Shown: piece by piece, positions 1-64,000 of the stretch | How the letters are laid out: the number at the start of each line of letters is the position of its first letter | Numbering within the stretch: the first letter of the stretch is position 1 | From: a virus | Lineage: Duplodnaviria; Caudoviricetes | Direction: 5' to 3' (one strand) | DNA length: 64,000 bases | Virus record (IMG/VR): IMGVR_UViG_2840526738_000004 | Coordinates: 1-64,000 of that record | Translations under genes and position numbers: made by a program | Notes under the pieces: model-generated | What the model was told of the DNA's origin: nothing | Seen by the model: the letters and a program-made list of their open reading frames with translations, nothing else | Databases searched by the model: none

Positions 1-73
1 GAATATGTGTATTTTGCTAATTGCGGTTATATATGTGTTATTATAGTACATTTTGATACAGTATAATTCAGTA

Positions 74-1486
74 TCATACAGTAAGATTTAAGCTGTTTTG
101 AGCAACTTTTGAGTACCCATTCTTGTGGAAGAACTGTATGTTACGTTGTTTCTTTTCTTCTTCCATATCTTTAGGGTCAACGAAGTGGCTATATACATAA
201 TCAACCATTTTCGTATCTTTGTGCCCAAGGAACTTAGCAACATCTTCTTTTGGCATTCCTCTTTCAAGTAACATTGTACAAGCTGAATGCCTCATTCCAT
301 GAAGTGTGATATTTCTTTTAATGCCATTCATCACGATGCTGTTTTCTTCAATGTTGGTATAGCCTTTTACTTCTTGGAAAGTTCTGTCCAAACTTGACTT
401 TGGAATAGGCTTAGGATTGCGACCGAAGAAATCAAAGAATATAAACTGGTTCTTATCAAACAGATTATTAACTCTTAGAAAATTACTGAACATACCCAAT
501 TCTTCTACTAACTCATCGAACATGGTTATAATTCTAATGCTATCATCTGTCTTAGGCTTGCTCGTGTAAGCCTCTAATCCAAATAATCCAGCATATGTTT
601 CACTAAATTGAGTATCAACATTTATCTTAAAGAGCGGAAAGTCATCTGTAGGATTGATTATATCAGACCAGCGTAACCCTCTCATCTCGTTTCTTCTACA
701 TCCAGTATAGAAGCAAGTCATAAAGAATGCTCTATACATCTTAATGTAGAATTCTACTACGACTGATTTATTATATTCTTCTTTTGTTTTCTTTGGTGCT
801 TTTTTAAAGTTTCTTTCTCTCATTTCTGGCATATGTTGGTCAAAGGTATCAAGGAATATTTGGAACTCTTTTTCTGATAAAAAATTCCTAACAGCTTTTT
901 TACTTTTCTGTTTTTTACCCTTACTACTTATTACTATCTCAGTACAGAATGTATTAGTTACAAAACCATAATCTCTTGCAAATAAGAACACTCTATCAAT
1001 ATTGTGGAATACACAACTTATAGTACCTTTAGAAAGATAACTATAAGTTTTATTGATATATCTTTTTGCTTCCTTTACGTCATTTATAACTAAATCCTCA
1101 ATATATGCCTTGCCTATCAGATCGTTAACCGTCGGTTCGTTGATAACATATTTCATGATGTTTGACTTGAACTTTCCTACTGTCTGAGGGCTTTTTTCTT
1201 CTGTCATATATTCTTCCCTCATATGCTCAAAACATTCGTTAAACACATCAATGAACTTATGTTTCTCATTTGTTCTGTTTTCTTTCGCAAATAGCAAATT
1301 CTTTTCTTTAGTTTCTCTGATATATGCTTTTACTTTAGATGTACTAGGGAACAATGGTGTCCACTTCTGTTTACCTGTACCATCGTTCTTATCTCTAAAT
1401 CTTTTAGCATACATCGTTTTCCCATCTTTAACCGTCTTGTAAAATTTCTCATGTGTCTTGGGATCTTCATAGTTATTTGCCCACAT
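74..1486 (-). CDS. int: Phage integrase (tyrosine recombinase)
   Basis: Complete catalytic set: YTGCRRNE (R), HGMRH (HxxR), LGH, VYSH (Y). Last gene of the leftward arm. Confidence 0.93.
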   Translation of the reverse strand: MWANNYEDPKTHEKFYKTVKDGKTMYAKRFRDKNDGTGKQKWTPLFPSTSKVKAYIRETKEKNLLFAKENRTNEKHKFIDVFNECFEHMREEYMTEEKSPQTVGKFKSNIMKYVINEPTVNDLIGKAYIEDLVINDVKEAKRYINKTYSYLSKGTISCVFHNIDRVFLFARDYGFVTNTFCTEIVISSKGKKQKSKKAVRNFLSEKEFQIFLDTFDQHMPEMRERNFKKAPKKTKEEYNKSVVVEFYIKMYRAFFMTCFYTGCRRNEMRGLRWSDIINPTDDFPLFKINVDTQFSETYAGLFGLEAYTSKPKTDDSIRIITMFDELVEELGMFSNFLRVNNLFDKNQFIFFDFFGRNPKPIPKSSLDRTFQEVKGYTNIEENSIVMNGIKRNITLHGMRHSACTMLLERGMPKEDVAKFLGHKDTKMVDYVYSHFVDPKDMEEEKKQRNIQFFHKNGYSKVAQNSLNLTV

Positions 1487-1509
1487 GAGAATATACCTCC
1501 TTCAAACTC

Positions 1510-1538
1510 ATAGTAACACTTCTCCTTTCGTGTATCAA
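1510..1538 (-). promoter_or_regulatory. Sigma-A-like promoter for the integrase
   Basis: Minus strand TTGATA-17 nt-TACTAT, just downstream of a terminator and upstream of the GGAGG RBS of int. Confidence 0.6.
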
Positions 1539-1548
1539 GAGGATATTC

Positions 1549-1584
1549 AAAAAAAAGGGCACCAAGAATTACTCGGCGCCCTTA
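1549..1584 (-). terminator. Intrinsic terminator between excisionase and integrase
   Basis: AGGGCGCCGAG-TAATT-CTTGGTGCCCT followed by a T run on the minus strand. Confidence 0.85.
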
Positions 1585-1829
1585 ATCATGTCATGGTATA
1601 ATTCTAATAATTCCTTGTTGTTATAGTACTCTAGGAACTTGTCTAAGCGTATTTTTGTCTTTAATCCTAGACCAATTGCCATTGGGAGATAAGTTTCTAA
1701 AACGCTTATTCTAAGCTTTCTAGCTTCATTTGTTGAACACCCAGTAAGTACCTTTATATCTGCAATACTGATGTATTGCTTTGTACGCATAATATCCTTA
1801 ATAGCTGCTACATTCATCGGCAACCACAA
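1569..1829 (-). CDS. Putative excisionase / small HTH DNA-binding protein
   Basis: Small basic HTH-like protein (ISIADIKVLTGCSTNEARKL) directly upstream of int. Confidence 0.55.
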   Translation of the reverse strand: MWLPMNVAAIKDIMRTKQYISIADIKVLTGCSTNEARKLRISVLETYLPMAIGLGLKTKIRLDKFLEYYNNKELLELYHDMIKGAE

Positions 1830-2086
1830 TCCTTTCCCTTAAGCATTTCTTTGAGATTTTTTCTGAAATTTTTTGAACTGCAATATACGCCTTCAAAGGT
1901 TGTGGTAGTTGGTTTGTCTACTTTCGTAGTTATAAAATCAATCAAATCGCTTATAGAAAGCGCCTTGATAGTAATAAGTCCTTCTTTATCGACTGCAACC
2001 ACACTTGCGTTATCATTATTCATAACAATGGACAGTATTTCACCAGTTTCTTTATTCTCATACGCGAATGAACATGTACTTATCAT
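1814..2086 (-). CDS. Hypothetical protein
   Basis: Tightly packed ORF in the minus-strand operon. Confidence 0.6.
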   Translation of the reverse strand: MISTCSFAYENKETGEILSIVMNNDNASVVAVDKEGLITIKALSISDLIDFITTKVDKPTTTTFEGVYCSSKNFRKNLKEMLKGKDCGCR

Positions 2087-2328
2087 AACTCAATACCCTC
2101 ATCATTAGCACGTTCTTCTAACAACATTATGTATCTATTCATTGTATGCAACTGTTCACGTAAAACACCCATTGGGCATTTAGGTTCAAACAATAATGTA
2201 CCATTGTCAAATTCATAAATCATATTGTCTAGCTTTTCTGCTCTGATTTTCAATTGATAGTATTCTGCTCTGAATCTATCCTTATAATCGTCACTTTCCA
2301 TTAATTCAATTGTTTCTTTTAATTCCAT
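2083..2328 (-). CDS. crAss001_48-related small helical phage protein (possible nucleotide-signal sponge)
   Basis: Pattern MELKETIELM.S.DYK.RF.AEYYQLKIR...EERA..EGIEL recalled for this family; not searched. Confidence 0.6.
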   Translation of the reverse strand: MELKETIELMESDDYKDRFRAEYYQLKIRAEKLDNMIYEFDNGTLLFEPKCPMGVLREQLHTMNRYIMLLEERANDEGIEL

Positions 2329-2354
2329 ATTTTTGTCCTTTCCTTTATGTGCTT

Positions 2355-2660
2355 TTATTCTTCCTCTATAATGTCATAAGTCTTTTCAAAGATATCAGGC
2401 TTGCATGGATACAATTCTCCATTTACACCCTTAATGACATAATCACCAACACTAACATGATGTTTGCCTTCCAACGTGTTGATCATAAGTTCGGCTGGCT
2501 TTCCTTCATAATCTTCAAAAAACATTGTTCCATTCATTAGTGCTTGTGCAGCCCATATTGGTATATATTGCATTCCATTGGTATACATAAAATCCCCATC
2601 GTATTGAAATGCTTCTACTTCTACTGGTTTCTTTCTTGCTTTCATTCCACTACCATCCAA
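2355..2660 (-). CDS. Conserved phage protein with KKPV.VEA...TLEG...GDY.IKGV.GE.YPCKPDIF..TY signature (possibly Acb4-like sponge)
   Basis: Signature is clear in the translation; the Acb4 link is from memory and unverified. Confidence 0.6.
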   Translation of the reverse strand: MDGSGMKARKKPVEVEAFQYDGDFMYTNGMQYIPIWAAQALMNGTMFFEDYEGKPAELMINTLEGKHHVSVGDYVIKGVNGELYPCKPDIFEKTYDIIEEE

Positions 2661-3136
2661 TCATCTGATAACATATCAGCTTGAGATGCAAGCCATCCAA
2701 GTTGCACACCACTTGTGCCAACAAAAGCAATTGTTTTATTTCCCATGTCGCTATGGTCAACATTAACAACTTCATCATTAGTATTCTTATAACTAACGTT
2801 AGTAGCTAGTTCAATGTATTGGTTCTTTCCATTCCATCCTTTTCTAGCTAACTTCAATCCTCTCTTTACAAGCTTGATAGCATCTCCAAAACTCATATAT
2901 GCTACTCCGCCTAAGATGGGAGTATCTTCATCTCTCGCAAAACCCCACTCATCAGATAAAATATTTTCCAAAGTATAATCAACTCGTTGGGTTTCTCTAA
3001 TATCTAATACCTCTCCATCTTTTGTATACATCATGATGGTTTCTTTTTCTTTATCCCAAGTCCAATAACCACACCAACTTGGTAGTTTCATTTGATATCC
3101 AAGTTTTAAATAAAATAACGCTTCTTTAAAATCCAT
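2642..3136 (-). CDS. tad2: Tandem two-domain Tad2 / DUF2829 (Thoeris anti-defence 2-like) protein
   Basis: Two repeats of the M.F..A...K.G......W ... DW pattern: MDFKEALFYLKLG...ILSDEW and MSFGDAIKLVKRGLKLARKGWNGK...GWLASQADMLSDDW. Confidence 0.8.
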   Translation of the reverse strand: MDFKEALFYLKLGYQMKLPSWCGYWTWDKEKETIMMYTKDGEVLDIRETQRVDYTLENILSDEWGFARDEDTPILGGVAYMSFGDAIKLVKRGLKLARKGWNGKNQYIELATNVSYKNTNDEVVNVDHSDMGNKTIAFVGTSGVQLGWLASQADMLSDDWMVVE

Positions 3137-3148
3137 TTTATTATCCTC

Positions 3149-3433
3149 CTATAGCTTAATAGCTTTATTGTCCCATTTCTTGTATGCATCTAAATATATT
3201 TCTTTTTTATCGCCATTATAAGTTATTTCATAATACATTCCATCACTTATATTTGTACTTGCTAAAGCTTTGTTATTCTGTAACGTTTTGCATGACCAAA
3301 CAATATATATATCATTCTCTGTAATTTTCTTTTTGTCTGTCTGATCAACGTTACTATTAAAATAGTTTGCTACAATTTTTTTGCATAATTGTAAAAATTC
3401 GTTATTACCCATATTATTTATCTCCTTCACCAA
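3149..3433 (-). CDS. DUF6275-like conserved phage protein
   Basis: Motif VWSCKTLQNNKAL.ST..SDGMYYEITYNGDK.E.Y.DAYKKW, recalled family signature. Confidence 0.7.
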   Translation of the reverse strand: MVKEINNMGNNEFLQLCKKIVANYFNSNVDQTDKKKITENDIYIVWSCKTLQNNKALASTNISDGMYYEITYNGDKKEIYLDAYKKWDNKAIKL

Positions 3434-3451
3434 CAGGTTTACTTCTTACTC

Positions 3452-4280
3452 TCATTCTATTTCCTCACTTATTCCTAAAATATATTCTATTTTCCATGGT
3501 TCAGTATCTTTATCTTCTATAAATGTAAACAGGTCATTAAACATATCATTTGAATCAATATAATTTATACTGCCAGATGGTAACCATATATCGTTATTTT
3601 CTTTATCTCTGTATGGTTTATCTTTCCAGCAAGTAACCTCACCCTCATCTCTAGTGATCCATTTATATCCTTTATCTAAATAATACTTTAAACATTCTTC
3701 TTCCAATGTAGACAATTCAGGTACTAATGATGGTATTTCAATGTCCATTGGCGTAAATAACTCGAAGTTTGAACATCCTTCTTTAAGGATGCAACCGTGA
3801 CAACCATTACAATTGTGACAATAGTTCTTAATTGTATTTAATGCTTTTATTACTTCTATTTTTTGTTTTTCCATATTAAATATCCTTTCTAATGGCGCAT
3901 ATGATACGTTTAAATACGTTTTTATTGCGGAATGTACGAATTCTATACATTAGTTCGTTATACTTATCTTCATACTCTACCAAACGTTTACATTGTCTGT
4001 CGTATCTTTCTTCCCATGGCTCTTGATGTATGCAACCCCAACCATCTTTCCAAGTTGTTTCATATTTATTTAATTTTGCTTCATATTCACCCAACTGCTT
4101 ATTTAATTTATTGATCTTCTTATTATTTTCCTCGAACCATTTAATGAATTCTTCTTTAGACTTAACATTAAATGTTACTTGTGTTCCATCCTGTAGATTG
4201 ATAGTCAAACCAGCATTTTCACTTGTGATACCTCTAATGACTGCACTACTTTCATTTAATTCAACTAATACATTTTTCAT
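3452..4280 (-). CDS. Two hypothetical proteins (3452-3874 Cys-rich N-terminus; 3876-4280 coiled-coil)
   Basis: Consecutive ORFs with minimal gaps. Confidence 0.6.
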
Positions 4281-4400
4281 TATTACTTGTCAACCTCCTC
4301 AATATAGATATTAATTTCACAGACATCATCTTGATTATCTCCTGCAATTTCATATGCTTCATCTTCATTTTCAGCTTCAATCTCTAATTCTGCATAGCCT

Positions 4401-5327
4401 TTATATATTGCTTTGTATTTTTTCTTCATGCCTATCCTTTCCTTCACTCATTTTCCTGTAACCTATTCTACGATATTCATCATATACAGGCTTCCATATG
4501 TATTCACATTGCTTACGTTCAGCTGGAAGTAATTCTTCCATTACATCTAATTGTTCTTTCAGTTTAATTGCGAATGGACACCCTTTACATCCTGTGCGTT
4601 CAAAGTTGAATGGCGGATAATATAGTTTACATAGTTCAATATCACGCTGTTTTATATACCAATCCATCCAATCATCAGTAACTGGATTCAATGGATTGAA
4701 TACTTTTATATTTCTTTTTTTGTCATATATAACGCATTCATGATGATTTGCTCTGGAACCACCTTCACTCATACGAACCCCTGTAATTGGTATTTTTCTA
4801 GTTGTCTGTTTTTCATATTTATGAAAGTTTTGTTTTTTAAAAAGCTCACAACATTTTTCGCTTATTTTTAAATCATTTTCACATGTAAATTGATATTTAA
4901 GACAATTAGGACATTTAAATAAACTCCCTGTACCATCTGATTTTGTTCCATTTAAATAGTTACGTGGTGACATGGTTAGACCATTCCTCTGATACTCACT
5001 TACTTTCTTTGAATGCATTTTAGATTTGAATGGATATCCATATTCTTCTAATGATAATTTAATATTTCGTTCATTGTTAATGATTACGAATCTATCATCA
5101 TTTTGACAAAAAGATTTCACAAATTTTACTATATCCACAAATTCCAATCCAGTATTAATAAATACCCTTTCAATTTTATTGTTAGGTAATGCTTCATCCA
5201 TCAAGTAATGTAATACCGTACTGTCTTTACCACCACTAAACGAAATATAGAAATTTTCCTCTCCATATTTATTGATGACCAGCTTGATCATCTCAATACG
5301 GTCAAATAATAATGTTTCGTTATCCAA
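4401..5327 (-). CDS. PAPS-reductase (CysH/DndC-like) family PP-loop protein
   Basis: SFSGGKDS PP-loop, CC and RTGCKGCP Fe-S ligands. Confidence 0.9.
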   Translation of the reverse strand: MDNETLLFDRIEMIKLVINKYGEENFYISFSGGKDSTVLHYLMDEALPNNKIERVFINTGLEFVDIVKFVKSFCQNDDRFVIINNERNIKLSLEEYGYPFKSKMHSKKVSEYQRNGLTMSPRNYLNGTKSDGTGSLFKCPNCLKYQFTCENDLKISEKCCELFKKQNFHKYEKQTTRKIPITGVRMSEGGSRANHHECVIYDKKRNIKVFNPLNPVTDDWMDWYIKQRDIELCKLYYPPFNFERTGCKGCPFAIKLKEQLDVMEELLPAERKQCEYIWKPVYDEYRRIGYRKMSEGKDRHEEKIQSNI

Positions 5328-5335
5328 GTGGTTAC

Positions 5336-5617
5336 CTATTCATACTCCTCATAGTAGATTATCATTCTTACTGTTTCAGCGTAATGATGTTCTAATGTTG
5401 CACCTTCACTGTATTCCCAACCTTTTAACATGTATATTGCATCGCAATATTTAAGCTCACACAGTCCCATATCAATATAATCTTTGTAATTAAATCCTTC
5501 TGGTTTAACAGGATTGATTACAATGTGTCCTTGTGCTTCTAGTTCCTTTTGTTTCTTTTCAAACTGTTCCTTATAATTAGGATTTCCAGTTATTCTGCCT
5601 GCTAAATAGATTTTCAA
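5336..5617 (-). CDS. DUF4406 family protein
   Basis: KIYLAGRITG...INP...CDAIYMLKGWEYSEGATLEH signature. Confidence 0.85.
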   Translation of the reverse strand: MKIYLAGRITGNPNYKEQFEKKQKELEAQGHIVINPVKPEGFNYKDYIDMGLCELKYCDAIYMLKGWEYSEGATLEHHYAETVRMIIYYEEYE

Positions 5618-6321
5618 CTATTAACCCTTTCCGTTACCTCTTTTATTCTTTGTTCAGCTATATTAAAATATTGTTCATCCAACTCAAAACCAATATAATT
5701 ACGTTTTATTTTAATTGCAGCAATACATGTGCTTCCAATTCCAATAAATGGATCTAGTACAACTCCGCCCTCTTTTGACGAATTATCAATCAGTATTTCC
5801 ATCAACGCTACAGGTTTCTCAGTATCATGAAGGTTCTTGCCATTTTTATCTTTTGTCTTCTTGTTCGGGATATCAAGTATATCAGATGTACCACAATGGT
5901 TTATCTTTACACCTTTTCCTTTTCGGAAGAATAAGATATACTCAAATTGTGACATGTAGAATTGCCCCATAATTTTATTACCTTTATTCCAAACAAGTGA
6001 CTTAATAAACTTAAATCCACATTCAGTAGCTGTATTCAACATATTTTGCAGATTTACATGATTAGTCATTATGTAGCAGTGAGAACCATCTTTCAGAACT
6101 CTGTATAATTCAGGCAAATAATCTATAGGTTGTATATCATTATGATTAAATACCTTACCTTGCATGTTTATCTTCTTTTGCATCATTCCGCCACTATTGC
6201 CAGCATTTCCTCTTGCTGTTGTTTTATATGGTGGATCTGTTATTACTAAATCTATACTTTTATCAGGTATTTCTTTCATTAATTCAAGACAGTTCCCTTG
6301 CTTAATAAAGCTGTTATTCAA
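5614..6321 (-). CDS. N6-adenine/N4-cytosine DNA methyltransferase (beta class)
   Basis: Catalytic TDPPY near the N-terminus, HDTEKPVALM, and SAM-binding LDPFIGIGST near the C-terminus. Confidence 0.92.
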   Translation of the reverse strand: MNNSFIKQGNCLELMKEIPDKSIDLVITDPPYKTTARGNAGNSGGMMQKKINMQGKVFNHNDIQPIDYLPELYRVLKDGSHCYIMTNHVNLQNMLNTATECGFKFIKSLVWNKGNKIMGQFYMSQFEYILFFRKGKGVKINHCGTSDILDIPNKKTKDKNGKNLHDTEKPVALMEILIDNSSKEGGVVLDPFIGIGSTCIAAIKIKRNYIGFELDEQYFNIAEQRIKEVTERVNS

Positions 6322-6337
6322 TCACGATTCCTTTCCG

Positions 6338-6952
6338 TTACTCGTTACAAACCATCGTTATAGTTTTTAACATTCCTACTATGTCGTACTCATAGTTTAC
6401 TTTCTTTTTACGTCTATCGACCTTAATTCCAATCTGTTCAGCATCATCTTTATTGATACTCTTTTTGCCACAGTATCTAGTCCATTCTACAAAGTCTACA
6501 ATTGGAATTGCATATGTACCACCTTCGGTTGTTTCACCCTTAGAATTAGTTCTATCGGCGTAATCAAGTACTAACATCGCATACACATTATCAAAGTTTG
6601 TACGCTTCAATAATGACCTGACCTGATGTGGTTTTATCATTACTTTTTTCTTTGTATCTTCATATGATGGTTGATTAAAGCTTATACTTGTATTCTTAGT
6701 TGCTTTTAATTCAACATAGAACAGAGAATAGCTGTCAAACAAGAAACAGTCGCAAGGAGAATTAAGCGTAAACCTAATTGCTCCTCCATTGTTCTGTCCA
6801 AACTTGTTTCTATTCTGTCCAAACTTGTTGCTATCTGGAAAGCGTTCATATAACAAATTCTGTTTTTCTGCTGAATCTTTGAAGTTATCTTCAAATACTT
6901 TACCGTTATTTCGCACTCTCGTCACCATACGATTCTGCAACGTCAATCCCAA
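6338..6952 (-). CDS. recU: RecU-family Holliday junction resolvase
   Basis: GKVFEDNFKDS, PCDCFLF, VELK and IKPHQ motifs. Confidence 0.8.
   Translation of the reverse strand: MGLTLQNRMVTRVRNNGKVFEDNFKDSAEKQNLLYERFPDSNKFGQNRNKFGQNNGGAIRFTLNSPCDCFLFDSYSLFYVELKATKNTSISFNQPSYEDTKKKVMIKPHQVRSLLKRTNFDNVYAMLVLDYADRTNSKGETTEGGTYAIPIVDFVEWTRYCGKKSINKDDAEQIGIKVDRRKKKVNYEYDIVGMLKTITMVCNE
6792..6833. repeat. 21-bp tandem duplication inside recU
   Basis: TTCTGTCCAAACTTGTT at 6792 and 6813; encodes NKFGQN twice. Confidence 0.85.
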
Positions 6953-7629
6953 TCTGTCTCATGTCGAATACAGATTGTTCTAAACATTCCATTTCTGTGT
7001 ACATATAAAATAAGATATCTTTACATTGCTTTGTACTTTCGTATTCACCTATAACAAATTTTTCTCCATCACGATAAGCATATATGTATGTAAATTCTAT
7101 ACTTACATAATCTACTTCACCAAAGAACATACCGTTTTGACTTAAAACAGTTATTTTCATTTATTTATCCAAAGGCTCCCAGTATGTTTCTTCGATTATG
7201 CGTGTTTTTCTCGTAACTTCATATGGCTGGTCGTGTACAAAACTTTCTTGGTGTTCTGTAAGTCCTTTTCTCCAGTCTAATGCAAAATATCTACCGCCAA
7301 TTTCTAAAATAGTTTGTACATTTTGTGTCCATCTTCCGCTATCTCCTTCTATTTCCTCAAATGTAAAGGTGTATAATATATCCCACAAATCTCCTTCATT
7401 AAACTCATCCCCTGAATCAAATCTTTGTAAAAATTCTTGTTCTGTCATTCTACTTTCCTTTCTTTACCTTTCGTTTCTTTCTATTGATTGCATGTCTACA
7501 AATCTTTCTCACAACCCAAGCTTCCAGCTTATTCAAATGGATGTGTAGTTCATTTTCTAATTGAATATCAGGATTTCTCCTGTAATATTCATATGTAATC
7601 TGTCTTTGTCTTTGTGTTAATGCTCCCAT
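6906..7629 (-). CDS. Three small hypothetical proteins (6906-7160, 7161-7448, and a 59-aa basic ORF at about 7450-7629)
   Basis: ORF track, plus manual translation MGALTQRQRQITYEYYRR...KKGK for the third. Confidence 0.55.
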
Positions 7630-10600
7630 TAATTCTCCTTCCTATACTTTTCCTGAACATATTTTGTTCTATTCAAGTAATCCTCTAATGTTTCAATGCT
7701 TTGTAAACAACCTTTTACTTCTGAGTCTTTCTTTATTCTACATACAACGCACTTACCATTCTTTAGCAAGTCAATATATTGTGTATACTTGTTTGCGAAC
7801 ACTGTAATATCAAATGTAACATTACCAACACCTAGATTGATGAACGCCATTTTTTTACCTTTGTTCTTGCCATTCTTAATTACGTTGGTCTTACAGTTGA
7901 TGATGACTCCACCAACCCAACCTTCTTCTTCAACATTGACCTTATTCCAATCAGGAAGATAAACACCTTCAAATGGATTACCAGATAGGTGTACATTCAG
8001 TACTTCCATTTCCCAATCTAACTCCGTTCCTTGACAGTATTTATCCTTGAATTTACTCCATTCTAGGCGCATTCTATGGTCATTGAATATATGTGTACAA
8101 AGTTCTTTATCGTCTTGCTGTTCAGGTGTAATAAGCCCCATATCGAACAGCTGTTTAATATTAGTCTTGTTAGCCTTTTTGATTGGTTTTTTATCTTCTT
8201 TGCCAGCATTAAATCTTGCAATAAAGTACTGTTGAAATAAGAACATCTTTCCTTTATTGGTTAATGAATCTAACGCACCTGACTTAATCAGAGCAACAAC
8301 GTCACCTTTATTCATTGTAATTGCTGTTGTCATGAAGTCTGTTATAGATACGAATGGTCTATTAGCAAGGATTGTTTTTAAACCATTCTCTGTTAGACCT
8401 TTAATGGAACCTAAACCAATCAGAATTTCATTATTTCTTTGATTAGGTGTATATGACAATCCAGAATTGTTGATATCAGGATTGTTTAATTCAAAACCTA
8501 ATCGCTTTGCTTCTGATAACAATGTTGAGGCTTTATCTGTACCTTCATCCATAATCAGACAAGCGGTAAGATACTCAATAGGATAATGAACTTTCAGATA
8601 TGCGGTAAGATATGACAACAAAGCATACGCTACAGCGTGTCCTCAGGGTCGATTGAAGCAATATTCAGACTGTTTTAATAACAAGTTCCAAATGGCTTCA
8701 ATCTGTTCATCACCCCAATTCCTTTTTCTAAGACCTTCTTCAAACTTAGGTCGTAATGTTCTCATTACATTTTCTTTTTTCTTACCAATTGCTCTACGAC
8801 CAGTTTCTACTTCAACTTCTGGAAAGCCAGCATATCGCAATAATGATAATGCTTGTTCCTGATATAACAATACACAATGAGATTGTTTGAATAATCTCTT
8901 TAAATCTGGATGAATGACTGTTATATCGTATGGATGTAATTTATTGTGACAATAATCTGGGAAGCTGTCCTTAGTACCTGGTCGGTTAGCACTGTTTACA
9001 ACAATAATATCTTCAATGTTGTCTGTCTTAGCTTCAATAAGCATTCTTCTAGCCTCTGCCGACTCCATTTGAAATACGCCTACTGTTTCACCAGTCTTGT
9101 ATACTTCATCATATACTTTTCTATCATTTAAATCTAAATGGTTTATATCAACATCTTCCCATGTAATTCCAGCAAACTTTAATGTCATATCTGCAATTGA
9201 CAAATTCTTTAGCCCAAGTGAGTCCATCTTGATCAGTTTGATATCATCCATTAACGCATGCATTTCAGCTTGGTGCATAATTTCGCCATCTTTGTTGTAA
9301 CAAACAGGACAATATTCTGTTACAGGCTTTGGTGTAACCATGATTGCTGATGCATGACAACCTCTTGACTTAGGAAGTCCTGATAGCTTTAATGCGTATT
9401 CAAACCACATTGGATATTGCTTATACAATTTTTGTAGCTCATCATTACCTTTGATTGCATCCTTTAGCGATACATCTATCTCAATTTCATTTCCATCTTT
9501 ATCAACTTTTTTGATAACAGGAATAGTTTTAGATACAAGGTCACGTAATTCAGGTGTAATCATTCCTTTATATGGACTATCTTCTTTATCGTTTAGAACA
9601 CGCCCTATATCTCTGATTGCAACCTTGTTTGAGAACGTATTGAATGTTGAAATATTACATACATTTTCTTCTCCAAACAAATCTTTCATTACTTGGATCA
9701 TATCTCCACGTTTTAATTTATCAACATCATAATCGAAATCAGCCAGAGTTCCTTTTCTACCGATATTTGCAAACCTACTAAAGTCTAATCCCCAGCGAAC
9801 ACTATCAATTTGCGTTACATTTAACATGAATAAACACAAACAATTAGCTCCACTACCTCTTGAATATCCTAATGGTATCTTTCTTCTTCTGCATTCTTCT
9901 GAAATCATATTCAGCATGATAAGGTAATCAACAAAGTCAAGTTCCTCCAGTACAGGTATTTCCATTTCTATTCTTTCTCTGCGAATTTGCTGTTCTTCCT
10001 CATTCATCCAACCAAACTTTTCGTCAAATGTCTTATAACATAAATACCTTAAATATTCAGTGCTATTCTTATATTCGCTAGGAACCTTGATATGTGGCAT
10101 TTGCGGTTCGTTATCCAACCCAACATCTACTTGTTCACACATATCTACTATCTCTTGTGTGGCTTGCATGCCTTGTTTTATAGCCTTTATAGGTAACTGG
10201 TTACTCAATATATCCAATACATCTTTTTCATTCTGCATGAAGCAATCAGTGTATTGTTCTGATAATTCTCTATCCATGCTCACTTCAACGAACATTGCAT
10301 GAGAGTCAACATCATCTTTTGCTATCATATGCGCATCAGTTGTAATAACATATGGGTAATCATATTCAACAGCAAAGTCATATATCAATTTGTTAGCTTC
10401 TAACTGACTTTGAGTACTATGAGATTGAATTTCACAATACACTTTGTCAAATGTATTGTCTAAATCATCCATATACTCCTCAGCTTCTTCTTCCATACCA
10501 TTTACTAGGTATTTACTCAAACGCCCAGCCTGACATGCTGTTAAACAGATTATTCCTCGACCCCAATCGTTATTTCTAATACGGTTAATATCAATTCTAG

Positions 10601-10952
10601 GTTTTATATATTGACCTTCTGTATTGGCATATGACACGATATCATACAGGTTATGTAAACCAATATTATTTCTTGCAATCAACAATAAGTGATATCTTGT
10701 TTCTTTATATTCCTTTGTATTGTTCTTAAATGTATCGTCATCAACTTCGTAAATTTCACAAGCAGCTAAACATTTAATTCCTTTTTCTCTTGCTAATCTT
10801 TGACTTAAAATAGTAGCTGACATATTTCCATGATCAGAAATGCATACAGCAGACTGACCGTTCTCTACAGCGTAATCTACTATTTGTTCGACTGTAGCAA
10901 TAGAATCTAACAATGAATAGCAACTATGCACATGCAAGTTAGAGAATGCCAT
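7629..10952 (-). CDS. dnaE: DNA polymerase III alpha subunit, interrupted by an in-frame 6-nt CCC-TGA insert at 8643-8648
   Basis: PHP (HVHSCYS), RGSGA and DFDYD catalytic motifs and C-terminal OB fold. Junction reads S-E-Y-C-F-N-R-P-stop-G-H-A-V-A-Y in one frame; both track ORFs are halves of one gene. Confidence 0.93.
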
Positions 10953-11417
10953 TTACTTCCTCACAAAATTAAGTTTATAGCCTGAAAAACCAAAATAATG
11001 ATTATCCAAAACAAACGATACTATTTTAAATCCAAATAATTTATTATTGATTATTTTTGATTTTAACATATGGTATAAATCTTCGCTTATTTCAATCGAG
11101 TATGCTTCTTTTGTAATTCCCCATAACTCACACAATTCATGGAAATTTTTCGTAAACATTTCTATTCCTTCTAAAAAATAATTTTCTGTAAAGCATGTAC
11201 ATACACGCTCACTCTCACCTTGTATCTCAGCAAACAGTCTATCAATCTCAAAACCATTTACTACTTTTACAATTTCTTTGATATTGTCACCCATACCGCA
11301 TTTATGTTCAAATAATGGACACTCACAACAATGATAATCTTTATATTTATTACATATATCTTTTCTTACCTTCAGAAATTCTTCATCAATCAATGTTATT
11401 CCCTTTCCGTTCATCAA
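10953..11417 (-). CDS. Hypothetical protein with Cys-rich N-terminus
   Basis: C..Y..C.ECPL motif; tightly coupled to dnaE. Confidence 0.6.
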   Translation of the reverse strand: MMNGKGITLIDEEFLKVRKDICNKYKDYHCCECPLFEHKCGMGDNIKEIVKVVNGFEIDRLFAEIQGESERVCTCFTENYFLEGIEMFTKNFHELCELWGITKEAYSIEISEDLYHMLKSKIINNKLFGFKIVSFVLDNHYFGFSGYKLNFVRK

Positions 11418-11540
11418 ATTCCTTGTTCAGTTGGTGTATATGTTGGATAGCATCTTTATACAATGCATATCCAACAAAACTAAATATAAACACCAAACCT
11501 ATACTAAGGACTGTTAAAAATCCTTCCATGTTTCACCTCG

Positions 11541-12467
11541 CTAAAATAAATCCTTCTTAACTTCTTTTATCTTTTTGATAACTCCATTGTTCAATTTTCT
11601 AAAATCAATAACAGGATTTTTATTTTCCTTTACAAAATTGTATGCTTCTTCTTCAACAAACGTTTTCCAAGCTGTACAAATTAATTTTGGAATCACAACC
11701 TTACGTTCAAGATATGGATTGTCGTTAATGATCTTCTGATATTCCTTTTCGACAAAATCAGAAGTGCAATATTTTTCTACAATATCATTCTCGATTCCAC
11801 CATCAACATTTAAATTACCTGCTTTCGCTTTATTAACAACACTTGCGTGGTTATGGTATTCATCATGCAATACCTTAGCCCAAACTATGTTCCCATATTT
11901 ATTGCGATAATCATAATTTTTAATTACAATTCCTTCTCCATAAGTTCCTTTATCTGGATCAATTAAGAACATATTTGAATTCACAAGTTCTTTAATCTTA
12001 TCTACTGTCAAGTCCTTTCCATCGCCTTCCCAAATATTAGGGATGAATGGAATTCCAAGTGCTGAAAATTCAGGTTGCCATTCTGATGGATGGACATAAG
12101 CAATCTCTCCACTGTCAAATTCAACAACAACGTCAAATACATATGGTTTTTTCCACGCTTCATCTTTATATGTTCTTAATGAATGAGGAACAAGATACTC
12201 CATATACAATCTAGTCCTAGGATTATCAACAAGGAATTGTTTATACTCAGGATGTTGACTGATATAATTAATCAAACCTCTATCATTTTTGGTACCTAAT
12301 TGATATTCCTTATTTCTTCCAGCGATATGTATTTCTCCATCATCACCTAAGAATACAGTTGTATTACAACCATCAATCTTAGGTTGAACTATAACATTTC
12401 CTTCTAGGATACCTTCTGTATCTTGGGTTCCTAGTCTACAAACATGTTGATACTTCTTAAACTCCAT
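11541..12467 (-). CDS. RNA ligase (Rnl2-like nucleotidyltransferase)
   Basis: Motif I QPKIDG, EGIVIK, and AK motif V. Confidence 0.85.
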   Translation of the reverse strand: MEFKKYQHVCRLGTQDTEGILEGNVIVQPKIDGCNTTVFLGDDGEIHIAGRNKEYQLGTKNDRGLINYISQHPEYKQFLVDNPRTRLYMEYLVPHSLRTYKDEAWKKPYVFDVVVEFDSGEIAYVHPSEWQPEFSALGIPFIPNIWEGDGKDLTVDKIKELVNSNMFLIDPDKGTYGEGIVIKNYDYRNKYGNIVWAKVLHDEYHNHASVVNKAKAGNLNVDGGIENDIVEKYCTSDFVEKEYQKIINDNPYLERKVVIPKLICTAWKTFVEEEAYNFVKENKNPVIDFRKLNNGVIKKIKEVKKDLF

Positions 12468-13177
12468 TATTGCTTTTTGGCTCCTTTTTTCTTTGCTTTA
12501 GGCTTAACCTCTTTTGCCTTTACTTTACGTAAACCTAATTTTTCTATAGCCACTTCTGACCAATTTTCAAAGTTAGTTCCTTTATCAATCAAGTCGTTAA
12601 GTTCTTCCACTGACACCCATTGACCTTCAAGTTTATCAACTTCATTGATTTCTATTTCATTGCATACATTATATAGTTCAACCTCTGTCAAGATACAGAT
12701 ATGAACTCTTGATACATCTGATGAGTCATCAATAAATACATCTGATAACTTGATATTCAATTCTCCATTTAGTCCGTCATACGTGGTTTCTTCACGTAAT
12801 TCACGTTTGATACAATTAATAACTGTATTGCGGAAGTCAACGATATCATTTACACCTCTACCACGCTCATAATCAGCATGATCTACGTGTCCTCCAACAC
12901 CAATTGAGTGTTTACCTACCAATCTTGAGTCGCCTTTTAAACGCTTTGTAATGAGGTATTTACCGTCATTCTTTAACACAACATATGGAATGACCTGTCT
13001 TAAACTTGTATCAAGTTCAGCTTTGTATCTGTATTCGTAATATCCTCTTTTGGTAACAGCGTTCTCTAACGCTTTCATGGGACTTTCTCCAACTCTCAAC
13101 CATGATTCATAATAATCGTTTTCTACGACCAGTACCTTTTCATTTCCGTATTTCTGTTTTAATTCTTGTTCAGTCAT
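12467..13177 (-). CDS. NUDIX-like phosphoesterase
   Basis: RQVIPY, SIGVGGHV and RELREET Nudix-box-like helix. Confidence 0.8.
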   Translation of the reverse strand: MTEQELKQKYGNEKVLVVENDYYESWLRVGESPMKALENAVTKRGYYEYRYKAELDTSLRQVIPYVVLKNDGKYLITKRLKGDSRLVGKHSIGVGGHVDHADYERGRGVNDIVDFRNTVINCIKRELREETTYDGLNGELNIKLSDVFIDDSSDVSRVHICILTEVELYNVCNEIEINEVDKLEGQWVSVEELNDLIDKGTNFENWSEVAIEKLGLRKVKAKEVKPKAKKKGAKKQ

Positions 13178-13186
13178 GTTCCTCCT

Positions 13187-14164
13187 TTATATTTTGACCG
13201 TATTTTCTTTAGGCAACGGTATATCCTTTCTCAAATAAAACTGTGCATCATCACATCTTAAATCACCATAATATCCAAACGGACACCAGCTACAGATCGG
13301 CGAGCATTTACTCTCATAACTAAGGTTCTCAGGTTGATACATTCGTCTAAATGCCTCAATCAGCTCATTATTGATATCTTCAATCGTACGCTGTTTATCT
13401 TTAAGCTGACCCTTTTTAGCACCAGTCTTGAAGTAAGTTTTATTAGCTACACTATCATTCAGTGCCAATGGTACAACATCCTGCAACTTATCAAAACGTG
13501 TGAAGTAATAAGCACATCTCGTTGGCAGTACTCCAAACTTTTCATAAATGACAAGTGAATATATAGGTAACTGTAAGTTATGTTTAAGTTTTGCTGGTTT
13601 AAACAATGACTTACCTGTCTTATGGTCTATTACGATATATTCACCTGTTTTCTTATCTCTAAGCACCAAGTCAATAAATCCATTCAAGTAGACCTCGTTA
13701 TATTTCTCATCTGCGAACAATACAGTGAATGGAAGATCTACTTTCAATCTGAACTCCATTTCCTGTGCTACAACGTCGCATTTATCTAGTAATTCTGCCA
13801 GTTCTCCGTCGCAAGTGATAAATCCTTTCATCATCTGTTTGTGTGTTTCTAGCAGTTCACTTTCTGTTTCTTTATCAAAGTACATTTCACGTTTACTTAG
13901 ATTTTCTTCAACTAAGTCCTGTACTTCACCTATTGTCCATTGATATCCTTCTGATAATTTCTTACAATACTCTTCAATGCTTGCATGTATCTGCGTTCCA
14001 AATTGCGTAGCATCTGAGTCACTATATTCCCCAAGTCCTAACAAGTATTGATATTTCCATCGACGTGGGCAATCCAAGAAAGTTGACAGCTGTGAATATG
14101 ACACTGCCAATACTTTCTTAGTTACTCCATTTATGTCGAACTCTTTGAAGATTTTAGTTTTCAT
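13187..14164 (-). CDS. PD-(D/E)XK nuclease (RecB/Cas4-like exonuclease)
   Basis: SYSQL...CPRRW, GFIDLV, IDHKTG, QL..Y, and C-terminal C..CPF...C Fe-S ligands. Confidence 0.9.
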   Translation of the reverse strand: MKTKIFKEFDINGVTKKVLAVSYSQLSTFLDCPRRWKYQYLLGLGEYSDSDATQFGTQIHASIEEYCKKLSEGYQWTIGEVQDLVEENLSKREMYFDKETESELLETHKQMMKGFITCDGELAELLDKCDVVAQEMEFRLKVDLPFTVLFADEKYNEVYLNGFIDLVLRDKKTGEYIVIDHKTGKSLFKPAKLKHNLQLPIYSLVIYEKFGVLPTRCAYYFTRFDKLQDVVPLALNDSVANKTYFKTGAKKGQLKDKQRTIEDINNELIEAFRRMYQPENLSYESKCSPICSWCPFGYYGDLRCDDAQFYLRKDIPLPKENTVKI

Positions 14165-14366
14165 TTAGAACCTTTCCATGGATTAAGAATTTTGGAACTG
14201 AAACTACTTCTGTTCTGAATGTTCCCCATGCTGTAATACCTCTAACCTTAATCAGGCATAATAACTTACCCATTGTTATAATTTGTCCTTTCCATATACC
14301 GCTTTCAAAGTCAAGGTTAATCATTCTAAAGTAAACCATATCTCCACATTTTATATTATCAGACAC
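14154..14366 (-). CDS. Hypothetical protein
   Basis: Short coupled ORF. Confidence 0.5.
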   Translation of the reverse strand: MSDNIKCGDMVYFRMINLDFESGIWKGQIITMGKLLCLIKVRGITAWGTFRTEVVSVPKFLIHGKVLNEN

Positions 14367-14676
14367 CGAAGTCCTCCAATGTTGTTTGCCCTTCTACTGG
14401 TTCATTCTTGGATTTTTCAATTACTGGCTCGTAATCCTCATAAAATGCATAGTCGCTCATAACAACCCAAAATATTTCCTTAGATAATTCATTCGCAACT
14501 CCGACTACATAATCAGTATCTCTAATTCGATATGCACGATCATTGCGGAATACATAATATTCTCCATTAAGCTCAATAACATCTTCACTTTCGATTAAAT
14601 CTTTTAACCACTGAGGTTCCTCTCCTTCATGGTACTGATATGCTTCTACATATTCTGGTTTTCTTTTGTACTTCAC
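14359..14676 (-). CDS. Diverged paralog of the 2355-2660 family
   Basis: MKYKRKPEYVEAYQY...DTDYVV...F.EDYE aligns by eye with KARKKPVEVEAFQY...GDYVI...FEKTY. Confidence 0.55.
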   Translation of the reverse strand: MKYKRKPEYVEAYQYHEGEEPQWLKDLIESEDVIELNGEYYVFRNDRAYRIRDTDYVVGVANELSKEIFWVVMSDYAFYEDYEPVIEKSKNEPVEGQTTLEDFGV

Positions 14677-14701
14677 TTGCTGTCCTTTCCTTTACTACAC
14701 C

Positions 14702-15574
14702 TTATTTCTTATCTGTTACAACTGTTCCAGCACCATTAACAGTAACCCAACCATGTTTTAAACGTGCTTCTGCTTCTTTCATCTTGATCAATTCTGGTGT
14801 GATTGACTGTGATTTCAATTTATTAGCTTCTGCTTCTCCTTTAGCCTTTTCAATTGCTACAGCAGCTTCACCTTCAGCTTTAACTTTGTTAGTTTCTGCT
14901 TGTTTCTGTGCTGTAACAAGGTCTAATTCAGCCTTTTCAGCATCCTGTTTAGCCTGTTCTTTAGCTTTAACTTTCTTCATCAATTCATCATCTAACTGAA
15001 CGTCAATGATATTCACTGATGACACTTTAATACCATATTCATCCAACAGCTTTTCAGTTAAGTATTTAGAAATACTTTCTCCAACTAAGCTACGTTTCTC
15101 GCTGTAGATATCCATAACAGAGAACTGTGGTGTAACATCTTTGATGTATGAAATAATCTGGTTCTGGACACGATTTTCAACGATATCTTCGCCATCCATT
15201 CCACCGAAATTCTCATATAGTTTTACGACCTTATCAGCCTCAAAGTTATAATTAATACTTACATTAAGTTTTACCATACCACCGTCTGCTGGTGCATCTA
15301 CATGCCAGTCTTGGTGTTCATCTTTATTGTAATCAGCTGGATTATTACTCAATACCAACTGCTGTTGTTTTACTGGGAACTGTTTTACTTTCAACAATGG
15401 ATTAATGAAGTGATAACCTGTTGTTAACACATCTTCCTGAACTCCATCACTCATTGAATATACGACACCAACATTCCCTACATCTACTTTCTCGAATGAA
15501 GCAACTCCATATATTGCTCCTACTACTGCTCCAGCGATTACAACTCCAGCTAAAACACTACCTGTTTTATTCAT
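14702..15574 (-). CDS. SPFH/prohibitin (band 7) membrane protein
   Basis: N-terminal TM helix, VDVGNVGVVY, TTGYHFINP, and a coiled-coil tail with AEGEA. Confidence 0.92.
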   Translation of the reverse strand: MNKTGSVLAGVVIAGAVVGAIYGVASFEKVDVGNVGVVYSMSDGVQEDVLTTGYHFINPLLKVKQFPVKQQQLVLSNNPADYNKDEHQDWHVDAPADGGMVKLNVSINYNFEADKVVKLYENFGGMDGEDIVENRVQNQIISYIKDVTPQFSVMDIYSEKRSLVGESISKYLTEKLLDEYGIKVSSVNIIDVQLDDELMKKVKAKEQAKQDAEKAELDLVTAQKQAETNKVKAEGEAAVAIEKAKGEAEANKLKSQSITPELIKMKEAEARLKHGWVTVNGAGTVVTDKK

Positions 15575-15721
15575 TTAAATTACCTTTCCTTTCTTGCTCC
15601 TTTTGAGCTTCATATTTATCATTTGATTTTTTAATTTGAATAATTACTTGGTTGAATACTAATGCAACAAATGAGAAAACTAGCAATAGTCCAACAAAAA
15701 TTCCTAAACCTATCAACCACA

Positions 15722-16334
15722 TTATTTATCTTCTGACTCCATATTTGGTTTCTTAATTTCTTGTATCTTATTTTTAATTTGCTTTGAGAAAATAATGCAC
15801 ATAACCAATGCTAAAATCAGTGTGAATGGCACAAATACCTTCCATAGTAAGACGAATAAACATATGAAGATTGTTGTTAAGAATGATAAAAATGGAACAC
15901 CAATTACAACCACAAATAACATTATTTTCATATCTCCCATGTCGAAATCTTCAAATTTTTCATCTTCCTCAAAATCGTGTCTAATACCCCATGCAGTCAA
16001 TAGCTCACTTAATATAGTTACTACAATAAATACTACTAGAAACATCTTCATGTTACTGTATCTCCTTCTTCAACCATTCTGTGATATCCTTAAATACGTC
16101 ACTTGGTTTCTTCTTGAATATAAAGTAATAACATCCAAGAACTAACAACGTTATCGGTACACTTAGAAAAGCTAAACCACTAAATACGATTCCACCAAAC
16201 AATGTCATCAAGAGTATAAGGAATACATCAAAACCATCAGTACGTTCAGTGTGATATTTTCTAAATAGAACCATTTCATAAATCAACGACATAAATGTAG
16301 CAATAGTTGCAATAATTCCCATAAATGTGTCCAT
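15722..16334 (-). CDS. Two small integral membrane proteins (15722-16051, 16053-16334)
   Basis: Multiple hydrophobic segments. Confidence 0.65.
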
Positions 16335-16336
16335 AG

Positions 16337-17062
16337 TTAATCCTCCAACATGATTAAATCTTTCGCATATGGAAGTGTTTTAATCCAGTCACAGAAACCT
16401 TCATGTGCGTTTAGCTGAGAATATTCTTGTCCTTCTATGACCATGATATTTTCACTCCACTCATCTAACTTGTGATTACGTCTTGCAAAGTAGATGTTAC
16501 GCAATACTTCATAATTCAATGTAACTGTGCGTTTCTGGTTGTAACTTGATGGAAGTAGCTGAATCATCTGCCACCAATATTTTTTATCTTTGGTTTCAAG
16601 ATATTTTTTTCTACATAGATTAAGTGTATCTATTATGAGTTCCATAACGTCATTTGGCGTAGCCCATTCAGAACCACAAGAAACAGCAATTCCATCATCA
16701 ATTAAATGCTCGCAACTAAAATCTTCCAACATAAATTCCTTCTTATGAATACAATGCATCGTACTACAGCTATTAGCAACAGTACCAACCTTATATGTAT
16801 CAAATTCTTTCCACCAATATAACGGAGCAGTAATATCCACACTTACCATAATTTGTCGCATGAACTTTCTATGGTCAGAACCAGCTTTAATCAATCGTTG
16901 CATTAAATTTATGTCATTATCTCCAATAAAATATTCACTACCTTGAAAGCGTGCATCGTCACATGTAAAAGTATCACTCTTATCCCAACTCTCTAACGGA
17001 TTTCTCATACCTCTTATTGCATGTCCAAAACCCCAAACTTCTGTATCTTCAAATTTAATCAT
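16337..17062 (-). CDS. ThyX-related phage protein (flavin-dependent thymidylate synthase-like)
   Basis: HAIRGMRNP, HRKFMRQI, APLYWWKEFDTY, SCSTMH, LLPSSYNQ, R.HKL.EW: a recalled family distantly ThyX-like. Confidence 0.6.
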   Translation of the reverse strand: MIKFEDTEVWGFGHAIRGMRNPLESWDKSDTFTCDDARFQGSEYFIGDNDINLMQRLIKAGSDHRKFMRQIMVSVDITAPLYWWKEFDTYKVGTVANSCSTMHCIHKKEFMLEDFSCEHLIDDGIAVSCGSEWATPNDVMELIIDTLNLCRKKYLETKDKKYWWQMIQLLPSSYNQKRTVTLNYEVLRNIYFARRNHKLDEWSENIMVIEGQEYSQLNAHEGFCDWIKTLPYAKDLIMLED

Positions 17063-18205
17063 TACTATCTCCTACCTCATGTAAAACTTCTTCTGCGTTA
17101 TCTTTCATATATTCTGCTAATTTCATATATCCATTAGTGTTTGTATCTTCATCAAAACCTCTATAGCTCACCCTTGCTGGATATACATTTAATGTGTTAC
17201 CAACACGTTCAAAAATTATAGCCCAGCCAAATGCATGTAATATCATATTTACGAACCACAGCAATCCACTTTCCTGAAATTCATTCCATGTTTTACGTCT
17301 AATCAAAATACCAACTCCTCTAGTACCATATACTCATCAGTTGATAGCTCAACATTAACCCCAGTTTTTGTGTTTACAAAATTATCTTTTCCATCTACGC
17401 ACTTTAAAAACTTATTATTAGCAGTAACAGAATACCCTAATGGTCTTAAAATATCATCAGCTGTTATGACATACTCACCAGCTTTCGCTTGACGATTTAC
17501 CTTCTTATATTCTTTATAATTTTCAAGCACATATCCTTCGTCCGATGATACATGGCAAACACTTCCATCTGCTATGTTTACACCATTAAAACATTGATAT
17601 TTAGAATATTTATCAAATTCTTTTACTGATATGACATCACCATATTTATATTTATTTTGTGTACATCTTGGATTATTAACAAAGAAATAATCTCCTACCT
17701 TTACTTCTCTATTCGTGCCAGTATATGAATACGTAAACCCATAGCCACGTCCAAACGTTCTCGCCAATTCGATATCAGATTCTTCTTCATTCTCAACAAC
17801 AGATTCTTCTTTATGTTCAACATTAAACCCATTATCTTCGAGGATCTTTCTGATATCTTTATATCTATAACCATGTTTCTTTAACAAACACATCATTAAT
17901 CCTTTTTCAATATCAAACTTTTCTCCATGACATTTTGATACGAACTTATCACCGTTATCATCCCAATAAACTGTCACATTGTCATTTACCAATAATTTGT
18001 TAGGTGCCATCATTTTCTTGAAATGTTCTGGGTGTAAACTATACCATTTATCCCCTATTTTTCCTTCCTTACATCTTAATGTTTCAATCTCAATTGAAAA
18101 ATCTCTATTAATTTTTATAACTCTTCCGATGAATTCATTATCCAAATTAGTAAATCCATAGAAATTATCTATTGCCTTTATTACATCTCCAACTTTAAAT
18201 TTCAT
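17055..18205 (-). CDS. Hypothetical proteins (17055-17306; modular 17303-18205)
   Basis: Coupled ORFs; the larger shares modules with 21542-22471. Confidence 0.6.
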
Positions 18206-18219
18206 TAAATTCCTTTCCG

Positions 18220-19212
18220 TTAAATTTCTTCCAGATCGTCTACTAAGTCAAACATTGATTCATCATCTAAATCTGCAATACTGTCCTTTTCAACGTCTGA
18301 ATACCGTTCCATTGGAAGCTTTACAACTTCCACAAATTTATAACATTTGTTATAAACCTTTTGATTTAATATCTTTCCAGCATCATCATTATCTCCACAC
18401 ACAACTATCTTCACACCGAGTTTAAGCAGTAATGTTACCTGTTCTTCTGATACGCTACTTCCCATGCATGCTACAGCATTTTTGTATCCCCATTCATGTA
18501 ATTTCATTACCGACTTAAACCCTTCAACCAAGATTACAAACCCATACTTTACAACCTCGTTTTTTGCTCTTGAATAATTGAATAATGTCAATGTTTTCTT
18601 AGTGTCACCAACAATACGATATCTTGGTTCACTTCCGTCAATTGACCTACCTGATACGCTCAATATTTGACCATCAGGACTGTCAATTGGGAATGTTACT
18701 CTGTCTTTAACTGAACCATCAATTCCAAAACCTATATTGAAGTAGTTCAATGTTTCATCTTTGAAACCTTGTTCCAATATATAAGGATGATGATAGTCAA
18801 CTATATCGTTCAAGATGATCCCTGATACTGGTTCGATATCTTTACGTTTCTTCTTTTTGCTTTTAATAAGTGTGTCTAGTAATTTCATTTTATTCCTAGC
18901 TTCTATTTTCTCTTGTGTTATCTCAATCGCACTATCTTCAAGCTTGACTTTGTTTTTCAGCCATTTGACAGCATCACTATAGTTTAATGATAATTGTTTC
19001 TTTACAACATCAATAACTGTGTACGATCTATGACATTCGCTGAAACAGTAGAACTTTAAATTCTTGTATTTAAGATTGTTCTTAACTCCTCCATGAAACA
19101 TACAAGGCATTGACAACCAGTCATTCTCTCTAACAAAGTCAATCTCTAAATCGTCAAGAATATCCTCAATTACTTCGTCACACTTTTCAATCAATAACTT
19201 AGTATCTATCAC
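18220..19212 (-). CDS. dnaG: DNA primase (CHC2 zinc finger + TOPRIM)
   Basis: CMFH...CFSEC, SGR, LVEGFKSV, GDNDDAG. Confidence 0.93.
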   Translation of the reverse strand: MIDTKLLIEKCDEVIEDILDDLEIDFVRENDWLSMPCMFHGGVKNNLKYKNLKFYCFSECHRSYTVIDVVKKQLSLNYSDAVKWLKNKVKLEDSAIEITQEKIEARNKMKLLDTLIKSKKKKRKDIEPVSGIILNDIVDYHHPYILEQGFKDETLNYFNIGFGIDGSVKDRVTFPIDSPDGQILSVSGRSIDGSEPRYRIVGDTKKTLTLFNYSRAKNEVVKYGFVILVEGFKSVMKLHEWGYKNAVACMGSSVSEEQVTLLLKLGVKIVVCGDNDDAGKILNQKVYNKCYKFVEVVKLPMERYSDVEKDSIADLDDESMFDLVDDLEEI

Positions 19213-19229
19213 ATATATTCGTTCACATC

Positions 19230-19439
19230 CTAGTCGTTATCTATTTCAACAACTTCATATCTATGCTTTACAAGAGAGTTATTTTGCAAGCAGCGATATA
19301 CTGTCGTCTTTGATACTTCTAAAAACTTACATAGTCCTGATAGTCTAAATATACCTAACACTATATCTTTGTCTTGTGTGTCATATACAGCATAATATTT
19401 AGACATCATCCTCATCTTCCTCGTAAGACTCATCTTCAA
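19230..19439 (-). CDS. Small HTH protein
   Basis: LCKFLEVSKTTVYRCL helix-turn-helix. Confidence 0.55.
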   Translation of the reverse strand: MKMSLTRKMRMMSKYYAVYDTQDKDIVLGIFRLSGLCKFLEVSKTTVYRCLQNNSLVKHRYEVVEIDND

Positions 19440-20799
19440 GAAGTCCTAATGCATATTGATTATCAATAGCTTCTTCAAACACCGCCTTACTTTTGTCAAA
19501 TTTGAAATTAATACCTTTTGACTCATCTTCCATATTTACACCATTACGATTTTCCTTAACAAATATGTACATGTTTCCGCCAACATCAATTCCTAAATCA
19601 TCTGCAATCTGCTCTTTTGACTTCTTTACAAAATAACAAATGGTTGAAGCGTATTGTTTAATCTGGTTACTTCCCCAAATTCTCAATCCACCTTCGGCTT
19701 TTGAATAGTCTGAGGTCTGAGCCATAGCAACTACAGCAAGTTCTAACTCTCCAGCAACTTGATTTTTAAGGAAGTTTGTAAGGTTAGCTAATTCAGTATT
19801 TTCTTTCTTCTTTTCACTAACATTTTCAACTTTCAAGTAATCCCAAACGACCATCTTCAAGTTAGCTTGTTTCTTCAATCGTTTGATTTCGTTATACACA
19901 TCATTTTGTGACCAACCAGCAGTGTACTGATGATAAATCGGGCACTCTGATATCATATCCAATGTTTCATTGTACTTTTTAACCGCCCATTCATATTTCT
20001 TGTAATGACCTTTTTTGATAAAGTTAAAGTTTACATTCATGATTTTAGCAGCTAGTCTTGAAGTGAATGTTTCATCTGTCAACTCAGTATCAACGACTAA
20101 CATCGGTATCTTGTTTACGACTGAAAGGTTATAGATCATATCAACAACCCACTGTGATTTTCCGAATTTAGCTGGTGCTGAATAGATTACCAATTCTCCA
20201 ACTTCATATGTAAAGAACTTATCTAGTGTTTGATATCCTGTAGGAAAACCACTAAATTCTGTAGTTGTATATCTATCAAGTTTCTTACGTATCTTGTCCA
20301 TTCTATCTCCAAGTTTTACTATCTTGTTTCCAGCTGTAAAATCACTTCTAACATCCATTAATTGACCTTCTAAGGTGTCATACAGCTCTTTTACGGTCAT
20401 TTCTTTCTCAGTATCAAGAGTTGTTTGGGCATACAGTAAAACATCTCTTAAACGGTCTTTAAAGGCGCATTTGATAACGTTATTTACATGAGGTTTCAAG
20501 TCATCATATGTGTAATCCTCACCTAATTCTTGAAGTTTATCTAGGTATTCTATACCGTCATTTTGCTCTAACATTTTATTGTAATCAGCATTTGACGATA
20601 CAAAGGCAAAGATGTCTGCAATTGAAATGCTTTCGGCTCCACCTTTGTATAAGATGTTAATAACTGTATACAGCATTTTGTCTAACTTATTACTAAAGTA
20701 TCCAACTTTTAAATCTTTCAACTCCAACAACAAGCTGACATCATTTATCAAAGCACCAATGATGATATCTTCTGAAAGTGATGATGTATATAAGCGCAT
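19399..20799 (-). CDS. dnaB: Replicative helicase (DnaB family)
   Basis: Walker A APAKFGKS, VDTE, VVWDYLK, MAQ, KENRNG. Confidence 0.92.
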   Translation of the reverse strand: MRLYTSSLSEDIIIGALINDVSLLLELKDLKVGYFSNKLDKMLYTVINILYKGGAESISIADIFAFVSSNADYNKMLEQNDGIEYLDKLQELGEDYTYDDLKPHVNNVIKCAFKDRLRDVLLYAQTTLDTEKEMTVKELYDTLEGQLMDVRSDFTAGNKIVKLGDRMDKIRKKLDRYTTTEFSGFPTGYQTLDKFFTYEVGELVIYSAPAKFGKSQWVVDMIYNLSVVNKIPMLVVDTELTDETFTSRLAAKIMNVNFNFIKKGHYKKYEWAVKKYNETLDMISECPIYHQYTAGWSQNDVYNEIKRLKKQANLKMVVWDYLKVENVSEKKKENTELANLTNFLKNQVAGELELAVVAMAQTSDYSKAEGGLRIWGSNQIKQYASTICYFVKKSKEQIADDLGIDVGGNMYIFVKENRNGVNMEDESKGINFKFDKSKAVFEEAIDNQYALGLLEDESYEEDEDDV

Positions 20800-20934
20800 T
20801 ATTCAAAGTCCTTTACTGTCATTTTCCATGGACAGTGGAAGAAAACAATATATTTTCCTTTACAACACGTTACATGAAAATCTGTTATAACTCCTTTGTT
20901 CTTATTCCTGAATTCTATAAAGTTATCAATCTGT

Positions 20935-21570
20935 TTATTGTTTAGTTTCAGTTTGTGGTACATCTAAACCTGTTTCCTCCCGTAATTCCTGATATGCTCT
21001 AGCTTGATTATCAATAACGTTATCAACCATTTTCATTACTTCCAAGAATGTATCTTCAAGGTCTTTTGAGTTGTCAATTACATAATCAAACTTTGACAAA
21101 TCAGGTGTTGTCGCAATTTGTTCTGATTCATGTTTAGCTACATCTCCCCTTAAACCATGTTTATTTTTATTATCAATATATACGTTAACGATTGATAGAT
21201 AATGGTTATATGGTTCAGGTCGCATTTCGTTTTCAAAACGTGCATCAGTTACAATAAAATATTTAGTGTTACTCATCATAGATACAATTAAATCCCAAAC
21301 TACATGAACAAAGTAATCTTCGTTATTCTGTCTAATAACATCTCCAACGTTTTGTAGAATTGCTCTGTCTTTGTCCTTATCTCTATATCCATAGTTACGC
21401 ACGCAGATATCTTTTAAAACATCTGCATACGCAAGCTGAATAGATGAACTTTCATATTTGCTTTTTAACAGTTGTTGAATCATGACTGCAACTGTATCTT
21501 TACCTGACTGTGCTTTTCCAGTTAATACAAATACTACATTTCTAAGCATCAGGGAACCTCTCTGGATCAT
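20935..21570 (-). CDS. Deoxynucleoside monophosphate kinase
   Basis: LTGKAQSGKDTVA, AYAD.LK, R.ILQ.VGD, VTDARFENE, H.SE. Confidence 0.88.
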   Translation of the reverse strand: MIQRGSLMLRNVVFVLTGKAQSGKDTVAVMIQQLLKSKYESSSIQLAYADVLKDICVRNYGYRDKDKDRAILQNVGDVIRQNNEDYFVHVVWDLIVSMMSNTKYFIVTDARFENEMRPEPYNHYLSIVNVYIDNKNKHGLRGDVAKHESEQIATTPDLSKFDYVIDNSKDLEDTFLEVMKMVDNVIDNQARAYQELREETGLDVPQTETKQ

Positions 21571-22471
21571 AACCTTCTAATACGACATAGTCTGATGCGC
21601 ATGAATCTAAATAGCACATAAGCTCTTTGTTTAGTACTTTAGCCTTACAACTATTGTAAAAATCTTCTCCCCTTACTACTTCCAACTTAGTACCTACTTC
21701 TAAAACATTTCCACGACGACGAGTACATCCAAATTTTCTATTAGTTAGCATAATATATTCCCCTGCTTTAGCAAATCTAATAGCAGCTCTGTAGACAAAC
21801 TCAACATCTTCTTTGTAAACTGTAACATCACCTTTAAATCCATCTTCAATCTCAATTTCAACAACTACTGTATCATCTTCGACTTCCTTTATATGTCCGT
21901 AATATCCACTACAAATGTTTACCTTTACTCTGTCATTAGGTTGTAGAACAAATTCTTTACTTTGTTCTTCGTTTTCCTCTTCAACTAGAACTTTTTCAGT
22001 GTCATTAAGACCTAATCCAAATAATCTCGCAAACGCATAACTTGCACCTGTTTTAAAGTCAAACTCATCTGATGAATTTAATCTTGCGGTTCCTTCCTTA
22101 ACTACTTCACCATGTTCGATTAGTTTTGCAATAGTATTTTTTCCATCTGTTGTGATTTCAACTTTTGGAAATTCTTCTTCCCATTCAATATCACTACATC
22201 TAACAAATTCCACATCATCTTGAAAGGCGTATATTTCTATTGTTGGAATATATAACACACCTATTCTAATTCCTGACCAATTTCGACCATACATAAGATA
22301 CTTTAAATCTTCCTTAGGTTCAAACTTATCATAATCCAAAAAATCTCCACTAGCCCATCTAAACCCATTTTTATCTAATTTTTTAAATATTTTTTCATTT
22401 ATTTCATCATTTTCCATTCTTAATACTATTTTTTCTTTTCTAAAAAATTCGATAAATTCTTTTTCTGTCAC
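21542..22471 (-). CDS. Modular hypothetical protein
   Basis: Contains ARLNSSDEFDF.TGA..AF.RL and AKAGEYI modules. Confidence 0.6.
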   Translation of the reverse strand: MTEKEFIEFFRKEKIVLRMENDEINEKIFKKLDKNGFRWASGDFLDYDKFEPKEDLKYLMYGRNWSGIRIGVLYIPTIEIYAFQDDVEFVRCSDIEWEEEFPKVEITTDGKNTIAKLIEHGEVVKEGTARLNSSDEFDFKTGASYAFARLFGLGLNDTEKVLVEEENEEQSKEFVLQPNDRVKVNICSGYYGHIKEVEDDTVVVEIEIEDGFKGDVTVYKEDVEFVYRAAIRFAKAGEYIMLTNRKFGCTRRRGNVLEVGTKLEVVRGEDFYNSCKAKVLNKELMCYLDSCASDYVVLEGYDPERFPDA

Positions 22472-22969
22472 TTATTTTCCTTTCCGTATATAGACTTCAT
22501 GCCATTGTACACCATACTGTTCACTCTCAGCTTCCGAGCCATAGAACAAGTCAATGATGTTTCCTTTAATCGCTCCACCTGTATCTTCTGCAATGTATAC
22601 TTGTCCATCAAATTTAACCTCAGAACCAAGCGGAATGATATTTGGATCTACAGCAATCGTTCTTCCTTTTTGTGGAACCGTTCCACTGAACGTTAGTCCA
22701 CCACAACCAACACAATCTGAACCATAAGCAGTAATCTTGAATGTTCCTAAAATTACCCATTCTTCTACCTTTTTCTTAGGCTTTACTTGCTTTTTAGTTT
22801 CTTTTTTAATTGGTTGTTTTATGATTTTCATTACTTTACTACGAAAATCATCCTTTTCCTTTGCAATAAATGGTTTCTTTTCAATCGCCTTTGTGAATTT
22901 TCTTTTATCAGGCATAATACTCATAGAAAACATCATGCAAACCGCTAATATAATTTTCGTTAATTTGAT
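22472..22969 (-). CDS. Secreted 3D-domain (MltA-like) cell-wall protein
   Basis: TAY...IAVDPNIIPLGS...AEDTGGAIKGNIIDL. The frame extends upstream to an ATC codon behind GAGGTG, completing a signal peptide (start inferred). Confidence 0.85.
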   Translation of the reverse strand: MKLTKIILAVCMMFSMSIMPDKRKFTKAIEKKPFIAKEKDDFRSKVMKIIKQPIKKETKKQVKPKKKVEEWVILGTFKITAYGSDCVGCGGLTFSGTVPQKGRTIAVDPNIIPLGSEVKFDGQVYIAEDTGGAIKGNIIDLFYGSEAESEQYGVQWHEVYIRKGK

Positions 22970-23125
22970 ACAATCACCTCAATCTGTAATATTCACATGT
23001 TTTTACAGGAACACATTTCCCGTCAATATACATATTTTCAATAATCTTGTATCTATATGCAAATTGTAACCAGTGCTTATTTCCATCAATCATGATTGGT
23101 TTCCATAAGAACACTTTACTTTTTT

Positions 23126-23623
23126 CTACCATTCGTCATCTTCCTCTAGCATCTTTGAAAGGTCTACTTGCTTATTGTCATGAAATGTTGCTTTATATTC
23201 AATTTCAAATGCAAGTTTATTTTCTTTTTCTTCCCTCTGTTTCTTGCGTTCAATGATATCCTGAATACGATTTTCGACTGAACCAAAGCCCCAGAAACCA
23301 CCTTGTGTATCAATACATTCATTAAGTGCATAAATCATGTCACTGTATGAATATCCTTGTTCCTTAAGTTTCTTGATACGAGGTGTAAGTGCTTTAAAGT
23401 TCAATCTAACATTAGGATTTTCCTGATAGAAACCTTTTGGACATTCATTGCGATATTTGACAATGAGGTCTGTTAGCTTTTTGTAATCTTCCTTTTCTTG
23501 TTCAGATAATGTTCTATCAACTTTGCTTTTAGGACACTTTTTGTGACATAGGTTGCCATCGACTAGCAATACATTCTTGCTAGTCCTGACAACTTTTCTA
23601 CCACATAATGGACAAATATCCAT
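23126..23623 (-). CDS. Zn-finger-containing hypothetical (possible helicase loader/replication protein)
   Basis: CPLC...CHKKC; lies in the replication cluster. Confidence 0.5.
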   Translation of the reverse strand: MDICPLCGRKVVRTSKNVLLVDGNLCHKKCPKSKVDRTLSEQEKEDYKKLTDLIVKYRNECPKGFYQENPNVRLNFKALTPRIKKLKEQGYSYSDMIYALNECIDTQGGFWGFGSVENRIQDIIERKKQREEKENKLAFEIEYKATFHDNKQVDLSKMLEEDDEW

Positions 23624-23624
23624 C

Positions 23625-24407
23625 CTAACCTCTTTCGCACAGAGGTAAATATCCGTGTTCTTTTAACAAGTTGTAAATGAACATTCTACCTTTCTGAGTC
23701 CACTTAGTAGTTGTGAATGCGTGTGATACACCACGTCTATCTTCTCTGTATGATGTATCTGATTCTGTATATCCTAAATCAGAATACTGAGAATATAACA
23801 ACCATTGTTTATTGACCTTGTACTGAACACCTAAATCATGCAATAAATTATTAAAGAACATAGCAGAATATCCATAATCTTTCGCAATCTGTGAGGCTGT
23901 TATGCAGTCCTTAGTTTGAAGAATGATTTCACAGTATTCAGCTTTTGGTTGTAGTTCTCCAATTTTCTCATCTTTTGCTTTATTTTCAATTTTTAACTGT
24001 TCATTCAGTTCAACTTCATCTGCCAGTTTTCTAAGTGCATCAGGTAATGTCTTTGGCAGTTCAAACATTTCTTTAACTTTAAAGTATGTATCTTCTAAGT
24101 TATCAAATTGTTCCCATGCTTTATCAGTATCCAAAATTTTGCAATGGCGATCAGCACCTTTTTCAGTCCAAAGATATAGGATAGATGCAAATTTAATTGA
24201 AGGGTCGTTACTATTAGTTACCATCCTTTTAAATTCCTTTAAATCATCGCCTTTTAACACATAATAGTGTTTTCCAGCAACAAAACGTTCTTTATTTCTG
24301 TTGAAATTAGTTTTAATATTTGTTTCTGATGTTTCATAAACCTCAGCTAATTGCTGGGTTGTCAATACTCTTTGATTAGAGTATTCAATTACTTGTAATT
24401 CTTCCAC
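23625..24407 (-). CDS. Antirepressor, ORF6N domain + KilAC domain
   Basis: RVLTTQQLAEVYET...NFNRNKERF...YLWTEKGA.RHCKILDTDKAWE; QPKAEYC...KWTQKGR. Confidence 0.9.
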   Translation of the reverse strand: MEELQVIEYSNQRVLTTQQLAEVYETSETNIKTNFNRNKERFVAGKHYYVLKGDDLKEFKRMVTNSNDPSIKFASILYLWTEKGADRHCKILDTDKAWEQFDNLEDTYFKVKEMFELPKTLPDALRKLADEVELNEQLKIENKAKDEKIGELQPKAEYCEIILQTKDCITASQIAKDYGYSAMFFNNLLHDLGVQYKVNKQWLLYSQYSDLGYTESDTSYREDRRGVSHAFTTTKWTQKGRMFIYNLLKEHGYLPLCERG

Positions 24408-24437
24408 TACTTAACTCCTTTACCCTCTAACTCACGG

Positions 24438-24557
24438 TCAATTTGACCCTGAGTCTGTGAATTGCCGACTCTGCTTATCATCAAGATCAACATGTTTTTT
24501 CAATGTATTAGATATATCCATATGATATTTGTATTTACCTTTATATCTTTTTCGCAT
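24438..24557 (-). pseudogene. 39-aa Bro-N-like remnant ending in two palindromes
   Basis: Manual translation ...NTLKKHVDLDDKQSRQFTDSGSN*, resembling the Bro-N 'AI.KHVD.EDK' segment. Confidence 0.45.
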
Positions 24558-24910
24558 TATGCCTCTCCTTTAAATTCAATGAAATGTGCGAATAATTCAT
24601 CATTTAATTCATCTAGTGAATAAAATTTACCATATCGAATATCATTATTACTCATAAGAAATCCTTTGTTTACTTCATACACCTTACCTACTGTAAAATT
24701 ACTATCGCTTGATTTTACACATACAATATCATTACTATATGATTTTTTATAATTAGTATCATTTGCATATGCATATGAAGCAATTAAATCTAGCAGGTCA
24801 TTACTAATATCGTTCACGTTCTTACTAGAATTTAAAATAAATGATTCTTCCATACAATTGACTTCCATTTCTTTTACTATTTGAAAATTTATATTTAATT
24901 CTACTTTCAT
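24557..24910 (-). CDS. Hypothetical protein
   Basis: ORF with RBS. Confidence 0.55.
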   Translation of the reverse strand: MKVELNINFQIVKEMEVNCMEESFILNSSKNVNDISNDLLDLIASYAYANDTNYKKSYSNDIVCVKSSDSNFTVGKVYEVNKGFLMSNNDIRYGKFYSLDELNDELFAHFIEFKGEA

Positions 24911-24935
24911 TCCTTTACCTTTCCTTTATATATAA

Positions 24936-24956
24936 AGGGTAGAACTTGTCTACCCT
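24936..24956 (-). terminator. Hairpin terminator after the ATPase gene
   Basis: AGGGTAGAC-AA-GTTCTACCCT followed by TTATAT on the minus strand. Confidence 0.65.
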
Positions 24957-24969
24957 ATTGATCATCTTC

Positions 24970-26097
24970 CTACGCCTTATATTTTTCAATAAAGCCCATC
25001 AATGCTTCTGCATTGGTTGTATCTTTAATTTTTTCACTGCCTAGGAATTCTTTAACCTTAGCTTTAGCAACATCTAGTCCTTCTGCTGACTTAATTGCCA
25101 TTCTTACTGTTTTAGCTTCTTCACGTAATGTTTCGATATCAGGCATTGGTTTAGCAACTTCTTCTGATGATGTTACTTCTTCTTCAATTTCATCCTCATT
25201 TTCCACTTCTGTCCCAATTTCTTCGCCTTCATCTTCATCTTCGTCATCATCTAAACCAACTTTAACTGGTTCTTTGACTGGAAGTTTATTGTTATCAGCA
25301 TTTGGGTTGCTTACATCTCCACCATCATCTTGAATTTTCTGAGTTACACGTACACCTTCATTAAATGCTTCAAGGAATTTATCAACCCCTTCTTCAACAT
25401 CATCAAAGTCAATGTACTCAGGCAATCCATATAATGGAACTTTAAGTTTTAGCATTGGATGACCATGCAACCATAAACGTCTGAATTCGTGTTTTTTACC
25501 ATCTTCATCTGTTTCATTAACAACTTCCATATACATAATGAAGTCACAATCACCCTGAACTAAGTGTTTAATCTGATTGATTGTATCAGGAACAACCTGA
25601 TCATACTCATTACCTGTTGCTGTTGTAATCTTTCTTTGTTTATCATGCGATACAAAGTTGACAATCAACCCCATATTACGTAAATCACGAATTTCATCTG
25701 TGAATCCTTGTCCAATGACGTTATACTGGTCACCTTTCAATTCATCCCATCCATTTTCATCCATGATATATTTTTTACACATTTTAGCAGCTTCACCAAC
25801 TGTATCAATGATAGTGCTATCAAATGGTAATGCTTTGCCTTCTTTAATTTGCTTTTTGGTCTGTTTTTTGAACTGAAGGAATTCTTTCCAATTCTTGAAT
25901 TGAATTACCTTTAACCCAACTACCGACTTAAATCTATCCTCGAAACCACATGTAAATGTTCTTCCTTGACGTTTCATTAAAGAATTCATAAATGTAGTTT
26001 TTCCAGATCCATCAGTACCAACTAAATTAATACTGTAGTGGTTGATATTTCCATCAATCGGCTGAACAGCCAATTCCCATAAATTAAAGTTAGACAC
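24970..26097 (-). CDS. AAA_24 / Sak4-like ATPase (recombination)
   Basis: GTDGSGKT, IIDTV, FVSHDK, CDFI.Y; acidic C-terminal linker. Confidence 0.85.
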   Translation of the reverse strand: MSNFNLWELAVQPIDGNINHYSINLVGTDGSGKTTFMNSLMKRQGRTFTCGFEDRFKSVVGLKVIQFKNWKEFLQFKKQTKKQIKEGKALPFDSTIIDTVGEAAKMCKKYIMDENGWDELKGDQYNVIGQGFTDEIRDLRNMGLIVNFVSHDKQRKITTATGNEYDQVVPDTINQIKHLVQGDCDFIMYMEVVNETDEDGKKHEFRRLWLHGHPMLKLKVPLYGLPEYIDFDDVEEGVDKFLEAFNEGVRVTQKIQDDGGDVSNPNADNNKLPVKEPVKVGLDDDEDEDEGEEIGTEVENEDEIEEEVTSSEEVAKPMPDIETLREEAKTVRMAIKSAEGLDVAKAKVKEFLGSEKIKDTTNAEALMGFIEKYKA

Positions 26098-26100
26098 TTA

Positions 26101-26889
26101 TTATTCGTCGTCCTCGTTACTAGCGAAATCTTTTACAATAAGGTTTTTATCTCCTTGTTTAAGCTTTTTCGCTTCCTTATATAACTGCTGGTCGCATTTT
26201 TCAACATCTTCTTGTGATTTTCTAATTATACCGCCATGTACTTGATATTCACGTACACCGTCATTCATATAGTCGCCATATTTGTCTTTCTTACTAAGAC
26301 TACTAATGATATCTCCTTTAACTTCGATGTAATCACCTTTATTAACATCTTCAAATTTTTCCAACATTTTCTCGCCACGAACGTATACAGTTTTATATTG
26401 AACGCCTGAAACTTCATCTTGTTTATTTCTATAACTGTAAAATCCGATTTTGATTTTAATGAATTCTAGTTCATCCTCATCATCTTCAACTTTATTTACA
26501 GCATCAACAAATCCTGTAATATTGAATGTCGCATAATCATCTTCATCTTCTGATGTATACAAGCCGTTAACCGTATGATTTTCATATAATTCGCCTTTAT
26601 CATTTACGAATTCATCACAATTACCATAAATGTATACTTTAACATTTCTTGACTTGTTGTTATTGTTCTTGTCTAAGAAAAAGCTTTCTAATGCTCCAAG
26701 CGTTGTATCTTCCTTATTAATTTTTAAATTTTTTCGATCATACAGAACACCTCTTATATAGCTTTCTGTACCGTTGTCTAAAACTCTAAAGATCATATCC
26801 GCTTTCTTCTTTTTCGTTTGTTTTGTTTCTCCCGGTTTGAAATTTGTTACGATTCCTTTGATTGTAATTCTGTTTTCAGTTTTTAACAC
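26101..26889 (-). CDS. Single-stranded DNA-binding protein (double OB fold)
   Basis: Two OB-like halves and acidic tail FASNEDDE; adjacent to the ATPase. Confidence 0.65.
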   Translation of the reverse strand: MLKTENRITIKGIVTNFKPGETKQTKKKKADMIFRVLDNGTESYIRGVLYDRKNLKINKEDTTLGALESFFLDKNNNNKSRNVKVYIYGNCDEFVNDKGELYENHTVNGLYTSEDEDDYATFNITGFVDAVNKVEDDEDELEFIKIKIGFYSYRNKQDEVSGVQYKTVYVRGEKMLEKFEDVNKGDYIEVKGDIISSLSKKDKYGDYMNDGVREYQVHGGIIRKSQEDVEKCDQQLYKEAKKLKQGDKNLIVKDFASNEDDE

Positions 26890-26894
26890 TAATT

Positions 26895-27131
26895 TTACCT
26901 TTCCGTTACCTGAATCTTGTTTAATGTTGTCTTAAATTCCTCAAAGTCTTGCGCAAGTTGCTCCATTACCTTTAAATCTTCTTCACTGTTCTTATCCACT
27001 TTGTCGGATATATCTGTCGCAACTCTAGCAAGCTTTAGTGCCAATTGCTGGCTTAATTCGCCTGTTTCATACATCACCTCCAATACAGTTAATTCATCTT
27101 CGATAATTCTTTTGACGTTATCACTACACAT
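26895..27131 (-). CDS. Hypothetical coiled-coil protein
   Basis: Likely starts at MCSDN after the GAAGGAG RBS rather than at the track start inside the repeat. Confidence 0.55.
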   Translation of the reverse strand: MCSDNVKRIIEDELTVLEVMYETGELSQQLALKLARVATDISDKVDKNSEEDLKVMEQLAQDFEEFKTTLNKIQVTER

Positions 27132-27147
27132 GTTACTTTCTCCTTCT

Positions 27148-27175
27148 TGTTTAGTTGTATAAAGTTCGAGCATTA
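27148..27175. repeat. 28-bp direct repeat, copy 1 (dif-like 11-6-11 site)
   Basis: TGTTTAGTTGT-ATAAAG-TTCGAGCATTA; 27/28 identical to copy 2. Confidence 0.9.
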
Positions 27176-27189
27176 TAAATCATAAGGTG

Positions 27190-28008
27190 TTAGTCACACC
27201 TTTGCTTTATATACTCATTTAAAGATATTAAATTATAATAACTCCCACCAATATTCCTATAAACATTGTTTGGCGTATCATATTTAAGTAACTCTGCCTT
27301 CTTTGAGTTTCTAATATCTTCAAGTGTGAACATCGTAAGGCATTTACTTTGAAGTTCTTTTTTCAGAGTTGTTATGATGCTCACTGGACTTAATTTTGTT
27401 GACACTCTACTTTGGAAAAAGTATCCTTCACGTTCTCTTTTTTCTTTTCCTCGTATTTCTCTACGTTTATTCCAAGTTTTTATTTTATTACATAATTCAA
27501 TATCATAATTTTTCATATATTTATATAGATCATAGGACATTGTCTTTCCCAAACACTTTTTGTTTAAAAAATCAATGTCATCAGTTTTTAAATTTAATAC
27601 ATCATCTACTTTAAATAAATATTCATATACAAGCAGAATATAACATGCAATTGAAACATCAACTTCTGAAGCTATATCCAATATTTCATTCTTAGAAAGT
27701 ATTGTAAATTCATCTTTTCCTTGATCGAGTCGAACTTCTTTTAATGTGTATTTTAGAGTTCCAAGCCCTTTTTCCTCTAAATACATCTTGAATTTCTCTA
27801 AAGAGTATTGTTTCAAATATAGAGTTGCTGAACTATCTTCATTTTTACTTTCTTGTAAGAATATTTCGCAATCACTTTTACTAGGTACTATGAAATCTTC
27901 ACTTGTAATTAACTTTGATATGTTGAATTTATAATTTTTTGCTGTTCTCTCAGAGTTAGTTATGCACACATAATTATAAAAGTCATTCAAAACTTCTTTG
28001 GTTTTCAT
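27190..28008 (-). CDS. Degenerate tyrosine-recombinase-fold protein (possible repressor)
   Basis: SAM-like N-terminus (SERTAKNY) and catalytic-domain layout, but G.R becomes YLFK and HxxR becomes EDIR. Confidence 0.7.
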   Translation of the reverse strand: MKTKEVLNDFYNYVCITNSERTAKNYKFNISKLITSEDFIVPSKSDCEIFLQESKNEDSSATLYLKQYSLEKFKMYLEEKGLGTLKYTLKEVRLDQGKDEFTILSKNEILDIASEVDVSIACYILLVYEYLFKVDDVLNLKTDDIDFLNKKCLGKTMSYDLYKYMKNYDIELCNKIKTWNKRREIRGKEKREREGYFFQSRVSTKLSPVSIITTLKKELQSKCLTMFTLEDIRNSKKAELLKYDTPNNVYRNIGGSYYNLISLNEYIKQRCD

Positions 28009-28040
28009 TTTAGTTCCTCCATATTTGTAAAATTAATAGC

Positions 28041-28068
28041 TGTTTAGTTGTATAAACTTCGAGCATTA
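28041..28068. repeat. 28-bp direct repeat, copy 2
   Basis: TGTTTAGTTGT-ATAAAC-TTCGAGCATTA. Confidence 0.9.
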
Positions 28069-28081
28069 ATTTATGACTGAA

Positions 28082-28110
28082 TTATATATCTTAAATCTAT
28101 AGAAGTCAAC
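28082..28110 (-). promoter_or_regulatory. Strong sigma-A promoter for the recombinase-like/SSB/ATPase unit
   Basis: TTGACT-17 nt-TATAAT on the minus strand. Confidence 0.8.
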
Positions 28111-28143
28111 GCTTTTAAGGGATATTTTTCCATTTTTTGGAAA

Positions 28144-31100
28144 TTATGCGAAATCTTCTAGTGTTTTCTCGTATTTAGGCTTATAATCGTAATCTTTATA
28201 GCTACAAAGTTTAGGATCAGTAATTCTACTTATCGTCTTTTCGTTGTAGTTTGTATTTAAAGCGTCAATAAATTTTTGAAGATATGAAACTTTAGCCTTG
28301 TAAAATCTACGCTCATCTCTAATTTTTTTTAAATCCCATGCAATCGGTATTAATTCCTTTGCTGTAGAAACTTTTTCCATTTCATGAAGTAACTTCTGTT
28401 GTTCAATATTACATTGTCCAACAGCCTTGTATGCCTCATTATATTCATCTTTCGCATCCTTAATCATTAACCCGATCGTCTTTGGATAATTGTTAAATGT
28501 AAATCTACCGCATTTCTCCTGTATCATTGTTGTTCTCCTGTTCTTCCATTCTGCTTATTCGTGATGATAGAATAACGCTAGCACATATTCCAACCATTCC
28601 TAACACCACTAAACATGAGATAGCAAAATGCCACTATAACTATAAACAATTTCATTGGCATTCATTCTCCATAAAATACTTTTCAAAACATTCCTCGCAT
28701 TTATGACAGCATTTATCATCCCAATTAGGAGGACATTCTTTTTCGTATCTTGCTAATCTTGCGAACATCTTCTTGTATTTCTCATGTGCAGCACGTTGTT
28801 CTTCATACATTTCCTGTTTGACCTTATTTACACGCTTTAATTCCTGTATCTCTGCTAATAAACGCTCACGATCTTCAAGGATATCAGTAATTCCACTCAT
28901 TTATTCTTCTCCTATATTTTTCTTTATAAAGTATAAAATTCTTTTTGCACTTTCTACTTCTAAGTAGATATCAGAATGTCCATAGTTTATTGCATCTTTT
29001 ATTAGGACTTCTAACTCTCTCACACTGTCTTTTGCAGACTGTTCATCTACATCATCTGGTTCCATGTCATCATCACTCCAATCCAACGCTTGACCACAAT
29101 CATCACAAAATTTTTTTGGAAATCCTATAGAAGTAATCGGAAAGAACAACTTCTTACAATTAGGACACGAATATTGTCCATTCCATATTTCAATTCTTTT
29201 TGGTTTGGATTTATCTACTAATTCTTGTAACGTGTCAATATCTTCTTGATGTTTATAAACTATTGGTTCTTCAAAATTTTCAGCCATTTGCAACTGTGCG
29301 CTAGACCAAGCATCTGTTGGTTCTTTTAAATTATCTAATGCTTCTTGGTATTCATTCATATTTATCACTCCTTAGGTAATTCAGCACGAACACCGTCTTT
29401 GCTTTCATGGATAATAAATTTTCCATCTCCTGTAAATTGAATACCTGATTTATCTTGTTGTACGATGTACACTTCTGGTTTTTCATCTGCATGCATTGGT
29501 CTATATGTACACCAAATCATTTCATCATCTTGAATGTTGTAATTAATAAATTTATATCCATCTGGAATATTAATATCTTTTGTTCCACCATATTGTGTTA
29601 CAATACCATTGCTTCCACATCCACACAAAAGTGTAGCTAATATTCCAATCATTAATACTTTTTTCATTGCTTCTCACTCCTCTCTATAACCTTTCAAAAT
29701 CAACTAAACAACCATTTTCATCTGTGTTAAAATCACTCAAAGCAAAGAATGTGCCTTCTACATTTACACCTAAAATTGGTTGCGTATCATAAAACTTCTC
29801 AACTTTGTATATCTTACATTCTTCAATATCATTTACACATTTGATTTTACTTCCAGCGATAATTCGCTTTCCTAGACGGTCTTTCATCAATATTGTTCCT
29901 CTACGGCATTTAACTTTTTACCTCTAAATCTTTTGTTTAAATCTACTACAGCATCTGCAAATCTGCCTTTATAGATATAAGTACCCATATAAACACAAAC
30001 TTGTTCAATTATACCTTCTTGATTAATATAAACATAACCTCTTGTGGCGCATAGATATTTAATCAGCATAATACATCCATCTTCATTGTCTTCTGCTTTC
30101 ACTAAATAATGTTCACCAAAATACTTATTACTTTTGTCATTAACCAATGTATCCAGATATTCGGTAAATTCACACTTATATGCTCTCATGTGTTTCACTT
30201 CTCCATTCTTCAAACTCAACGCACTTCAAGCGTTGATTTACTAAATTCATTGATGATATAGCTTCATAAACCTTATCTCCAACACAAAGATCAATATAAG
30301 TTGCATATGTACCATGGCAAGAACAACCCCATCTCTTAATAGGAACTTTCAGCCTGAACACATCCCCAACCTTTAAATCCTTAAATCCTTTGCTTGTTGT
30401 TTTCTTTAGTATCTTTTTAACCACATAATACGGTGTATATGCATAAATTACATCATTTTCCATTGTTTCTTTCCTCTACCAATCTGCACATTTCCTCAAT
30501 ATCTTCACGTTTATTGCAATAAACATCAATATAATGGTCTTCTACATGAATTCTTGTGTGCCACATAAATATTTGTAACTCAGCAAAAGTTGCCATGTTA
30601 ATTTTTTGCATTGCAATCACCACCGTTCTTATTAAACTGCTCTTTATTCAGTTTTCGTTGCTTTTGTTTGTATTTACAATTACCACCTATACAAACTCTG
30701 TGAGTACATGTATTGCAAGCTACTTCATAATGTCCACACGTTGGGCATTTTTCTATCATGTGTGTCATCTCGTGGTAATCACCACAATATGTACAGAGTT
30801 CGTCTGATGGTTCTAATAACGGTTCGATTTCAATGTCTTTTCTCATTTAAGTTTCCTCCTTGATTACGTACCTTTTTATGTTGTATCCACTTTTCTTGTT
30901 CTTAATATCCTTGTACTGGATATCGTAATATGCCTTACACTGGCTAACTAAGTAAAGCGGTAGCTCAACACCAAATTTATAAACAATCTTCCCTTTGATA
31001 TCGCTCAAAGTTGCGTTTTCAATGCATAATCCTTCAATTCCTAAATTATGCAAATACTTGATCAATGTCTTATCACACCCTACTAATACAACGTTGTTAG

Positions 31101-32076
31101 TTTCAAGGTAATAACTAGCAGCATATGTGAGTTCATAGAGTGCATTCTTCTTTGTATCACGCTCAATATTAAATCTAAGGAATGAATCTTGTGTAATTGC
31201 AACGTAAACGTCAACTCCATCAGCATAAGCCTTCTTTGCATGCGCACGATTTACAACTGTCAAATTCAAATTTTGAGGTAATCTTTCTACTAATTCCATA
31301 AAAACACACTCCTTTCCCTCATAAAATTTGTTAATTTTATACCCATTTTAGGGGTGAAAAAAGTACGTTTCGGCTATTTAAAGGCTTCTGCGTACTTGTT
31401 CAAAATTCTATTTAATTTCATTTCTTGTTGATTTAAACCTTCTTTATAATTACCATACGACATTTCACGGTATAATGATGCTTTCCATTCATAATATATT
31501 GTATCAATAGATATAATTAGATAAGCTAAGCAATGCAGATTATCAGCAAACTTATTATATATATAATTATATACGTAATTTTTACCTTTGAATTCTTCAA
31601 CAACTGCAATAATTGCTTGATTTTCAATTAAATATAGACCTGAATTTCCCTCTACACAAGTTGAATCATCACTCTTGACCAATAACAATTCATAAAATGA
31701 AAGTTTAGCTAACTTTTTATATTGTTCCGCTGTAATTTCTAAATCTTTGTCTAAATCTTCAAAATCTAAGTCTAAATCAATCTTATTCATCATAAGCTCC
31801 TTCCACTGTTATAACAATTCTGTTACATCCTGATAAATACTGAAATTCAATTTCATCAACTTCACTAGTTGCCAATGCTCTTATAATATCATTAAAATCA
31901 GGTAATGCTTTTATATTTCCAATATCATTCATTTCATCAGAGGAAACAATATAAAGTCCATGTGCCAACTCATATAAATTAAATTGTTCATGTCCTTCAT
32001 AATTCCAGCCTACTCCATTTTTACTAAAGTATTTAACATCATATCTCGTTGCCATTTTAATCCTCCTTGGCATCAA
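28144..32076 (-). CDS. Run of about 12 small hypothetical genes, including a Zn-ribbon protein (28901-29368) and a lipoprotein (29365-29667)
   Basis: Coupled ORFs; CPNC...C..CGQ in 28901-29368; lipobox LLCGC in 29365-29667. Confidence 0.6.
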
Positions 32077-33124
32077 TTCCTGTAATCATTTTGAATTTAT
32101 CTTCATCAAAATTAGGAATATTTCTTATAATATCTTTTTCATGTTGTGTTAATGATTTCCACCATTCTTTTGTCGCATTAGATGTATCAAAAACTTTTAA
32201 ATAACCGTAAGTCGTTTTATAACTAGAATAACGTTCTTTTTCTTCATCAGTCATATCAAAATCATATACCCAATCAACTTTAAAATCTTTAATACGTAAT
32301 AATATACGATAAGCTTCTGACCTACGCCATTGTTCAAATGTAATATCAGTATCTTTGTCAAAGAATTTTAACTTTTGATTAATTGTATTAAAACAACCAG
32401 AACAGAAAGAAGCTATATTCCAATCTCCACTATTTTCATACCCTATATTGTGGTGTCCACTATTGTAATTTCCAGTGTTGTAATCTCCAGTGTTTCGACA
32501 TCCTTTGTTGTAATTTCCAGTGTTGTAATCTCCAGTGTTGTGACCACCACTATTGTAGTGCCCGATATTACAATTCCAAGTGTTACGGTAACCTCTATTG
32601 CGAATTCCTGTATTCCAAAAACCTCTATTTTGATTTCCTGTATTATAATCACCACTATTGTAGTCACCAACATTTTTATTACCGCTATTGTAATTACCAG
32701 TGTTATTGTCGCCGCTATTTTCATCACCAACGTTTCTATCGCCACTATTCCAATTTCCAATATTTTCATTTCCACTATTACGCCTACCAATATTTTTAAA
32801 ACCTGTATTTAAATGCCCCATATTAACAAGTTCAAGAACTTCATGCCACGATAATTCACGATCAATTCTGATTTTATTTGTTGCACATTTTGAATCTTCT
32901 CCATCGCAATCAACATCACCAAGTGCGGTTACTTCTGCTACTTTATTTTCAGGATCAAAAGGATAATAATTAAAACAATCTAGCACATTCTTACAAAAAT
33001 GAAATCCATCGCTGCAACATTGTGGATTTACTTTTTCTTTAAATGTTCTTCCCACTTCGTACTGAAACCCTCTACACGTCCAATCATGGTTAAAAACTTT
33101 ATAACCTTTAACTTTCTTTCTCAT
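32057..33124 (-). CDS. Pentapeptide-repeat (N-x-G-x-x) phage protein
   Basis: N-terminal KGYKVF..DWTCRGFQYEVG...GFHFC domain, more than 25 NxGxx repeats, C-terminal IPNFD...F..ITGI. Confidence 0.88.
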   Translation of the reverse strand: MRKKVKGYKVFNHDWTCRGFQYEVGRTFKEKVNPQCCSDGFHFCKNVLDCFNYYPFDPENKVAEVTALGDVDCDGEDSKCATNKIRIDRELSWHEVLELVNMGHLNTGFKNIGRRNSGNENIGNWNSGDRNVGDENSGDNNTGNYNSGNKNVGDYNSGDYNTGNQNRGFWNTGIRNRGYRNTWNCNIGHYNSGGHNTGDYNTGNYNKGCRNTGDYNTGNYNSGHHNIGYENSGDWNIASFCSGCFNTINQKLKFFDKDTDITFEQWRRSEAYRILLRIKDFKVDWVYDFDMTDEEKERYSSYKTTYGYLKVFDTSNATKEWWKSLTQHEKDIIRNIPNFDEDKFKMITGIDAKED

Positions 33125-33134
33125 ACCAATCCTC

Positions 33135-33860
33135 CTAAATACTCTCTAAATTATCTTTCATATCTTCCTCAAATTGCTCTGATTCTACATATGTTTGATA
33201 TTCACTTATCCTATCCATAACTCTTTTTAATTCATAGTCTTCAAGTTTTCTTTTTACAATTTCTAATTTTTCTTCATCCTTAATAGATTGTAAAAATACG
33301 ATGTATAGGTCTGTTAATAAGTGATACACATGCTGTTCTTTAAAGTTGCGCAATAACACATCAAATTGGGAATTGTTATTAATATATGAATTAATATATG
33401 CTTCTCTGATATCATCATTCGTGACACCTTCGCTATCTAAGAATTCATTAGCAATACGATATAATTTCTCATTTTCAATATCTTCCTGTTCCAATAAATT
33501 GGCATAACCATCAACATAGCATATTGAATAAATTTGCTCATAGTATCCAATCAATCTAAAAATGGTTCCATTTATTTTTTTAATAAGCATATCAATCCTA
33601 TCGTGATTAATTGAATAAGAAACAGTGCCGTCTATTTCTTTGCCACTATACTTGTTTTTAAGTTTGATACGAAATTGAATTACGCTGTCAATTGTATCAA
33701 TTAAATTCATGTTCAATGTTATTACATAATCGTCATAATCAAATAAAGTCCATACCTTACTCCATAACTTTGGGTTTAAGTAGTTCTTAATGATAAAGCT
33801 ATAATCCATTTCATATACTTTTATTACAGGTACCATTTTCTTCCTCCTACGCTTTCGCAA
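33135..33860 (-). CDS. Hypothetical protein
   Basis: Long coupled ORF. Confidence 0.6.
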   Translation of the reverse strand: MRKRRRKKMVPVIKVYEMDYSFIIKNYLNPKLWSKVWTLFDYDDYVITLNMNLIDTIDSVIQFRIKLKNKYSGKEIDGTVSYSINHDRIDMLIKKINGTIFRLIGYYEQIYSICYVDGYANLLEQEDIENEKLYRIANEFLDSEGVTNDDIREAYINSYINNNSQFDVLLRNFKEQHVYHLLTDLYIVFLQSIKDEEKLEIVKRKLEDYELKRVMDRISEYQTYVESEQFEEDMKDNLESI

Positions 33861-34623
33861 TTAAAGTCTGAATGTACTCCAAACCTTTTGGTGTTACCAT
33901 TGTTTCCTTAAACTTCTCAATCGTTCCGTTGTTATCATATGTACGTTCTGTCACTGTAAGGAAACCATCAGTCTTAGCTTTCTTCAATGGTAATCTCCAA
34001 CCTGATTTTGTAGACCTTGTCAATTTACCACGTTCCATGATATCCCACATCTTTTCCAAGTTAGCAATCTTGTATCCATTGCTCACAAGGTAGTTATAGG
34101 CTTCCTCGACGGTCAAAGCATCATCGTCTACAGGTATTTCAGCCAACTGTTCTTCTTGCTTGTCAAGACGTTCTACGAGCTTGTTGACGATAGCTGTAAG
34201 GTTGTTTACAGTGTCTTGCATGACTTTAAAGCTATCAGCCAATGACATAACGATCGTTGCAAGCTGTTGAGTATTTAATGCTGTTTCCTTTGCCTTATTT
34301 TCCACAGCTACAAAATAATTTCTTGCCTCTTCGCCTTTTTCATTTTTAGCTGTCATAGATAGTTTTTTTGCAAAATCAGATGTTAGCTTATAGTCCTCTG
34401 CAAAATTACCTCTACCTTCACTCGTCATGTGGTACGAGTGAAAATCTTCACCTTCTACAGCAAATTCATTTTCGGTGATATTTCTTTTTACCCATTTGGA
34501 ATAATTGCTAGAATTTAATTCCAAAAACTCATACAGCTTTCTCGCTGTTGTCATTCCATTTTCGTCTACACCTAATGCAATCTCAATCGGTGTTTTGTCT
34601 GTTGTTTCAATAATGTTATCCAT
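33847..34623 (-). CDS. AntA/AntB antirepressor with KilAC-like C-terminus
   Basis: TTARKLYEFLE...YSKW.KRNI...GEDF...DY.LT.DFAKKLSM...GEEAR.YF; VTPKG..YI. Confidence 0.9.
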   Translation of the reverse strand: MDNIIETTDKTPIEIALGVDENGMTTARKLYEFLELNSSNYSKWVKRNITENEFAVEGEDFHSYHMTSEGRGNFAEDYKLTSDFAKKLSMTAKNEKGEEARNYFVAVENKAKETALNTQQLATIVMSLADSFKVMQDTVNNLTAIVNKLVERLDKQEEQLAEIPVDDDALTVEEAYNYLVSNGYKIANLEKMWDIMERGKLTRSTKSGWRLPLKKAKTDGFLTVTERTYDNNGTIEKFKETMVTPKGLEYIQTLIAKA

Positions 34624-34680
34624 CGTTATTCCTTTCCTTTACTATGCTCCTTTACTATGCTCCTTGTATCGTGAGCAGCA

Positions 34681-34709
34681 TTGACATAGTTTTTAGATAT
34701 CTATATACT
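34681..34709 (+). promoter_or_regulatory. Consensus sigma-A promoter for type I toxin-like ORF 1
   Basis: TTGACA-17 nt-TATACT. Confidence 0.85.
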
Positions 34710-34793
34710 TAAGTTAGCCTCGTTTCAAACTGTGATGGTAAAATTACCATGTTGAACACCGTTTCAATAGCAGTAATTATGAAAGGAGGCTAG

Positions 34794-34928
34794 ATGGCGA
34801 ATAAACCATCTAAAGAAGGCACTGGACTGGAAATCAGTTTTGGGAAATGGTTCTCTTTGTGCCTAAGTGAAGACACCATTGTCAAACTGATAGTCACTTT
34901 TTTAACAGCTTTTGGCTTGTTAAAATAA
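34794..34928 (+). CDS. 44-aa hydrophobic peptide, type I toxin-like (not in ORF track)
   Basis: MANKPSKEGTGLEISFGKWFSLCLSEDTIVKLIVTFLTAFGLLK. The AAAGGAGG RBS pairs with the 5' leader TAGCCTCGTTTCA. Confidence 0.6.
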   Translation: MANKPSKEGTGLEISFGKWFSLCLSEDTIVKLIVTFLTAFGLLK

Positions 34929-35036
34929 CAGTGCCTTTTCTTAAACTTTTATATATGATATACTTAATTTGTCCTTACCTTTCCGTTACTAAAGGAAGGA
35001 GGATTGCTGATATGACAACACTAAATATCAGCTGGC

Positions 35037-35138
35037 GTGGATAACCAAAGTACTTTAGAGTGTCTCCAAGCTTTAAAGGAGATACTTGAGATAAGCATTA
35101 TGGCTTTAACGTTATATTACTTATCAAAAGGGAAATAG
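35037..35138 (+). CDS. 33-aa hydrophobic peptide, type I toxin-like, coupled to a 10-aa leader (35012-35044)
   Basis: GTG start; MDNQSTLECLQALKEILEISIMALTLYYLSKGK. Start is sequestered by 35034-35046 pairing with 35138-35150. Confidence 0.55.
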   Translation: MDNQSTLECLQALKEILEISIMALTLYYLSKGK

Positions 35139-35174
35139 GTTATCCATGCCTTTTTCTATGTCAATACCACACAT

Positions 35175-35202
35175 GATACAAGGAACATCTTGTATCTTTT
35201 TT
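35175..35202 (+). terminator. Intrinsic terminator
   Basis: GATACAAG-GAACAT-CTTGTATC followed by a T run. Confidence 0.8.
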
Positions 35203-35212
35203 ATTTAGTTAT

Positions 35213-38200
35213 TTATTTCATCTCTGTTCTTAAATAATACTTAATCAATCTTTCTTCACCGATTTCGTCAATAGCTTTTTTTGCTAATTCCTCGGTGTCA
35301 AAGAAAATACCGCCATAATTTCTTGAATTCCAAAAATCAGGTACAATTTTGTTATTATACATGAGTATACAAAAGTTGTTATAATCAAACTTAAACGTTC
35401 TCCTACCATATTTCAGCATGATAGCCTCAACTTTTCGGCGTTCATATTCAAATTTAGCTTCTTGTTCTGTTAAGAAAACATTACCCATTTCTCTTGCTTT
35501 TTTATCAATTTTATCACCATCCCAAGAATATTTTGAAATATCTCCGCAATCTTCGATAATATAATATACATCTTCATTTTCCAAATCCCATACCGTTTTA
35601 GGTTTTGGTTTTATCAATATCTTTTCTAATTCTTTTTCTTTTACTTCATAATCTCCATACTTGTCCATAGCTTCTTTTAGTTTCATATTTTAACCCATCC
35701 TTTCTACATCTTTACATTTACGTTCATATTCACGTTTTAAACTTGTCCAATAACGCCTGTTTTGCTTCCTTTATCGTCTTAAAGCAATCAGATTCTTCCA
35801 GCATATATGACATACCATAACATCCGTATAAAACTCTATTAAAATCTAATTTTATATCAGTTACATAACCAAACTTTATCTGTTCTTGGTCAATGTAATA
35901 AAATCCTTCATTTAATTCAAATTTAGCCTTCATATTTTCCTCCTACACATTAATCGTGTTATTTGATACTTCGGCAAATTGCACATGAATTCCATTTTGC
36001 TGTAAATCTTCAACTAGATCCATAACATTAACTTTTCGTTTCCCAGCATTAGCTTGTCTTATCTTTGCGTTGTAAAATTCACGTTGCAATTGCCTGTATT
36101 TAATTTCTTCATCATTGAAAGTGACGATACCATAGATGTTCGTTCTATCCATGGTATCTCTCACAACTGCTGTCTTTAACATTTCAAATCATCCTCATCT
36201 TTCAAAGGTTTGAGCTTTTTCTTGACGAACTTGTAAATACGTTCGTTTACCTGTTTATAATCCTCTTTATCAGTGCTAACCATAAGTTTTTTAACACATT
36301 CATCCATTAACGGTGTATCAACTATCTCAAACAGGCATGAGTGACCACTTCTATCTTTTACATTGAGCTTTTTATCAATGACCTTACACATTTGCATAAT
36401 TTCATTTTCACACACTAACCTATTTCTTACTACTTTCATTCCAACACCTCCAATGCACCAATCTTGATTTCATAAATCGCTTGCTCATAACCATCTCCGT
36501 AGCCAATCTCATAATCAGCGTTGAAGTAATCTTTTTGCCACAAATAAAGGTTGCCTACGAGCGATACAGCTAACAAGCAACCTAATACACATATTAACTT
36601 TTTCATATCCTAAACTCCTTATTTCAGCTTAAAAAGTTCATTTATATTCACGTGGTCAATTCCAATATATACAAATTCTGCTGAATTATCATGTGCTTCT
36701 TTTAAGCTACATGAGTATGCACACATATCTCCAATATAGCTGTCCGCATTAAATTCCTCATGTTCATCTGCTGTTTCTTTAATATAATCTCTAGCAATTT
36801 GGAAATTATCTGTAATTACATTACTCCATTTTGAGCCATCTTTTTCTTTTATATAAACAATATATGCTTCTTGTTTATTTTCAGGTACATTCCACAAGAA
36901 ACACTCTAGTATGCCACATAACATTGTGAAACCATATAAACTTCCATCTTCATTTTCTTCAAAGTTATCTGCGTATAAATCGCCAGCTTTTCTTTCTAAC
37001 TCAGTTAACGTTCTATCAAACAAATTAGGATCGAGCGCTAATTTATCTGCAAAATCCTCAGTATAAATAGCTGGGCAATAGTACTCGCTATCATTTACCA
37101 TTTCTATCCATTCTTGTAATAATGGGCTACATGTACTGATATTAGGCTTATTTGTTAACTCACGATAATAGCAATCTTGGTTCAAGATATCTTCAATCAG
37201 CTGTTTATCAACTTCATCATTTTCGTTATATATTTCGCCAGACACGAATACATGACCTTCTTTGTTGTTAACCCAATATATGATGTCGTATAATTCATAT
37301 TCATTTTCGCCTTCTGCTATTGTTGTATCAAAACATGCAACAACTTTGACACCATTAAATTCCTTTTCTCTTTCACCGTTTTTAACTTGTTCTAAGTATC
37401 TTAATTCTGCTTCATTAACTTCTATTGACATATCATTTTCCTCCTGTCATTTCTTGCACAACTTCACACATTCTCAAATATAAAAGTTCTCTTAAATCAT
37501 TATCATTTTTGAGATGTACAAATTCTTCTTTAGTTATCGTATCATCACAATCAATACTTTCAAAAGTATTATTATTAGGATTATAACGATAATAGTTTAT
37601 AAATAATTCAAAATAATCATTTGTTTCAACTAAGACTAATTCTTGCGCAATATCACGTTTACTTAACGTCATTAGTACATCACTTTCTAAATCTCTAATA
37701 CTAGTTCTACCGTTAATTACATTAGATACATCTTTTATAATTTTATTTGACATGGTTTAGTCCTCACTTTATCTCTTGAATGTTTGCATATAATCTGTTA
37801 AAATGAAGGCAGGAAGTATTACTACAACCTGCCTAAGTAATTAGCGGTCAATCCACTTTTTAGGGAAATAGACAGCTATGTTAGGAGCATTGAGCACCAC
37901 CATAAACAGCACTAAGCCGATGATAAGTGCTGGGTAACTCAATGTGCAACAAAACGTGTAATTTAGTGCCATGCTTGCAAGGAATAGCGCTGCAAATACA
38001 CGTTTTTTTGGTGTATAACGATACATACTATCATCCTCCTTTTCGTATCGTTTGAGGTGTTGGCAGATGTTTTACTGCCCCCGTTGACACCTCATGTAAT
38101 CTATGAATGGTTTTATTAAAGGGTGCCTTTTACAGCACCCTGTGTTTTTTATTCTACAATGCGCCAGTCGGCATAATGCCCATTTGCGCCATAATCAATA

Positions 38201-41200
38201 GGATTGTCATTTAGATCCAAACCTTCATTCGTGCCATACCAATTACGAACGTACAATTCTTGACCAGTTTGTGTATCAAAGATGACAATACTTTGTTCAG
38301 TATAACATGCGTTCTTGTCTGCTAATTCCATTGCTTCCTCGATTGTGTCGGCATATAGATTACCAGTACCTGTTCTAAAATCTACCATATAGTTTTTCAT
38401 ATTATTTACACCCTTTCCATTCTTCAAATGTAATTTCTGTAATACGTCCTATTCTCCTTGTTTTGTCAGTAAACTTAAGTGTTACATATTCCCTTAACTC
38501 TTTAATTGACATTTCAACCTCATCTTCGTCAAATGTAAAGTCAATATGTGCCCATTCTGGGAATAGTTGCTCTATACTTTCAATAGTTGCACGTTCGTCA
38601 TAAAAGAAACATTTGTTCATTAATTCTTTTAAGATAAGTACATTTATCTTGTTACGTTCTTTGATAAATTCGTTCCACAACACGTCAATTCTGTTTAATT
38701 CAATCATTGTCCATCCCTCAACTTTCTATACGTGCTCGACAAAATTTCAATATCAGTTATAAAAATAAACTATATTGTTATCATTATCTGTGCCCTTTGT
38801 TGGTAGTACATAAATATCAAAGTCCAAAAAAGGTATAGTAAAATTTCGTTCGTTTGCTTTTTCCGTTGAGCATGAGAATACATAGTCATTAACGCAACAA
38901 TTATCCCAATGCAATTCACTTTTCTCAATAAACACTTCATTATCGCCTACAAAGTTCCTTATTTCTTCTTGTAATTGGTCTTCACTAAATCTTTTATATA
39001 CTAATGATTCTAAAAACTGTTCAAAGTCAACTTCTGTAATATGTTTCATTCTATTCTTCCTCGCTTTCTAATCTTCCAATCGTTCCCCATTCTTCACAAG
39101 TATCCATAACATAACAGCCTTTTGTATAAAATCTATATATTATCTCTCTCATGCATTTGGGGTTATTTATAATCTCAAATTGATTGTTTACGTATACCTC
39201 AAATTTATTTTGCGAATTATTACTAAGTATTAGTAACATACCGTCATCATAAATATACAGTTCTGCCAACCGAAACCAGCGCATAGAAGCTTCTACACCT
39301 CTATCTAAAACTCTGTTTAATGTAGCAAGTTTTCTTTTATTGCCTTTGACCTGTTCTAGTATTCTTTGTGTGATTTTACGTGCTGTTCTATTGCTTGCCT
39401 TGGAATACGCACTAAGCATGTTGTTATAATCCTCGTACTCATCTTTATGTTTATTTTCTGATTTCATCATCTCAAATAAATGGTTCTCAGCTTTGACACT
39501 GTTTTTTAGAATTTCCAGTAATTTTACATTATCATCCATTTTGATTACCTCTTTTCTTGGCGTTATGCTAATCAAAAGGTACCCTACTAAGGTACCTTGT
39601 TAACTAATTATTGCTTTTACATATACTATATCGTCTTTACAAGTTGCTTCCATGCATATAATGCGCCAAGCTAGTGTACCCGCTATGACATCCTTAATCT
39701 GTATTGTATCGCCATGGACAAGTACATTACCTTGTGCATCCATTACAACTAAACGACCATATATCATGCAATCTAATAGATGATAAAGAGTAAGATGTTG
39801 ACGAAACATTTCACGATTTATGAAGTCAATAATGATATTGTTGACATAACAACACAATCCTTCTTCACTTTCACAATAATATACTTTTCCACCGTCAAAG
39901 TAATCATGTGTTATAGCAAACATTGATAGATTGTTGTATTCCAAATAATCAATTAACATAAAAGGATCAGTTGTATTTATTAGCTCAACGCATTCTAAAT
40001 TACGTGTTACTGCCTCAATTTTGTGTACACCGTCTTTATAGTTGTATCGCACATCAACGTATTGCTCAAACTCTTGTTTTGTCATGTTAGTTGCCCTCGC
40101 TTTCTCTTAAATCATTGTATAATTGCAATAAAGCATTTTTACACCATTCCATATCTTCATATACGTCTTTCATATCATATGGTGCTCCATTTTTGCCATG
40201 CCCTGTATCGTCAAGCCATAAATAAGTTTCATAGCTTACATCCCAATCTTGATAAGTTATATAAATACTTTCAATGAAATCATCAATGTCATCAGTTTTA
40301 CATAATGTTATACTAAAATCTTGTCCTGCTGGACTAAATTGAGATAATAAATAATTTTCTCTTTCATCAGTAATTGTCCACCCTAATTCTTCGATTTTAT
40401 CTAAAACTTCTTGTATTGTTTTCACATTCAACACATCCTTCTTTTTTTTATTTTAATTTTCTTCACTTTCTGTATATTCATTTTCGATGAAATTTAACGC
40501 TTGTTCCAGTGTTTCAAACCTTTGAAAATCGTCTACCGTTCTTATTTTCAATGTATTTTCATCAAAGTGCCTAACTGTATACTTTCTTTCCATGCTATCA
40601 AAGGTATCCTCACTAGTTACAAATAAGTTACCTTCCATTAATTCGGTTTCGATTTTTGTTCCCCAGTATTCCATAGTATCTTTATCAAAATAGTGCAATC
40701 CTTTTTCTTTGCACATTCTGATTACATCTTTCATTCTTAGCATGTTAATTATCCTCGCTTTCCTAAAAGTCTTCATAATATTCCACAAGCCAGTCATAGA
40801 CCTGCTCAGAACCGCATAAAGCCATTAATTTGTTGTAATTTTCTTTGCATCCTACAAATGCTTTAAAACACTCAGATGCTTTTGTATAACCGAAAGCAGC
40901 TTGAAACTCATCAATATCATCATTACATTGTTCCCAAGCTACAGCATCACGTACTAAACAACCTAAACAATTATATAGTGTAGGTTTTAAAAAACCGGGA
41001 TTACATTGATATTCAAATGTGATACTTGTACCTGTATCAGCTCGTAAAATGTTCACAATGTAACGTTTGTGATATTGAGTAAATGTATTGCTTTGGTCTA
41101 AACTTTCTTGGTATTTATATTCTAAAACATCTAAAAAACTCATAATTACTTACCACCTTTCTCTATTAATTCCCTATGCTTTTCTAATCTATAAAGACCA

Positions 41201-42165
41201 CAACCATTTTCTCTATATTCTTTTAGTCTTTGCTTTGCTAGTTTAAGTGTGTATTCACTACATTCACATTCCCATTCGGTGCCATAGTTGCCCATGATAT
41301 CCCAACGGTCAATAGTTTTTCTTTTATACATTTTATTTTCCTCTTTTCCCATAGTAAAGGGTGTACAATTTAGCACACCCTAATTTAGCTATTCTTCTAC
41401 TTCTACTATTTCATCTTCTTCATCAATTACAACGGTAAAATCGCTTGGCGTAACATTTTCAACACCATTTTCATTATAATACTCAATCTTTCCCATGATG
41501 TTTTCTTGTGCAAATTCTAACGCTTCATTTCTTGTTTCATATCCTTCATCAAAGGCTACCATGTTACCGTCTAACCATATTTCATATTTATATGTCATAA
41601 TGCATAACCTCTTATCTTACTTTCCACAATAACAGCCATTCTATCCACATATTGCCATAAATCATAACGTGTATCAAAATCAATTAATTCTAGTTCATGA
41701 GCAAATTCTATTATTCCTTTTGTTTTTTGAATTCTATCATACATAAACCCTAAATTGTTATAATTTTTATAAGCGTAAAATAAAATTTCCAATCTTTCAA
41801 GAAATTTAATAACTTGCTCATTTCTAGTGTCAACGTCTACTACAAGTACAGCTTCTTTAAATTGATATTTCATAATGCTTACCTCGACTTTCTTATAACT
41901 CATAATATCTTTCTTTATATGCCAGTAACTCGCTACAATAAAATCTACAATTTACATCTTCTGTTTCAAGTATTTCTCTTAATGATGACACTTCATCAGC
42001 ACCAACAGCATCTTGAATTGCCTTGAACATCTCACTCACAATGATACAACCATCAGTATCCAACTTCATTCCATATTCATTTGTTTGTCCACTGTATTCT
42101 GTATCTGTTACGTCATATTCATTGATTAATTCATTGATTGTCTGTTCTACTTGTTCAAATGTCAT
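35213..42165 (-). CDS. Early region: about 20 small, mostly acidic hypothetical genes
   Basis: Densely packed co-oriented ORFs with Firmicutes-type RBSs; no recognisable enzymes. Confidence 0.7.
38120..38141 (-). terminator. Early-region terminator hairpin (related hairpins at 37807-37834, 39576-39598, 41358-41381)
   Basis: AGGGTGCT-GTAAA-AGGCACCCT-TTAAT on the minus strand; the others are similar GC-rich intergenic stems. Confidence 0.7.
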
Positions 42166-42194
42166 GTTCTTTTCCTCAACTTTCGTTGTAATTC

Positions 42195-42752
42195 AAAGGG
42201 CAGACCATTCAGCCTACCCTGTTAACCATTCATAATTTACATGAGATATCAACCTCACGCCCTAAAATTAGGGATTATATATTTCATATTGGCAACTTGT
42301 ACATTGCCAATCAAAACATATTTTGATATAATGATGTCGTACAAAGTACAACACCAACTACACGTAACATCTATGATTACTTGTAAACTCAAGACTAGGT
42401 TTTCAATCCTAGCAGGCAGGTGCCTTATAGTTCAATGTCACATGATTCAATTTTCAAATATCTGTACATTACAGCTATTCTCACGCACTTGTACCGTTTC
42501 TCAACGTGACGTATGCATGTTTCACAACATTCACACGTGCCCTTTGAATGCTAGTCAATTGGAAATAAACCGTAAAACTTAATGGTTTAAAGCCTCAGTG
42601 ATTAATCTAGTTTTCTGTAGTTTATAGGTTTTTACAAGACCTAGTAACTTGTGTACTTTTTGTACAATTCAATTTTTGATTTTGTCATAACGGCTAGGGT
42701 TACACAACTTAACTTTGTCAGGGTTTGTTTTGTGTTGCCCTTGTCATTTGAC
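42195..42752 (-). ncRNA. Candidate large structured leader/ncRNA of about 560 nt
   Basis: Starts after a consensus promoter, has no credible minus-strand ORF, contains many hairpins including GNRA loops, and ends in a terminator-like stem at 42197-42220. Confidence 0.55.
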
Positions 42753-42758
42753 ACCTAT

Positions 42759-42787
42759 ATGATAATCGATAAATGATTACATGTCAA
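42759..42787 (-). promoter_or_regulatory. Major leftward (early) promoter with nearby TGTCA repeats (possible operators)
   Basis: TTGACA-17 nt-TATCAT; TGTCA/TGACA recurs several times in about 42680-42790. Confidence 0.8.
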
Positions 42788-42883
42788 CACTTTTTGAGAA
42801 CTTTTTTTAAAATTTTTTTGCTAATTCTAAAACTATTGATTTTTCTTTCTATATATACGACTAACAAAAAGGGTGTGAAATAT

Positions 42884-43258
42884 ATGAGCATTAAGGCAAA
42901 AACAAAAGCTTTTATAGCTATGAAAAACATAAATCTTACCAAAATGGCGAACGAAAAAGGTATAGCAAAACAAAATTTGTCTAGGACTTATGGCAGAGAT
43001 ACACTCAAAATAAAAGAGTTGTTGGAATTATGTGCTATTGCTGATTGTAGACTGTCTATTGTTGATAATAGAACTAACCGTGAATTAATAAATTATAACA
43101 AGTATGATATAGCGGCAGAAATTATAATGGATATGATTAATGGCAATAACAATGATAGTTTTGTTGATATATATGATAGTTACAATAGCTATAATACAGC
43201 CGAGGAGCCAACACAAGAACAGCCCAAAATGAGGAAACCAATATCACGTAAAAAATAG
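42884..43258 (+). CDS. XRE/HTH transcriptional regulator (CI-like), divergent from the early operon
   Basis: MSIKAKTKAFIAMKNINLTKMANEKGIAKQNLS HTH. True start is probably 42884, not the track start. Confidence 0.8.
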   Translation: MSIKAKTKAFIAMKNINLTKMANEKGIAKQNLSRTYGRDTLKIKELLELCAIADCRLSIVDNRTNRELINYNKYDIAAEIIMDMINGNNNDSFVDIYDSYNSYNTAEEPTQEQPKMRKPISRKK

Positions 43259-43270
43259 CAACACTCATAT

Positions 43271-43314
43271 GTACCAGTTACCCGTCGGGATTACTCGCAA
43301 CTGGTACTATTTTT
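43271..43314 (+). terminator. Intrinsic terminator
   Basis: GTACCAGTT...AACTGGTAC followed by TATTTTT. Confidence 0.8.
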
Positions 43315-44396
43315 ATGGATCAGTCGACCTACTATATATGATATTATGTATGCTTATGATTATATAGGTTTATTTGTGTGATATTATGTGATTATATGAT
43401 AGATATAGATATAAGGCATGATATGACATAAGATATACTTATTAAGTATGATGAGTGAGAATGGGATGAAGTAACGTGGAATAGGTATATAGCATGAGAT
43501 ACTAGATGATATAGAGTGTGATACTATATTATGAGATGTTCGATGTTAGGACTATATCTAATTAGTATGTTCGATGACAATCGAATGGACTTGGTTCCAA
43601 TGTGAAGTAAACTTCACAACTATATATACGTGTAAGATATATATTACATGCATAGATAATTAACAAATAAACCATGAATAGCAGATAATCAACTGGTACG
43701 ATACTACCATATAGATAATATTGATTATGTTCGCCGATTATATAGTTAGGTGGGGGTGGTTTACTATTCAAAGTTATGAAAAAGTCGTGAAAATCGCCCC
43801 ACCTAGTCAGCTCTAGCAATACACCAATATTCAAAATATGCCTATTTAATAGGCTTTTTTAATGCTCATTCAGATCCCTTGACACCCCTACCTTAATTTT
43901 CTTACACACCATTTCCATTACCCAAAAAAACTTTCTCAAAAATTTTCTGGGGGCTATTTTGCAAAGTGTAAAGTGGTTAAAATTGCCTATTTTTGACCTA
44001 TTTTCGCCCTGTTTTTCTGCCCTATTTTTACACCATAAACATCCAGTTTTATATACCGAAAATCACATGTTTTACAGATGTTGTTTTTACATGTTTTTTA
44101 CCGTTGTTACACCGTTGTTGTTTATGTAGTAAAATAGATGTTCCACATGTTCATTTACCTATTCAACGTTACTGAATAATATTCTGGTACCTTTTCACGC
44201 ATATTGTTAGTCATGTCTAATATGTAAAGTGTACTTGTTAATTATATTTAGCTTCGCACAGTGAATATATTTACTGGTATGCTTCCCTCTTACCTCTCAC
44301 AATTACCTATCCATTTCCATTTGTACCATTCACACACTCGTAAAATCAATTCTAAGGCACCATACGTTCGTTCTGAGCAACTTTAGCATTTGAAAC

Positions 44397-44565
44397 GAGT
44401 ATTAATTAGGGTAAACCTTAAAACTTCTTAAATCGAGCGTATTAGCCCTTTTACGGTATATCTATCTCTTCCGAGGTATACAATATCCCTTTTAAGGTAT
44501 CATACGAGCTGTCTGAGAGGTTTTACAGGTTAACATGAGTATCAATTAGGGTATACCCCTTAAAA
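44397..44565. repeat. Imperfect direct repeat GAGTAT(T/C)AATTAGGGTA(A/T)AC(C)CTTAAAAC, two copies
   Basis: Copies at about 44397 and about 44537. Confidence 0.75.
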
Positions 44566-44739
44566 CGCCTAGAATGACCTCTAAAGAGCTTATACGGGTA
44601 TTGGCACGAATATCAAGACACGACATGGAACCTTTTGGGTTAGGTTTAGGGTTAACAGGTATGGTTTACAGGTATTACATTTAACATTAACCATTTATAG
44701 GATTATATAATCAATCATTGTTAACCCAACATATGTTGG

Positions 44740-44786
44740 ATGAGTGAAACGAATACAACAAATGTCATGAATGAGTGAAACGAATG
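44740..44786. repeat. Direct repeat ATGAGTGAAACGAAT, two copies, with degenerate GAATG(A/T)AAT copies at about 45070-45125
   Basis: Seen directly in sequence. Confidence 0.75.
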
Positions 44787-45287
44787 AATGTCATTACAAA
44801 CCCCATTTGCTCTATTGGTTTATGTGCTAGATCTTGTGATTAGGAATACAATAGCAGGATTGAACGTTAGCCATCAGGGAGAACCTTATTGCGTTTCGAC
44901 ATCAATGTCAAGCCACAGGTCAATGTGTTGTAGCATTCAATAGCGAATATTATTATTCGTCATGAATGTCGATTAATATTTGCCTATCAGACATTCATAA
45001 TCACATAGGTTAACAGGTTCATATTCTTGTGTTATAGGGTTCATTTACCTGACTTGACTGATAATTTAGTATGAATGAAATAGTATTTATGAATGTAATG
45101 AATAAATACTATGTAATGAATACTAAATACTAACTTCTAATTAACTCCTAAAAGAGAAAGAAAATATATATACTACGTATATATACAAAAGAAAGATGAA
45201 AAGGGTTCTAATAAGGTTTCTTATGTACGTACATATATGACTGTTTAGATACAAAAAAAGATGCCCATTTCTGGACACCTAATCCTG

Positions 45288-45551
45288 TTATTTAGATTCT
45301 GTGTTATGCGCAATTTTATCTAGCAATTCTATAATTTCTGAAAAGCCTCCTACAATGACAGCTGTGACAAAGCATATGATCATTGCTGCAAGAGCAGAAT
45401 CTTTGTAAAGAGGATTGCTAAGTATATACCAACAAATTCCAATTACAACTAGCAATGCTGCTACTGCTCTTAGGACAAAAGCCCAGAAATTGTAAACTCC
45501 AAAAAATTTCTTTAATTCGTTCATTTTTAATTCTCCCTTCATGCTATACAA
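45288..45551 (-). CDS. Small two-TM membrane protein
   Basis: Two hydrophobic helices. Confidence 0.65.
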   Translation of the reverse strand: MYSMKGELKMNELKKFFGVYNFWAFVLRAVAALLVVIGICWYILSNPLYKDSALAAMIICFVTAVIVGGFSEIIELLDKIAHNTESK

Positions 45552-45598
45552 AATAATAACACTTATGTCACAAAAAGAAAAGCCCTTACAAGAGAGCC

Positions 45599-46573
45599 TT
45601 ACTTTACAAACATATTATACATAATTTTGTCCATATTACATTTTGCTATTTTTGAAGCATGGACATATCTCATTGTTGTAGATCTATTGGCATGCCCCAT
45701 CAACTTTTGCAATGTATCTTCATCAGTACCATTCTCAATCATTGCTGTAGCAAAAGTGTGTCGCAATGTGTGAGGATGAATCGTTTCATAATCAAGTCCA
45801 GCTTTGATTGCAGCATTCTTGACGATTGTATTGATTGTACCCACAGATATTTTTTTACCCTTACTGTCTGGTTGTGTCGTGTGCGATACAAACATATACT
45901 CGTTTTTATCTTTCCACGTTAGATTTCTTTTTTCAAGATATTCTGTAAGTTGTACGTACAAGTCTTTATGGATTATTTCAATACGAACCTTGTCTCCTTT
46001 TCCCTTTGGTTGGATTACATATGACTCATCACTCTTGAAAATATCCCCAACTTTTAAATCTGTTATCTCAGCACGTCGCATTCCTGTAGTTAGCATTAGA
46101 GTGACAATGATTGTGTTACGGAAACCAGCGATACCTTTTGACATTCCAGCACCTAGTATCAGCCTTCTGCCTTCTTCGATGGATAATGCCCTATCCTGAC
46201 TAAATTCTGAGATTGCGTTCTTGTATCTGTAACATCCTTCGTCTGTTGATATTGGATTATAGTTCATGACACCAACTGATTTACGTGACAAGAACTTGTA
46301 AAAACTGTTTAGGGCAGCAAGCTTTGCATTTACTGTAGCACGCTTCATTCCCTTTTTAATTTGTTCTGAACTCCAATCGTTGACAATTTCAGGTGTTACG
46401 CTTCTGATATCTTCCAGTGTAATGTCTTTACTGCTTTTCTTGTTGAAGAACTGCAAGATTGACCGTGCATAACTATCTTTGGTTTTATCTGAAAGATTGT
46501 TTGTGTACATGTCTGCATAATTAATTTCGTTAGCTTTCCCTACTTGTGTATCGTTTAACATTATCTGTTCCAT
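45599..46573 (-). CDS. Tyrosine recombinase (XerC/D-like, intact catalytic set)
   Basis: TGMRRAE, KGKGDK, HTLRH, MGH, RY. Confidence 0.93.
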   Translation of the reverse strand: MEQIMLNDTQVGKANEINYADMYTNNLSDKTKDSYARSILQFFNKKSSKDITLEDIRSVTPEIVNDWSSEQIKKGMKRATVNAKLAALNSFYKFLSRKSVGVMNYNPISTDEGCYRYKNAISEFSQDRALSIEEGRRLILGAGMSKGIAGFRNTIIVTLMLTTGMRRAEITDLKVGDIFKSDESYVIQPKGKGDKVRIEIIHKDLYVQLTEYLEKRNLTWKDKNEYMFVSHTTQPDSKGKKISVGTINTIVKNAAIKAGLDYETIHPHTLRHTFATAMIENGTDEDTLQKLMGHANRSTTMRYVHASKIAKCNMDKIMYNMFVK

Positions 46574-46751
46574 AAGTTTATATCTCCTTTATTTACATCT
46601 TTATTATACCATACAGTCTACATAATATCTATATTATAACAGTAATTAAAAAAGCTTTCACAGTTTTCATAAAAATACTTTCCCATATTTGGAAAACAGG
46701 GTTTATAATACAGGTATACAAAGAAAAGCCCATCAAATTAAAAGGAGGTAA

Positions 46752-47141
46752 ATGGTAGAAAAAGTTATTTTTACAACAGCACAGTCTTACAACAATAGCC
46801 CTTTAGACGAACTGTTAGCAAACACACCAATCGAAAAGATTGATCTAGCGAAAATGAAATTATTTTTAAATTTATACACAACAAAGGTAAAAACGGACAG
46901 GAGATTTATGTATTCCCTTGAAGCTGATCTGATTGATTATGTTACTGTAGCCCTCAGTAATGTCGAAATCACATCACGTGATAGAGAGATTTTAGATTTT
47001 TATTTGTGCGGATATACCGAGAAAGAGATTAGCAGAATTTTAAAAGTTAGTATAAACACAGTGAACAAACACCTTAAATCAAGTATAAGAAAAATTATCG
47101 AGCAATTGTACAGTGAAGTAGGCGTAGAGGTCAAACATTGA
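46752..47141 (+). CDS. Sigma-70 region 4/LuxR-type HTH regulator (probable late activator)
   Basis: ITSRDREILDFYLCGYTEKEISRILKVSINTVNKHL. Confidence 0.75.
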   Translation: MVEKVIFTTAQSYNNSPLDELLANTPIEKIDLAKMKLFLNLYTTKVKTDRRFMYSLEADLIDYVTVALSNVEITSRDREILDFYLCGYTEKEISRILKVSINTVNKHLKSSIRKIIEQLYSEVGVEVKH

Positions 47142-47455
47142 GAGTAAGTGTTACGATCGGAAACGATGAAATCATTTTGGATGCTTCTCTTTCAGTAGAA
47201 GAACGTATTCAATTTGTTGATGACCTCATCCAGAAATATGAACCATGGTTGACATATCGCATGCCAATCAATTACAAGGACAAAATGTGTTCAGGATACA
47301 AAGTTGAGTCAATCCTTGAACATTTGGCTTCTTACATTTTAAATGCTGTTAAAGTTGATGAAGAATATCCATGGCAAACATTCTATAAAAAACGTCAAAG
47401 TATGATAAATGAGTGTAATTTAACAGATTTTGAACAGAAAATGAATAAATTTTAA
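47138..47455 (+). CDS. Hypothetical protein
   Basis: Coupled ORF. Confidence 0.6.
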   Translation: MRVSVTIGNDEIILDASLSVEERIQFVDDLIQKYEPWLTYRMPINYKDKMCSGYKVESILEHLASYILNAVKVDEEYPWQTFYKKRQSMINECNLTDFEQKMNKF

Positions 47456-47470
47456 TTGTTTTCGTAAAAC

Positions 47471-47508
47471 GGGGTGAAAAAACGGTTAAAAATCAACTAT
47501 ATATGTGA
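47471..47508 (+). promoter_or_regulatory. Putative late promoter motif (second copy at 52862-52900)
   Basis: GGGGTGAAAAAA-13 nt-ACTATATAT(AT)GT upstream of both the packaging and capsid units. Confidence 0.7.
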
Positions 47509-47535
47509 GAGGTAAATTTTAAAGGAAGGTGTAAC

Positions 47536-48477
47536 TTGAATACAGCGATAAAAGAAGAACACATTGCTTTAATGCAACAAATGTATGATTGTGGCAAGTC
47601 ATATACAGAAATTGCATTGGAGATACATGCTCGTTTTGGTATCCCTGTCCATAGTGATAGTGTACGATACTATGTAAAGCGAAAGAAACAAAAGAAATTA
47701 ACTAAATTGGAAAAGTTGCAGAAAGAGAATATCGAAAAAGTTCTCATAATTTCTGACCTACATATCCCATTCCAGCGAGATGATGTCATTGATATCGTTA
47801 GAAAATATGCTGATGAGGTAAGTATGATCATTCTCAATGGTGATATACAAGATTGTAAGGCAATCAGTTCATTTGTTGAACTTGGTCGTGGAAAATTGAT
47901 TGATGAAATGAGTTTTGCACATCAAATGCTGAAATGGATTGATGTATTGACGCCAGATATTCCGAAAATCATAGTCCAAGGCAATCATGAAGTTCGCATG
48001 AAGAAATATCTCGCTAACAATCCGAATGAATTAAATAACTTACACACTGATAACATCATGAAAGAAGTTATAGAGGGATTTAAATGTGTTGATCACGAGA
48101 AAGGTTTGGTCACATATTACGAGCCACTTAAGAATTATACAGCATTAGACAACTGGTATTATGAATACAAAGGTATGATTTGTTGTCATCCGTTGAGTTT
48201 TTCAAAGATTCCAGCAAGGACAGCTTACAATGCAGTAGAATATTTTGTTCGTAATGGATTCAATTTTGATACTTGTATTGTAGCTCATACACATCACTAT
48301 GGAAGTTGTATGAACTTAGGAAAGTACACGGTCGAAACTGGATGTTTGTGTCAAGAACAGCCATATGCTGCAACTGGCAAACTAAATTATACGCCCCAAG
48401 ACTATGGCTATCATTTGGCTGTATTCAAAGACGGTGTATACGATATTAACCTCAGTAAGAATTACATACTGAAATAA
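47536..48477 (+). CDS. Calcineurin-like metallophosphoesterase
   Basis: ISDLHIP, NGDIQD, GNHE, CHP, AHTH. Confidence 0.92.
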   Translation: MNTAIKEEHIALMQQMYDCGKSYTEIALEIHARFGIPVHSDSVRYYVKRKKQKKLTKLEKLQKENIEKVLIISDLHIPFQRDDVIDIVRKYADEVSMIILNGDIQDCKAISSFVELGRGKLIDEMSFAHQMLKWIDVLTPDIPKIIVQGNHEVRMKKYLANNPNELNNLHTDNIMKEVIEGFKCVDHEKGLVTYYEPLKNYTALDNWYYEYKGMICCHPLSFSKIPARTAYNAVEYFVRNGFNFDTCIVAHTHHYGSCMNLGKYTVETGCLCQEQPYAATGKLNYTPQDYGYHLAVFKDGVYDINLSKNYILK

Positions 48478-48528
48478 TCAATATGACAGAGATAATCTGT
48501 CTTTTTTTTATTTCAAAAAAGGAGGCAA

Positions 48529-49392
48529 ATGGCAACAAAAAGAAAATCGGTTAGGCGTAACCGACCAAGAGATATAACTACAAAAGAAGGGTTGATTAAA
48601 TATCTTGAAGCTAATCAAGATACTGAATTACCTTTTGTTGAAGAAGCTTGGGAAGCAGCGCTTAAGCAATATGAAGAAAAGAAAGACGTTGAAACGACTG
48701 TCAATAAAATTGTCAAAGATGAAGATGGAAACCCTGTAATTTCTTCTTTCAATGTGAATTACAATAAAAACCCTGTAAGTAACTATTTTAAATTAATGGG
48801 GTTAAAGGCTTACAAAGCTAAAGCAAAGAAAATTCAACAGAATAAGATTTTAATGACAGACCGCAGAGCAGAAATAGAAGATGTATATTTTAATGAAAAT
48901 GATGACGATATTGATGATGAAGATGACGATGATGAAGAAGAAAATTCATACTCTTTCAAGAAAAATGACTCAATCATATGTTGGATAGAATCATTTGCAA
49001 GTGATTACGAGAAAAAGTATATCAAAAATAGATACATCACTTATATGAGTGAGTATGAAATCAATGAAGGTGTTGGCAAGACCGCACTCAAAGGAATATT
49101 AAGTATTGAATTAGCTTTGGATAGAATTGATAGGCTTCGCTCTCAGGGTGAAGATGTTGACTATAAAATGGAGAAAGAGTTGAGAAAATCACTTTTGGAC
49201 TCATTTGATGCTATGAAATGGCAACCAAAACAACGTAATATGCAAGAGGAAATGGCAGCCAACAAGTTTACAGTGATGATGGATAGAATGGTTAAAGAAG
49301 GTGGTTTTAAACCTCCAGAACAAAAGATTGAAAAAGACGAAATTGATAAGCTTATGGATATTATTACTGAATCTAGGGAGAAACAGGAATAA
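48529..49392 (+). CDS. Probable terminase small subunit
   Basis: Immediately upstream of the large terminase; SPbeta-like synteny. Confidence 0.55.
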   Translation: MATKRKSVRRNRPRDITTKEGLIKYLEANQDTELPFVEEAWEAALKQYEEKKDVETTVNKIVKDEDGNPVISSFNVNYNKNPVSNYFKLMGLKAYKAKAKKIQQNKILMTDRRAEIEDVYFNENDDDIDDEDDDDEEENSYSFKKNDSIICWIESFASDYEKKYIKNRYITYMSEYEINEGVGKTALKGILSIELALDRIDRLRSQGEDVDYKMEKELRKSLLDSFDAMKWQPKQRNMQEEMAANKFTVMMDRMVKEGGFKPPEQKIEKDEIDKLMDIITESREKQE

Positions 49393-51344
49393 TGAACAAA
49401 AAAGATAAGCAAAGACGTAAGCGTGAGATATACAATGAAGCTGTTGCTTACTGGAGGAAATATCCAGACGTTTACTGCGAGCAAGTTTTAGGTATCAGAA
49501 TTAATGTATATCAGAAAGTCATGATGAGGGCTTTTTTCAGATACAAATATATTGCATTTGTAATGGGGCGTGGTGTTGGTAAAAGTTTTATCTGCATACT
49601 TTGTCTTGTAATATATGCGTTGCTATATCCTGGTAGTAAGATTGGAATTATAGCGCCAACTTTTAGACAGGCTAAACAATTATTATCTGAAAAGTACAGA
49701 GGTGAACTTTGTGAATGGTCACCTTTTCTAAAACAGGAAGAAAGAAAATTTGCGTGTTCTATGCAATCGGCGAGAGTCGATTTTTTTAATGGTTCATTTA
49801 TTGAGGCATTTCCACTAGGAACAGATGGTGAAAATATCGCCCCTACATTGAGAAATCTTTGTAGTGCATAATTCAAAATCGGTAGATTCCACTGGTAAAG
49901 GATAATACCGAGGTAAACAGGAACATCACCTGTCACCGTAACGCATAGGGATTGAGTGTTAAGAGAGCAAAAATATCCCCAAGAGTGAATTATACGATAG
50001 ATTATAGGTCTATCCTTGGCAGAGTTAATCGCCTGTCAAGCCAAACATATAGATGTGGGTAAAAATATATGCTGGGCTTACACGATAGTAAAGTGTAAGA
50101 AGTAGAGGATAAAAAGCCTTTACGGTAACAATTCGGCTAAAATCCGTGGTGCCAGACTTCATGTTGTATTGATAGATGAAGCTGCGTACGTTCCTAGAGA
50201 AATCATTCAGACCGTTGTAATGCCTATGTTACTTGTAAAACAGGGATATAAGGTTGGAGAAAAAAATACAGAAGCAAACACAAATAAAATCGTCATGGCT
50301 TCAAGTGCTTCATTCAGATCTAATCACTTCTATACCACTTATACTGATTGGACAAAGGAAATGTTCAAAAGAGGAAATGATAAATATTTCACTTTGACAT
50401 TACCTTGGAAAATTGGTGTGCAAGCTGGATTCATGGAAGAAAGCGACATCATGGAGAAGAAAAAAGAATTGAGCGCTATGCAATTCGCCATGGAATATGA
50501 AGGCGTATTCCCTTCTTTGATTGATGGAACTTGGATAAATCCAGAAGATTTAGAAGCTTGTCGTAACCTTACTGATTTCCAATTACATGGAAATAACAAA
50601 TTTGAATATATCATGTCTGTTGATATTGCTCGTATGAAGGGCGAAGATAACACAATCATAATGGTCTTCAAATTGAAATGGGTAAAAGAACACATAGAAC
50701 CAGAATTAGTTTATATTCAGTCAATGAATGGTTGTACGTTTGCAGAACAAGCAAAACAGATCAGAGCAGTAAAAAGAAGATATCCTTCAATAATCAGAGC
50801 CTATATGGATGCAGTTACCATTGGACAAGGTGTTTTTGATGAATTGGCAAAAGAATTCCTTTGCGAAGAAACAGAAACATACGAAGATCCATGGATTGAT
50901 ATGAATGATGAAGAAGCCATGAAGAATCGTGAATTAACTCATGCTATTCCATTAATTTATGGTATCAAAGCAACGCCAGAAATCAATCACAAATGTGGAT
51001 ATGCAGTCAAGAAATATATTGAAAAGAAATGGTTGCATTTGTACACAAGGAACGCTGGCGAAATCGCTCATGTTAACAAAGATACTGATTATACATATGA
51101 AGAAGAATTAGTATTGAATGAAACTAGACAAACGATAGATGAAGTAATCAATATGCAAGCACAGACACTAAATAGTGGTTTTATGAAATTTATCACTCGT
51201 GGTAAGCGAAAAGACCGTTGGTCTGCACTAGGATATGGGTTGTATGGCGTTGAAATCATACAAAAGGAAAGAGAAAAGCCAAAGAATGAAAAAGCAATTT
51301 TTGGCTTTACAAGGTTAAATTTAAATAGACGAGGAGGTTTTTAG
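49392..51344 (+). CDS. terL: Terminase large subunit, spliced (exons 49392-49829 and 50136-51344)
   Basis: Walker A RGVGKS; the join restores PLGTDG|AKIRGARLHVVLIDEAA (Walker B); nuclease SVDIAR and KDRWSA. Confidence 0.93.
49830..50135 (+). mobile_element. Group I intron, 306 nt, no ORF
   Basis: Exon 1 ends in U with a U-G pair in P1 (GGU|GA-AAAUA-UCGCC); intron ends in G. P3 AUAAUUC/GAAUUAU, P4 UCGGUA/UACCGA, P7 GCAUA/UAUGC. Removal restores the frame. Confidence 0.9.
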
Positions 51345-52834
51345 TGTCAAATACAAATAAGACAAAGCCAGTAACCAATCAAATGGTATGCGGTCAAATT
51401 GCAAAGTTAGAAGATGAATATTCTACATATTTCAACAAAAACTTTAATGTTGACGGTTCTCCTGATGATATAGAACTGGAAGATATATTTAATGCACCAC
51501 AAGATCATGTAGATGACATCATCGGATATAGCAAATATTGCTATCGTAAGCATGGAATCATCATGCGTGTAGTCAATATGTACAGAGATTTTGGGTGTAC
51601 AAAAATGCATTTGCACTATAAAGAAGATGGTGCGGATGCTGAAAAAGCAAAAGAGGTCATAGATACCTATAACAAACGTGTCAACATGTTACATACAATG
51701 GGAGAATGTATTTTTGAGATTGCTCAGACAGGCAACCTTGTATTGTATGATAGAAATGGCAAACGTCTTGATATCTACCCTATTGATAGGTGTGAGCCTG
51801 TTCCGTTGTTAGTTAGTAATAAACCATTGATTAAATTTAAGATTGAACAAGATTTTGATATGTCTGATTATGATGAAAAGATTAAGAAAAAGATAAATAG
51901 TGCTTATCCAAAAGAAGTTCTAAAGGCGCAAAAAGCTGGGAAGGATTTTGCAGTTTTAGACATCGATAATACCTATTTTGCAAAGATTAACTGTTCACAA
52001 TATGAAACATACGGTCTTAGTGTTATCGTTCCCGCATTTGAAGATTTATCACACAAGAATTTACTTAAGAATGCAGAACGTTCTACAGCTAACGCAGTAA
52101 TCAATAAAATCTTGTTAATGCAAGTAGGAGATGAAAATAACCCTCCTAATGCGAATTTGATTGCGCAATATCAGAAAATGCTAGAAGGAATGAGTGGATC
52201 AATCGGTGTATCAGTTCCATATTATGTCAATATGTCTTTCATCGAACCATCAACGGAAGTTTTTGGTTCTGAGAAATTTGTTGAGATTGACAAGGATATT
52301 CTGAATACATTAGGTGTTTCTGTTTCATTGCTACGTGGCGAAGGCGGAGGTTCTTATTCTGATGGACTGATGAACTTTACGAGCCTTTGTAGAAACATTG
52401 AAGCAGCAAGAGAGCCTTTGCCTGACATTGTTCATGCATTATATCAGGCAGAATTAAAGCGTAATAGAATAGATCCAAAGTATGCACCAACTGTTGAGTT
52501 TGGTGATGTCATTATTGACAAAGAAGCAAAAATGCAGTTATTAATCAGTCTATTTCAGGATGCTAGTCTACCATATGAATTATTGTATGAAGGCTGTGGT
52601 ATGGACTTTGACCACGTTAAGTTATTGAAGAAACAAGAAAAAGCACAAAAACTTGATGAATTGTTTGAGCCACATGCAATGCCATTCCAAGGTAACCAAG
52701 GAGAAGGATCTACTGATGAAGGCGGTGCCCCAAAGAAAACTGATAGCGAACGTAAATCAGACAAGAGTAAATCAAACAACAAGCAAGCAAGACCTGATAA
52801 GAAATCAAAATCAGGTGTAAAAACGGGTAAATAA
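51344..52834 (+). CDS. Portal protein
   Basis: Position after terL, size 496 aa, SPbeta-like portal features. Confidence 0.8.
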   Translation: MSNTNKTKPVTNQMVCGQIAKLEDEYSTYFNKNFNVDGSPDDIELEDIFNAPQDHVDDIIGYSKYCYRKHGIIMRVVNMYRDFGCTKMHLHYKEDGADAEKAKEVIDTYNKRVNMLHTMGECIFEIAQTGNLVLYDRNGKRLDIYPIDRCEPVPLLVSNKPLIKFKIEQDFDMSDYDEKIKKKINSAYPKEVLKAQKAGKDFAVLDIDNTYFAKINCSQYETYGLSVIVPAFEDLSHKNLLKNAERSTANAVINKILLMQVGDENNPPNANLIAQYQKMLEGMSGSIGVSVPYYVNMSFIEPSTEVFGSEKFVEIDKDILNTLGVSVSLLRGEGGGSYSDGLMNFTSLCRNIEAAREPLPDIVHALYQAELKRNRIDPKYAPTVEFGDVIIDKEAKMQLLISLFQDASLPYELLYEGCGMDFDHVKLLKKQEKAQKLDELFEPHAMPFQGNQGEGSTDEGGAPKKTDSERKSDKSKSNNKQARPDKKSKSGVKTGK

Positions 52835-52933
52835 ATAAAAATTAAATTATTTTAACAAAAAGGGGTGAAAAAACCCCTTAAATTCAACTATATATATGTA
52901 AGATAAAAAATCTCTACACAGAGAGGTGAGAAG

Positions 52934-54013
52934 TTGAAACAGATAACAGAAATCAATCTTACGCAAAAAGATACTGTTGAGTTAGCTTCTATTACCAATT
53001 TTGATCAGATGCACATAAAGTGTTTTGCCACTACGGAGGGTAAGAACCTAAATGGTACTGAATTCCCCCGTAACACTTTATTAGCATCATATAAATCATT
53101 AATTGATACGCATGTCTGGATTGTTCCTGACAAGTACGGATTCCCTACTGGTCATGGATTTGATTTTACAAGCGCCGAATTCGATATGGAAAAAAGAAAG
53201 AATATCGGTCATATAAAAAACGCATATCCAGTCATCGTAACCAAAGATGAACAAATTGTAGATGTAAGTGAAATGAATATTGAAGATTTCCCAGAGGGAG
53301 AGTTAAGAATTGTTGCTGATTTGGCAATAGATAAATTCTACTTTTCTGAAATTGCAGACAATCTTAAATATCTTCACAGCATCAACGATTTGTTTTTTTC
53401 TATGGAAGCTTTAACAAAAGGTGTGCAGAAAGAAGATAGGCGAGAATGTAGTGAAATCTCATTTACAGGTCTGGCTATTGTCTCTAATCCAGCCTTTGTT
53501 AACTCAAAGTCAATCGAAATTGCACAAAGAAAAGAGGAGGAACACTCATTGGATTTTGAAAAAGAGTACAACGAACTGAAAACTAAATACGATACAGTCG
53601 TTGCAGAAAATGAAACATTGAAAAATGCCTCTGCTGGAATTACAGAAGTTGCTACAGAATTAGCTACAGCTAAAACAGAATTGGCAACTGCTAATAAAAC
53701 TATTGATGAATTAAAAGTCTATAAAGAAAAGTTTGAAACAGCAGAAAAAGAAAAATTAGGGAAAACAAGAGCTGAACAGATGAAGAAACTTGGTAAAGAA
53801 ATTGAAGCATCTGAATTAGCAGAAAAAACAGACGTTGAATTTGCGCAGTTAGTAATTGAAGCTGCTAGTACATTTAAAGCTAAACCTTTAGAAGATGATG
53901 AAGATGACGATGATGAAGTAGAAGTAGCTGGTGTACTAAGTTTTAATCATGGCAATAAAAGTAAATTTGACCAGCTGGATGAATTATTAAAAGATTTTGA
54001 GGAGGATAAATAA
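52934..54013 (+). CDS. Prohead protease/scaffold protein
   Basis: GKNLNG, FSME and FTGLA...NPAF protease-like domain followed by a coiled-coil scaffold. Confidence 0.7.
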   Translation: MKQITEINLTQKDTVELASITNFDQMHIKCFATTEGKNLNGTEFPRNTLLASYKSLIDTHVWIVPDKYGFPTGHGFDFTSAEFDMEKRKNIGHIKNAYPVIVTKDEQIVDVSEMNIEDFPEGELRIVADLAIDKFYFSEIADNLKYLHSINDLFFSMEALTKGVQKEDRRECSEISFTGLAIVSNPAFVNSKSIEIAQRKEEEHSLDFEKEYNELKTKYDTVVAENETLKNASAGITEVATELATAKTELATANKTIDELKVYKEKFETAEKEKLGKTRAEQMKKLGKEIEASELAEKTDVEFAQLVIEAASTFKAKPLEDDEDDDDEVEVAGVLSFNHGNKSKFDQLDELLKDFEEDK

Positions 54014-54016
54014 TTA

Positions 54017-54472
54017 ATGTTACAAAAACACCGTAATAAAGCTTCTATCCCTGATGGGTTATATTATCCAGCAGAGGATATGAAGAAGGGTACTGCTGTA
54101 ATTAGAAAGTTAGATACAGATAAAGGAACATTTGTATTTGCAAAACCTTCTACAGCAGATGAAGCAAAAAGTATTTATGGTTTTATCACTCGTGATATTC
54201 GTTATGATGACCATACAAAGAAATACTATGATACTTGTTTAGCTTCAGAACTTGCAACAGCTTATACAAGAGTTTCTGGGGAGTCATGGAAAACCACTGA
54301 ATTTGTTGAAGATTTAGCTGTTGGAGATTTATGTGCAGTTGGATTTGAATCTAATGATGCTGGTAAAGTTCGTAAAGCTAAAGCTGGTGAAACAGCAACT
54401 ATGATTGTATTACAAAAGACAGAAGCATTCCAAGGATACGAAGATCCTATGGTAACTGTCCAGTATTTATAG
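54017..54472 (+). CDS. Head decoration/cement protein (probable)
   Basis: Size and position between scaffold and capsid. Confidence 0.55.
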   Translation: MLQKHRNKASIPDGLYYPAEDMKKGTAVIRKLDTDKGTFVFAKPSTADEAKSIYGFITRDIRYDDHTKKYYDTCLASELATAYTRVSGESWKTTEFVEDLAVGDLCAVGFESNDAGKVRKAKAGETATMIVLQKTEAFQGYEDPMVTVQYL

Positions 54473-54482
54473 AGGTAAAATA

Positions 54483-55448
54483 ATGAAAAAAAGAACAAAA
54501 CTGATTAAAAAAGTTGTTAGTGTTGGTGACAAAGTACGCTTAGGAACCATTGACCAGAATGACGAAAAAATCGAAGCAGCAGAAGAAATTTTAAAAGAAA
54601 TCTTCGAGACAGAAGATGGGCGTACAGAATTAGCTACTGAAATTAAATCTTATATTGAGGATAAATATTACAAATTTAACTTCGCTGATTATGTTTTTGA
54701 AAAACGTAGATTTAAAGTAACTGATATTCCAACATTCAAAACGCATAAAAAGGGTATTATTGCATACAAGACAGCACCAGACTCTTATGTACCAAAAAGT
54801 GAAAACTATGAAACAGAATTCACAATGAATTTCGTTAACATGGGTGTTCGTCCTACTGCCCAGTTAATAGATTTAAAAACTGGTAGAATTTCTGCATTAT
54901 CAGAATTAATTAACGATGCTTATGAAGCAATGAACACATTAACAATTAAAGAAAGTCTTGATTGTTTGTCGCAGACTTTTAACGCAACAGTGAATAAAGA
55001 CAACTTTGTAGAAACTAACACTGTTAATAAAGCAGCTTTAGATAAGATGATTAATCGTGTACGTAAGAAAACGTTAAAACGCCCAACTATCATTGGTAAT
55101 TATGATTTATTAACTCAGATTGAGGCATTTCCTGAATATAAAGGAATGGAACCTGTATACAATGAAATCAGAAAGGATGGATTGTTAGGCATGTATCGTG
55201 GATGTAAATTGGTATATGTACCAGACATCGAGGATCCTGTAACACATAAACCTTTATTCCCAGAAGATAGAATTATGATTGTGTCTGAAAAGGTAGGATT
55301 CTTTGCTACACAGGGTGAAATGCAATCTGAACAGGAAAAAGATATCAATGATAACTCATGGAGTTGCCGTATTGACCAGCGTTATGGTTTGCTAGTAACT
55401 CATCCTGAAGGATTAGCTGTAATTAAAATTGTACCATCACAGGGCTAA
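54483..55448 (+). CDS. Major capsid protein
   Basis: HK97-like size, GLLGMYRGCKLV and C-terminal RYGL.V..PEG; followed by a terminator hairpin. Confidence 0.8.
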   Translation: MKKRTKLIKKVVSVGDKVRLGTIDQNDEKIEAAEEILKEIFETEDGRTELATEIKSYIEDKYYKFNFADYVFEKRRFKVTDIPTFKTHKKGIIAYKTAPDSYVPKSENYETEFTMNFVNMGVRPTAQLIDLKTGRISALSELINDAYEAMNTLTIKESLDCLSQTFNATVNKDNFVETNTVNKAALDKMINRVRKKTLKRPTIIGNYDLLTQIEAFPEYKGMEPVYNEIRKDGLLGMYRGCKLVYVPDIEDPVTHKPLFPEDRIMIVSEKVGFFATQGEMQSEQEKDINDNSWSCRIDQRYGLLVTHPEGLAVIKIVPSQG

Positions 55449-55496
55449 AGGGATATTCCCTTTAGTTCTTTTAAATAAGGAAAGGAAAAACAAACA

Positions 55497-58188
55497 TTGG
55501 AAAAGAATATTGTAACAATTAAAAACACTGGAATTACATCATTGATTTTGGATTTAACACCATATTGTTCAAAAATCATAGATTTAGAAGTTGGTAGCAT
55601 TGCTGGTGTAAAAGTAGAAGAATATGAGTATATGCTTGAAATATTCAAAAGTTTTTTTGAAAAAGGAAAATTATCAGTAATTAAAGCTCCAAAAAATGTT
55701 GAAATTATTAAGAATGATTTCAAATATGACGAAAAGAAAATAGATGAAATCGTGCAGATGACTCAGGCAAAATTTAAGACAGAAATTTCTAAAGTTGATG
55801 ATATTGAAGTATTAAGAATTATTTTAAAACATTCCATAGATGAAGGAAAAACAGAAAAATTCCTTAAAATTATTGAAACTAGAATTGACGAGTTAAAAAC
55901 AGAAGATGTAGCTATTGCTTCTTCATTTTAGAGGTGCTTATGACTACATTTGATGAAATAGCTTTGAATTTGTCTGTTAAGATACCAGACGATGCAAAAG
56001 AAGTCATCAAAAAGGATAACTTACGTATTTATTATGGTTTAACGAGAATGTATACAGTATTAGGTATCAAAGATAAGGATATTCATTATGATGAAGAAAC
56101 CAACACAGGATATTGTGAACGTGACTTGTCATATGCTGAAATTCATTTAGCTTCCCTGTATGCTTATGAGTCATACTTGGAAATGAAAGAGCTTGAATAT
56201 ACAGAGGATATCATGGGTATCAAAACGATTACATTTGAGATTAAATCATTAGATAAGAAACCTGATGCAATTAATAATATGCTGTATCAATTAAGGCGCT
56301 GGATAAGCGAAGATATTAAACGAGCAACTGGTTCTGCCGTTGTCGTTGGAAAGGCTTGGGAGATGAAATCATGACAAAAGACGAATTGTATAAAGAAGCA
56401 GTGGATATCCTTCCTCTGTTAGAACTTGTTGTAAAAGACAAAGACCAGTACAAATTGATTCGTAAGCGAATCTTAGATTTAGCTAACGATATCAAACGTA
56501 GTGATACAGATGGCATTTAGACCTGAACAAATATCAAAAGCACTTGCTAAGGCTGGTAAGACTTATGATGAGGTAATGCAAACGCCTGAAATAGCCTTTG
56601 ACATCCGAATAGATGGTGTCATGACTAGAGGGCAAGTCAAGGACAATGAAAGACTGAATACCTCCAAGGAACAGTACACAAAGACACTTACTTGTGGTAA
56701 GAAAACAGATGTAAAAAGAGGAAGTTATGTAGAAATACAAAGAAACTCTGGTGACACTGAATTATCGCAAAAAGGTATCGTGATTACTGAACCTAACGAA
56801 ACCCCTATAGACAAGTATTTTACAGCATTATTATTCAATACAGAGGTTACTAGATATAGATACAAGACAAAATACAATGAAATTGGCGACATCATAGGAA
56901 AAGATATAGAGAAACAGGATACAATCCCCTGCTTTGTACAAAAGATTACAAGAAGCGAAAGAATGCTTGATAGTGGCATTGAGCGTGATAGCGTGAATGA
57001 ATTAACGACACTAAAGAAATGGGATATCAAAGTTGATGATGTTCTACAAATTGGTGAACAAAAGTACAAAGTAAATGATTTCAATGAAATTGATAAGGAT
57101 GTATGTATCTGCTATATGACATTCTATAGAGCATAATGGCTGAATATCAACTAATGGAGTTCGATGAAGAACTCTTTTTACATGACCTATTGGATGGTCT
57201 AGATCATGCTATGATAAACGCAATTCAAGTTGTATTTGGAAGTCATCCTTATTTTGATGGCAATTCAGAAAAAACACAAACAATGAGTGGAATTGAATAT
57301 GATATCCACTCAACAGATTTCAAGGCATGGATACTTGAATATGGCAAAGGTAAATACCTAGATGAAAGCAATCCATATCTTGATGAATATAAGAATTCTT
57401 TATACTGGAATTCAAAACGTGAATCACACGGAAACGCAATCTTATACAGAGGGAATGGTGTGAATTACTCACAGCTTGATTATCAATCTGGTAGTGGAAC
57501 TTATGAAGCTACTGGTGTTGGAAATCCAGACTTGGAAGTTCCTGACTGGGCGCAAGGTGTTAGACCTTCCCCATTTATTGACAAACTTTTGAAACAAGTT
57601 TGGACATTATTCAAGACAGATAGTATTGAGATTATACGGAAAATGGAAGATGCCGCTGACAACTATTTCAGACCTAGTTCTTCTAATACATTAAGGTAGG
57701 TGTTCATTATAGTAGACTTTAGAGATATATTCGTAAAAACTTTTGTGGCATTAGCCAACGACAGCGAGCTTATAAAGCTTTTAGATATTGATTTAGCGGA
57801 AGTGACAGATAGCAATGAACGCATGGGTAAGATACGAGAGCAAATAAAGGAATCTATAAAACCTAACGACATCTTGAATAACAATAACACACGGTTATGC
57901 ATACATCCCGAAACTGGTGAATGGCAACCTAGTAGACAGGTAATCAAATACCTTGCTGTAGATGTACATATCACTAATGACCGTGACGAGATTGATAGAC
58001 GTGCTAATAAGATTGTAAAAAGAATTATCGAAGTGTTGGATACACGTGAACGAAAATTGCATAATTTGAAGCCATTAGAAATTGGACTAATCGGCTTGCA
58101 ATACAAAAAAGATTCAGCAGAAGAATCACAAAGCAGCGGATGGCAGAAATATTCCGTTGTTTTTGAATATAGATTTTTGAAATTATAG
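55497..58188 (+). CDS. Head-tail joining/neck/tail completion genes (55497-55931, 55934-56374, 56501-57136, 57136-57699, 57700-58188)
   Basis: Canonical siphovirus order between capsid and tail tube. Confidence 0.65.
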
Positions 58189-58199
58189 GAGGAAAATTA

Positions 58200-58940
58200 A
58201 TGTCAAAATACAGATTTGGAGTATGTGACGTTATCTTACGAGAATTGATTGATAGAAGCAATGTACATATCTTTAACGAATTGCAGAAAGCTGCATTTGA
58301 ATCTTCATTCTCAGCCGAAAATGTTACTGGTGGTAACCGTATGTTCCCACTTACATCATGGCCAAAGGATAAATCAGTTAAATTAACGTTTGATAATGCA
58401 GCATGCGATGTAAATATGATTCACTTAACCGAAGGTGCAATCACATCAAAGGCTTCAAAAACATTGATGAAGATTATGGAAGTATTAATCCCAACAGACG
58501 GTGTTATTACTTTAGATGAAGTACCAACGGAAGTATTAGTTGAAGGCTTTAAAGTAGCAACATCTGATACACCAGCTAAGGGTGAATTTAAATTAGGTAC
58601 AGCTGATAAAACAGTTACATTCGCACCAGCTGATGCGGGTACAAGCGTTAAATTAGTGTACTCTTACAACTCAGGTGCAGATTCAGTTACTAACACTATT
58701 ACTGAAGGTACAAAAGGTGTTCCATTTGAAGCATTTATTAACGAGAATATTTACAACGAAAACAACGAAGTAGTTGGTACTCACAATATTCACGTATACA
58801 AAATGCAGTGTACTACTGGTACAAAGATTGATACATCTCACCAGACACCAACAGTAGAAAGTTTTGAAGCAGAAGCACGTGACCCTAAACGTACAGATAA
58901 AGCGTTATGGGAAGAAACTTACGACTGGTTCACAAAATAA
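58200..58940 (+). CDS. Major tail tube protein
   Basis: Position, beta-rich composition, terminator at about 58947-58980. Confidence 0.75.
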   Translation: MSKYRFGVCDVILRELIDRSNVHIFNELQKAAFESSFSAENVTGGNRMFPLTSWPKDKSVKLTFDNAACDVNMIHLTEGAITSKASKTLMKIMEVLIPTDGVITLDEVPTEVLVEGFKVATSDTPAKGEFKLGTADKTVTFAPADAGTSVKLVYSYNSGADSVTNTITEGTKGVPFEAFINENIYNENNEVVGTHNIHVYKMQCTTGTKIDTSHQTPTVESFEAEARDPKRTDKALWEETYDWFTK

Positions 58941-58994
58941 CAACAATGCCAACACCCATATGGGATTGTTGGCTTTTTTATTTATGGAGGACTT

Positions 58995-59669
58995 ATGGTA
59001 AAAGGACAAGAATTAGAATTAGCTGTAGGTAAACCAATATTGATATTTGATTTTGCTGATGACAAAGAAGGTAGATTGTGTAAACCATTGACTTTAGAAA
59101 ATTTAGGACTAGGAAAAATTCATTTAGCGGCCATTGATCAAGAAGATATGCAAGCTAATTTCAATGATGAACATAAATTTGAAGCTTTAATGAGTTTACT
59201 TCAAATGACGATTATAACCGATGATAAAGATGATTTTACTTACATGGTTCAATCTATCGGTGATGATATGTTCCCTGAATTAATCAAAGATATCAAATAT
59301 ATTAGCGGTTTAAAGGAAGAAAGTGATAGTGGGAAATCCTCTTTAAATGAAAATCTTCCTATTACAAACAATCAATCTATTACAGCAATAATTACACACA
59401 CATCATACAAGTATGAAGATATCATGAATTTAACGCTTAGACAATACAAAAGCCTAGTTAGATACATAGAAAAAGAACTTTCATTTGAATATAAGTATTC
59501 AACTATTTTCTCTGCTAAAGATCCACAAGAATATCTCACACCAGAAGATTTCCCATTGGTTGATACATATACAGATACACAAGAAGAAGATGATGAACCA
59601 CACCGTACTACAATTGACGATTTAATTAAACGTGGTGTGCAAATTCCAGAAGGAGTTTTAAATAGATAA
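58995..59669 (+). CDS. Tail assembly chaperone (G and T parts in one frame)
   Basis: Between tail tube and TMP; the C-terminal half has a T-like YEDIMNLTLRQY motif. Confidence 0.7.
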   Translation: MVKGQELELAVGKPILIFDFADDKEGRLCKPLTLENLGLGKIHLAAIDQEDMQANFNDEHKFEALMSLLQMTIITDDKDDFTYMVQSIGDDMFPELIKDIKYISGLKEESDSGKSSLNENLPITNNQSITAIITHTSYKYEDIMNLTLRQYKSLVRYIEKELSFEYKYSTIFSAKDPQEYLTPEDFPLVDTYTDTQEEDDEPHRTTIDDLIKRGVQIPEGVLNR

Positions 59670-62600
59670 ATGGATGATTCCGTAAAAAGACAAATGCACG
59701 TGGGTGTCGGACTTGATGTTACCGATGCCCAAGGTGGATTAGATTCTGTAAAACAGAAAGTAAATGATATAAACAGTTCTATTCAAGAACTCGCAAGAAG
59801 TGCTAGTGAAGCTGAAAAGACTGTCGGTAACTTATCTAAAGGATTAAACAATAGTACTAACAATACATCATCCGCCGATAAAGCTACTAAAGATTTTGTA
59901 AAAACATTAAAGAATGAAGTACTGGCTGGACAAAAAACTGCTACTCAGGCATTCCAAGAGTTAGAAAAAGAAAAACAAAGATTAACTAAGATACTTGAAA
60001 GTGACTCATTTGATAAGAATAAAGATGCTGAAAATTATAAGAGTTTGGTTAGTGAATTAGCTAGTATCAATAAACAATTGAATGCCAGTATGGTAGCTGA
60101 ACAAAAAGCAGCTGAAACACAGAAACGTGCTGAGGTAAAAAAGACTACAGCTGAAATAAAGGCTAATTACAAGGAAATAGAAACAGCTGGTAAACAGTTA
60201 ACAACTAATCTTAACGCCTCATTCAAAGCTGTAAATACTGCTTATGCTTCTAATAACAAACTTGGAAATACAATGTTTAATACAGCTATGCAAGTGTCTG
60301 GTGTTAGACAGTTAGCAAGTGAAATTCAAAATTTAGGAACTGCGCTTGTTGATATTAACTACAACACAATCAATAATCAACGTTTAATGGGAGATTTCTC
60401 TACTTCCCTACGTGATAAGTTGAATGCTAGTGCGGTTGAGATTGCTAAGAATTCTGGAACATTGATTACTGATGCACAACAAATTGAGGGCGCATGGATT
60501 CGTATCAATGACCAGTATGCTAAGTCACCTAAATTGTTATCAGATATTTCAGACACAACATCTAAATTCATGTCTGTAGGTGAAATTACTGATGCTGAAA
60601 GTGCGGTTAAGTTGTTGAATTCTTCCCTACTTCAATTTAATTTAGCTGGTTCTGACGCTGCTAAAAACGCCGAAACTATAGCTAATAAGTTTGCATATAT
60701 GGCTGATAAGACTGCAATGGGAACAGCTGATGAATATGCAGAGTCTATTGCCAAGATGGGCGCTAATATCAGAAACATGAATGGTGACATTGATGATGCC
60801 ATCGTAATGACTTCTATCATTGGTGACAAGCTTGCTAAAAATGGACAAGAGGCTGGCAATGCATTAAATACATTTACAGCTTATATGCAACGTGCCAAGA
60901 CATTGAATCTGTTTGATGATTTGGCTGACCAGTTAGGTGATACTAATATTCGTATTCGTGAAGGCGATAAAGGACTAAAAGACTTTAAAGGTACATTAGA
61001 AGCTATTAGTTCTGCTTACTCACAATTAAAATCTCAGGGTGACCAGCAAGGAATGAATAAGATCATTGAGGCTTTGGGTGCAACACGTCAACGTGCAACT
61101 GCTCAGGCTTTATTGGATGCCATTTCATCTGATGACGGTCAAAACCTTGAATATTATTATCAGTTATTGACACAAGCTACAGCTCAAGGTTCATACTTAG
61201 AACAACAGAATGAAGTATTGATGACATCATTGAAGAAACAATTCAATGTGTTTGTTGCTTCTATTCAAGAGGCTGGCATGGCTTGGGGAAATTCAGGTAT
61301 CCTTGATGGTGCTTCAATATTCCTGAAAGGTATTAATGGAATTGTTGAAGTTATAGGTAAAATACCAGCACCTATTATGAGTGCAGTAAGTGCATTCTTG
61401 GCATTAAAAGGTGGCTTACTTGCATTTGAAAAGATTGGTGACATCACTGGTTTAACTGATAGATTCACTCAGGCAATGAATGGTGGAACTAAAGCTAGTC
61501 GTGATGTTGCAGAAGCTACCGCTAAGACCACTCAGGCGTTCATTTCTGAACAGCAAATGATGTTCTCTAGTGCAAGTGCTAGTGATAAGTTAACAGCTTC
61601 ATATCAAGCGCAATACACTGCTCTGAATGACTTTAAAGCTTCAATGATTGAGCATAACAAAGCATATGCTGAAGGTGCAATATCTGCTGCTGAATATAAT
61701 GCTCGTGTTCAGGAGTCAACAAATGCTTATCGTAATAGTATGCAATATGGACAAATGGCAGCCACTACAGATAGTGAAGTTGCAAATGCTAAGAAACGTG
61801 TTGCATCAGCCATAAAAGAACAGAATGTTGCTGAGAATTTAAGCAATAGAACTAAGAAAGAAAAAATCGGATTGCTTGCTTCTGAGAAAGTTCAGGAAAT
61901 GGCAAACAATGGTTATAGAAAAATAGGAACCGATTCCCAAAAGGCTCGAAATATAGCAGATACGCTTTACAACAAATTACAAAAAGCTCGCCTAATTTTA
62001 ACTGGACAAACTGCAACATCTGAAACTGTTGATACAGCAGCGAAAACTGCTGGAACTGTAGCTACTGGTGTGTTAACAGCTGCTACAACTGCCCTTGGTG
62101 TTGCCTTAAATTTCTTATTATCCCCTATGGTTCTGATCTCAACTGCAATTGCTGGCATATCATGGTTGATGGGACAAAGCTCTGCTAAGACACAAGAATT
62201 ACAAGAAGATATAGATAATCTTACAACTACTGTAAATGAGTCTAGAGAACGTATTGCTGAATTAAAAGACCAGCAACAGCGTTCAGGTTTAAGTGGCTAT
62301 GAAGAACAAGAGTTAGACTATCTGCAAAAGAAAGTAGACCTTGAAGAGCAATCACTTAAAATCAAACAACAGGAAAAGAATGCTGACGATTGGTTCGGTA
62401 ATCATCATACTTTAGGTAATCCTTTTGGTTTAGGTGGTTCTAATAACTTATCAGAAGATGTTAAAGATTCAATTACAGATTTCAAAGAAGCAAAAAACAC
62501 TTTAGAAGATTGGGCAAAATATGCTGATGCAAGCGGTAAATCAATTGAAGAGCTAGGCACTGGTTTAAAAACTGCTACTGAGTATACAGAAGAAATGAAT

Positions 62601-64000
62601 TCCGCTGCTGCTGAATTAGTTCAGTATCGTTCACAATTAGAAGGTGCTATTGATAGTGGCATGTTCAATACAAAAGATACAGAACAAGCAAAAGAATTAT
62701 TAAATACTATTGATGAATTATATCCAGAAATCGAAAAAACAGTTAACTCAACAAAAGATTTAAACGAGGCTACCACTTCAATTGATACAGAAGGATTCAA
62801 AACATTAACTGAGGATTTAAAAAAATCACGCCAACAATTAGAAGGTGTAAATTCAGATATCTTAGAACTGACTAAGGGTAATGTTACAGCTGATTATTTA
62901 TTAGATTTAACTGACAAATATGAAGGTTTTTCTGAGGTTGCCAGTAAATCAACAAAAGAACAGATTGAATTCTTACGTAATTACCAGAGTGAGTTAGAAC
63001 AAACTGTAGCTTCTTCTATTGATTCTAAGATTGATGAATTAAATAAGACCAAGGAAGCCTTAGAAAACAAATTGCAAAGCCTGAAAGACCAGAAACTTGG
63101 AATGGATGACTCAGAGGTTTTAAAAGCAACTGAAAGTTTACGTGAATGCGAGAATGAGTTGCAACAGTTAGAACTTCAAAAAGATATTCAATTGAATATT
63201 AGTTTGAACAATGCATTAGATTTTTCTAGTTTTGTTAATTCAATGGATGAACTTGTTAACTCAACTAAAGATTTAACACAGGCACAATATGACTTGCAGA
63301 ATGGTACAGCTTTAAGCCAGCAAGAATTATGGAACTTATGTCAAACATATCCTGAATTATTGTATCAAGCTAATCTTTTTGCTGATGGTTCAGTAAGCGC
63401 TCAGGAAAGTGCTATCAATGCTGTCCTTGGGATGAAACAGCAAGAGTTCGATTCTACTATTGACCAGAAGATTGCCGAATTACAAGCAGAAAAGACAAAA
63501 CTTGAAAATCAAATTGATATTGAAGGTCAACAGAAACAGATTTTATTAGATTTAGATGCTGATGAAGCCAATGGCAAGATTAATACTGAACAACAGTTAC
63601 AAGATAAATTGACTCAATTCAATAATCTTGAAATGGAGAAATACGCCCAAAAGACCAATGATGAATCTAATATGTCACAAACTGGTGCGCAAAATATGGT
63701 TAATAGCGCAGATCAAGCTAGTTTGAATATATCTAGTATGGCAGTTAGTGTTGGTAACCAGATTATGACTGCTATAGACCAAGGCGCAAGCAGTGGTGCA
63801 AACTCTTTGGCTACAAATGCAAATAGTGGACAAATATCATTATCTGCATTAGCTTCACAGGCTCATGCAACTGCTGAGGCAATTCAAGGTGCATTCCAAG
63901 GTGAAGTTAGAGGTAGTGCCAGTATTCGAGGAATGGTTGATTTTGGTAAAAGTTTAGCTGGTGCCATTAGTCAATCATATAGGTCTATTCAAAACGGATA
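59670..64000 (+). CDS. Tape measure protein (partial, runs off the window; absent from ORF track)
   Basis: ATG at 59670 after AGGAG; frame apparently open to the end, Ala/Glu/Thr-rich with a TP901-like core. Confidence 0.9.
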   Translation, partial: MDDSVKRQMHVGVGLDVTDAQGGLDSVKQKVNDINSSIQELARSASEAEKTVGNLSKGLNNSTNNTSSADKATKDFVKTLKNEVLAGQKTATQAFQELEKEKQRLTKILESDSFDKNKDAENYKSLVSELASINKQLNASMVAEQKAAETQKRAEVKKTTAEIKANYKEIETAGKQLTTNLNASFKAVNTAYASNNKLGNTMFNTAMQVSGVRQLASEIQNLGTALVDINYNTINNQRLMGDFSTSLRDKLNASAVEIAKNSGTLITDAQQIEGAWIRINDQYAKSPKLLSDISDTTSKFMSVGEITDAESAVKLLNSSLLQFNLAGSDAAKNAETIANKFAYMADKTAMGTADEYAESIAKMGANIRNMNGDIDDAIVMTSIIGDKLAKNGQEAGNALNTFTAYMQRAKTLNLFDDLADQLGDTNIRIREGDKGLKDFKGTLEAISSAYSQLKSQGDQQGMNKIIEALGATRQRATAQALLDAISSDDGQNLEYYYQLLTQATAQGSYLEQQNEVLMTSLKKQFNVFVASIQEAGMAWGNSGILDGASIFLKGINGIVEVIGKIPAPIMSAVSAFLALKGGLLAFEKIGDITGLTDRFTQAMNGGTKASRDVAEATAKTTQAFISEQQMMFSSASASDKLTASYQAQYTALNDFKASMIEHNKAYAEGAISAAEYNARVQESTNAYRNSMQYGQMAATTDSEVANAKKRVASAIKEQNVAENLSNRTKKEKIGLLASEKVQEMANNGYRKIGTDSQKARNIADTLYNKLQKARLILTGQTATSETVDTAAKTAGTVATGVLTAATTALGVALNFLLSPMVLISTAIAGISWLMGQSSAKTQELQEDIDNLTTTVNESRERIAELKDQQQRSGLSGYEEQELDYLQKKVDLEEQSLKIKQQEKNADDWFGNHHTLGNPFGLGGSNNLSEDVKDSITDFKEAKNTLEDWAKYADASGKSIEELGTGLKTATEYTEEMNSAAAELVQYRSQLEGAIDSGMFNTKDTEQAKELLNTIDELYPEIEKTVNSTKDLNEATTSIDTEGFKTLTEDLKKSRQQLEGVNSDILELTKGNVTADYLLDLTDKYEGFSEVASKSTKEQIEFLRNYQSELEQTVASSIDSKIDELNKTKEALENKLQSLKDQKLGMDDSEVLKATESLRECENELQQLELQKDIQLNISLNNALDFSSFVNSMDELVNSTKDLTQAQYDLQNGTALSQQELWNLCQTYPELLYQANLFADGSVSAQESAINAVLGMKQQEFDSTIDQKIAELQAEKTKLENQIDIEGQQKQILLDLDADEANGKINTEQQLQDKLTQFNNLEMEKYAQKTNDESNMSQTGAQNMVNSADQASLNISSMAVSVGNQIMTAIDQGASSGANSLATNANSGQISLSALASQAHATAEAIQGAFQGEVRGSASIRGMVDFGKSLAGAISQSYRSIQNG

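Follow-up and report, generated by a model that had tools for sequence, protein, structure and literature searches.

The window, as we term the whole stretch of DNA analysed here, comprises 64,000 nucleotides (positions 1-64,000) of the 76-kb Caudoviricetes record IMGVR_UViG_2840526738_000004. Its minus strand carries dnaE (10952-7629), which is the record's sole Pol III alpha gene and is laid out in a single frame that contains one in-frame TGA (Table 1). At the junction the minus strand reads TAT TGC TTC AAT CGA CCC TGA GGA CAC GCT GTA GCG TAT and, relative to the dnaE genes of Clostridium phage Amboise and of the relative L005, exactly six bases (CCCTGA) are in excess, removal of which gives FNRGHAVAY. 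The FN(K/R)(S/G)H motif concerned aligns without gaps to solved Pol III alpha structures. A preliminary description of this DNA had dnaE broken by just this insert with both halves otherwise intact, and so we find it: recognizable domains lie on either side of the stop, and both halves are under purifying selection. In this genome TGA serves as a normal stop codon, ending 17 of the 94 ORFs, which rules out genome-wide reassignment of TGA (code 4), and no tRNA gene, a suppressor tRNA included, was found in the window or in the whole record. CCC accounts for 19 of 22,439 codons (0.085%) and for 19 of the 485 proline codons. The Rfam scan of the dnaE region of the window returned a chance snoRNA match only.

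Table 1. Features at and around the dnaE junction of the window
Feature	Position	Strand	Remarks
dnaE part 1	8643..10952	-	769 codons + TGA; PHP, Pol III alpha and finger domains; ends ...YCFNR-P-stop
dnaE part 2	7629..8642	-	337 codons + TAA; remaining fingers, HHH_6, OB
Take-off codon CGA, Arg of FNR (Arg768)	8649..8651	-	proposed role
6-nt coding gap, CCC + TGA	8643..8648	-	CCC (8648-8646) is a rare, putatively "hungry" A-site codon
Landing triplet TGA for tRNA-Arg	8645-8643	-	proposed; G-U at first position
Resume codon GGA, Gly of GHAVAY	8640..8642	-	proposed role
Shine-Dalgarno-like run UGGGGUGAUGA	8707..8717	-	spans codons W-G-D-E; lies 5 nt 5' of the hairpin
Conserved 53-nt 5' hairpin	8651..8703	-	ends on the Arg take-off codon
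Basal 9-bp stem of the hairpin	GAUUGAAGC (8703-8695) paired with GCUUCAAUC (8659-8651)	-	last pair includes the C of the take-off codon
Inner helices of the hairpin	8691-8687/8669-8665; 8684-8680/8674-8670	-	predicted fold
Local 3' hairpin ACGCU-GU-AGCGU	8627..8638	-	lineage-specific; outside the conserved signal
154-aa ORF between RNA ligase and dnaE	10953-11417		
RNA ligase (PF09414) gene	11541..12467	-	upstream of dnaE; probably unrelated to the gap

The CCCTGA insert is real, recurrent and old. Twelve contigs encode the exact 769-aa product and two others a 97% variant, all with CCCTGA, so that the allele is represented on at least 14 contigs from different, independent ENA and Logan samples; a Logan contig from run X2 crosses the junction with zero differences. 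The preliminary description had proposed aligning dnaE from related phages and raw reads to see whether CCCTGA is real and recurrent; by related phages and by Logan contigs, which cover part of the window, it is both. Gap-less counterparts were found alongside: dnaE of Amboise (72% amino acid identity) is uninterrupted at TTT AAC AGA GGT CAT, the 99% relative L005 reads AAT CGT GGA CAC, and a contig from run X4, a 93% relative, is minus exactly these six bases. Between the C-terminal halves of two CCCTGA genomes, dN is 0.010 and dS 0.333 (omega 0.03), with the gap unchanged.

The window allele is one of nine gap types placed at exactly the same codon boundary, namely TAGCGA, TGACGA, TAGCGG, TAGCGT, CCCTGA, TGACCGA, TGACTGT, TGAATGT and TAGATGT. 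They are spread over two clades only about 55% identical; four of the nine are 7 nt long and hence frame-shifting, and each clade has both the 6- and the 7-nt lengths. Among 130 homologue clusters, 47 end exactly at FN[RK]-stop, 2 at FNRP-stop and 63 are contiguous, and an insertion of sense codons at the boundary occurs in none of the 130, nor in any of 140 intact loci. The arginine codon ahead of the gap is restricted to CGA or CGC; in intact alleles the same codon is CGG (52), CGT (44), CGA (21), AGA (19) or CGC (3). A stop (UAG or UGA) follows directly in eight of the nine gap types, the CCC of the window being the exception. The triplet just before the GGN glycine codon is CGA, CGT or CGG in five gap types and UGU or UGA, with a first-position G-U, in the four others, the window included; YGN trinucleotides make up 8-9% of the genome. 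Downstream, G-H-A-V-A-Y is invariant among 12 gap alleles while each position uses 2-4 synonymous codons, and the first 25 codons after the gap, GHAVAY included, are under strong purifying selection. That no credible separate start would preserve GHAVAY had been noted from the window, and it extends to the gap alleles generally, which have no ATG, GTG or TTG between the last stop and GGN. Upstream, the 18 amino acids preceding the gap are 94-100% identical among gap alleles, as against about 49% among intact alleles at equal divergence. At the N-terminal end of the protein, no comparable gap in the PHP motif was seen: of 171 loci, a motif test placed the PHP motif within the main ORF in 157, ten others begin MYSSLHMHT, a variant outside that test, and four are interrupted in other ways.

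Members of the family turned up almost solely in ENA and Logan assemblies. A megablast of dnaE against the phage collection gave no match, a 20-mer exon probe matched three genes in IMG/VR, none of them related, and a gapped degenerate pattern allowing gaps of 1-15 nt had no match in IMG/VR. Among GTDB representative genomes, the single-protein scan returned nothing and the profile scan returned only intact or intron-bearing alleles (Lachnospiraceae, Roseburia, Acetatifactor) and no gap-bearing isolate. The likely host is suggested solely by the Amboise record ([Clostridium] innocuum) and by the [Eubacterium] hominis annotation of a related protein.

Gap alleles share predicted RNA structure immediately upstream. 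Folded, the 53-nt hairpin has nine of nine basal pairs at -18 to -21.5 kcal/mol, and the full basal stem is kept in all 12 distinct gap alleles, compared with a mean of 4.9 basal pairs and -8.9 kcal/mol for the same region of 56 intact alleles, which lack the hairpin. In the hairpin alignment 96.9% of the cells are paired, with two compensatory pairs. Since the conserved peptide is inseparable from the hairpin that encodes it, the conserved signal, as read from these alignments, is RNA and/or nascent peptide. The Shine-Dalgarno-like run ahead of the hairpin is predicted to form a duplex with the 16S 3' end of -13.5 to -17.7 kcal/mol in 11 gap alleles, and of -7.2 kcal/mol on average in 41 intact alleles, some of which reach -13.3; in L005 and the X4 contig, both near relatives without the gap, the run is altered from GGT to AAT. 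The preliminary description had instead singled out the hairpin 3' of the stop. This can form 4-5 bp in the window, yet it is not conserved, with 2 bp left in the consensus fold of other alleles, and the conserved element is the 5' hairpin. Mini-hairpins spanning the gap amount to 3 bp only and were set aside for their small size. Long-range pairs in the consensus fold (11-17/107-113) were regarded as spurious.

Taken together, the comparative evidence makes it probable that the gap is passed by a programmed translational hop in which peptidyl-tRNA-Arg skips 6-7 nt, akin on a miniature scale to T4 gene 60 bypassing. To proceed, the reaction would begin with CGA (Arg768) in the P site and a very rare CCC in the A site (UAG or UGA in relatives). 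Peptidyl-tRNA-Arg would then uncouple, the mRNA would slide by 6 nt, or by 7 nt in certain relatives, and that tRNA would re-pair at the triplet preceding GGN, which is UGA here and CGA, CGG, CGT or UGU elsewhere. Decoding would restart at GGA to give full-length Pol III alpha with canonical FNRGHAVAY, and ribosomes that do not hop would release the 769-aa N-fragment. Synthetic stop hops in E. coli are inefficient, at about 1%, and strong stimulation must therefore be assumed for an essential replicase. Likely stimulators are the 53-nt hairpin, with its 3' arm terminating on the take-off codon, and the Shine-Dalgarno-like run just 5' of it; by re-folding behind the ribosome, the hairpin could push the slide forward or act as its ratchet.

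The site has sequence features by which bypassing is recognized: take-off and landing triplets readable by one peptidyl-tRNA, with the landing triplet directly 5' of the resume codon; a slow codon in the A site beside take-off (a stop in eight types, CCC in the window); a downstream ORF selected in the frame of the resume codon and lacking its own start; and a conserved signal of the stimulatory kind in the gap-specific 5' hairpin. One mechanism must serve 6- and 7-nt gaps, because both lengths occur in each clade, and only the hop would restore FNRGH throughout. The hop from CGA to UGA with resumption at GGA, as put forward in the preliminary description, thus gains comparative support from eight further gap types that fit the same design. 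By its sequence, the window allele is an atypical member of the family: as a sense codon, CCC, and not a stop follows the take-off codon, normal decoding would compete with the hop, and for the same reason the case against UGA readthrough is weaker here than in the family at large. Other observations count against the hop. The landing triplet of the window is itself UGA, and relatives whose gap begins with TGA pass over the same triplet at +3; landings on UGA or UGU start with a G-U pair, and the wobble position of a CGG landing misfits an ICG anticodon. The support is comparative throughout, and some intact alleles are Shine-Dalgarno-like as well.

The alternative that best withstands these data, though we consider it unlikely, is a two-residue insertion, produced in the window by UGA readthrough (FNR-P-(W or other)-GH) and in the 7-nt relatives by +1 frameshifting at the stop (FNR-D/E/R-R/C-GH). 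It draws on the window gap being in frame, on UGA being the leakiest stop codon, and on every gap having 6 or 7 nt, hence two codons or two codons plus one base. Two different mechanisms would, however, be required among close relatives, with changes from one to the other. A +1 shift from CGC to GCU or from CGA to GAU gives no re-pairing and the 6-nt alleles require no shift, unlike frameshifting of the RF2/antizyme type; conversely, four 7-nt types shift the frame and both TGA and TAG are ordinary stops, which speaks against family-wide readthrough or a code change, as does a phage devoid of suppressor tRNA and of any tRNA gene. The residue pairs that would be inserted are unlike each other (X-R, D-R, D-C, E-C, R-C, P-X), a sense-only insertion is seen neither in the 63 contiguous clusters nor in the intact loci, and solved structures show the motif without a gap. 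The constant CGN, UGU or UGA before GGN would be left unexplained.

A naturally split DnaE, in which the 769-aa N-fragment assembles non-covalently with a separately initiated C-fragment and the gap is a mere gene junction, appears improbable. Gene callers do annotate two ORFs in every case, and phages are known to have split polymerases and split topoisomerase subunits. Against this, a canonical start is missing between the stop codon and the GGN; the position of the earliest in-frame ATG, GTG or TTG, and with it the called start, varies between alleles and can be as far as about 50 codons downstream, and purifying selection is nonetheless strong on GHAVAY and the codons that follow. The 5' hairpin and the match of take-off and landing triplets would be without a role.

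Removal at the RNA level is very improbable. Here, 6-7 nt would be excised from the mRNA and the ends rejoined, for example by an Rnl2-like ligase together with a hairpin-recognising nuclease. The upstream ligase gene to which the preliminary description had pointed is present, one ORF away from dnaE; the gap-less 99% relative L005 lacks it, and a conserved hairpin abuts the site. The part in mRNA repair envisaged for the ligase is disfavoured, because no RNA_ligase gene is listed within the fetched 2.5-5 kb on either side of dnaE in eight other gap-bearing phages (L004, L169, L170, L171, L173, L180, L182 and L186) and because Amboise, which has no gap, encodes a kinase as well as the ligase. 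Excision would also not predict a stop or rare codon followed by an Arg-like landing triplet, and we know of no micro-splicing of such kind. Lastly, a defective allele or assembly artefact, conceivable where a metagenome assembly shows a stop codon inside an essential motif, is scarcely credible: independent assemblies and studies contradict the assembly error or isolate-private, drifting dnaE that the preliminary description had allowed for, as do strong purifying selection in either half of the gene among CCCTGA genomes, the same accessory elements accompanying eight other gap types, and a record without any second Pol III alpha gene.

Regarding known systems, there exist analogies between the proposed dnaE hop and the programmed bypass of phage T4 gene 60 with its homologues in the MobA cassette. 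In the gene 60 family, take-off is followed by a stop or a 0.08% "hungry" codon, landing may be by wobble match, and the peptidyl-tRNA re-pairs in the P site, where pairing is unmonitored (Manning & Atkins, bioRxiv 10.1101/2022.08.31.505936; review PMC5009743). In both, the interrupted motif is highly conserved and belongs to an essential replication gene of the phage, with an insert that is, or in dnaE would be, left untranslated; the triplets for take-off and landing match or wobble-match for one peptidyl-tRNA, and the A site holds a stop or an approximately 0.08% codon; conservation extends to the upstream sequence; and the insert, at a site targeted by homing elements, shows patchy, cassette-like spread among diverged hosts. 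The dnaE gap differs in having 6-7 nt instead of 50 nt, leaving no room inside for a take-off stem-loop or mini-Shine-Dalgarno sequence, in the use of an Arg tRNA that the hop would imply (Gly or Asp in gene 60), and in its strong conserved 5' hairpin, the 5' stem-loop of the gene 60 family being not conserved. Neither the in-gap stem-loop and mini-Shine-Dalgarno sequence nor an endonuclease gene in or next to the gap is found in dnaE, sequence homology is absent, and the dnaE site is known from sequence alone.

The CGA-UAG-CGA-GGN of relatives has the exact geometry of synthetic E. coli stop hops, with nine nucleotides read as one amino acid, as those hops are portrayed in articles citing them (Weiss et al. 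1987, cited in PMC5009743 and PMC10732093); the synthetic constructs are artificial and of low efficiency, whereas the dnaE arrangement occurs naturally, is conserved and comes with candidate stimulators. A 2016 recoding review knew of no natural in-frame stop hop (PMC5009743). Streptomyces phage Hau3's terminase gene, with inserts of 10 nt, likewise combines a small interruption of a gene essential to the phage, a rare A-site codon and proposed 5' stimulators in the form of a stem-loop flanked by a Shine-Dalgarno sequence; gene, host phylum and trigger are different, the latter being UUA read by the developmentally regulated bldA tRNA, and bypassing there has partial experimental support and is proposed to be regulatory (PMC10732093). 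The byp elements of Magnusiomyces capitatus are unlike the dnaE gap in being mitochondrial, 27-55 nt long, GC-rich, mobile, present at many sites and largely context-independent (PMC5009743).

Natural programmed bypassing is represented by few examples, namely the T4 gene 60 family, the candidate Hau3 terminase and the yeast mitochondrial byps. To these the dnaE site would add a system that is small, widespread and diverse by nature, located in a replicase of gut Firmicutes phages and comprising nine gap types in two lengths with a sharp 5' hairpin; natural variation and a defined hairpin make it well suited to testing slide distance, landing-site choice and mRNA re-folding as a driving force. 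Annotation pipelines now call these polymerases two genes or pseudogenes, which affects 47 of the 130 homologue clusters. Going further, and only tentatively for the reading as a whole, the gap and its 70-nt upstream block might constitute a self-contained, mobile "hop cassette" that would be the first natural stop hop described, a shield against homing endonucleases and perhaps a setter of product ratio. The block, composed of Shine-Dalgarno-like run, 53-nt hairpin and Arg-stop-Arg, would have moved between the diverged dnaE genes of the two clades, and the 6-7-bp DNA insertion could persist by hiding the FNRGH site from endonucleases borne by introns or inteins. It may also fix the ratio of a truncated Pol III alpha without clamp binding to the full-length enzyme, in parallel to dnaX, where frameshifting sets the gamma/tau ratio.

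The site would tie recoding to the arms race against homing introns and inteins, whose insertion points lie no more than 6 nt from it: relatives carry intron or intein elements 3 and 6 nt downstream of the boundary, and one intein (P0112) lies at the boundary itself. With 6 nt, against at least 200 nt for a group I intron or at least 130 aa for an intein, and with no Rfam match, the insert is neither. At the gathering threshold Rfam found nothing in the intron-bearing loci, and a scan confined to a small stretch gave a full-length group I model match below the gathering score. One intron, of 1.06 kb, encodes a LAGLIDADG protein. The ORF neighbouring dnaE in the window has no endonuclease-type Pfam domain; in four of about ten lineages, ORFs with HNH_3+AP2, AP2 or LAGLIDADG_2 domains sit immediately upstream of dnaE, though 2.3 kb away from the gap.

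Read directly, the minus-strand dnaE junction of the window is TAT TGC TTC AAT CGA CCC TGA GGA CAC GCT GTA GCG TAT, in a frame otherwise open apart from this single TGA, with the PHP, Pol III alpha and finger domains encoded before the stop and HHH_6 and OB after it. The N-terminal PHP motif of the gene carries no interruption. Since the uninterrupted dnaE of Clostridium phage Amboise, the nearest annotated relative (72% amino acid identity; host [Clostridium] innocuum), reads SEYCFNRGHAVAY at this place, the window gene has six additional bases; L005, a 99% identical related locus, has the gap-less junction AAT CGT GGA CAC. The six-base CCCTGA insert of the preliminary description is thus confirmed. 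TGA terminates 17 of 94 ORFs, hence the genetic code is standard; the whole 76-kb record contains no tRNA genes and, besides this dnaE, no other Pol III alpha gene.

Neither artefact nor decay explains the CCCTGA allele. Its exact 769-aa product was recovered from 12 contigs, with a 97% variant on 2 further ones; these contigs come from different ENA and Logan samples, and CCCTGA is present in all of them (at least 14). A contig of sequencing run X2 crosses the junction with zero differences from the window, and run X4 contains a 93% relative without precisely these six bases. Comparison of the window with L178, a homologous locus with the identical gap, gives dN/dS of 0.05 for the N-half and 0.03 for the C-half (dN 0.010, dS 0.333). 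Assembly error or a drifting dnaE, both considered earlier, are at odds with the independent contigs and the low C-half ratio.

The window allele is one member of a family whose gaps all fall at a single codon boundary. Protein search returned dozens of 767-770-aa clusters, 60-74% identical to the window product and ending in YCFNR-stop; among 130 homologue clusters, 47 end in YCFNR-stop, 2 in FNRP-stop and 63 are contiguous, and none has a sense-codon insertion. At the DNA level, 12 distinct alleles with an interruption fall into nine gap types (take-off codon, gap, resume codon), either of 6 nt (CGA-CCCTGA-GGA in the window; CGA-TAGCGA-GGY; CGC-TGACGA-GGN; CGA-TAGCGG-GGC; CGA-TAGCGT-GGT) or of 7 nt with the C-half in the +1 frame (CGC-TGACCGA-GGC; CGC-TGACTGT-GGA; CGC-TGAATGT-GGA; CGA-TAGATGT-GGT). 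Every C-half is open over 302-343 codons, the shortest (302, in L181) reaching its contig end. In the N-half tree the gap alleles form two well-separated clades with ~55% identity between them. Either clade has intact lineages as sisters, contains both gap lengths and shows long internal branches. One combination is strict in both clades, CGA take-off being followed by TAG (CCC in the window) and CGC by TGA; descent from two cassette lineages could account for this, as could an effect of context.

Judged from sequence, the gap family is best explained by a ribosome hop, in which peptidyl-tRNA-Arg would leave the take-off codon and re-pair with the triplet before GGN. GHAVAY is unchanged in 12 of 12 gap alleles despite synonymous variation (2-4 codons per position), which implies that ribosomes must come into that frame at GGN. 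From the preceding stop up to GGN, gap alleles contain no ATG, GTG or TTG, and gene-caller starts for the C-half vary among alleles, lying as far as ~50 codons downstream. The take-off codon is CGA or CGC only; the corresponding position of intact alleles shows CGG (52), CGT (44), CGA (21), AGA (19) and CGC (3). Immediately 5' of GGN stands CGA, CGG, CGT, UGU or UGA; each either encodes Arg or departs from an Arg codon by a first-position G-U pairing. Of all trinucleotides in the genome, 8-9% are of this YGN form. The codon after take-off is a stop in eight gap types and CCC in the window; among Pro codons CCC is the least used, at 19 of 22,439 codons (0.085%). Likewise, some homologues of T4 gene 60, known for its 50-nt programmed bypass, have the stop replaced by a hungry codon of 0.08% (10.1101/2022.08.31.505936).

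Readthrough in some phages combined with a +1 shift in others would demand differing mechanisms of close relatives and the insertion of unrelated residue pairs, and re-pairing for the shift is impossible. Only a hop would cover both the 6-nt and 7-nt gaps and yield FNRGH in all, a motif type ungapped in the Taq, E. coli and M. tuberculosis structures. The window's allele is the odd one among its relatives, and UGA readthrough is excluded less firmly for it than across the family.

Signals specific to gap alleles lie upstream of the gap; the 3' hairpin noted previously (8627-8638) is not conserved across gap alleles. Gap alleles share 94-100% of the 18 residues preceding the motif, also where their overall identity is only 50-60%, compared with a mean of 49% and a maximum of 72% for intact pairs at like divergence. 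Between-clade nucleotide identity is 60-75% upstream of -75 and 83-96% from -75 to 0, falling to 71% in the loop of a predicted 53-nt hairpin which this block encodes. Its 9-bp basal stem, GAUUGAAGC paired with GCUUCAAUC, reaches as far as the take-off codon's C and is invariant, synonymous sites included. Two compensatory pairs occur in the inner helices; 96.9% of alignment cells are paired, against 15-50% with the partners slid. The full basal stem is kept in 12 of 12 distinct gap alleles, eight of which, when folded, gave 9/9 basal pairs at -18 to -21.5 kcal/mol. The same region averages 4.9 pairs and -8.9 kcal/mol in 56 intact alleles, L005 alone among them having 9/9. Five bases 5' of the hairpin sits a Shine-Dalgarno (SD)-like run, UGGGG(U/G)GAUGA, whose predicted duplex with the 16S 3' end reaches -13.5 to -17.7 kcal/mol in gap alleles (intact alleles: mean -7.2, some down to -13.3); its GGT is AAT in gap-less near relatives. 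The conserved upstream peptide is inseparable from the RNA encoding it. The nearest short-gap candidate is the Hau3 terminase, with a 10-nt gap, 5' stem-loop and SD (PMC10732093). Literature searches turned up no description of hopping in dnaE, and a 2016 recoding review knew of no natural in-frame stop hop (PMC5009743).

Homing elements cluster at the same few dnaE codons. An insertion of ~213 nt without ORF, after GGT and 3 nt 3' of the gap site, is probably a group I intron, judging by its match to the full model (E=2e-4, under the Rfam gathering score). Another of ~1.06 kb follows GGN CAT, 6 nt downstream of the gap site, and contains a 216-268-aa ORF, with a LAGLIDADG-like motif in locus L055; both insertions are sporadic among near-identical intact alleles. 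The 968-aa Logan protein P0112 carries an intein (HNH and Intein_splicing domains) between FNR and CLTGDT, the same boundary as the gaps. In several gap-bearing phages, free-standing candidate homing-endonuclease ORFs abut or overlap the dnaE start directly upstream; the neighbouring ORF in the window has no HNH_3, AP2 or LAGLIDADG_2 Pfam domain. By analogy with gene 60, whose bypass insert prevents cleavage by the homing endonuclease MobA (10.1101/2022.08.31.505936), the gap may shield the site from intron- or intein-type endonucleases.

Coordinates of features in the window, the record and homologous loci
Feature	Position	Strand
dnaE frame	window 10952-7629	minus
CGA, take-off codon	window 8651-8649	minus
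CCC, first gap triplet	window 8648-8646	minus
TGA, second gap triplet	window 8645-8643	minus
GGA, resume codon	window 8642-8640	minus
RNA ligase gene, upstream of dnaE	window 11541-12467	
~213-nt insertion	L067:6319-6531	
~1.06-kb insertion	L019:6311-7366; L055	
Candidate homing-endonuclease ORFs by dnaE start (HNH_3+AP2, AP2, LAGLIDADG_2)	L004:4492-5001; L171:3247-4011; L170:3286-3981; L181:1209-2183	
Split dnaE of L005 (ENA ERZ27267998)	L005:3022-7115	
Large ORF, 1971 aa	genome 59670-65585 (window part 59670-63998)	plus
Large ORF, 2580 aa	genome 66452-74194	plus

Gap-less Amboise has an RNA ligase gene; in gap-bearing phages other than the window's, none appeared within the dnaE flanks retrieved (2.5-5 kb). 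In the window the ligase gene lies between a NUDIX gene and a 47-aa ORF, and L005 is without it. The dnaE of L005, gap-less between FNR and GH, is interrupted instead where the catalytic ADFDYD is encoded; a NUMOD4+HNH_3 ORF of 170 aa splits it there, and the arrangement resembles an intron carrying a homing-endonuclease gene. The N-part, of 451 aa, was found on 22 contigs, and [Eubacterium] hominis has an annotated 451-aa variant that falls in its cluster.

CheckV completeness of the 76.2-kb record is 52%; the complete Amboise genome measures 77.3 kb, and the record may be nearly whole. Relatives in the same dnaE clade are also found on 100-158-kb contigs. Two very large ORFs lie at the end of the structural arm.

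Follow-up and report, generated by a model that had tools for sequence, protein, structure and literature searches.

The stretch of DNA analysed here, hereafter referred to as the window, comprises positions 1 to 64,000 of the 76-kb IMG/VR virus record IMGVR_UViG_2840526738_000004, has a G+C content of 33% and is organised in two gene arms. The early arm is encoded on the minus strand and extends from the ATG of its first gene at position 42165 down to position 74. This first gene (41893-42165, minus strand) specifies an acidic protein of 90 amino acids that matches no known family. Upstream of it, and divergent from the early promoter described below, the plus strand carries a gene for a Cro/CI-type helix-turn-helix (HTH) repressor of 124 amino acids (42884-43258; Pfam HTH_26, E 2.9e-5). 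A tyrosine integrase gene is located at 45599-46573. The repressor shows 55% identity to the second HTH protein encoded by Clostridium innocuum phage Amboise, the nearest named, if distant, relative of the window phage, and 30% identity to the protein that accompanies a second leader allele, termed B, in other relatives. In one related contig (L010), the homology to the window ends at position 43728, beside ordinary bacterial genes, and the element therefore integrates, with an attachment site near 43728. Amboise itself is an inducible prophage of an OMM12 strain (PMC10197239; bioRxiv 10.1101/2024.12.03.626644) and blooms in colitis (bioRxiv 10.1101/2024.12.03.626644). Taken together, the Cro/CI-type HTH gene, the integrase gene, the L010 junction and the inducibility of Amboise thus identify the sequence between repressor gene and first gene as the leader of a repressor-controlled early operon in a temperate phage.

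The best minus-strand match to the promoter consensus between 41800 and 45600 is TTGACA-17-TATCAT at 42787-42759 (11 of 12 positions). It represents a putative early leftward promoter of the PL type, from which transcription is predicted to start near 42752-42754. With the first ATG at 42165, the leader would therefore measure ∼587 nt. This agrees with the original prediction, made from the bare sequence, in which the same promoter had been placed some 590 nt ahead of the first gene. Promoters with an equivalent spacing to the conserved motif at the transcript start were found in allele B, in the leaders of Amboise-type phages and in the related contig L042. Within the window, this start motif has no second copy. 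As a candidate operator that determines repressor specificity, we also considered the palindrome found where the transcript begins, and rejected it: it is present once in the window, on a chance-level background, and its sequence does not track the repressor allele. In the consensus scan of the region, the overall number of promoter-like sites was the same as in shuffled sequences.

Immediately ahead of the first gene, a hairpin of four base pairs with a GAAA loop (42166-42188, minus strand; pair probability 0.95) abuts the ribosome-binding site. Promoter scans of the window and of the Amboise-type leaders revealed no promoter for the first gene itself downstream of the terminator-like hairpin H2, which is described below. 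In contig L006, a homologue of the first gene with 90% identity is located in mid-operon and has no leader. A search for tRNA and tmRNA genes found none. We read the 590-base gap as untranslated sequence that leads into the early lytic operon, and as such as part of the immunity switch of a temperate phage of gut Firmicutes.

Folding, coding capacity and relatives of the leader

When the 587-nt leader was folded as a whole, it reached −160.2 kcal/mol as compared to a mean of −124.5 kcal/mol for shuffled sequences (z −6.45), a value that none of 100 shuffles equalled; the complementary strand yielded a z-score of −5.33. The excess fell mainly within the last 174 nt (42166-42339), where it was strand-specific, with z-scores of −5.31 for the sense strand versus −2.18 for the antisense strand. 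The first 413 nt were ordinary in the sense direction (z −1.71) and scored −2.94 in the antisense direction, and a 200-nt sliding fold scan returned the same distribution as this two-part comparison. All hairpins listed in the original prediction could be located in the sequence or the fold, and its picture of a long, hairpin-dense, non-coding leader behind the main early promoter was supported. The leader had also been described as rich in GNRA tetraloops. Indeed, the sense strand contains four GNRA-capped hairpins with stems of at least four pairs where 0.66 would be expected (P = 0.003), so that the enrichment is real, but it is limited to one allele: the antisense strand has no such hairpin, and allele B, the Amboise-type leaders and L042 show no enrichment. 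In one natural variant, a GAGA loop is changed into GUGA.

The leader is non-coding. On neither strand did we find a convincing small open reading frame (ORF) with a Shine-Dalgarno sequence. A plus-strand ORF of 113 codons (42241-42582), whose possible conservation had been raised beforehand as an argument against an RNA, is not conserved as a protein. It lacks a ribosome-binding site and a Pfam match, its near-identical relatives differ by four non-synonymous versus one synonymous change, and allele B carries an unrelated 50-aa frame at its place. Searches against Rfam 15 gave no match at the gathering score in the whole window. When the threshold was relaxed to E values up to 10 for positions 42000-43000, the search returned chance-level hits to unrelated eukaryotic families, the best of them with 20 bits where the gathering score is 85 bits, and the related leaders were negative as well.

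With the first-gene protein as query, twelve contigs were collected, drawn from gut metagenomes and a single NCBI assembly. These carry two leader alleles, namely allele A, which is the allele of the window and is at least 98% identical in six contigs, and allele B, which is present in the other six. A variant of allele A is carried by the strain of assembly GCA_027667685.1. The two alleles have a 5′ module of ∼85 nt (∼95% identical) and a 3′ module of ∼125 nt (100% identical) in common. The ∼390-425 nt between these shared ends are unalignable between A and B, in sibling phages whose flanks are 95-100% identical. In all twelve loci the allele of the middle matches that of the repressor, where A is associated with a 124/98-aa protein and B with an 87/96-aa protein. 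This co-segregation shows that the middle belongs to the immunity block. A large RNA whose tertiary core is conserved would not be expected to undergo such a modular swap. Within the alleles, differences are confined to ∼12 positions among the six A contigs and to a single position among the six B contigs. Same-allele relatives are at least 98% identical, too close for covariation to show within the middle. The region as a whole is strongly mosaic; allele A remains at least 98% identical across six contigs from different samples, while identity in the adjacent blocks falls to 40-90%.

A profile search with the repressor protein additionally identified Amboise-type contigs (L044-L046) and the contigs L041 and L042. 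In every relative reached via the repressor protein, the leader is 530-1250 nt long. The PL-type promoter and the first called minus-strand gene are separated by 652 nt in L042, and by ∼1150-1250 nt in L041 and the Amboise type. The Amboise-type phages have, on the opposite strand of this gap, a gene for a 74-aa HTH protein, which is preceded by a strong ribosome-binding site, and a gene for a 34-aa hydrophobic peptide. Each of the two has its own promoter and terminator, and the transcript start of the peptide gene can pair with its own ribosome-binding site. The idea that the window leader contains a decayed version of the HTH gene was rejected, as tblastn detected no trace of the Amboise version in it. 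Further searches for homologues (blastn against phage records, pattern scans of viral and metagenome contigs, and protein-anchored scans) found only Amboise and one IMG/VR contig, and all 22 matches in a start-motif scan of the genome collection were chance matches in unrelated taxa.

Conserved ends, exchanged middle and predicted backward promoter

The 5′ module forms an irregular hairpin of 69 nt (42684-42752, minus strand) whose first base lies 1-3 nt past the predicted start of transcription. Its elements are a closing stem, a 4-bp stem, a 2×2 internal loop, a 6-bp stem and an apical loop of 22 nt rich in A and C. Between alleles A and B the hairpin is ∼95% conserved, and the flanks on both sides are divergent. 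Hairpins of the same size at the same position, with changed pairing partners, are found in Amboise, L041 and L042, and the 55-70 nt at the head of every lineage's predicted transcript form a single long, irregular hairpin starting from the start motif (z −1.4 to −5.5). The closing stem has a shared 5′ arm and a matching 3′ arm in A, B, Amboise and L041, with U-A/U-G exchanges, and in L042 it consists of different arms that are mutually complementary over 8 bp. For the inner stems, the sequence differs between allele A and the Amboise type, and the layout is alike. Because the cross-lineage MAFFT alignment was structurally inconsistent, the case for the 5′ hairpin rests on separately inspected folds rather than on pair counts.

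The first part of the 3′ module consists of hairpin H1 (42240-42259, minus strand) and a small hairpin directly preceding it in the transcript (42260-42273); this stretch (42240-42273) is 100% identical between A and B. H1 can be aligned with its counterpart in Amboise-type leaders, and two of its pairs are G-U pairs that would be mismatches on the opposite strand. It is followed by H2 (42197-42220, minus strand), a terminator-like hairpin of 9-10 pairs with a loop of 4-6 nt and a short, interrupted U run, which is located ∼30 nt upstream of the start codon of the first gene. H1, H2 and their linker align with the sequence that precedes the first gene in Amboise-type phages, and the UGAAU loop motif of H2 is common to the window and the Amboise-type leaders. 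The pairing of H2 is maintained in four of four lineages, and three of its eight pairs are kept via changes on both sides. The other differences are G-C/G-U or U-A/U-G exchanges, which retain pairing on the minus-strand RNA only. In a terminator scan, H2 of the Amboise type passed; H2 of the window failed because its U run is weak and interrupted, with 4-5 U among the 8 bases after the stem. A paralogous H1-H2 copy ends a candidate antisense RNA at 38047-38146, and the module can therefore serve as an RNA 3′ end.

A covariance model, R1, was built on the 3′ module. It scored the window copy at 66.7 bits (E 7e-14) and reached 91.4 bits for a copy in L042 that had not been used for training and is located upstream of the same DUF8033 gene. 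In the R1-fitted alignment, 88.8% of the cells were paired and 11 of 13 pairs had changed on both sides, figures to be read with the reservation that such a fitted alignment is biased towards the structure and that its weaker members are generic sites with a hairpin plus a U run. Judged by the compensatory changes in relatives, which comprise 4-5 independent lineages, both conserved ends of the leader are RNA structures. Homologues and covariation had been proposed as a check on the original prediction, and this check gave a divided answer, with compensatory changes at both ends and a middle that is unalignable between the alleles.

The non-coding middle of allele A (42281-42667, minus strand) holds the cluster of GNRA hairpins at ∼42482-42552 and no ORF with a ribosome-binding site. 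On its plus strand we identified a candidate convergent promoter, TTGCCA-17-TATAAT at 42304-42332, which matches the consensus in 11 of 12 positions and additionally has the TG of an extended −10 element. No other plus-strand site in the region matches better, and the candidate faces both PL and the repressor gene. Allele B has a plus-strand site with 9 of 12 matches plus TG, likewise 139-168 nt from the start codon. The Amboise-type leaders have two plus-strand promoters, of which the one serving the peptide gene has its −10 region in common with the backward promoter of the window, and a plus-strand promoter common to L042 and the Amboise type lies within a block shared without change by L041, L042 and L044. 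Opposite-strand promoters inside the leader are thus predicted, by consensus matches, in four of four lineages. A scan of the window revealed no terminator-like site on the plus strand between the backward promoter and the repressor gene. A transcript from ∼42339 would therefore cover ∼410 nt of the leader in antisense, cross PL and enter the repressor gene. A conserved −10-like block that adjoins the repressor gene suggests, at the level of sequence, that this gene is also served by a proximal promoter, and the distal backward promoter may therefore be dispensable. Moreover, the backward promoters of the Amboise type serve real small genes, so the one in the window, which has no ORF behind it, could be a relic.

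The −35 region of the antisense promoter is overlapped by a long hairpin in the minus-strand RNA (42277-42321; pair probabilities 0.90-0.97) or, equivalently, a palindrome in the DNA. In allele B the corresponding position has a different 8-bp inverted repeat. The element may equally be an RNA hairpin or an operator. Further upstream in the leader, a stretch of 12 nt (42538-42549, minus strand) is the perfect complement of the 3′ arm and tail of H2 (42191-42202). A complementarity of this length was reached in 3 of 5000 shuffles of the middle and the longest in allele B is 8 nt (P 0.06), both values coming from a test that was picked after the repeat had been seen. Forcing the long-range helix costs 2.4 kcal/mol. 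In such a folding model, the 12-nt stretch could provide an alternative, anti-terminator pairing with H2. An A-rich GGG(G)CA motif is present in all lineages, at varying positions; in the other lineages it is related to the 12-nt stretch, and it is not complementary to their H2.

Proposed convergent transcription and attenuation, and other readings

The original prediction had offered a large, ornate non-coding RNA as one of two readings. This is not borne out by the negative Rfam searches, the unconserved middle two-thirds of the leader and the ordinary sense fold in that part (z −1.7). Instead of a candidate new class of large RNAs, the locus appears to represent a control zone, in which the leader of a phage early operon has the architecture of a switch. 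We hold it to be an even call that it acts as the regulatory leader of the lysis-lysogeny switch by combining convergent transcription with an attenuator. From the consensus matches we infer that both promoters are active. Transcripts from PL would then have to cross a zone of convergent transcription and subsequently the putative attenuator H2 before reaching any early gene. Within the convergent zone, polymerases would collide and sense and antisense transcripts could pair in an allele-specific manner, the middle supplying the overlapped sequence, while the backward transcript would probably run on into the repressor gene. We further infer from the layout that transcription terminates at H2 and that the two transcription units interfere with each other. 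By these means the lytic arm could be held shut in the lysogen and the switch sharpened, with the 5′ hairpin possibly protecting or marking the transcript.

The 5′ hairpin is at the same time the starting point for a rather improbable alternative, namely that it is a cis-acting, put-like or nut-like element for processive antitermination, which would render polymerases coming from PL resistant to H2 and to later terminators in the 42-kb arm. A conserved structured element is indeed present at the transcript start in all lineages, and the absence of a sense-strand gene between PL and H2, so that an N-like protein cannot be made first, would suit an RNA-based mechanism. The same applies to the Amboise-type leaders, in which PL is separated from the first gene by two terminator-like hairpins that no sense promoter follows, and to the arm itself, which has only one other strong minus-strand promoter, H2-like sense-strand hairpins between early genes (41353-41468 and 39571-39646) and terminator-like sites at 24936-24956 and 27184-27202. 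However, the arm shows no significant excess of terminator-like sites over shuffled sequences (10 versus 5.4 ± 3.0, and 4 versus 5.5), the single long irregular hairpin differs from the two stem-loops of put, and no second copy is found behind another promoter. Hairpins at the 5′ terminus are, moreover, known as mRNA stabilisers in Firmicutes, and this role explains the element equally well. Far less probable is a stand-alone, trans-acting RNA of ∼555 nt that would extend from PL to H2 and resemble ROOL or GOLLD. It could account for the strong predicted promoter, the terminator-like 3′ end, the dense hairpins and the GNRA enrichment, and the paralogous H1-H2 module does end a candidate antisense RNA at 38047-38146. 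Yet Rfam was negative even at E values up to 10, sibling phages carry an unrelated middle, the first 413 nt show an ordinary sense fold (z −1.7) and the GNRA enrichment is missing in allele B, the Amboise-type leaders and L042. In the searches made, homologues were confined to a small group of phages, and the first gene would be left without a promoter of its own after H2.

It is also conceivable, though unlikely, that the leader is a largely passive mosaic spacer, whose middle consists of decayed or exchanged antisense cassettes and whose hairpins are palindromes, operators and terminators left over from them. What matters would then be confined to the operator region near the promoter and the hairpin that precedes the first gene, a corollary that we likewise regard as unlikely. 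The genes for the 74-aa HTH protein and the 34-aa toxin-like peptide on the opposite strand of the Amboise-type interval are what such a history would leave behind, as are the −10 region that the backward promoter of allele A has in common with the Amboise-type peptide-gene promoter, the A-rich motif at shifting positions in all lineages and the strongly mosaic character of the region. Against this stand the missing remnant of the Amboise HTH gene in tblastn searches of the window leader and the near-consensus backward promoter that both alleles keep at an equal distance from the 3′ module. The identity of allele A in six contigs (at least 98%, versus 40-90% in the neighbouring blocks) and the strand specificity of the GNRA enrichment likewise argue against a largely passive spacer. 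A more elaborate version of the proposed switch, which we consider doubtful, would be a two-layer device that sets a protein-independent antiterminator hairpin at the 5′ end against the attenuator, and in which the exchangeable cassette, through sense-antisense pairing, would serve as a second, RNA-based determinant of immunity that co-evolves with the repressor allele. Were this doubtful version to be correct, it would constitute a two-layer RNA control device not previously described for Firmicute phages.

Parallels with known switches

Switches built on convergent promoters include PR/PRE of phage lambda, PQ/PX of plasmid pCF10 and pR/pL of coliphage 186. From the comparison, the closest working parallels to regulation by convergent transcription and attenuation would be lambda PR/PRE and pCF10 prgQ/prgX, and we do not claim membership in either. 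In lambda, the repressor gene is divergent from the early promoter and a second promoter in the early unit points back across it towards the repressor gene. As in PR/PRE, the sense and antisense transcripts predicted here overlap by a few hundred nucleotides. In contrast to lambda, the overlapped stretch contains no cro-like gene or other ORF, and the predicted backward promoter is near-consensus whereas PRE depends on an activator. In the prgQ/prgX system of Enterococcus faecalis pCF10, interference and a countertranscript set the level of read-through. The two systems resemble each other in their convergent promoters (here predicted) within a long non-coding leader, in a repressor gene that is (here putatively) read from the promoter embedded there, and in a terminator (here terminator-like) 120-160 nt beyond the embedded promoter in the sense direction. 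However, pCF10 controls the conjugation of a plasmid through an RRNPP repressor that senses a peptide, it has neither sequence nor protein homology to the system described here, and its overlap amounts to 223 nt as compared to the ∼410 nt predicted here.

The put sites of phage HK022, putL and putR, are cis-acting antiterminator RNAs of two stem-loops, one site behind each early promoter. The leader resembles them in having a conserved structured RNA of ∼70 nt just after the early promoter of a temperate phage, and HK022 likewise has no N-like gene ahead of the first terminator. It is distinguished from put by its one long irregular hairpin in a single copy and by the Firmicute host. With ROOL and GOLLD the leader has its size class in common, and with these two and EAR the association with prophages and the many hairpins, but it has no match to their covariance models, its core is not conserved in siblings and the RNA is fused to an operon. 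Immunity through processed leader RNAs with complementary target sites is known from the CI RNA of P4 and the c4 RNA of P1/P7. The window leader offers a single 12-nt complementarity, with a weak counterpart in allele B, in contrast to these systems; what it has in common with P4 and P1/P7 is that heteroimmune relatives differ in the untranslated leader of an early operon.

Temperate phages that infect Erysipelotrichaceae and Clostridium innocuum occur commonly in the gut; to our knowledge, their lysis-lysogeny switches have not been studied. If convergent transcription and attenuation do operate in the leader, this would account for the gating of induction in these phages, and for the joint exchange of a non-coding block and the repressor gene among heteroimmune relatives. 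In this group of phages, a cro-like first gene is absent, and its place is taken by a leader of 0.5-1.2 kb with hairpins at both ends and predicted backward promoters inside.

Repeats around PL and the repressor gene

By eye, the conserved motif at the start of the PL transcript (42746-42755) and the ribosome-binding region of the divergent repressor gene (42869-42879) were recognized as near inverted copies of each other, and the same visual comparison revealed this arrangement in allele A, which is the version present in the window, in allele B and in Amboise. Judged from these repeats, a long plus-strand transcript running across PL could fold back onto the ribosome-binding site of the repressor gene. 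Furthermore, the 16 nt at 42773-42788, which cover the -35 element of PL and part of its spacer, are directly repeated at 42373-42388 with 14 of the 16 positions identical. This second copy is located within the leader, 400 nt downstream and just past the point at which transcription from the backward promoter is predicted to begin; it could serve as an additional operator or simply have arisen by chance.

Copies of the leader hairpins and of the first gene

A paralogous, inverted copy of the module formed by the leader hairpins H1 and H2 and their linker was found on the plus strand at 38047-38146 (50.2 bits, E 8.5e-10), upstream of a minus-strand gene for a 61-aa membrane peptide. Six consecutive T follow its H2, and this copy would be predicted to terminate a plus-strand antisense transcript. 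In addition, H2-style hairpins are present between early genes on the sense (minus) strand at 41353-41468, 39571-39646 and 24936-24956; these share with H2 an A-rich lead, a GGGU/ACCC or AGGU/ACCU base and a short U run, and they may act as weak terminators or as stabilizers of RNA ends. A homologue of the first gene with 90% identity resides midway in a same-strand operon of another phage (L006, 2300-3300), where the upstream 350 nt differ and lack the leader modules.

Opposite-strand and non-coding elements in Amboise and its relatives

Within the Amboise-type leader, the opposite strand carries a cassette that has not been annotated (contig L044, 2302-2513, plus strand; also in Amboise, ON453899). 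It encodes a hydrophobic peptide of 34 aa whose tail is basic, together with a short upstream ORF. Its promoter is of the extended -10 type, the start of the transcript could base-pair with the ribosome-binding site, and the terminator is bidirectional, so that the layout is similar to that of a type I toxin. In Amboise, the ORFs annotated by PHANOTATE on the strand opposite to the cassette (L003, 4083-4430) are probably spurious.

Amboise (L004, 2920-3290) and the further lineage L042 (2900-3300) share a minus-strand non-coding block of higher G+C content with 92% identity, for which Rfam gave no match. It includes a hairpin in which a U-A pair is exchanged for C-G in a compensatory manner, and a conserved plus-strand promoter, TTGACT-17-TATACT, which in L042 is followed ∼115 nt downstream by a terminator-like plus-strand hairpin. 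The block is a candidate small RNA.

The block between the repressor gene and the integrase

The ∼2 kb at 43259-45290 are devoid of ORFs and are flanked by the repressor gene on one side and by a small membrane-protein gene and the integrase on the other. Conservation of this block among relatives amounts to 92-99%, including those in which the repressor and the leader middle have been swapped. Since homology of the integrated copy in L010 to the window ends at 43728, the attachment site is placed within the block by sequence comparison. For attP arms, ∼2 kb is unusually long.
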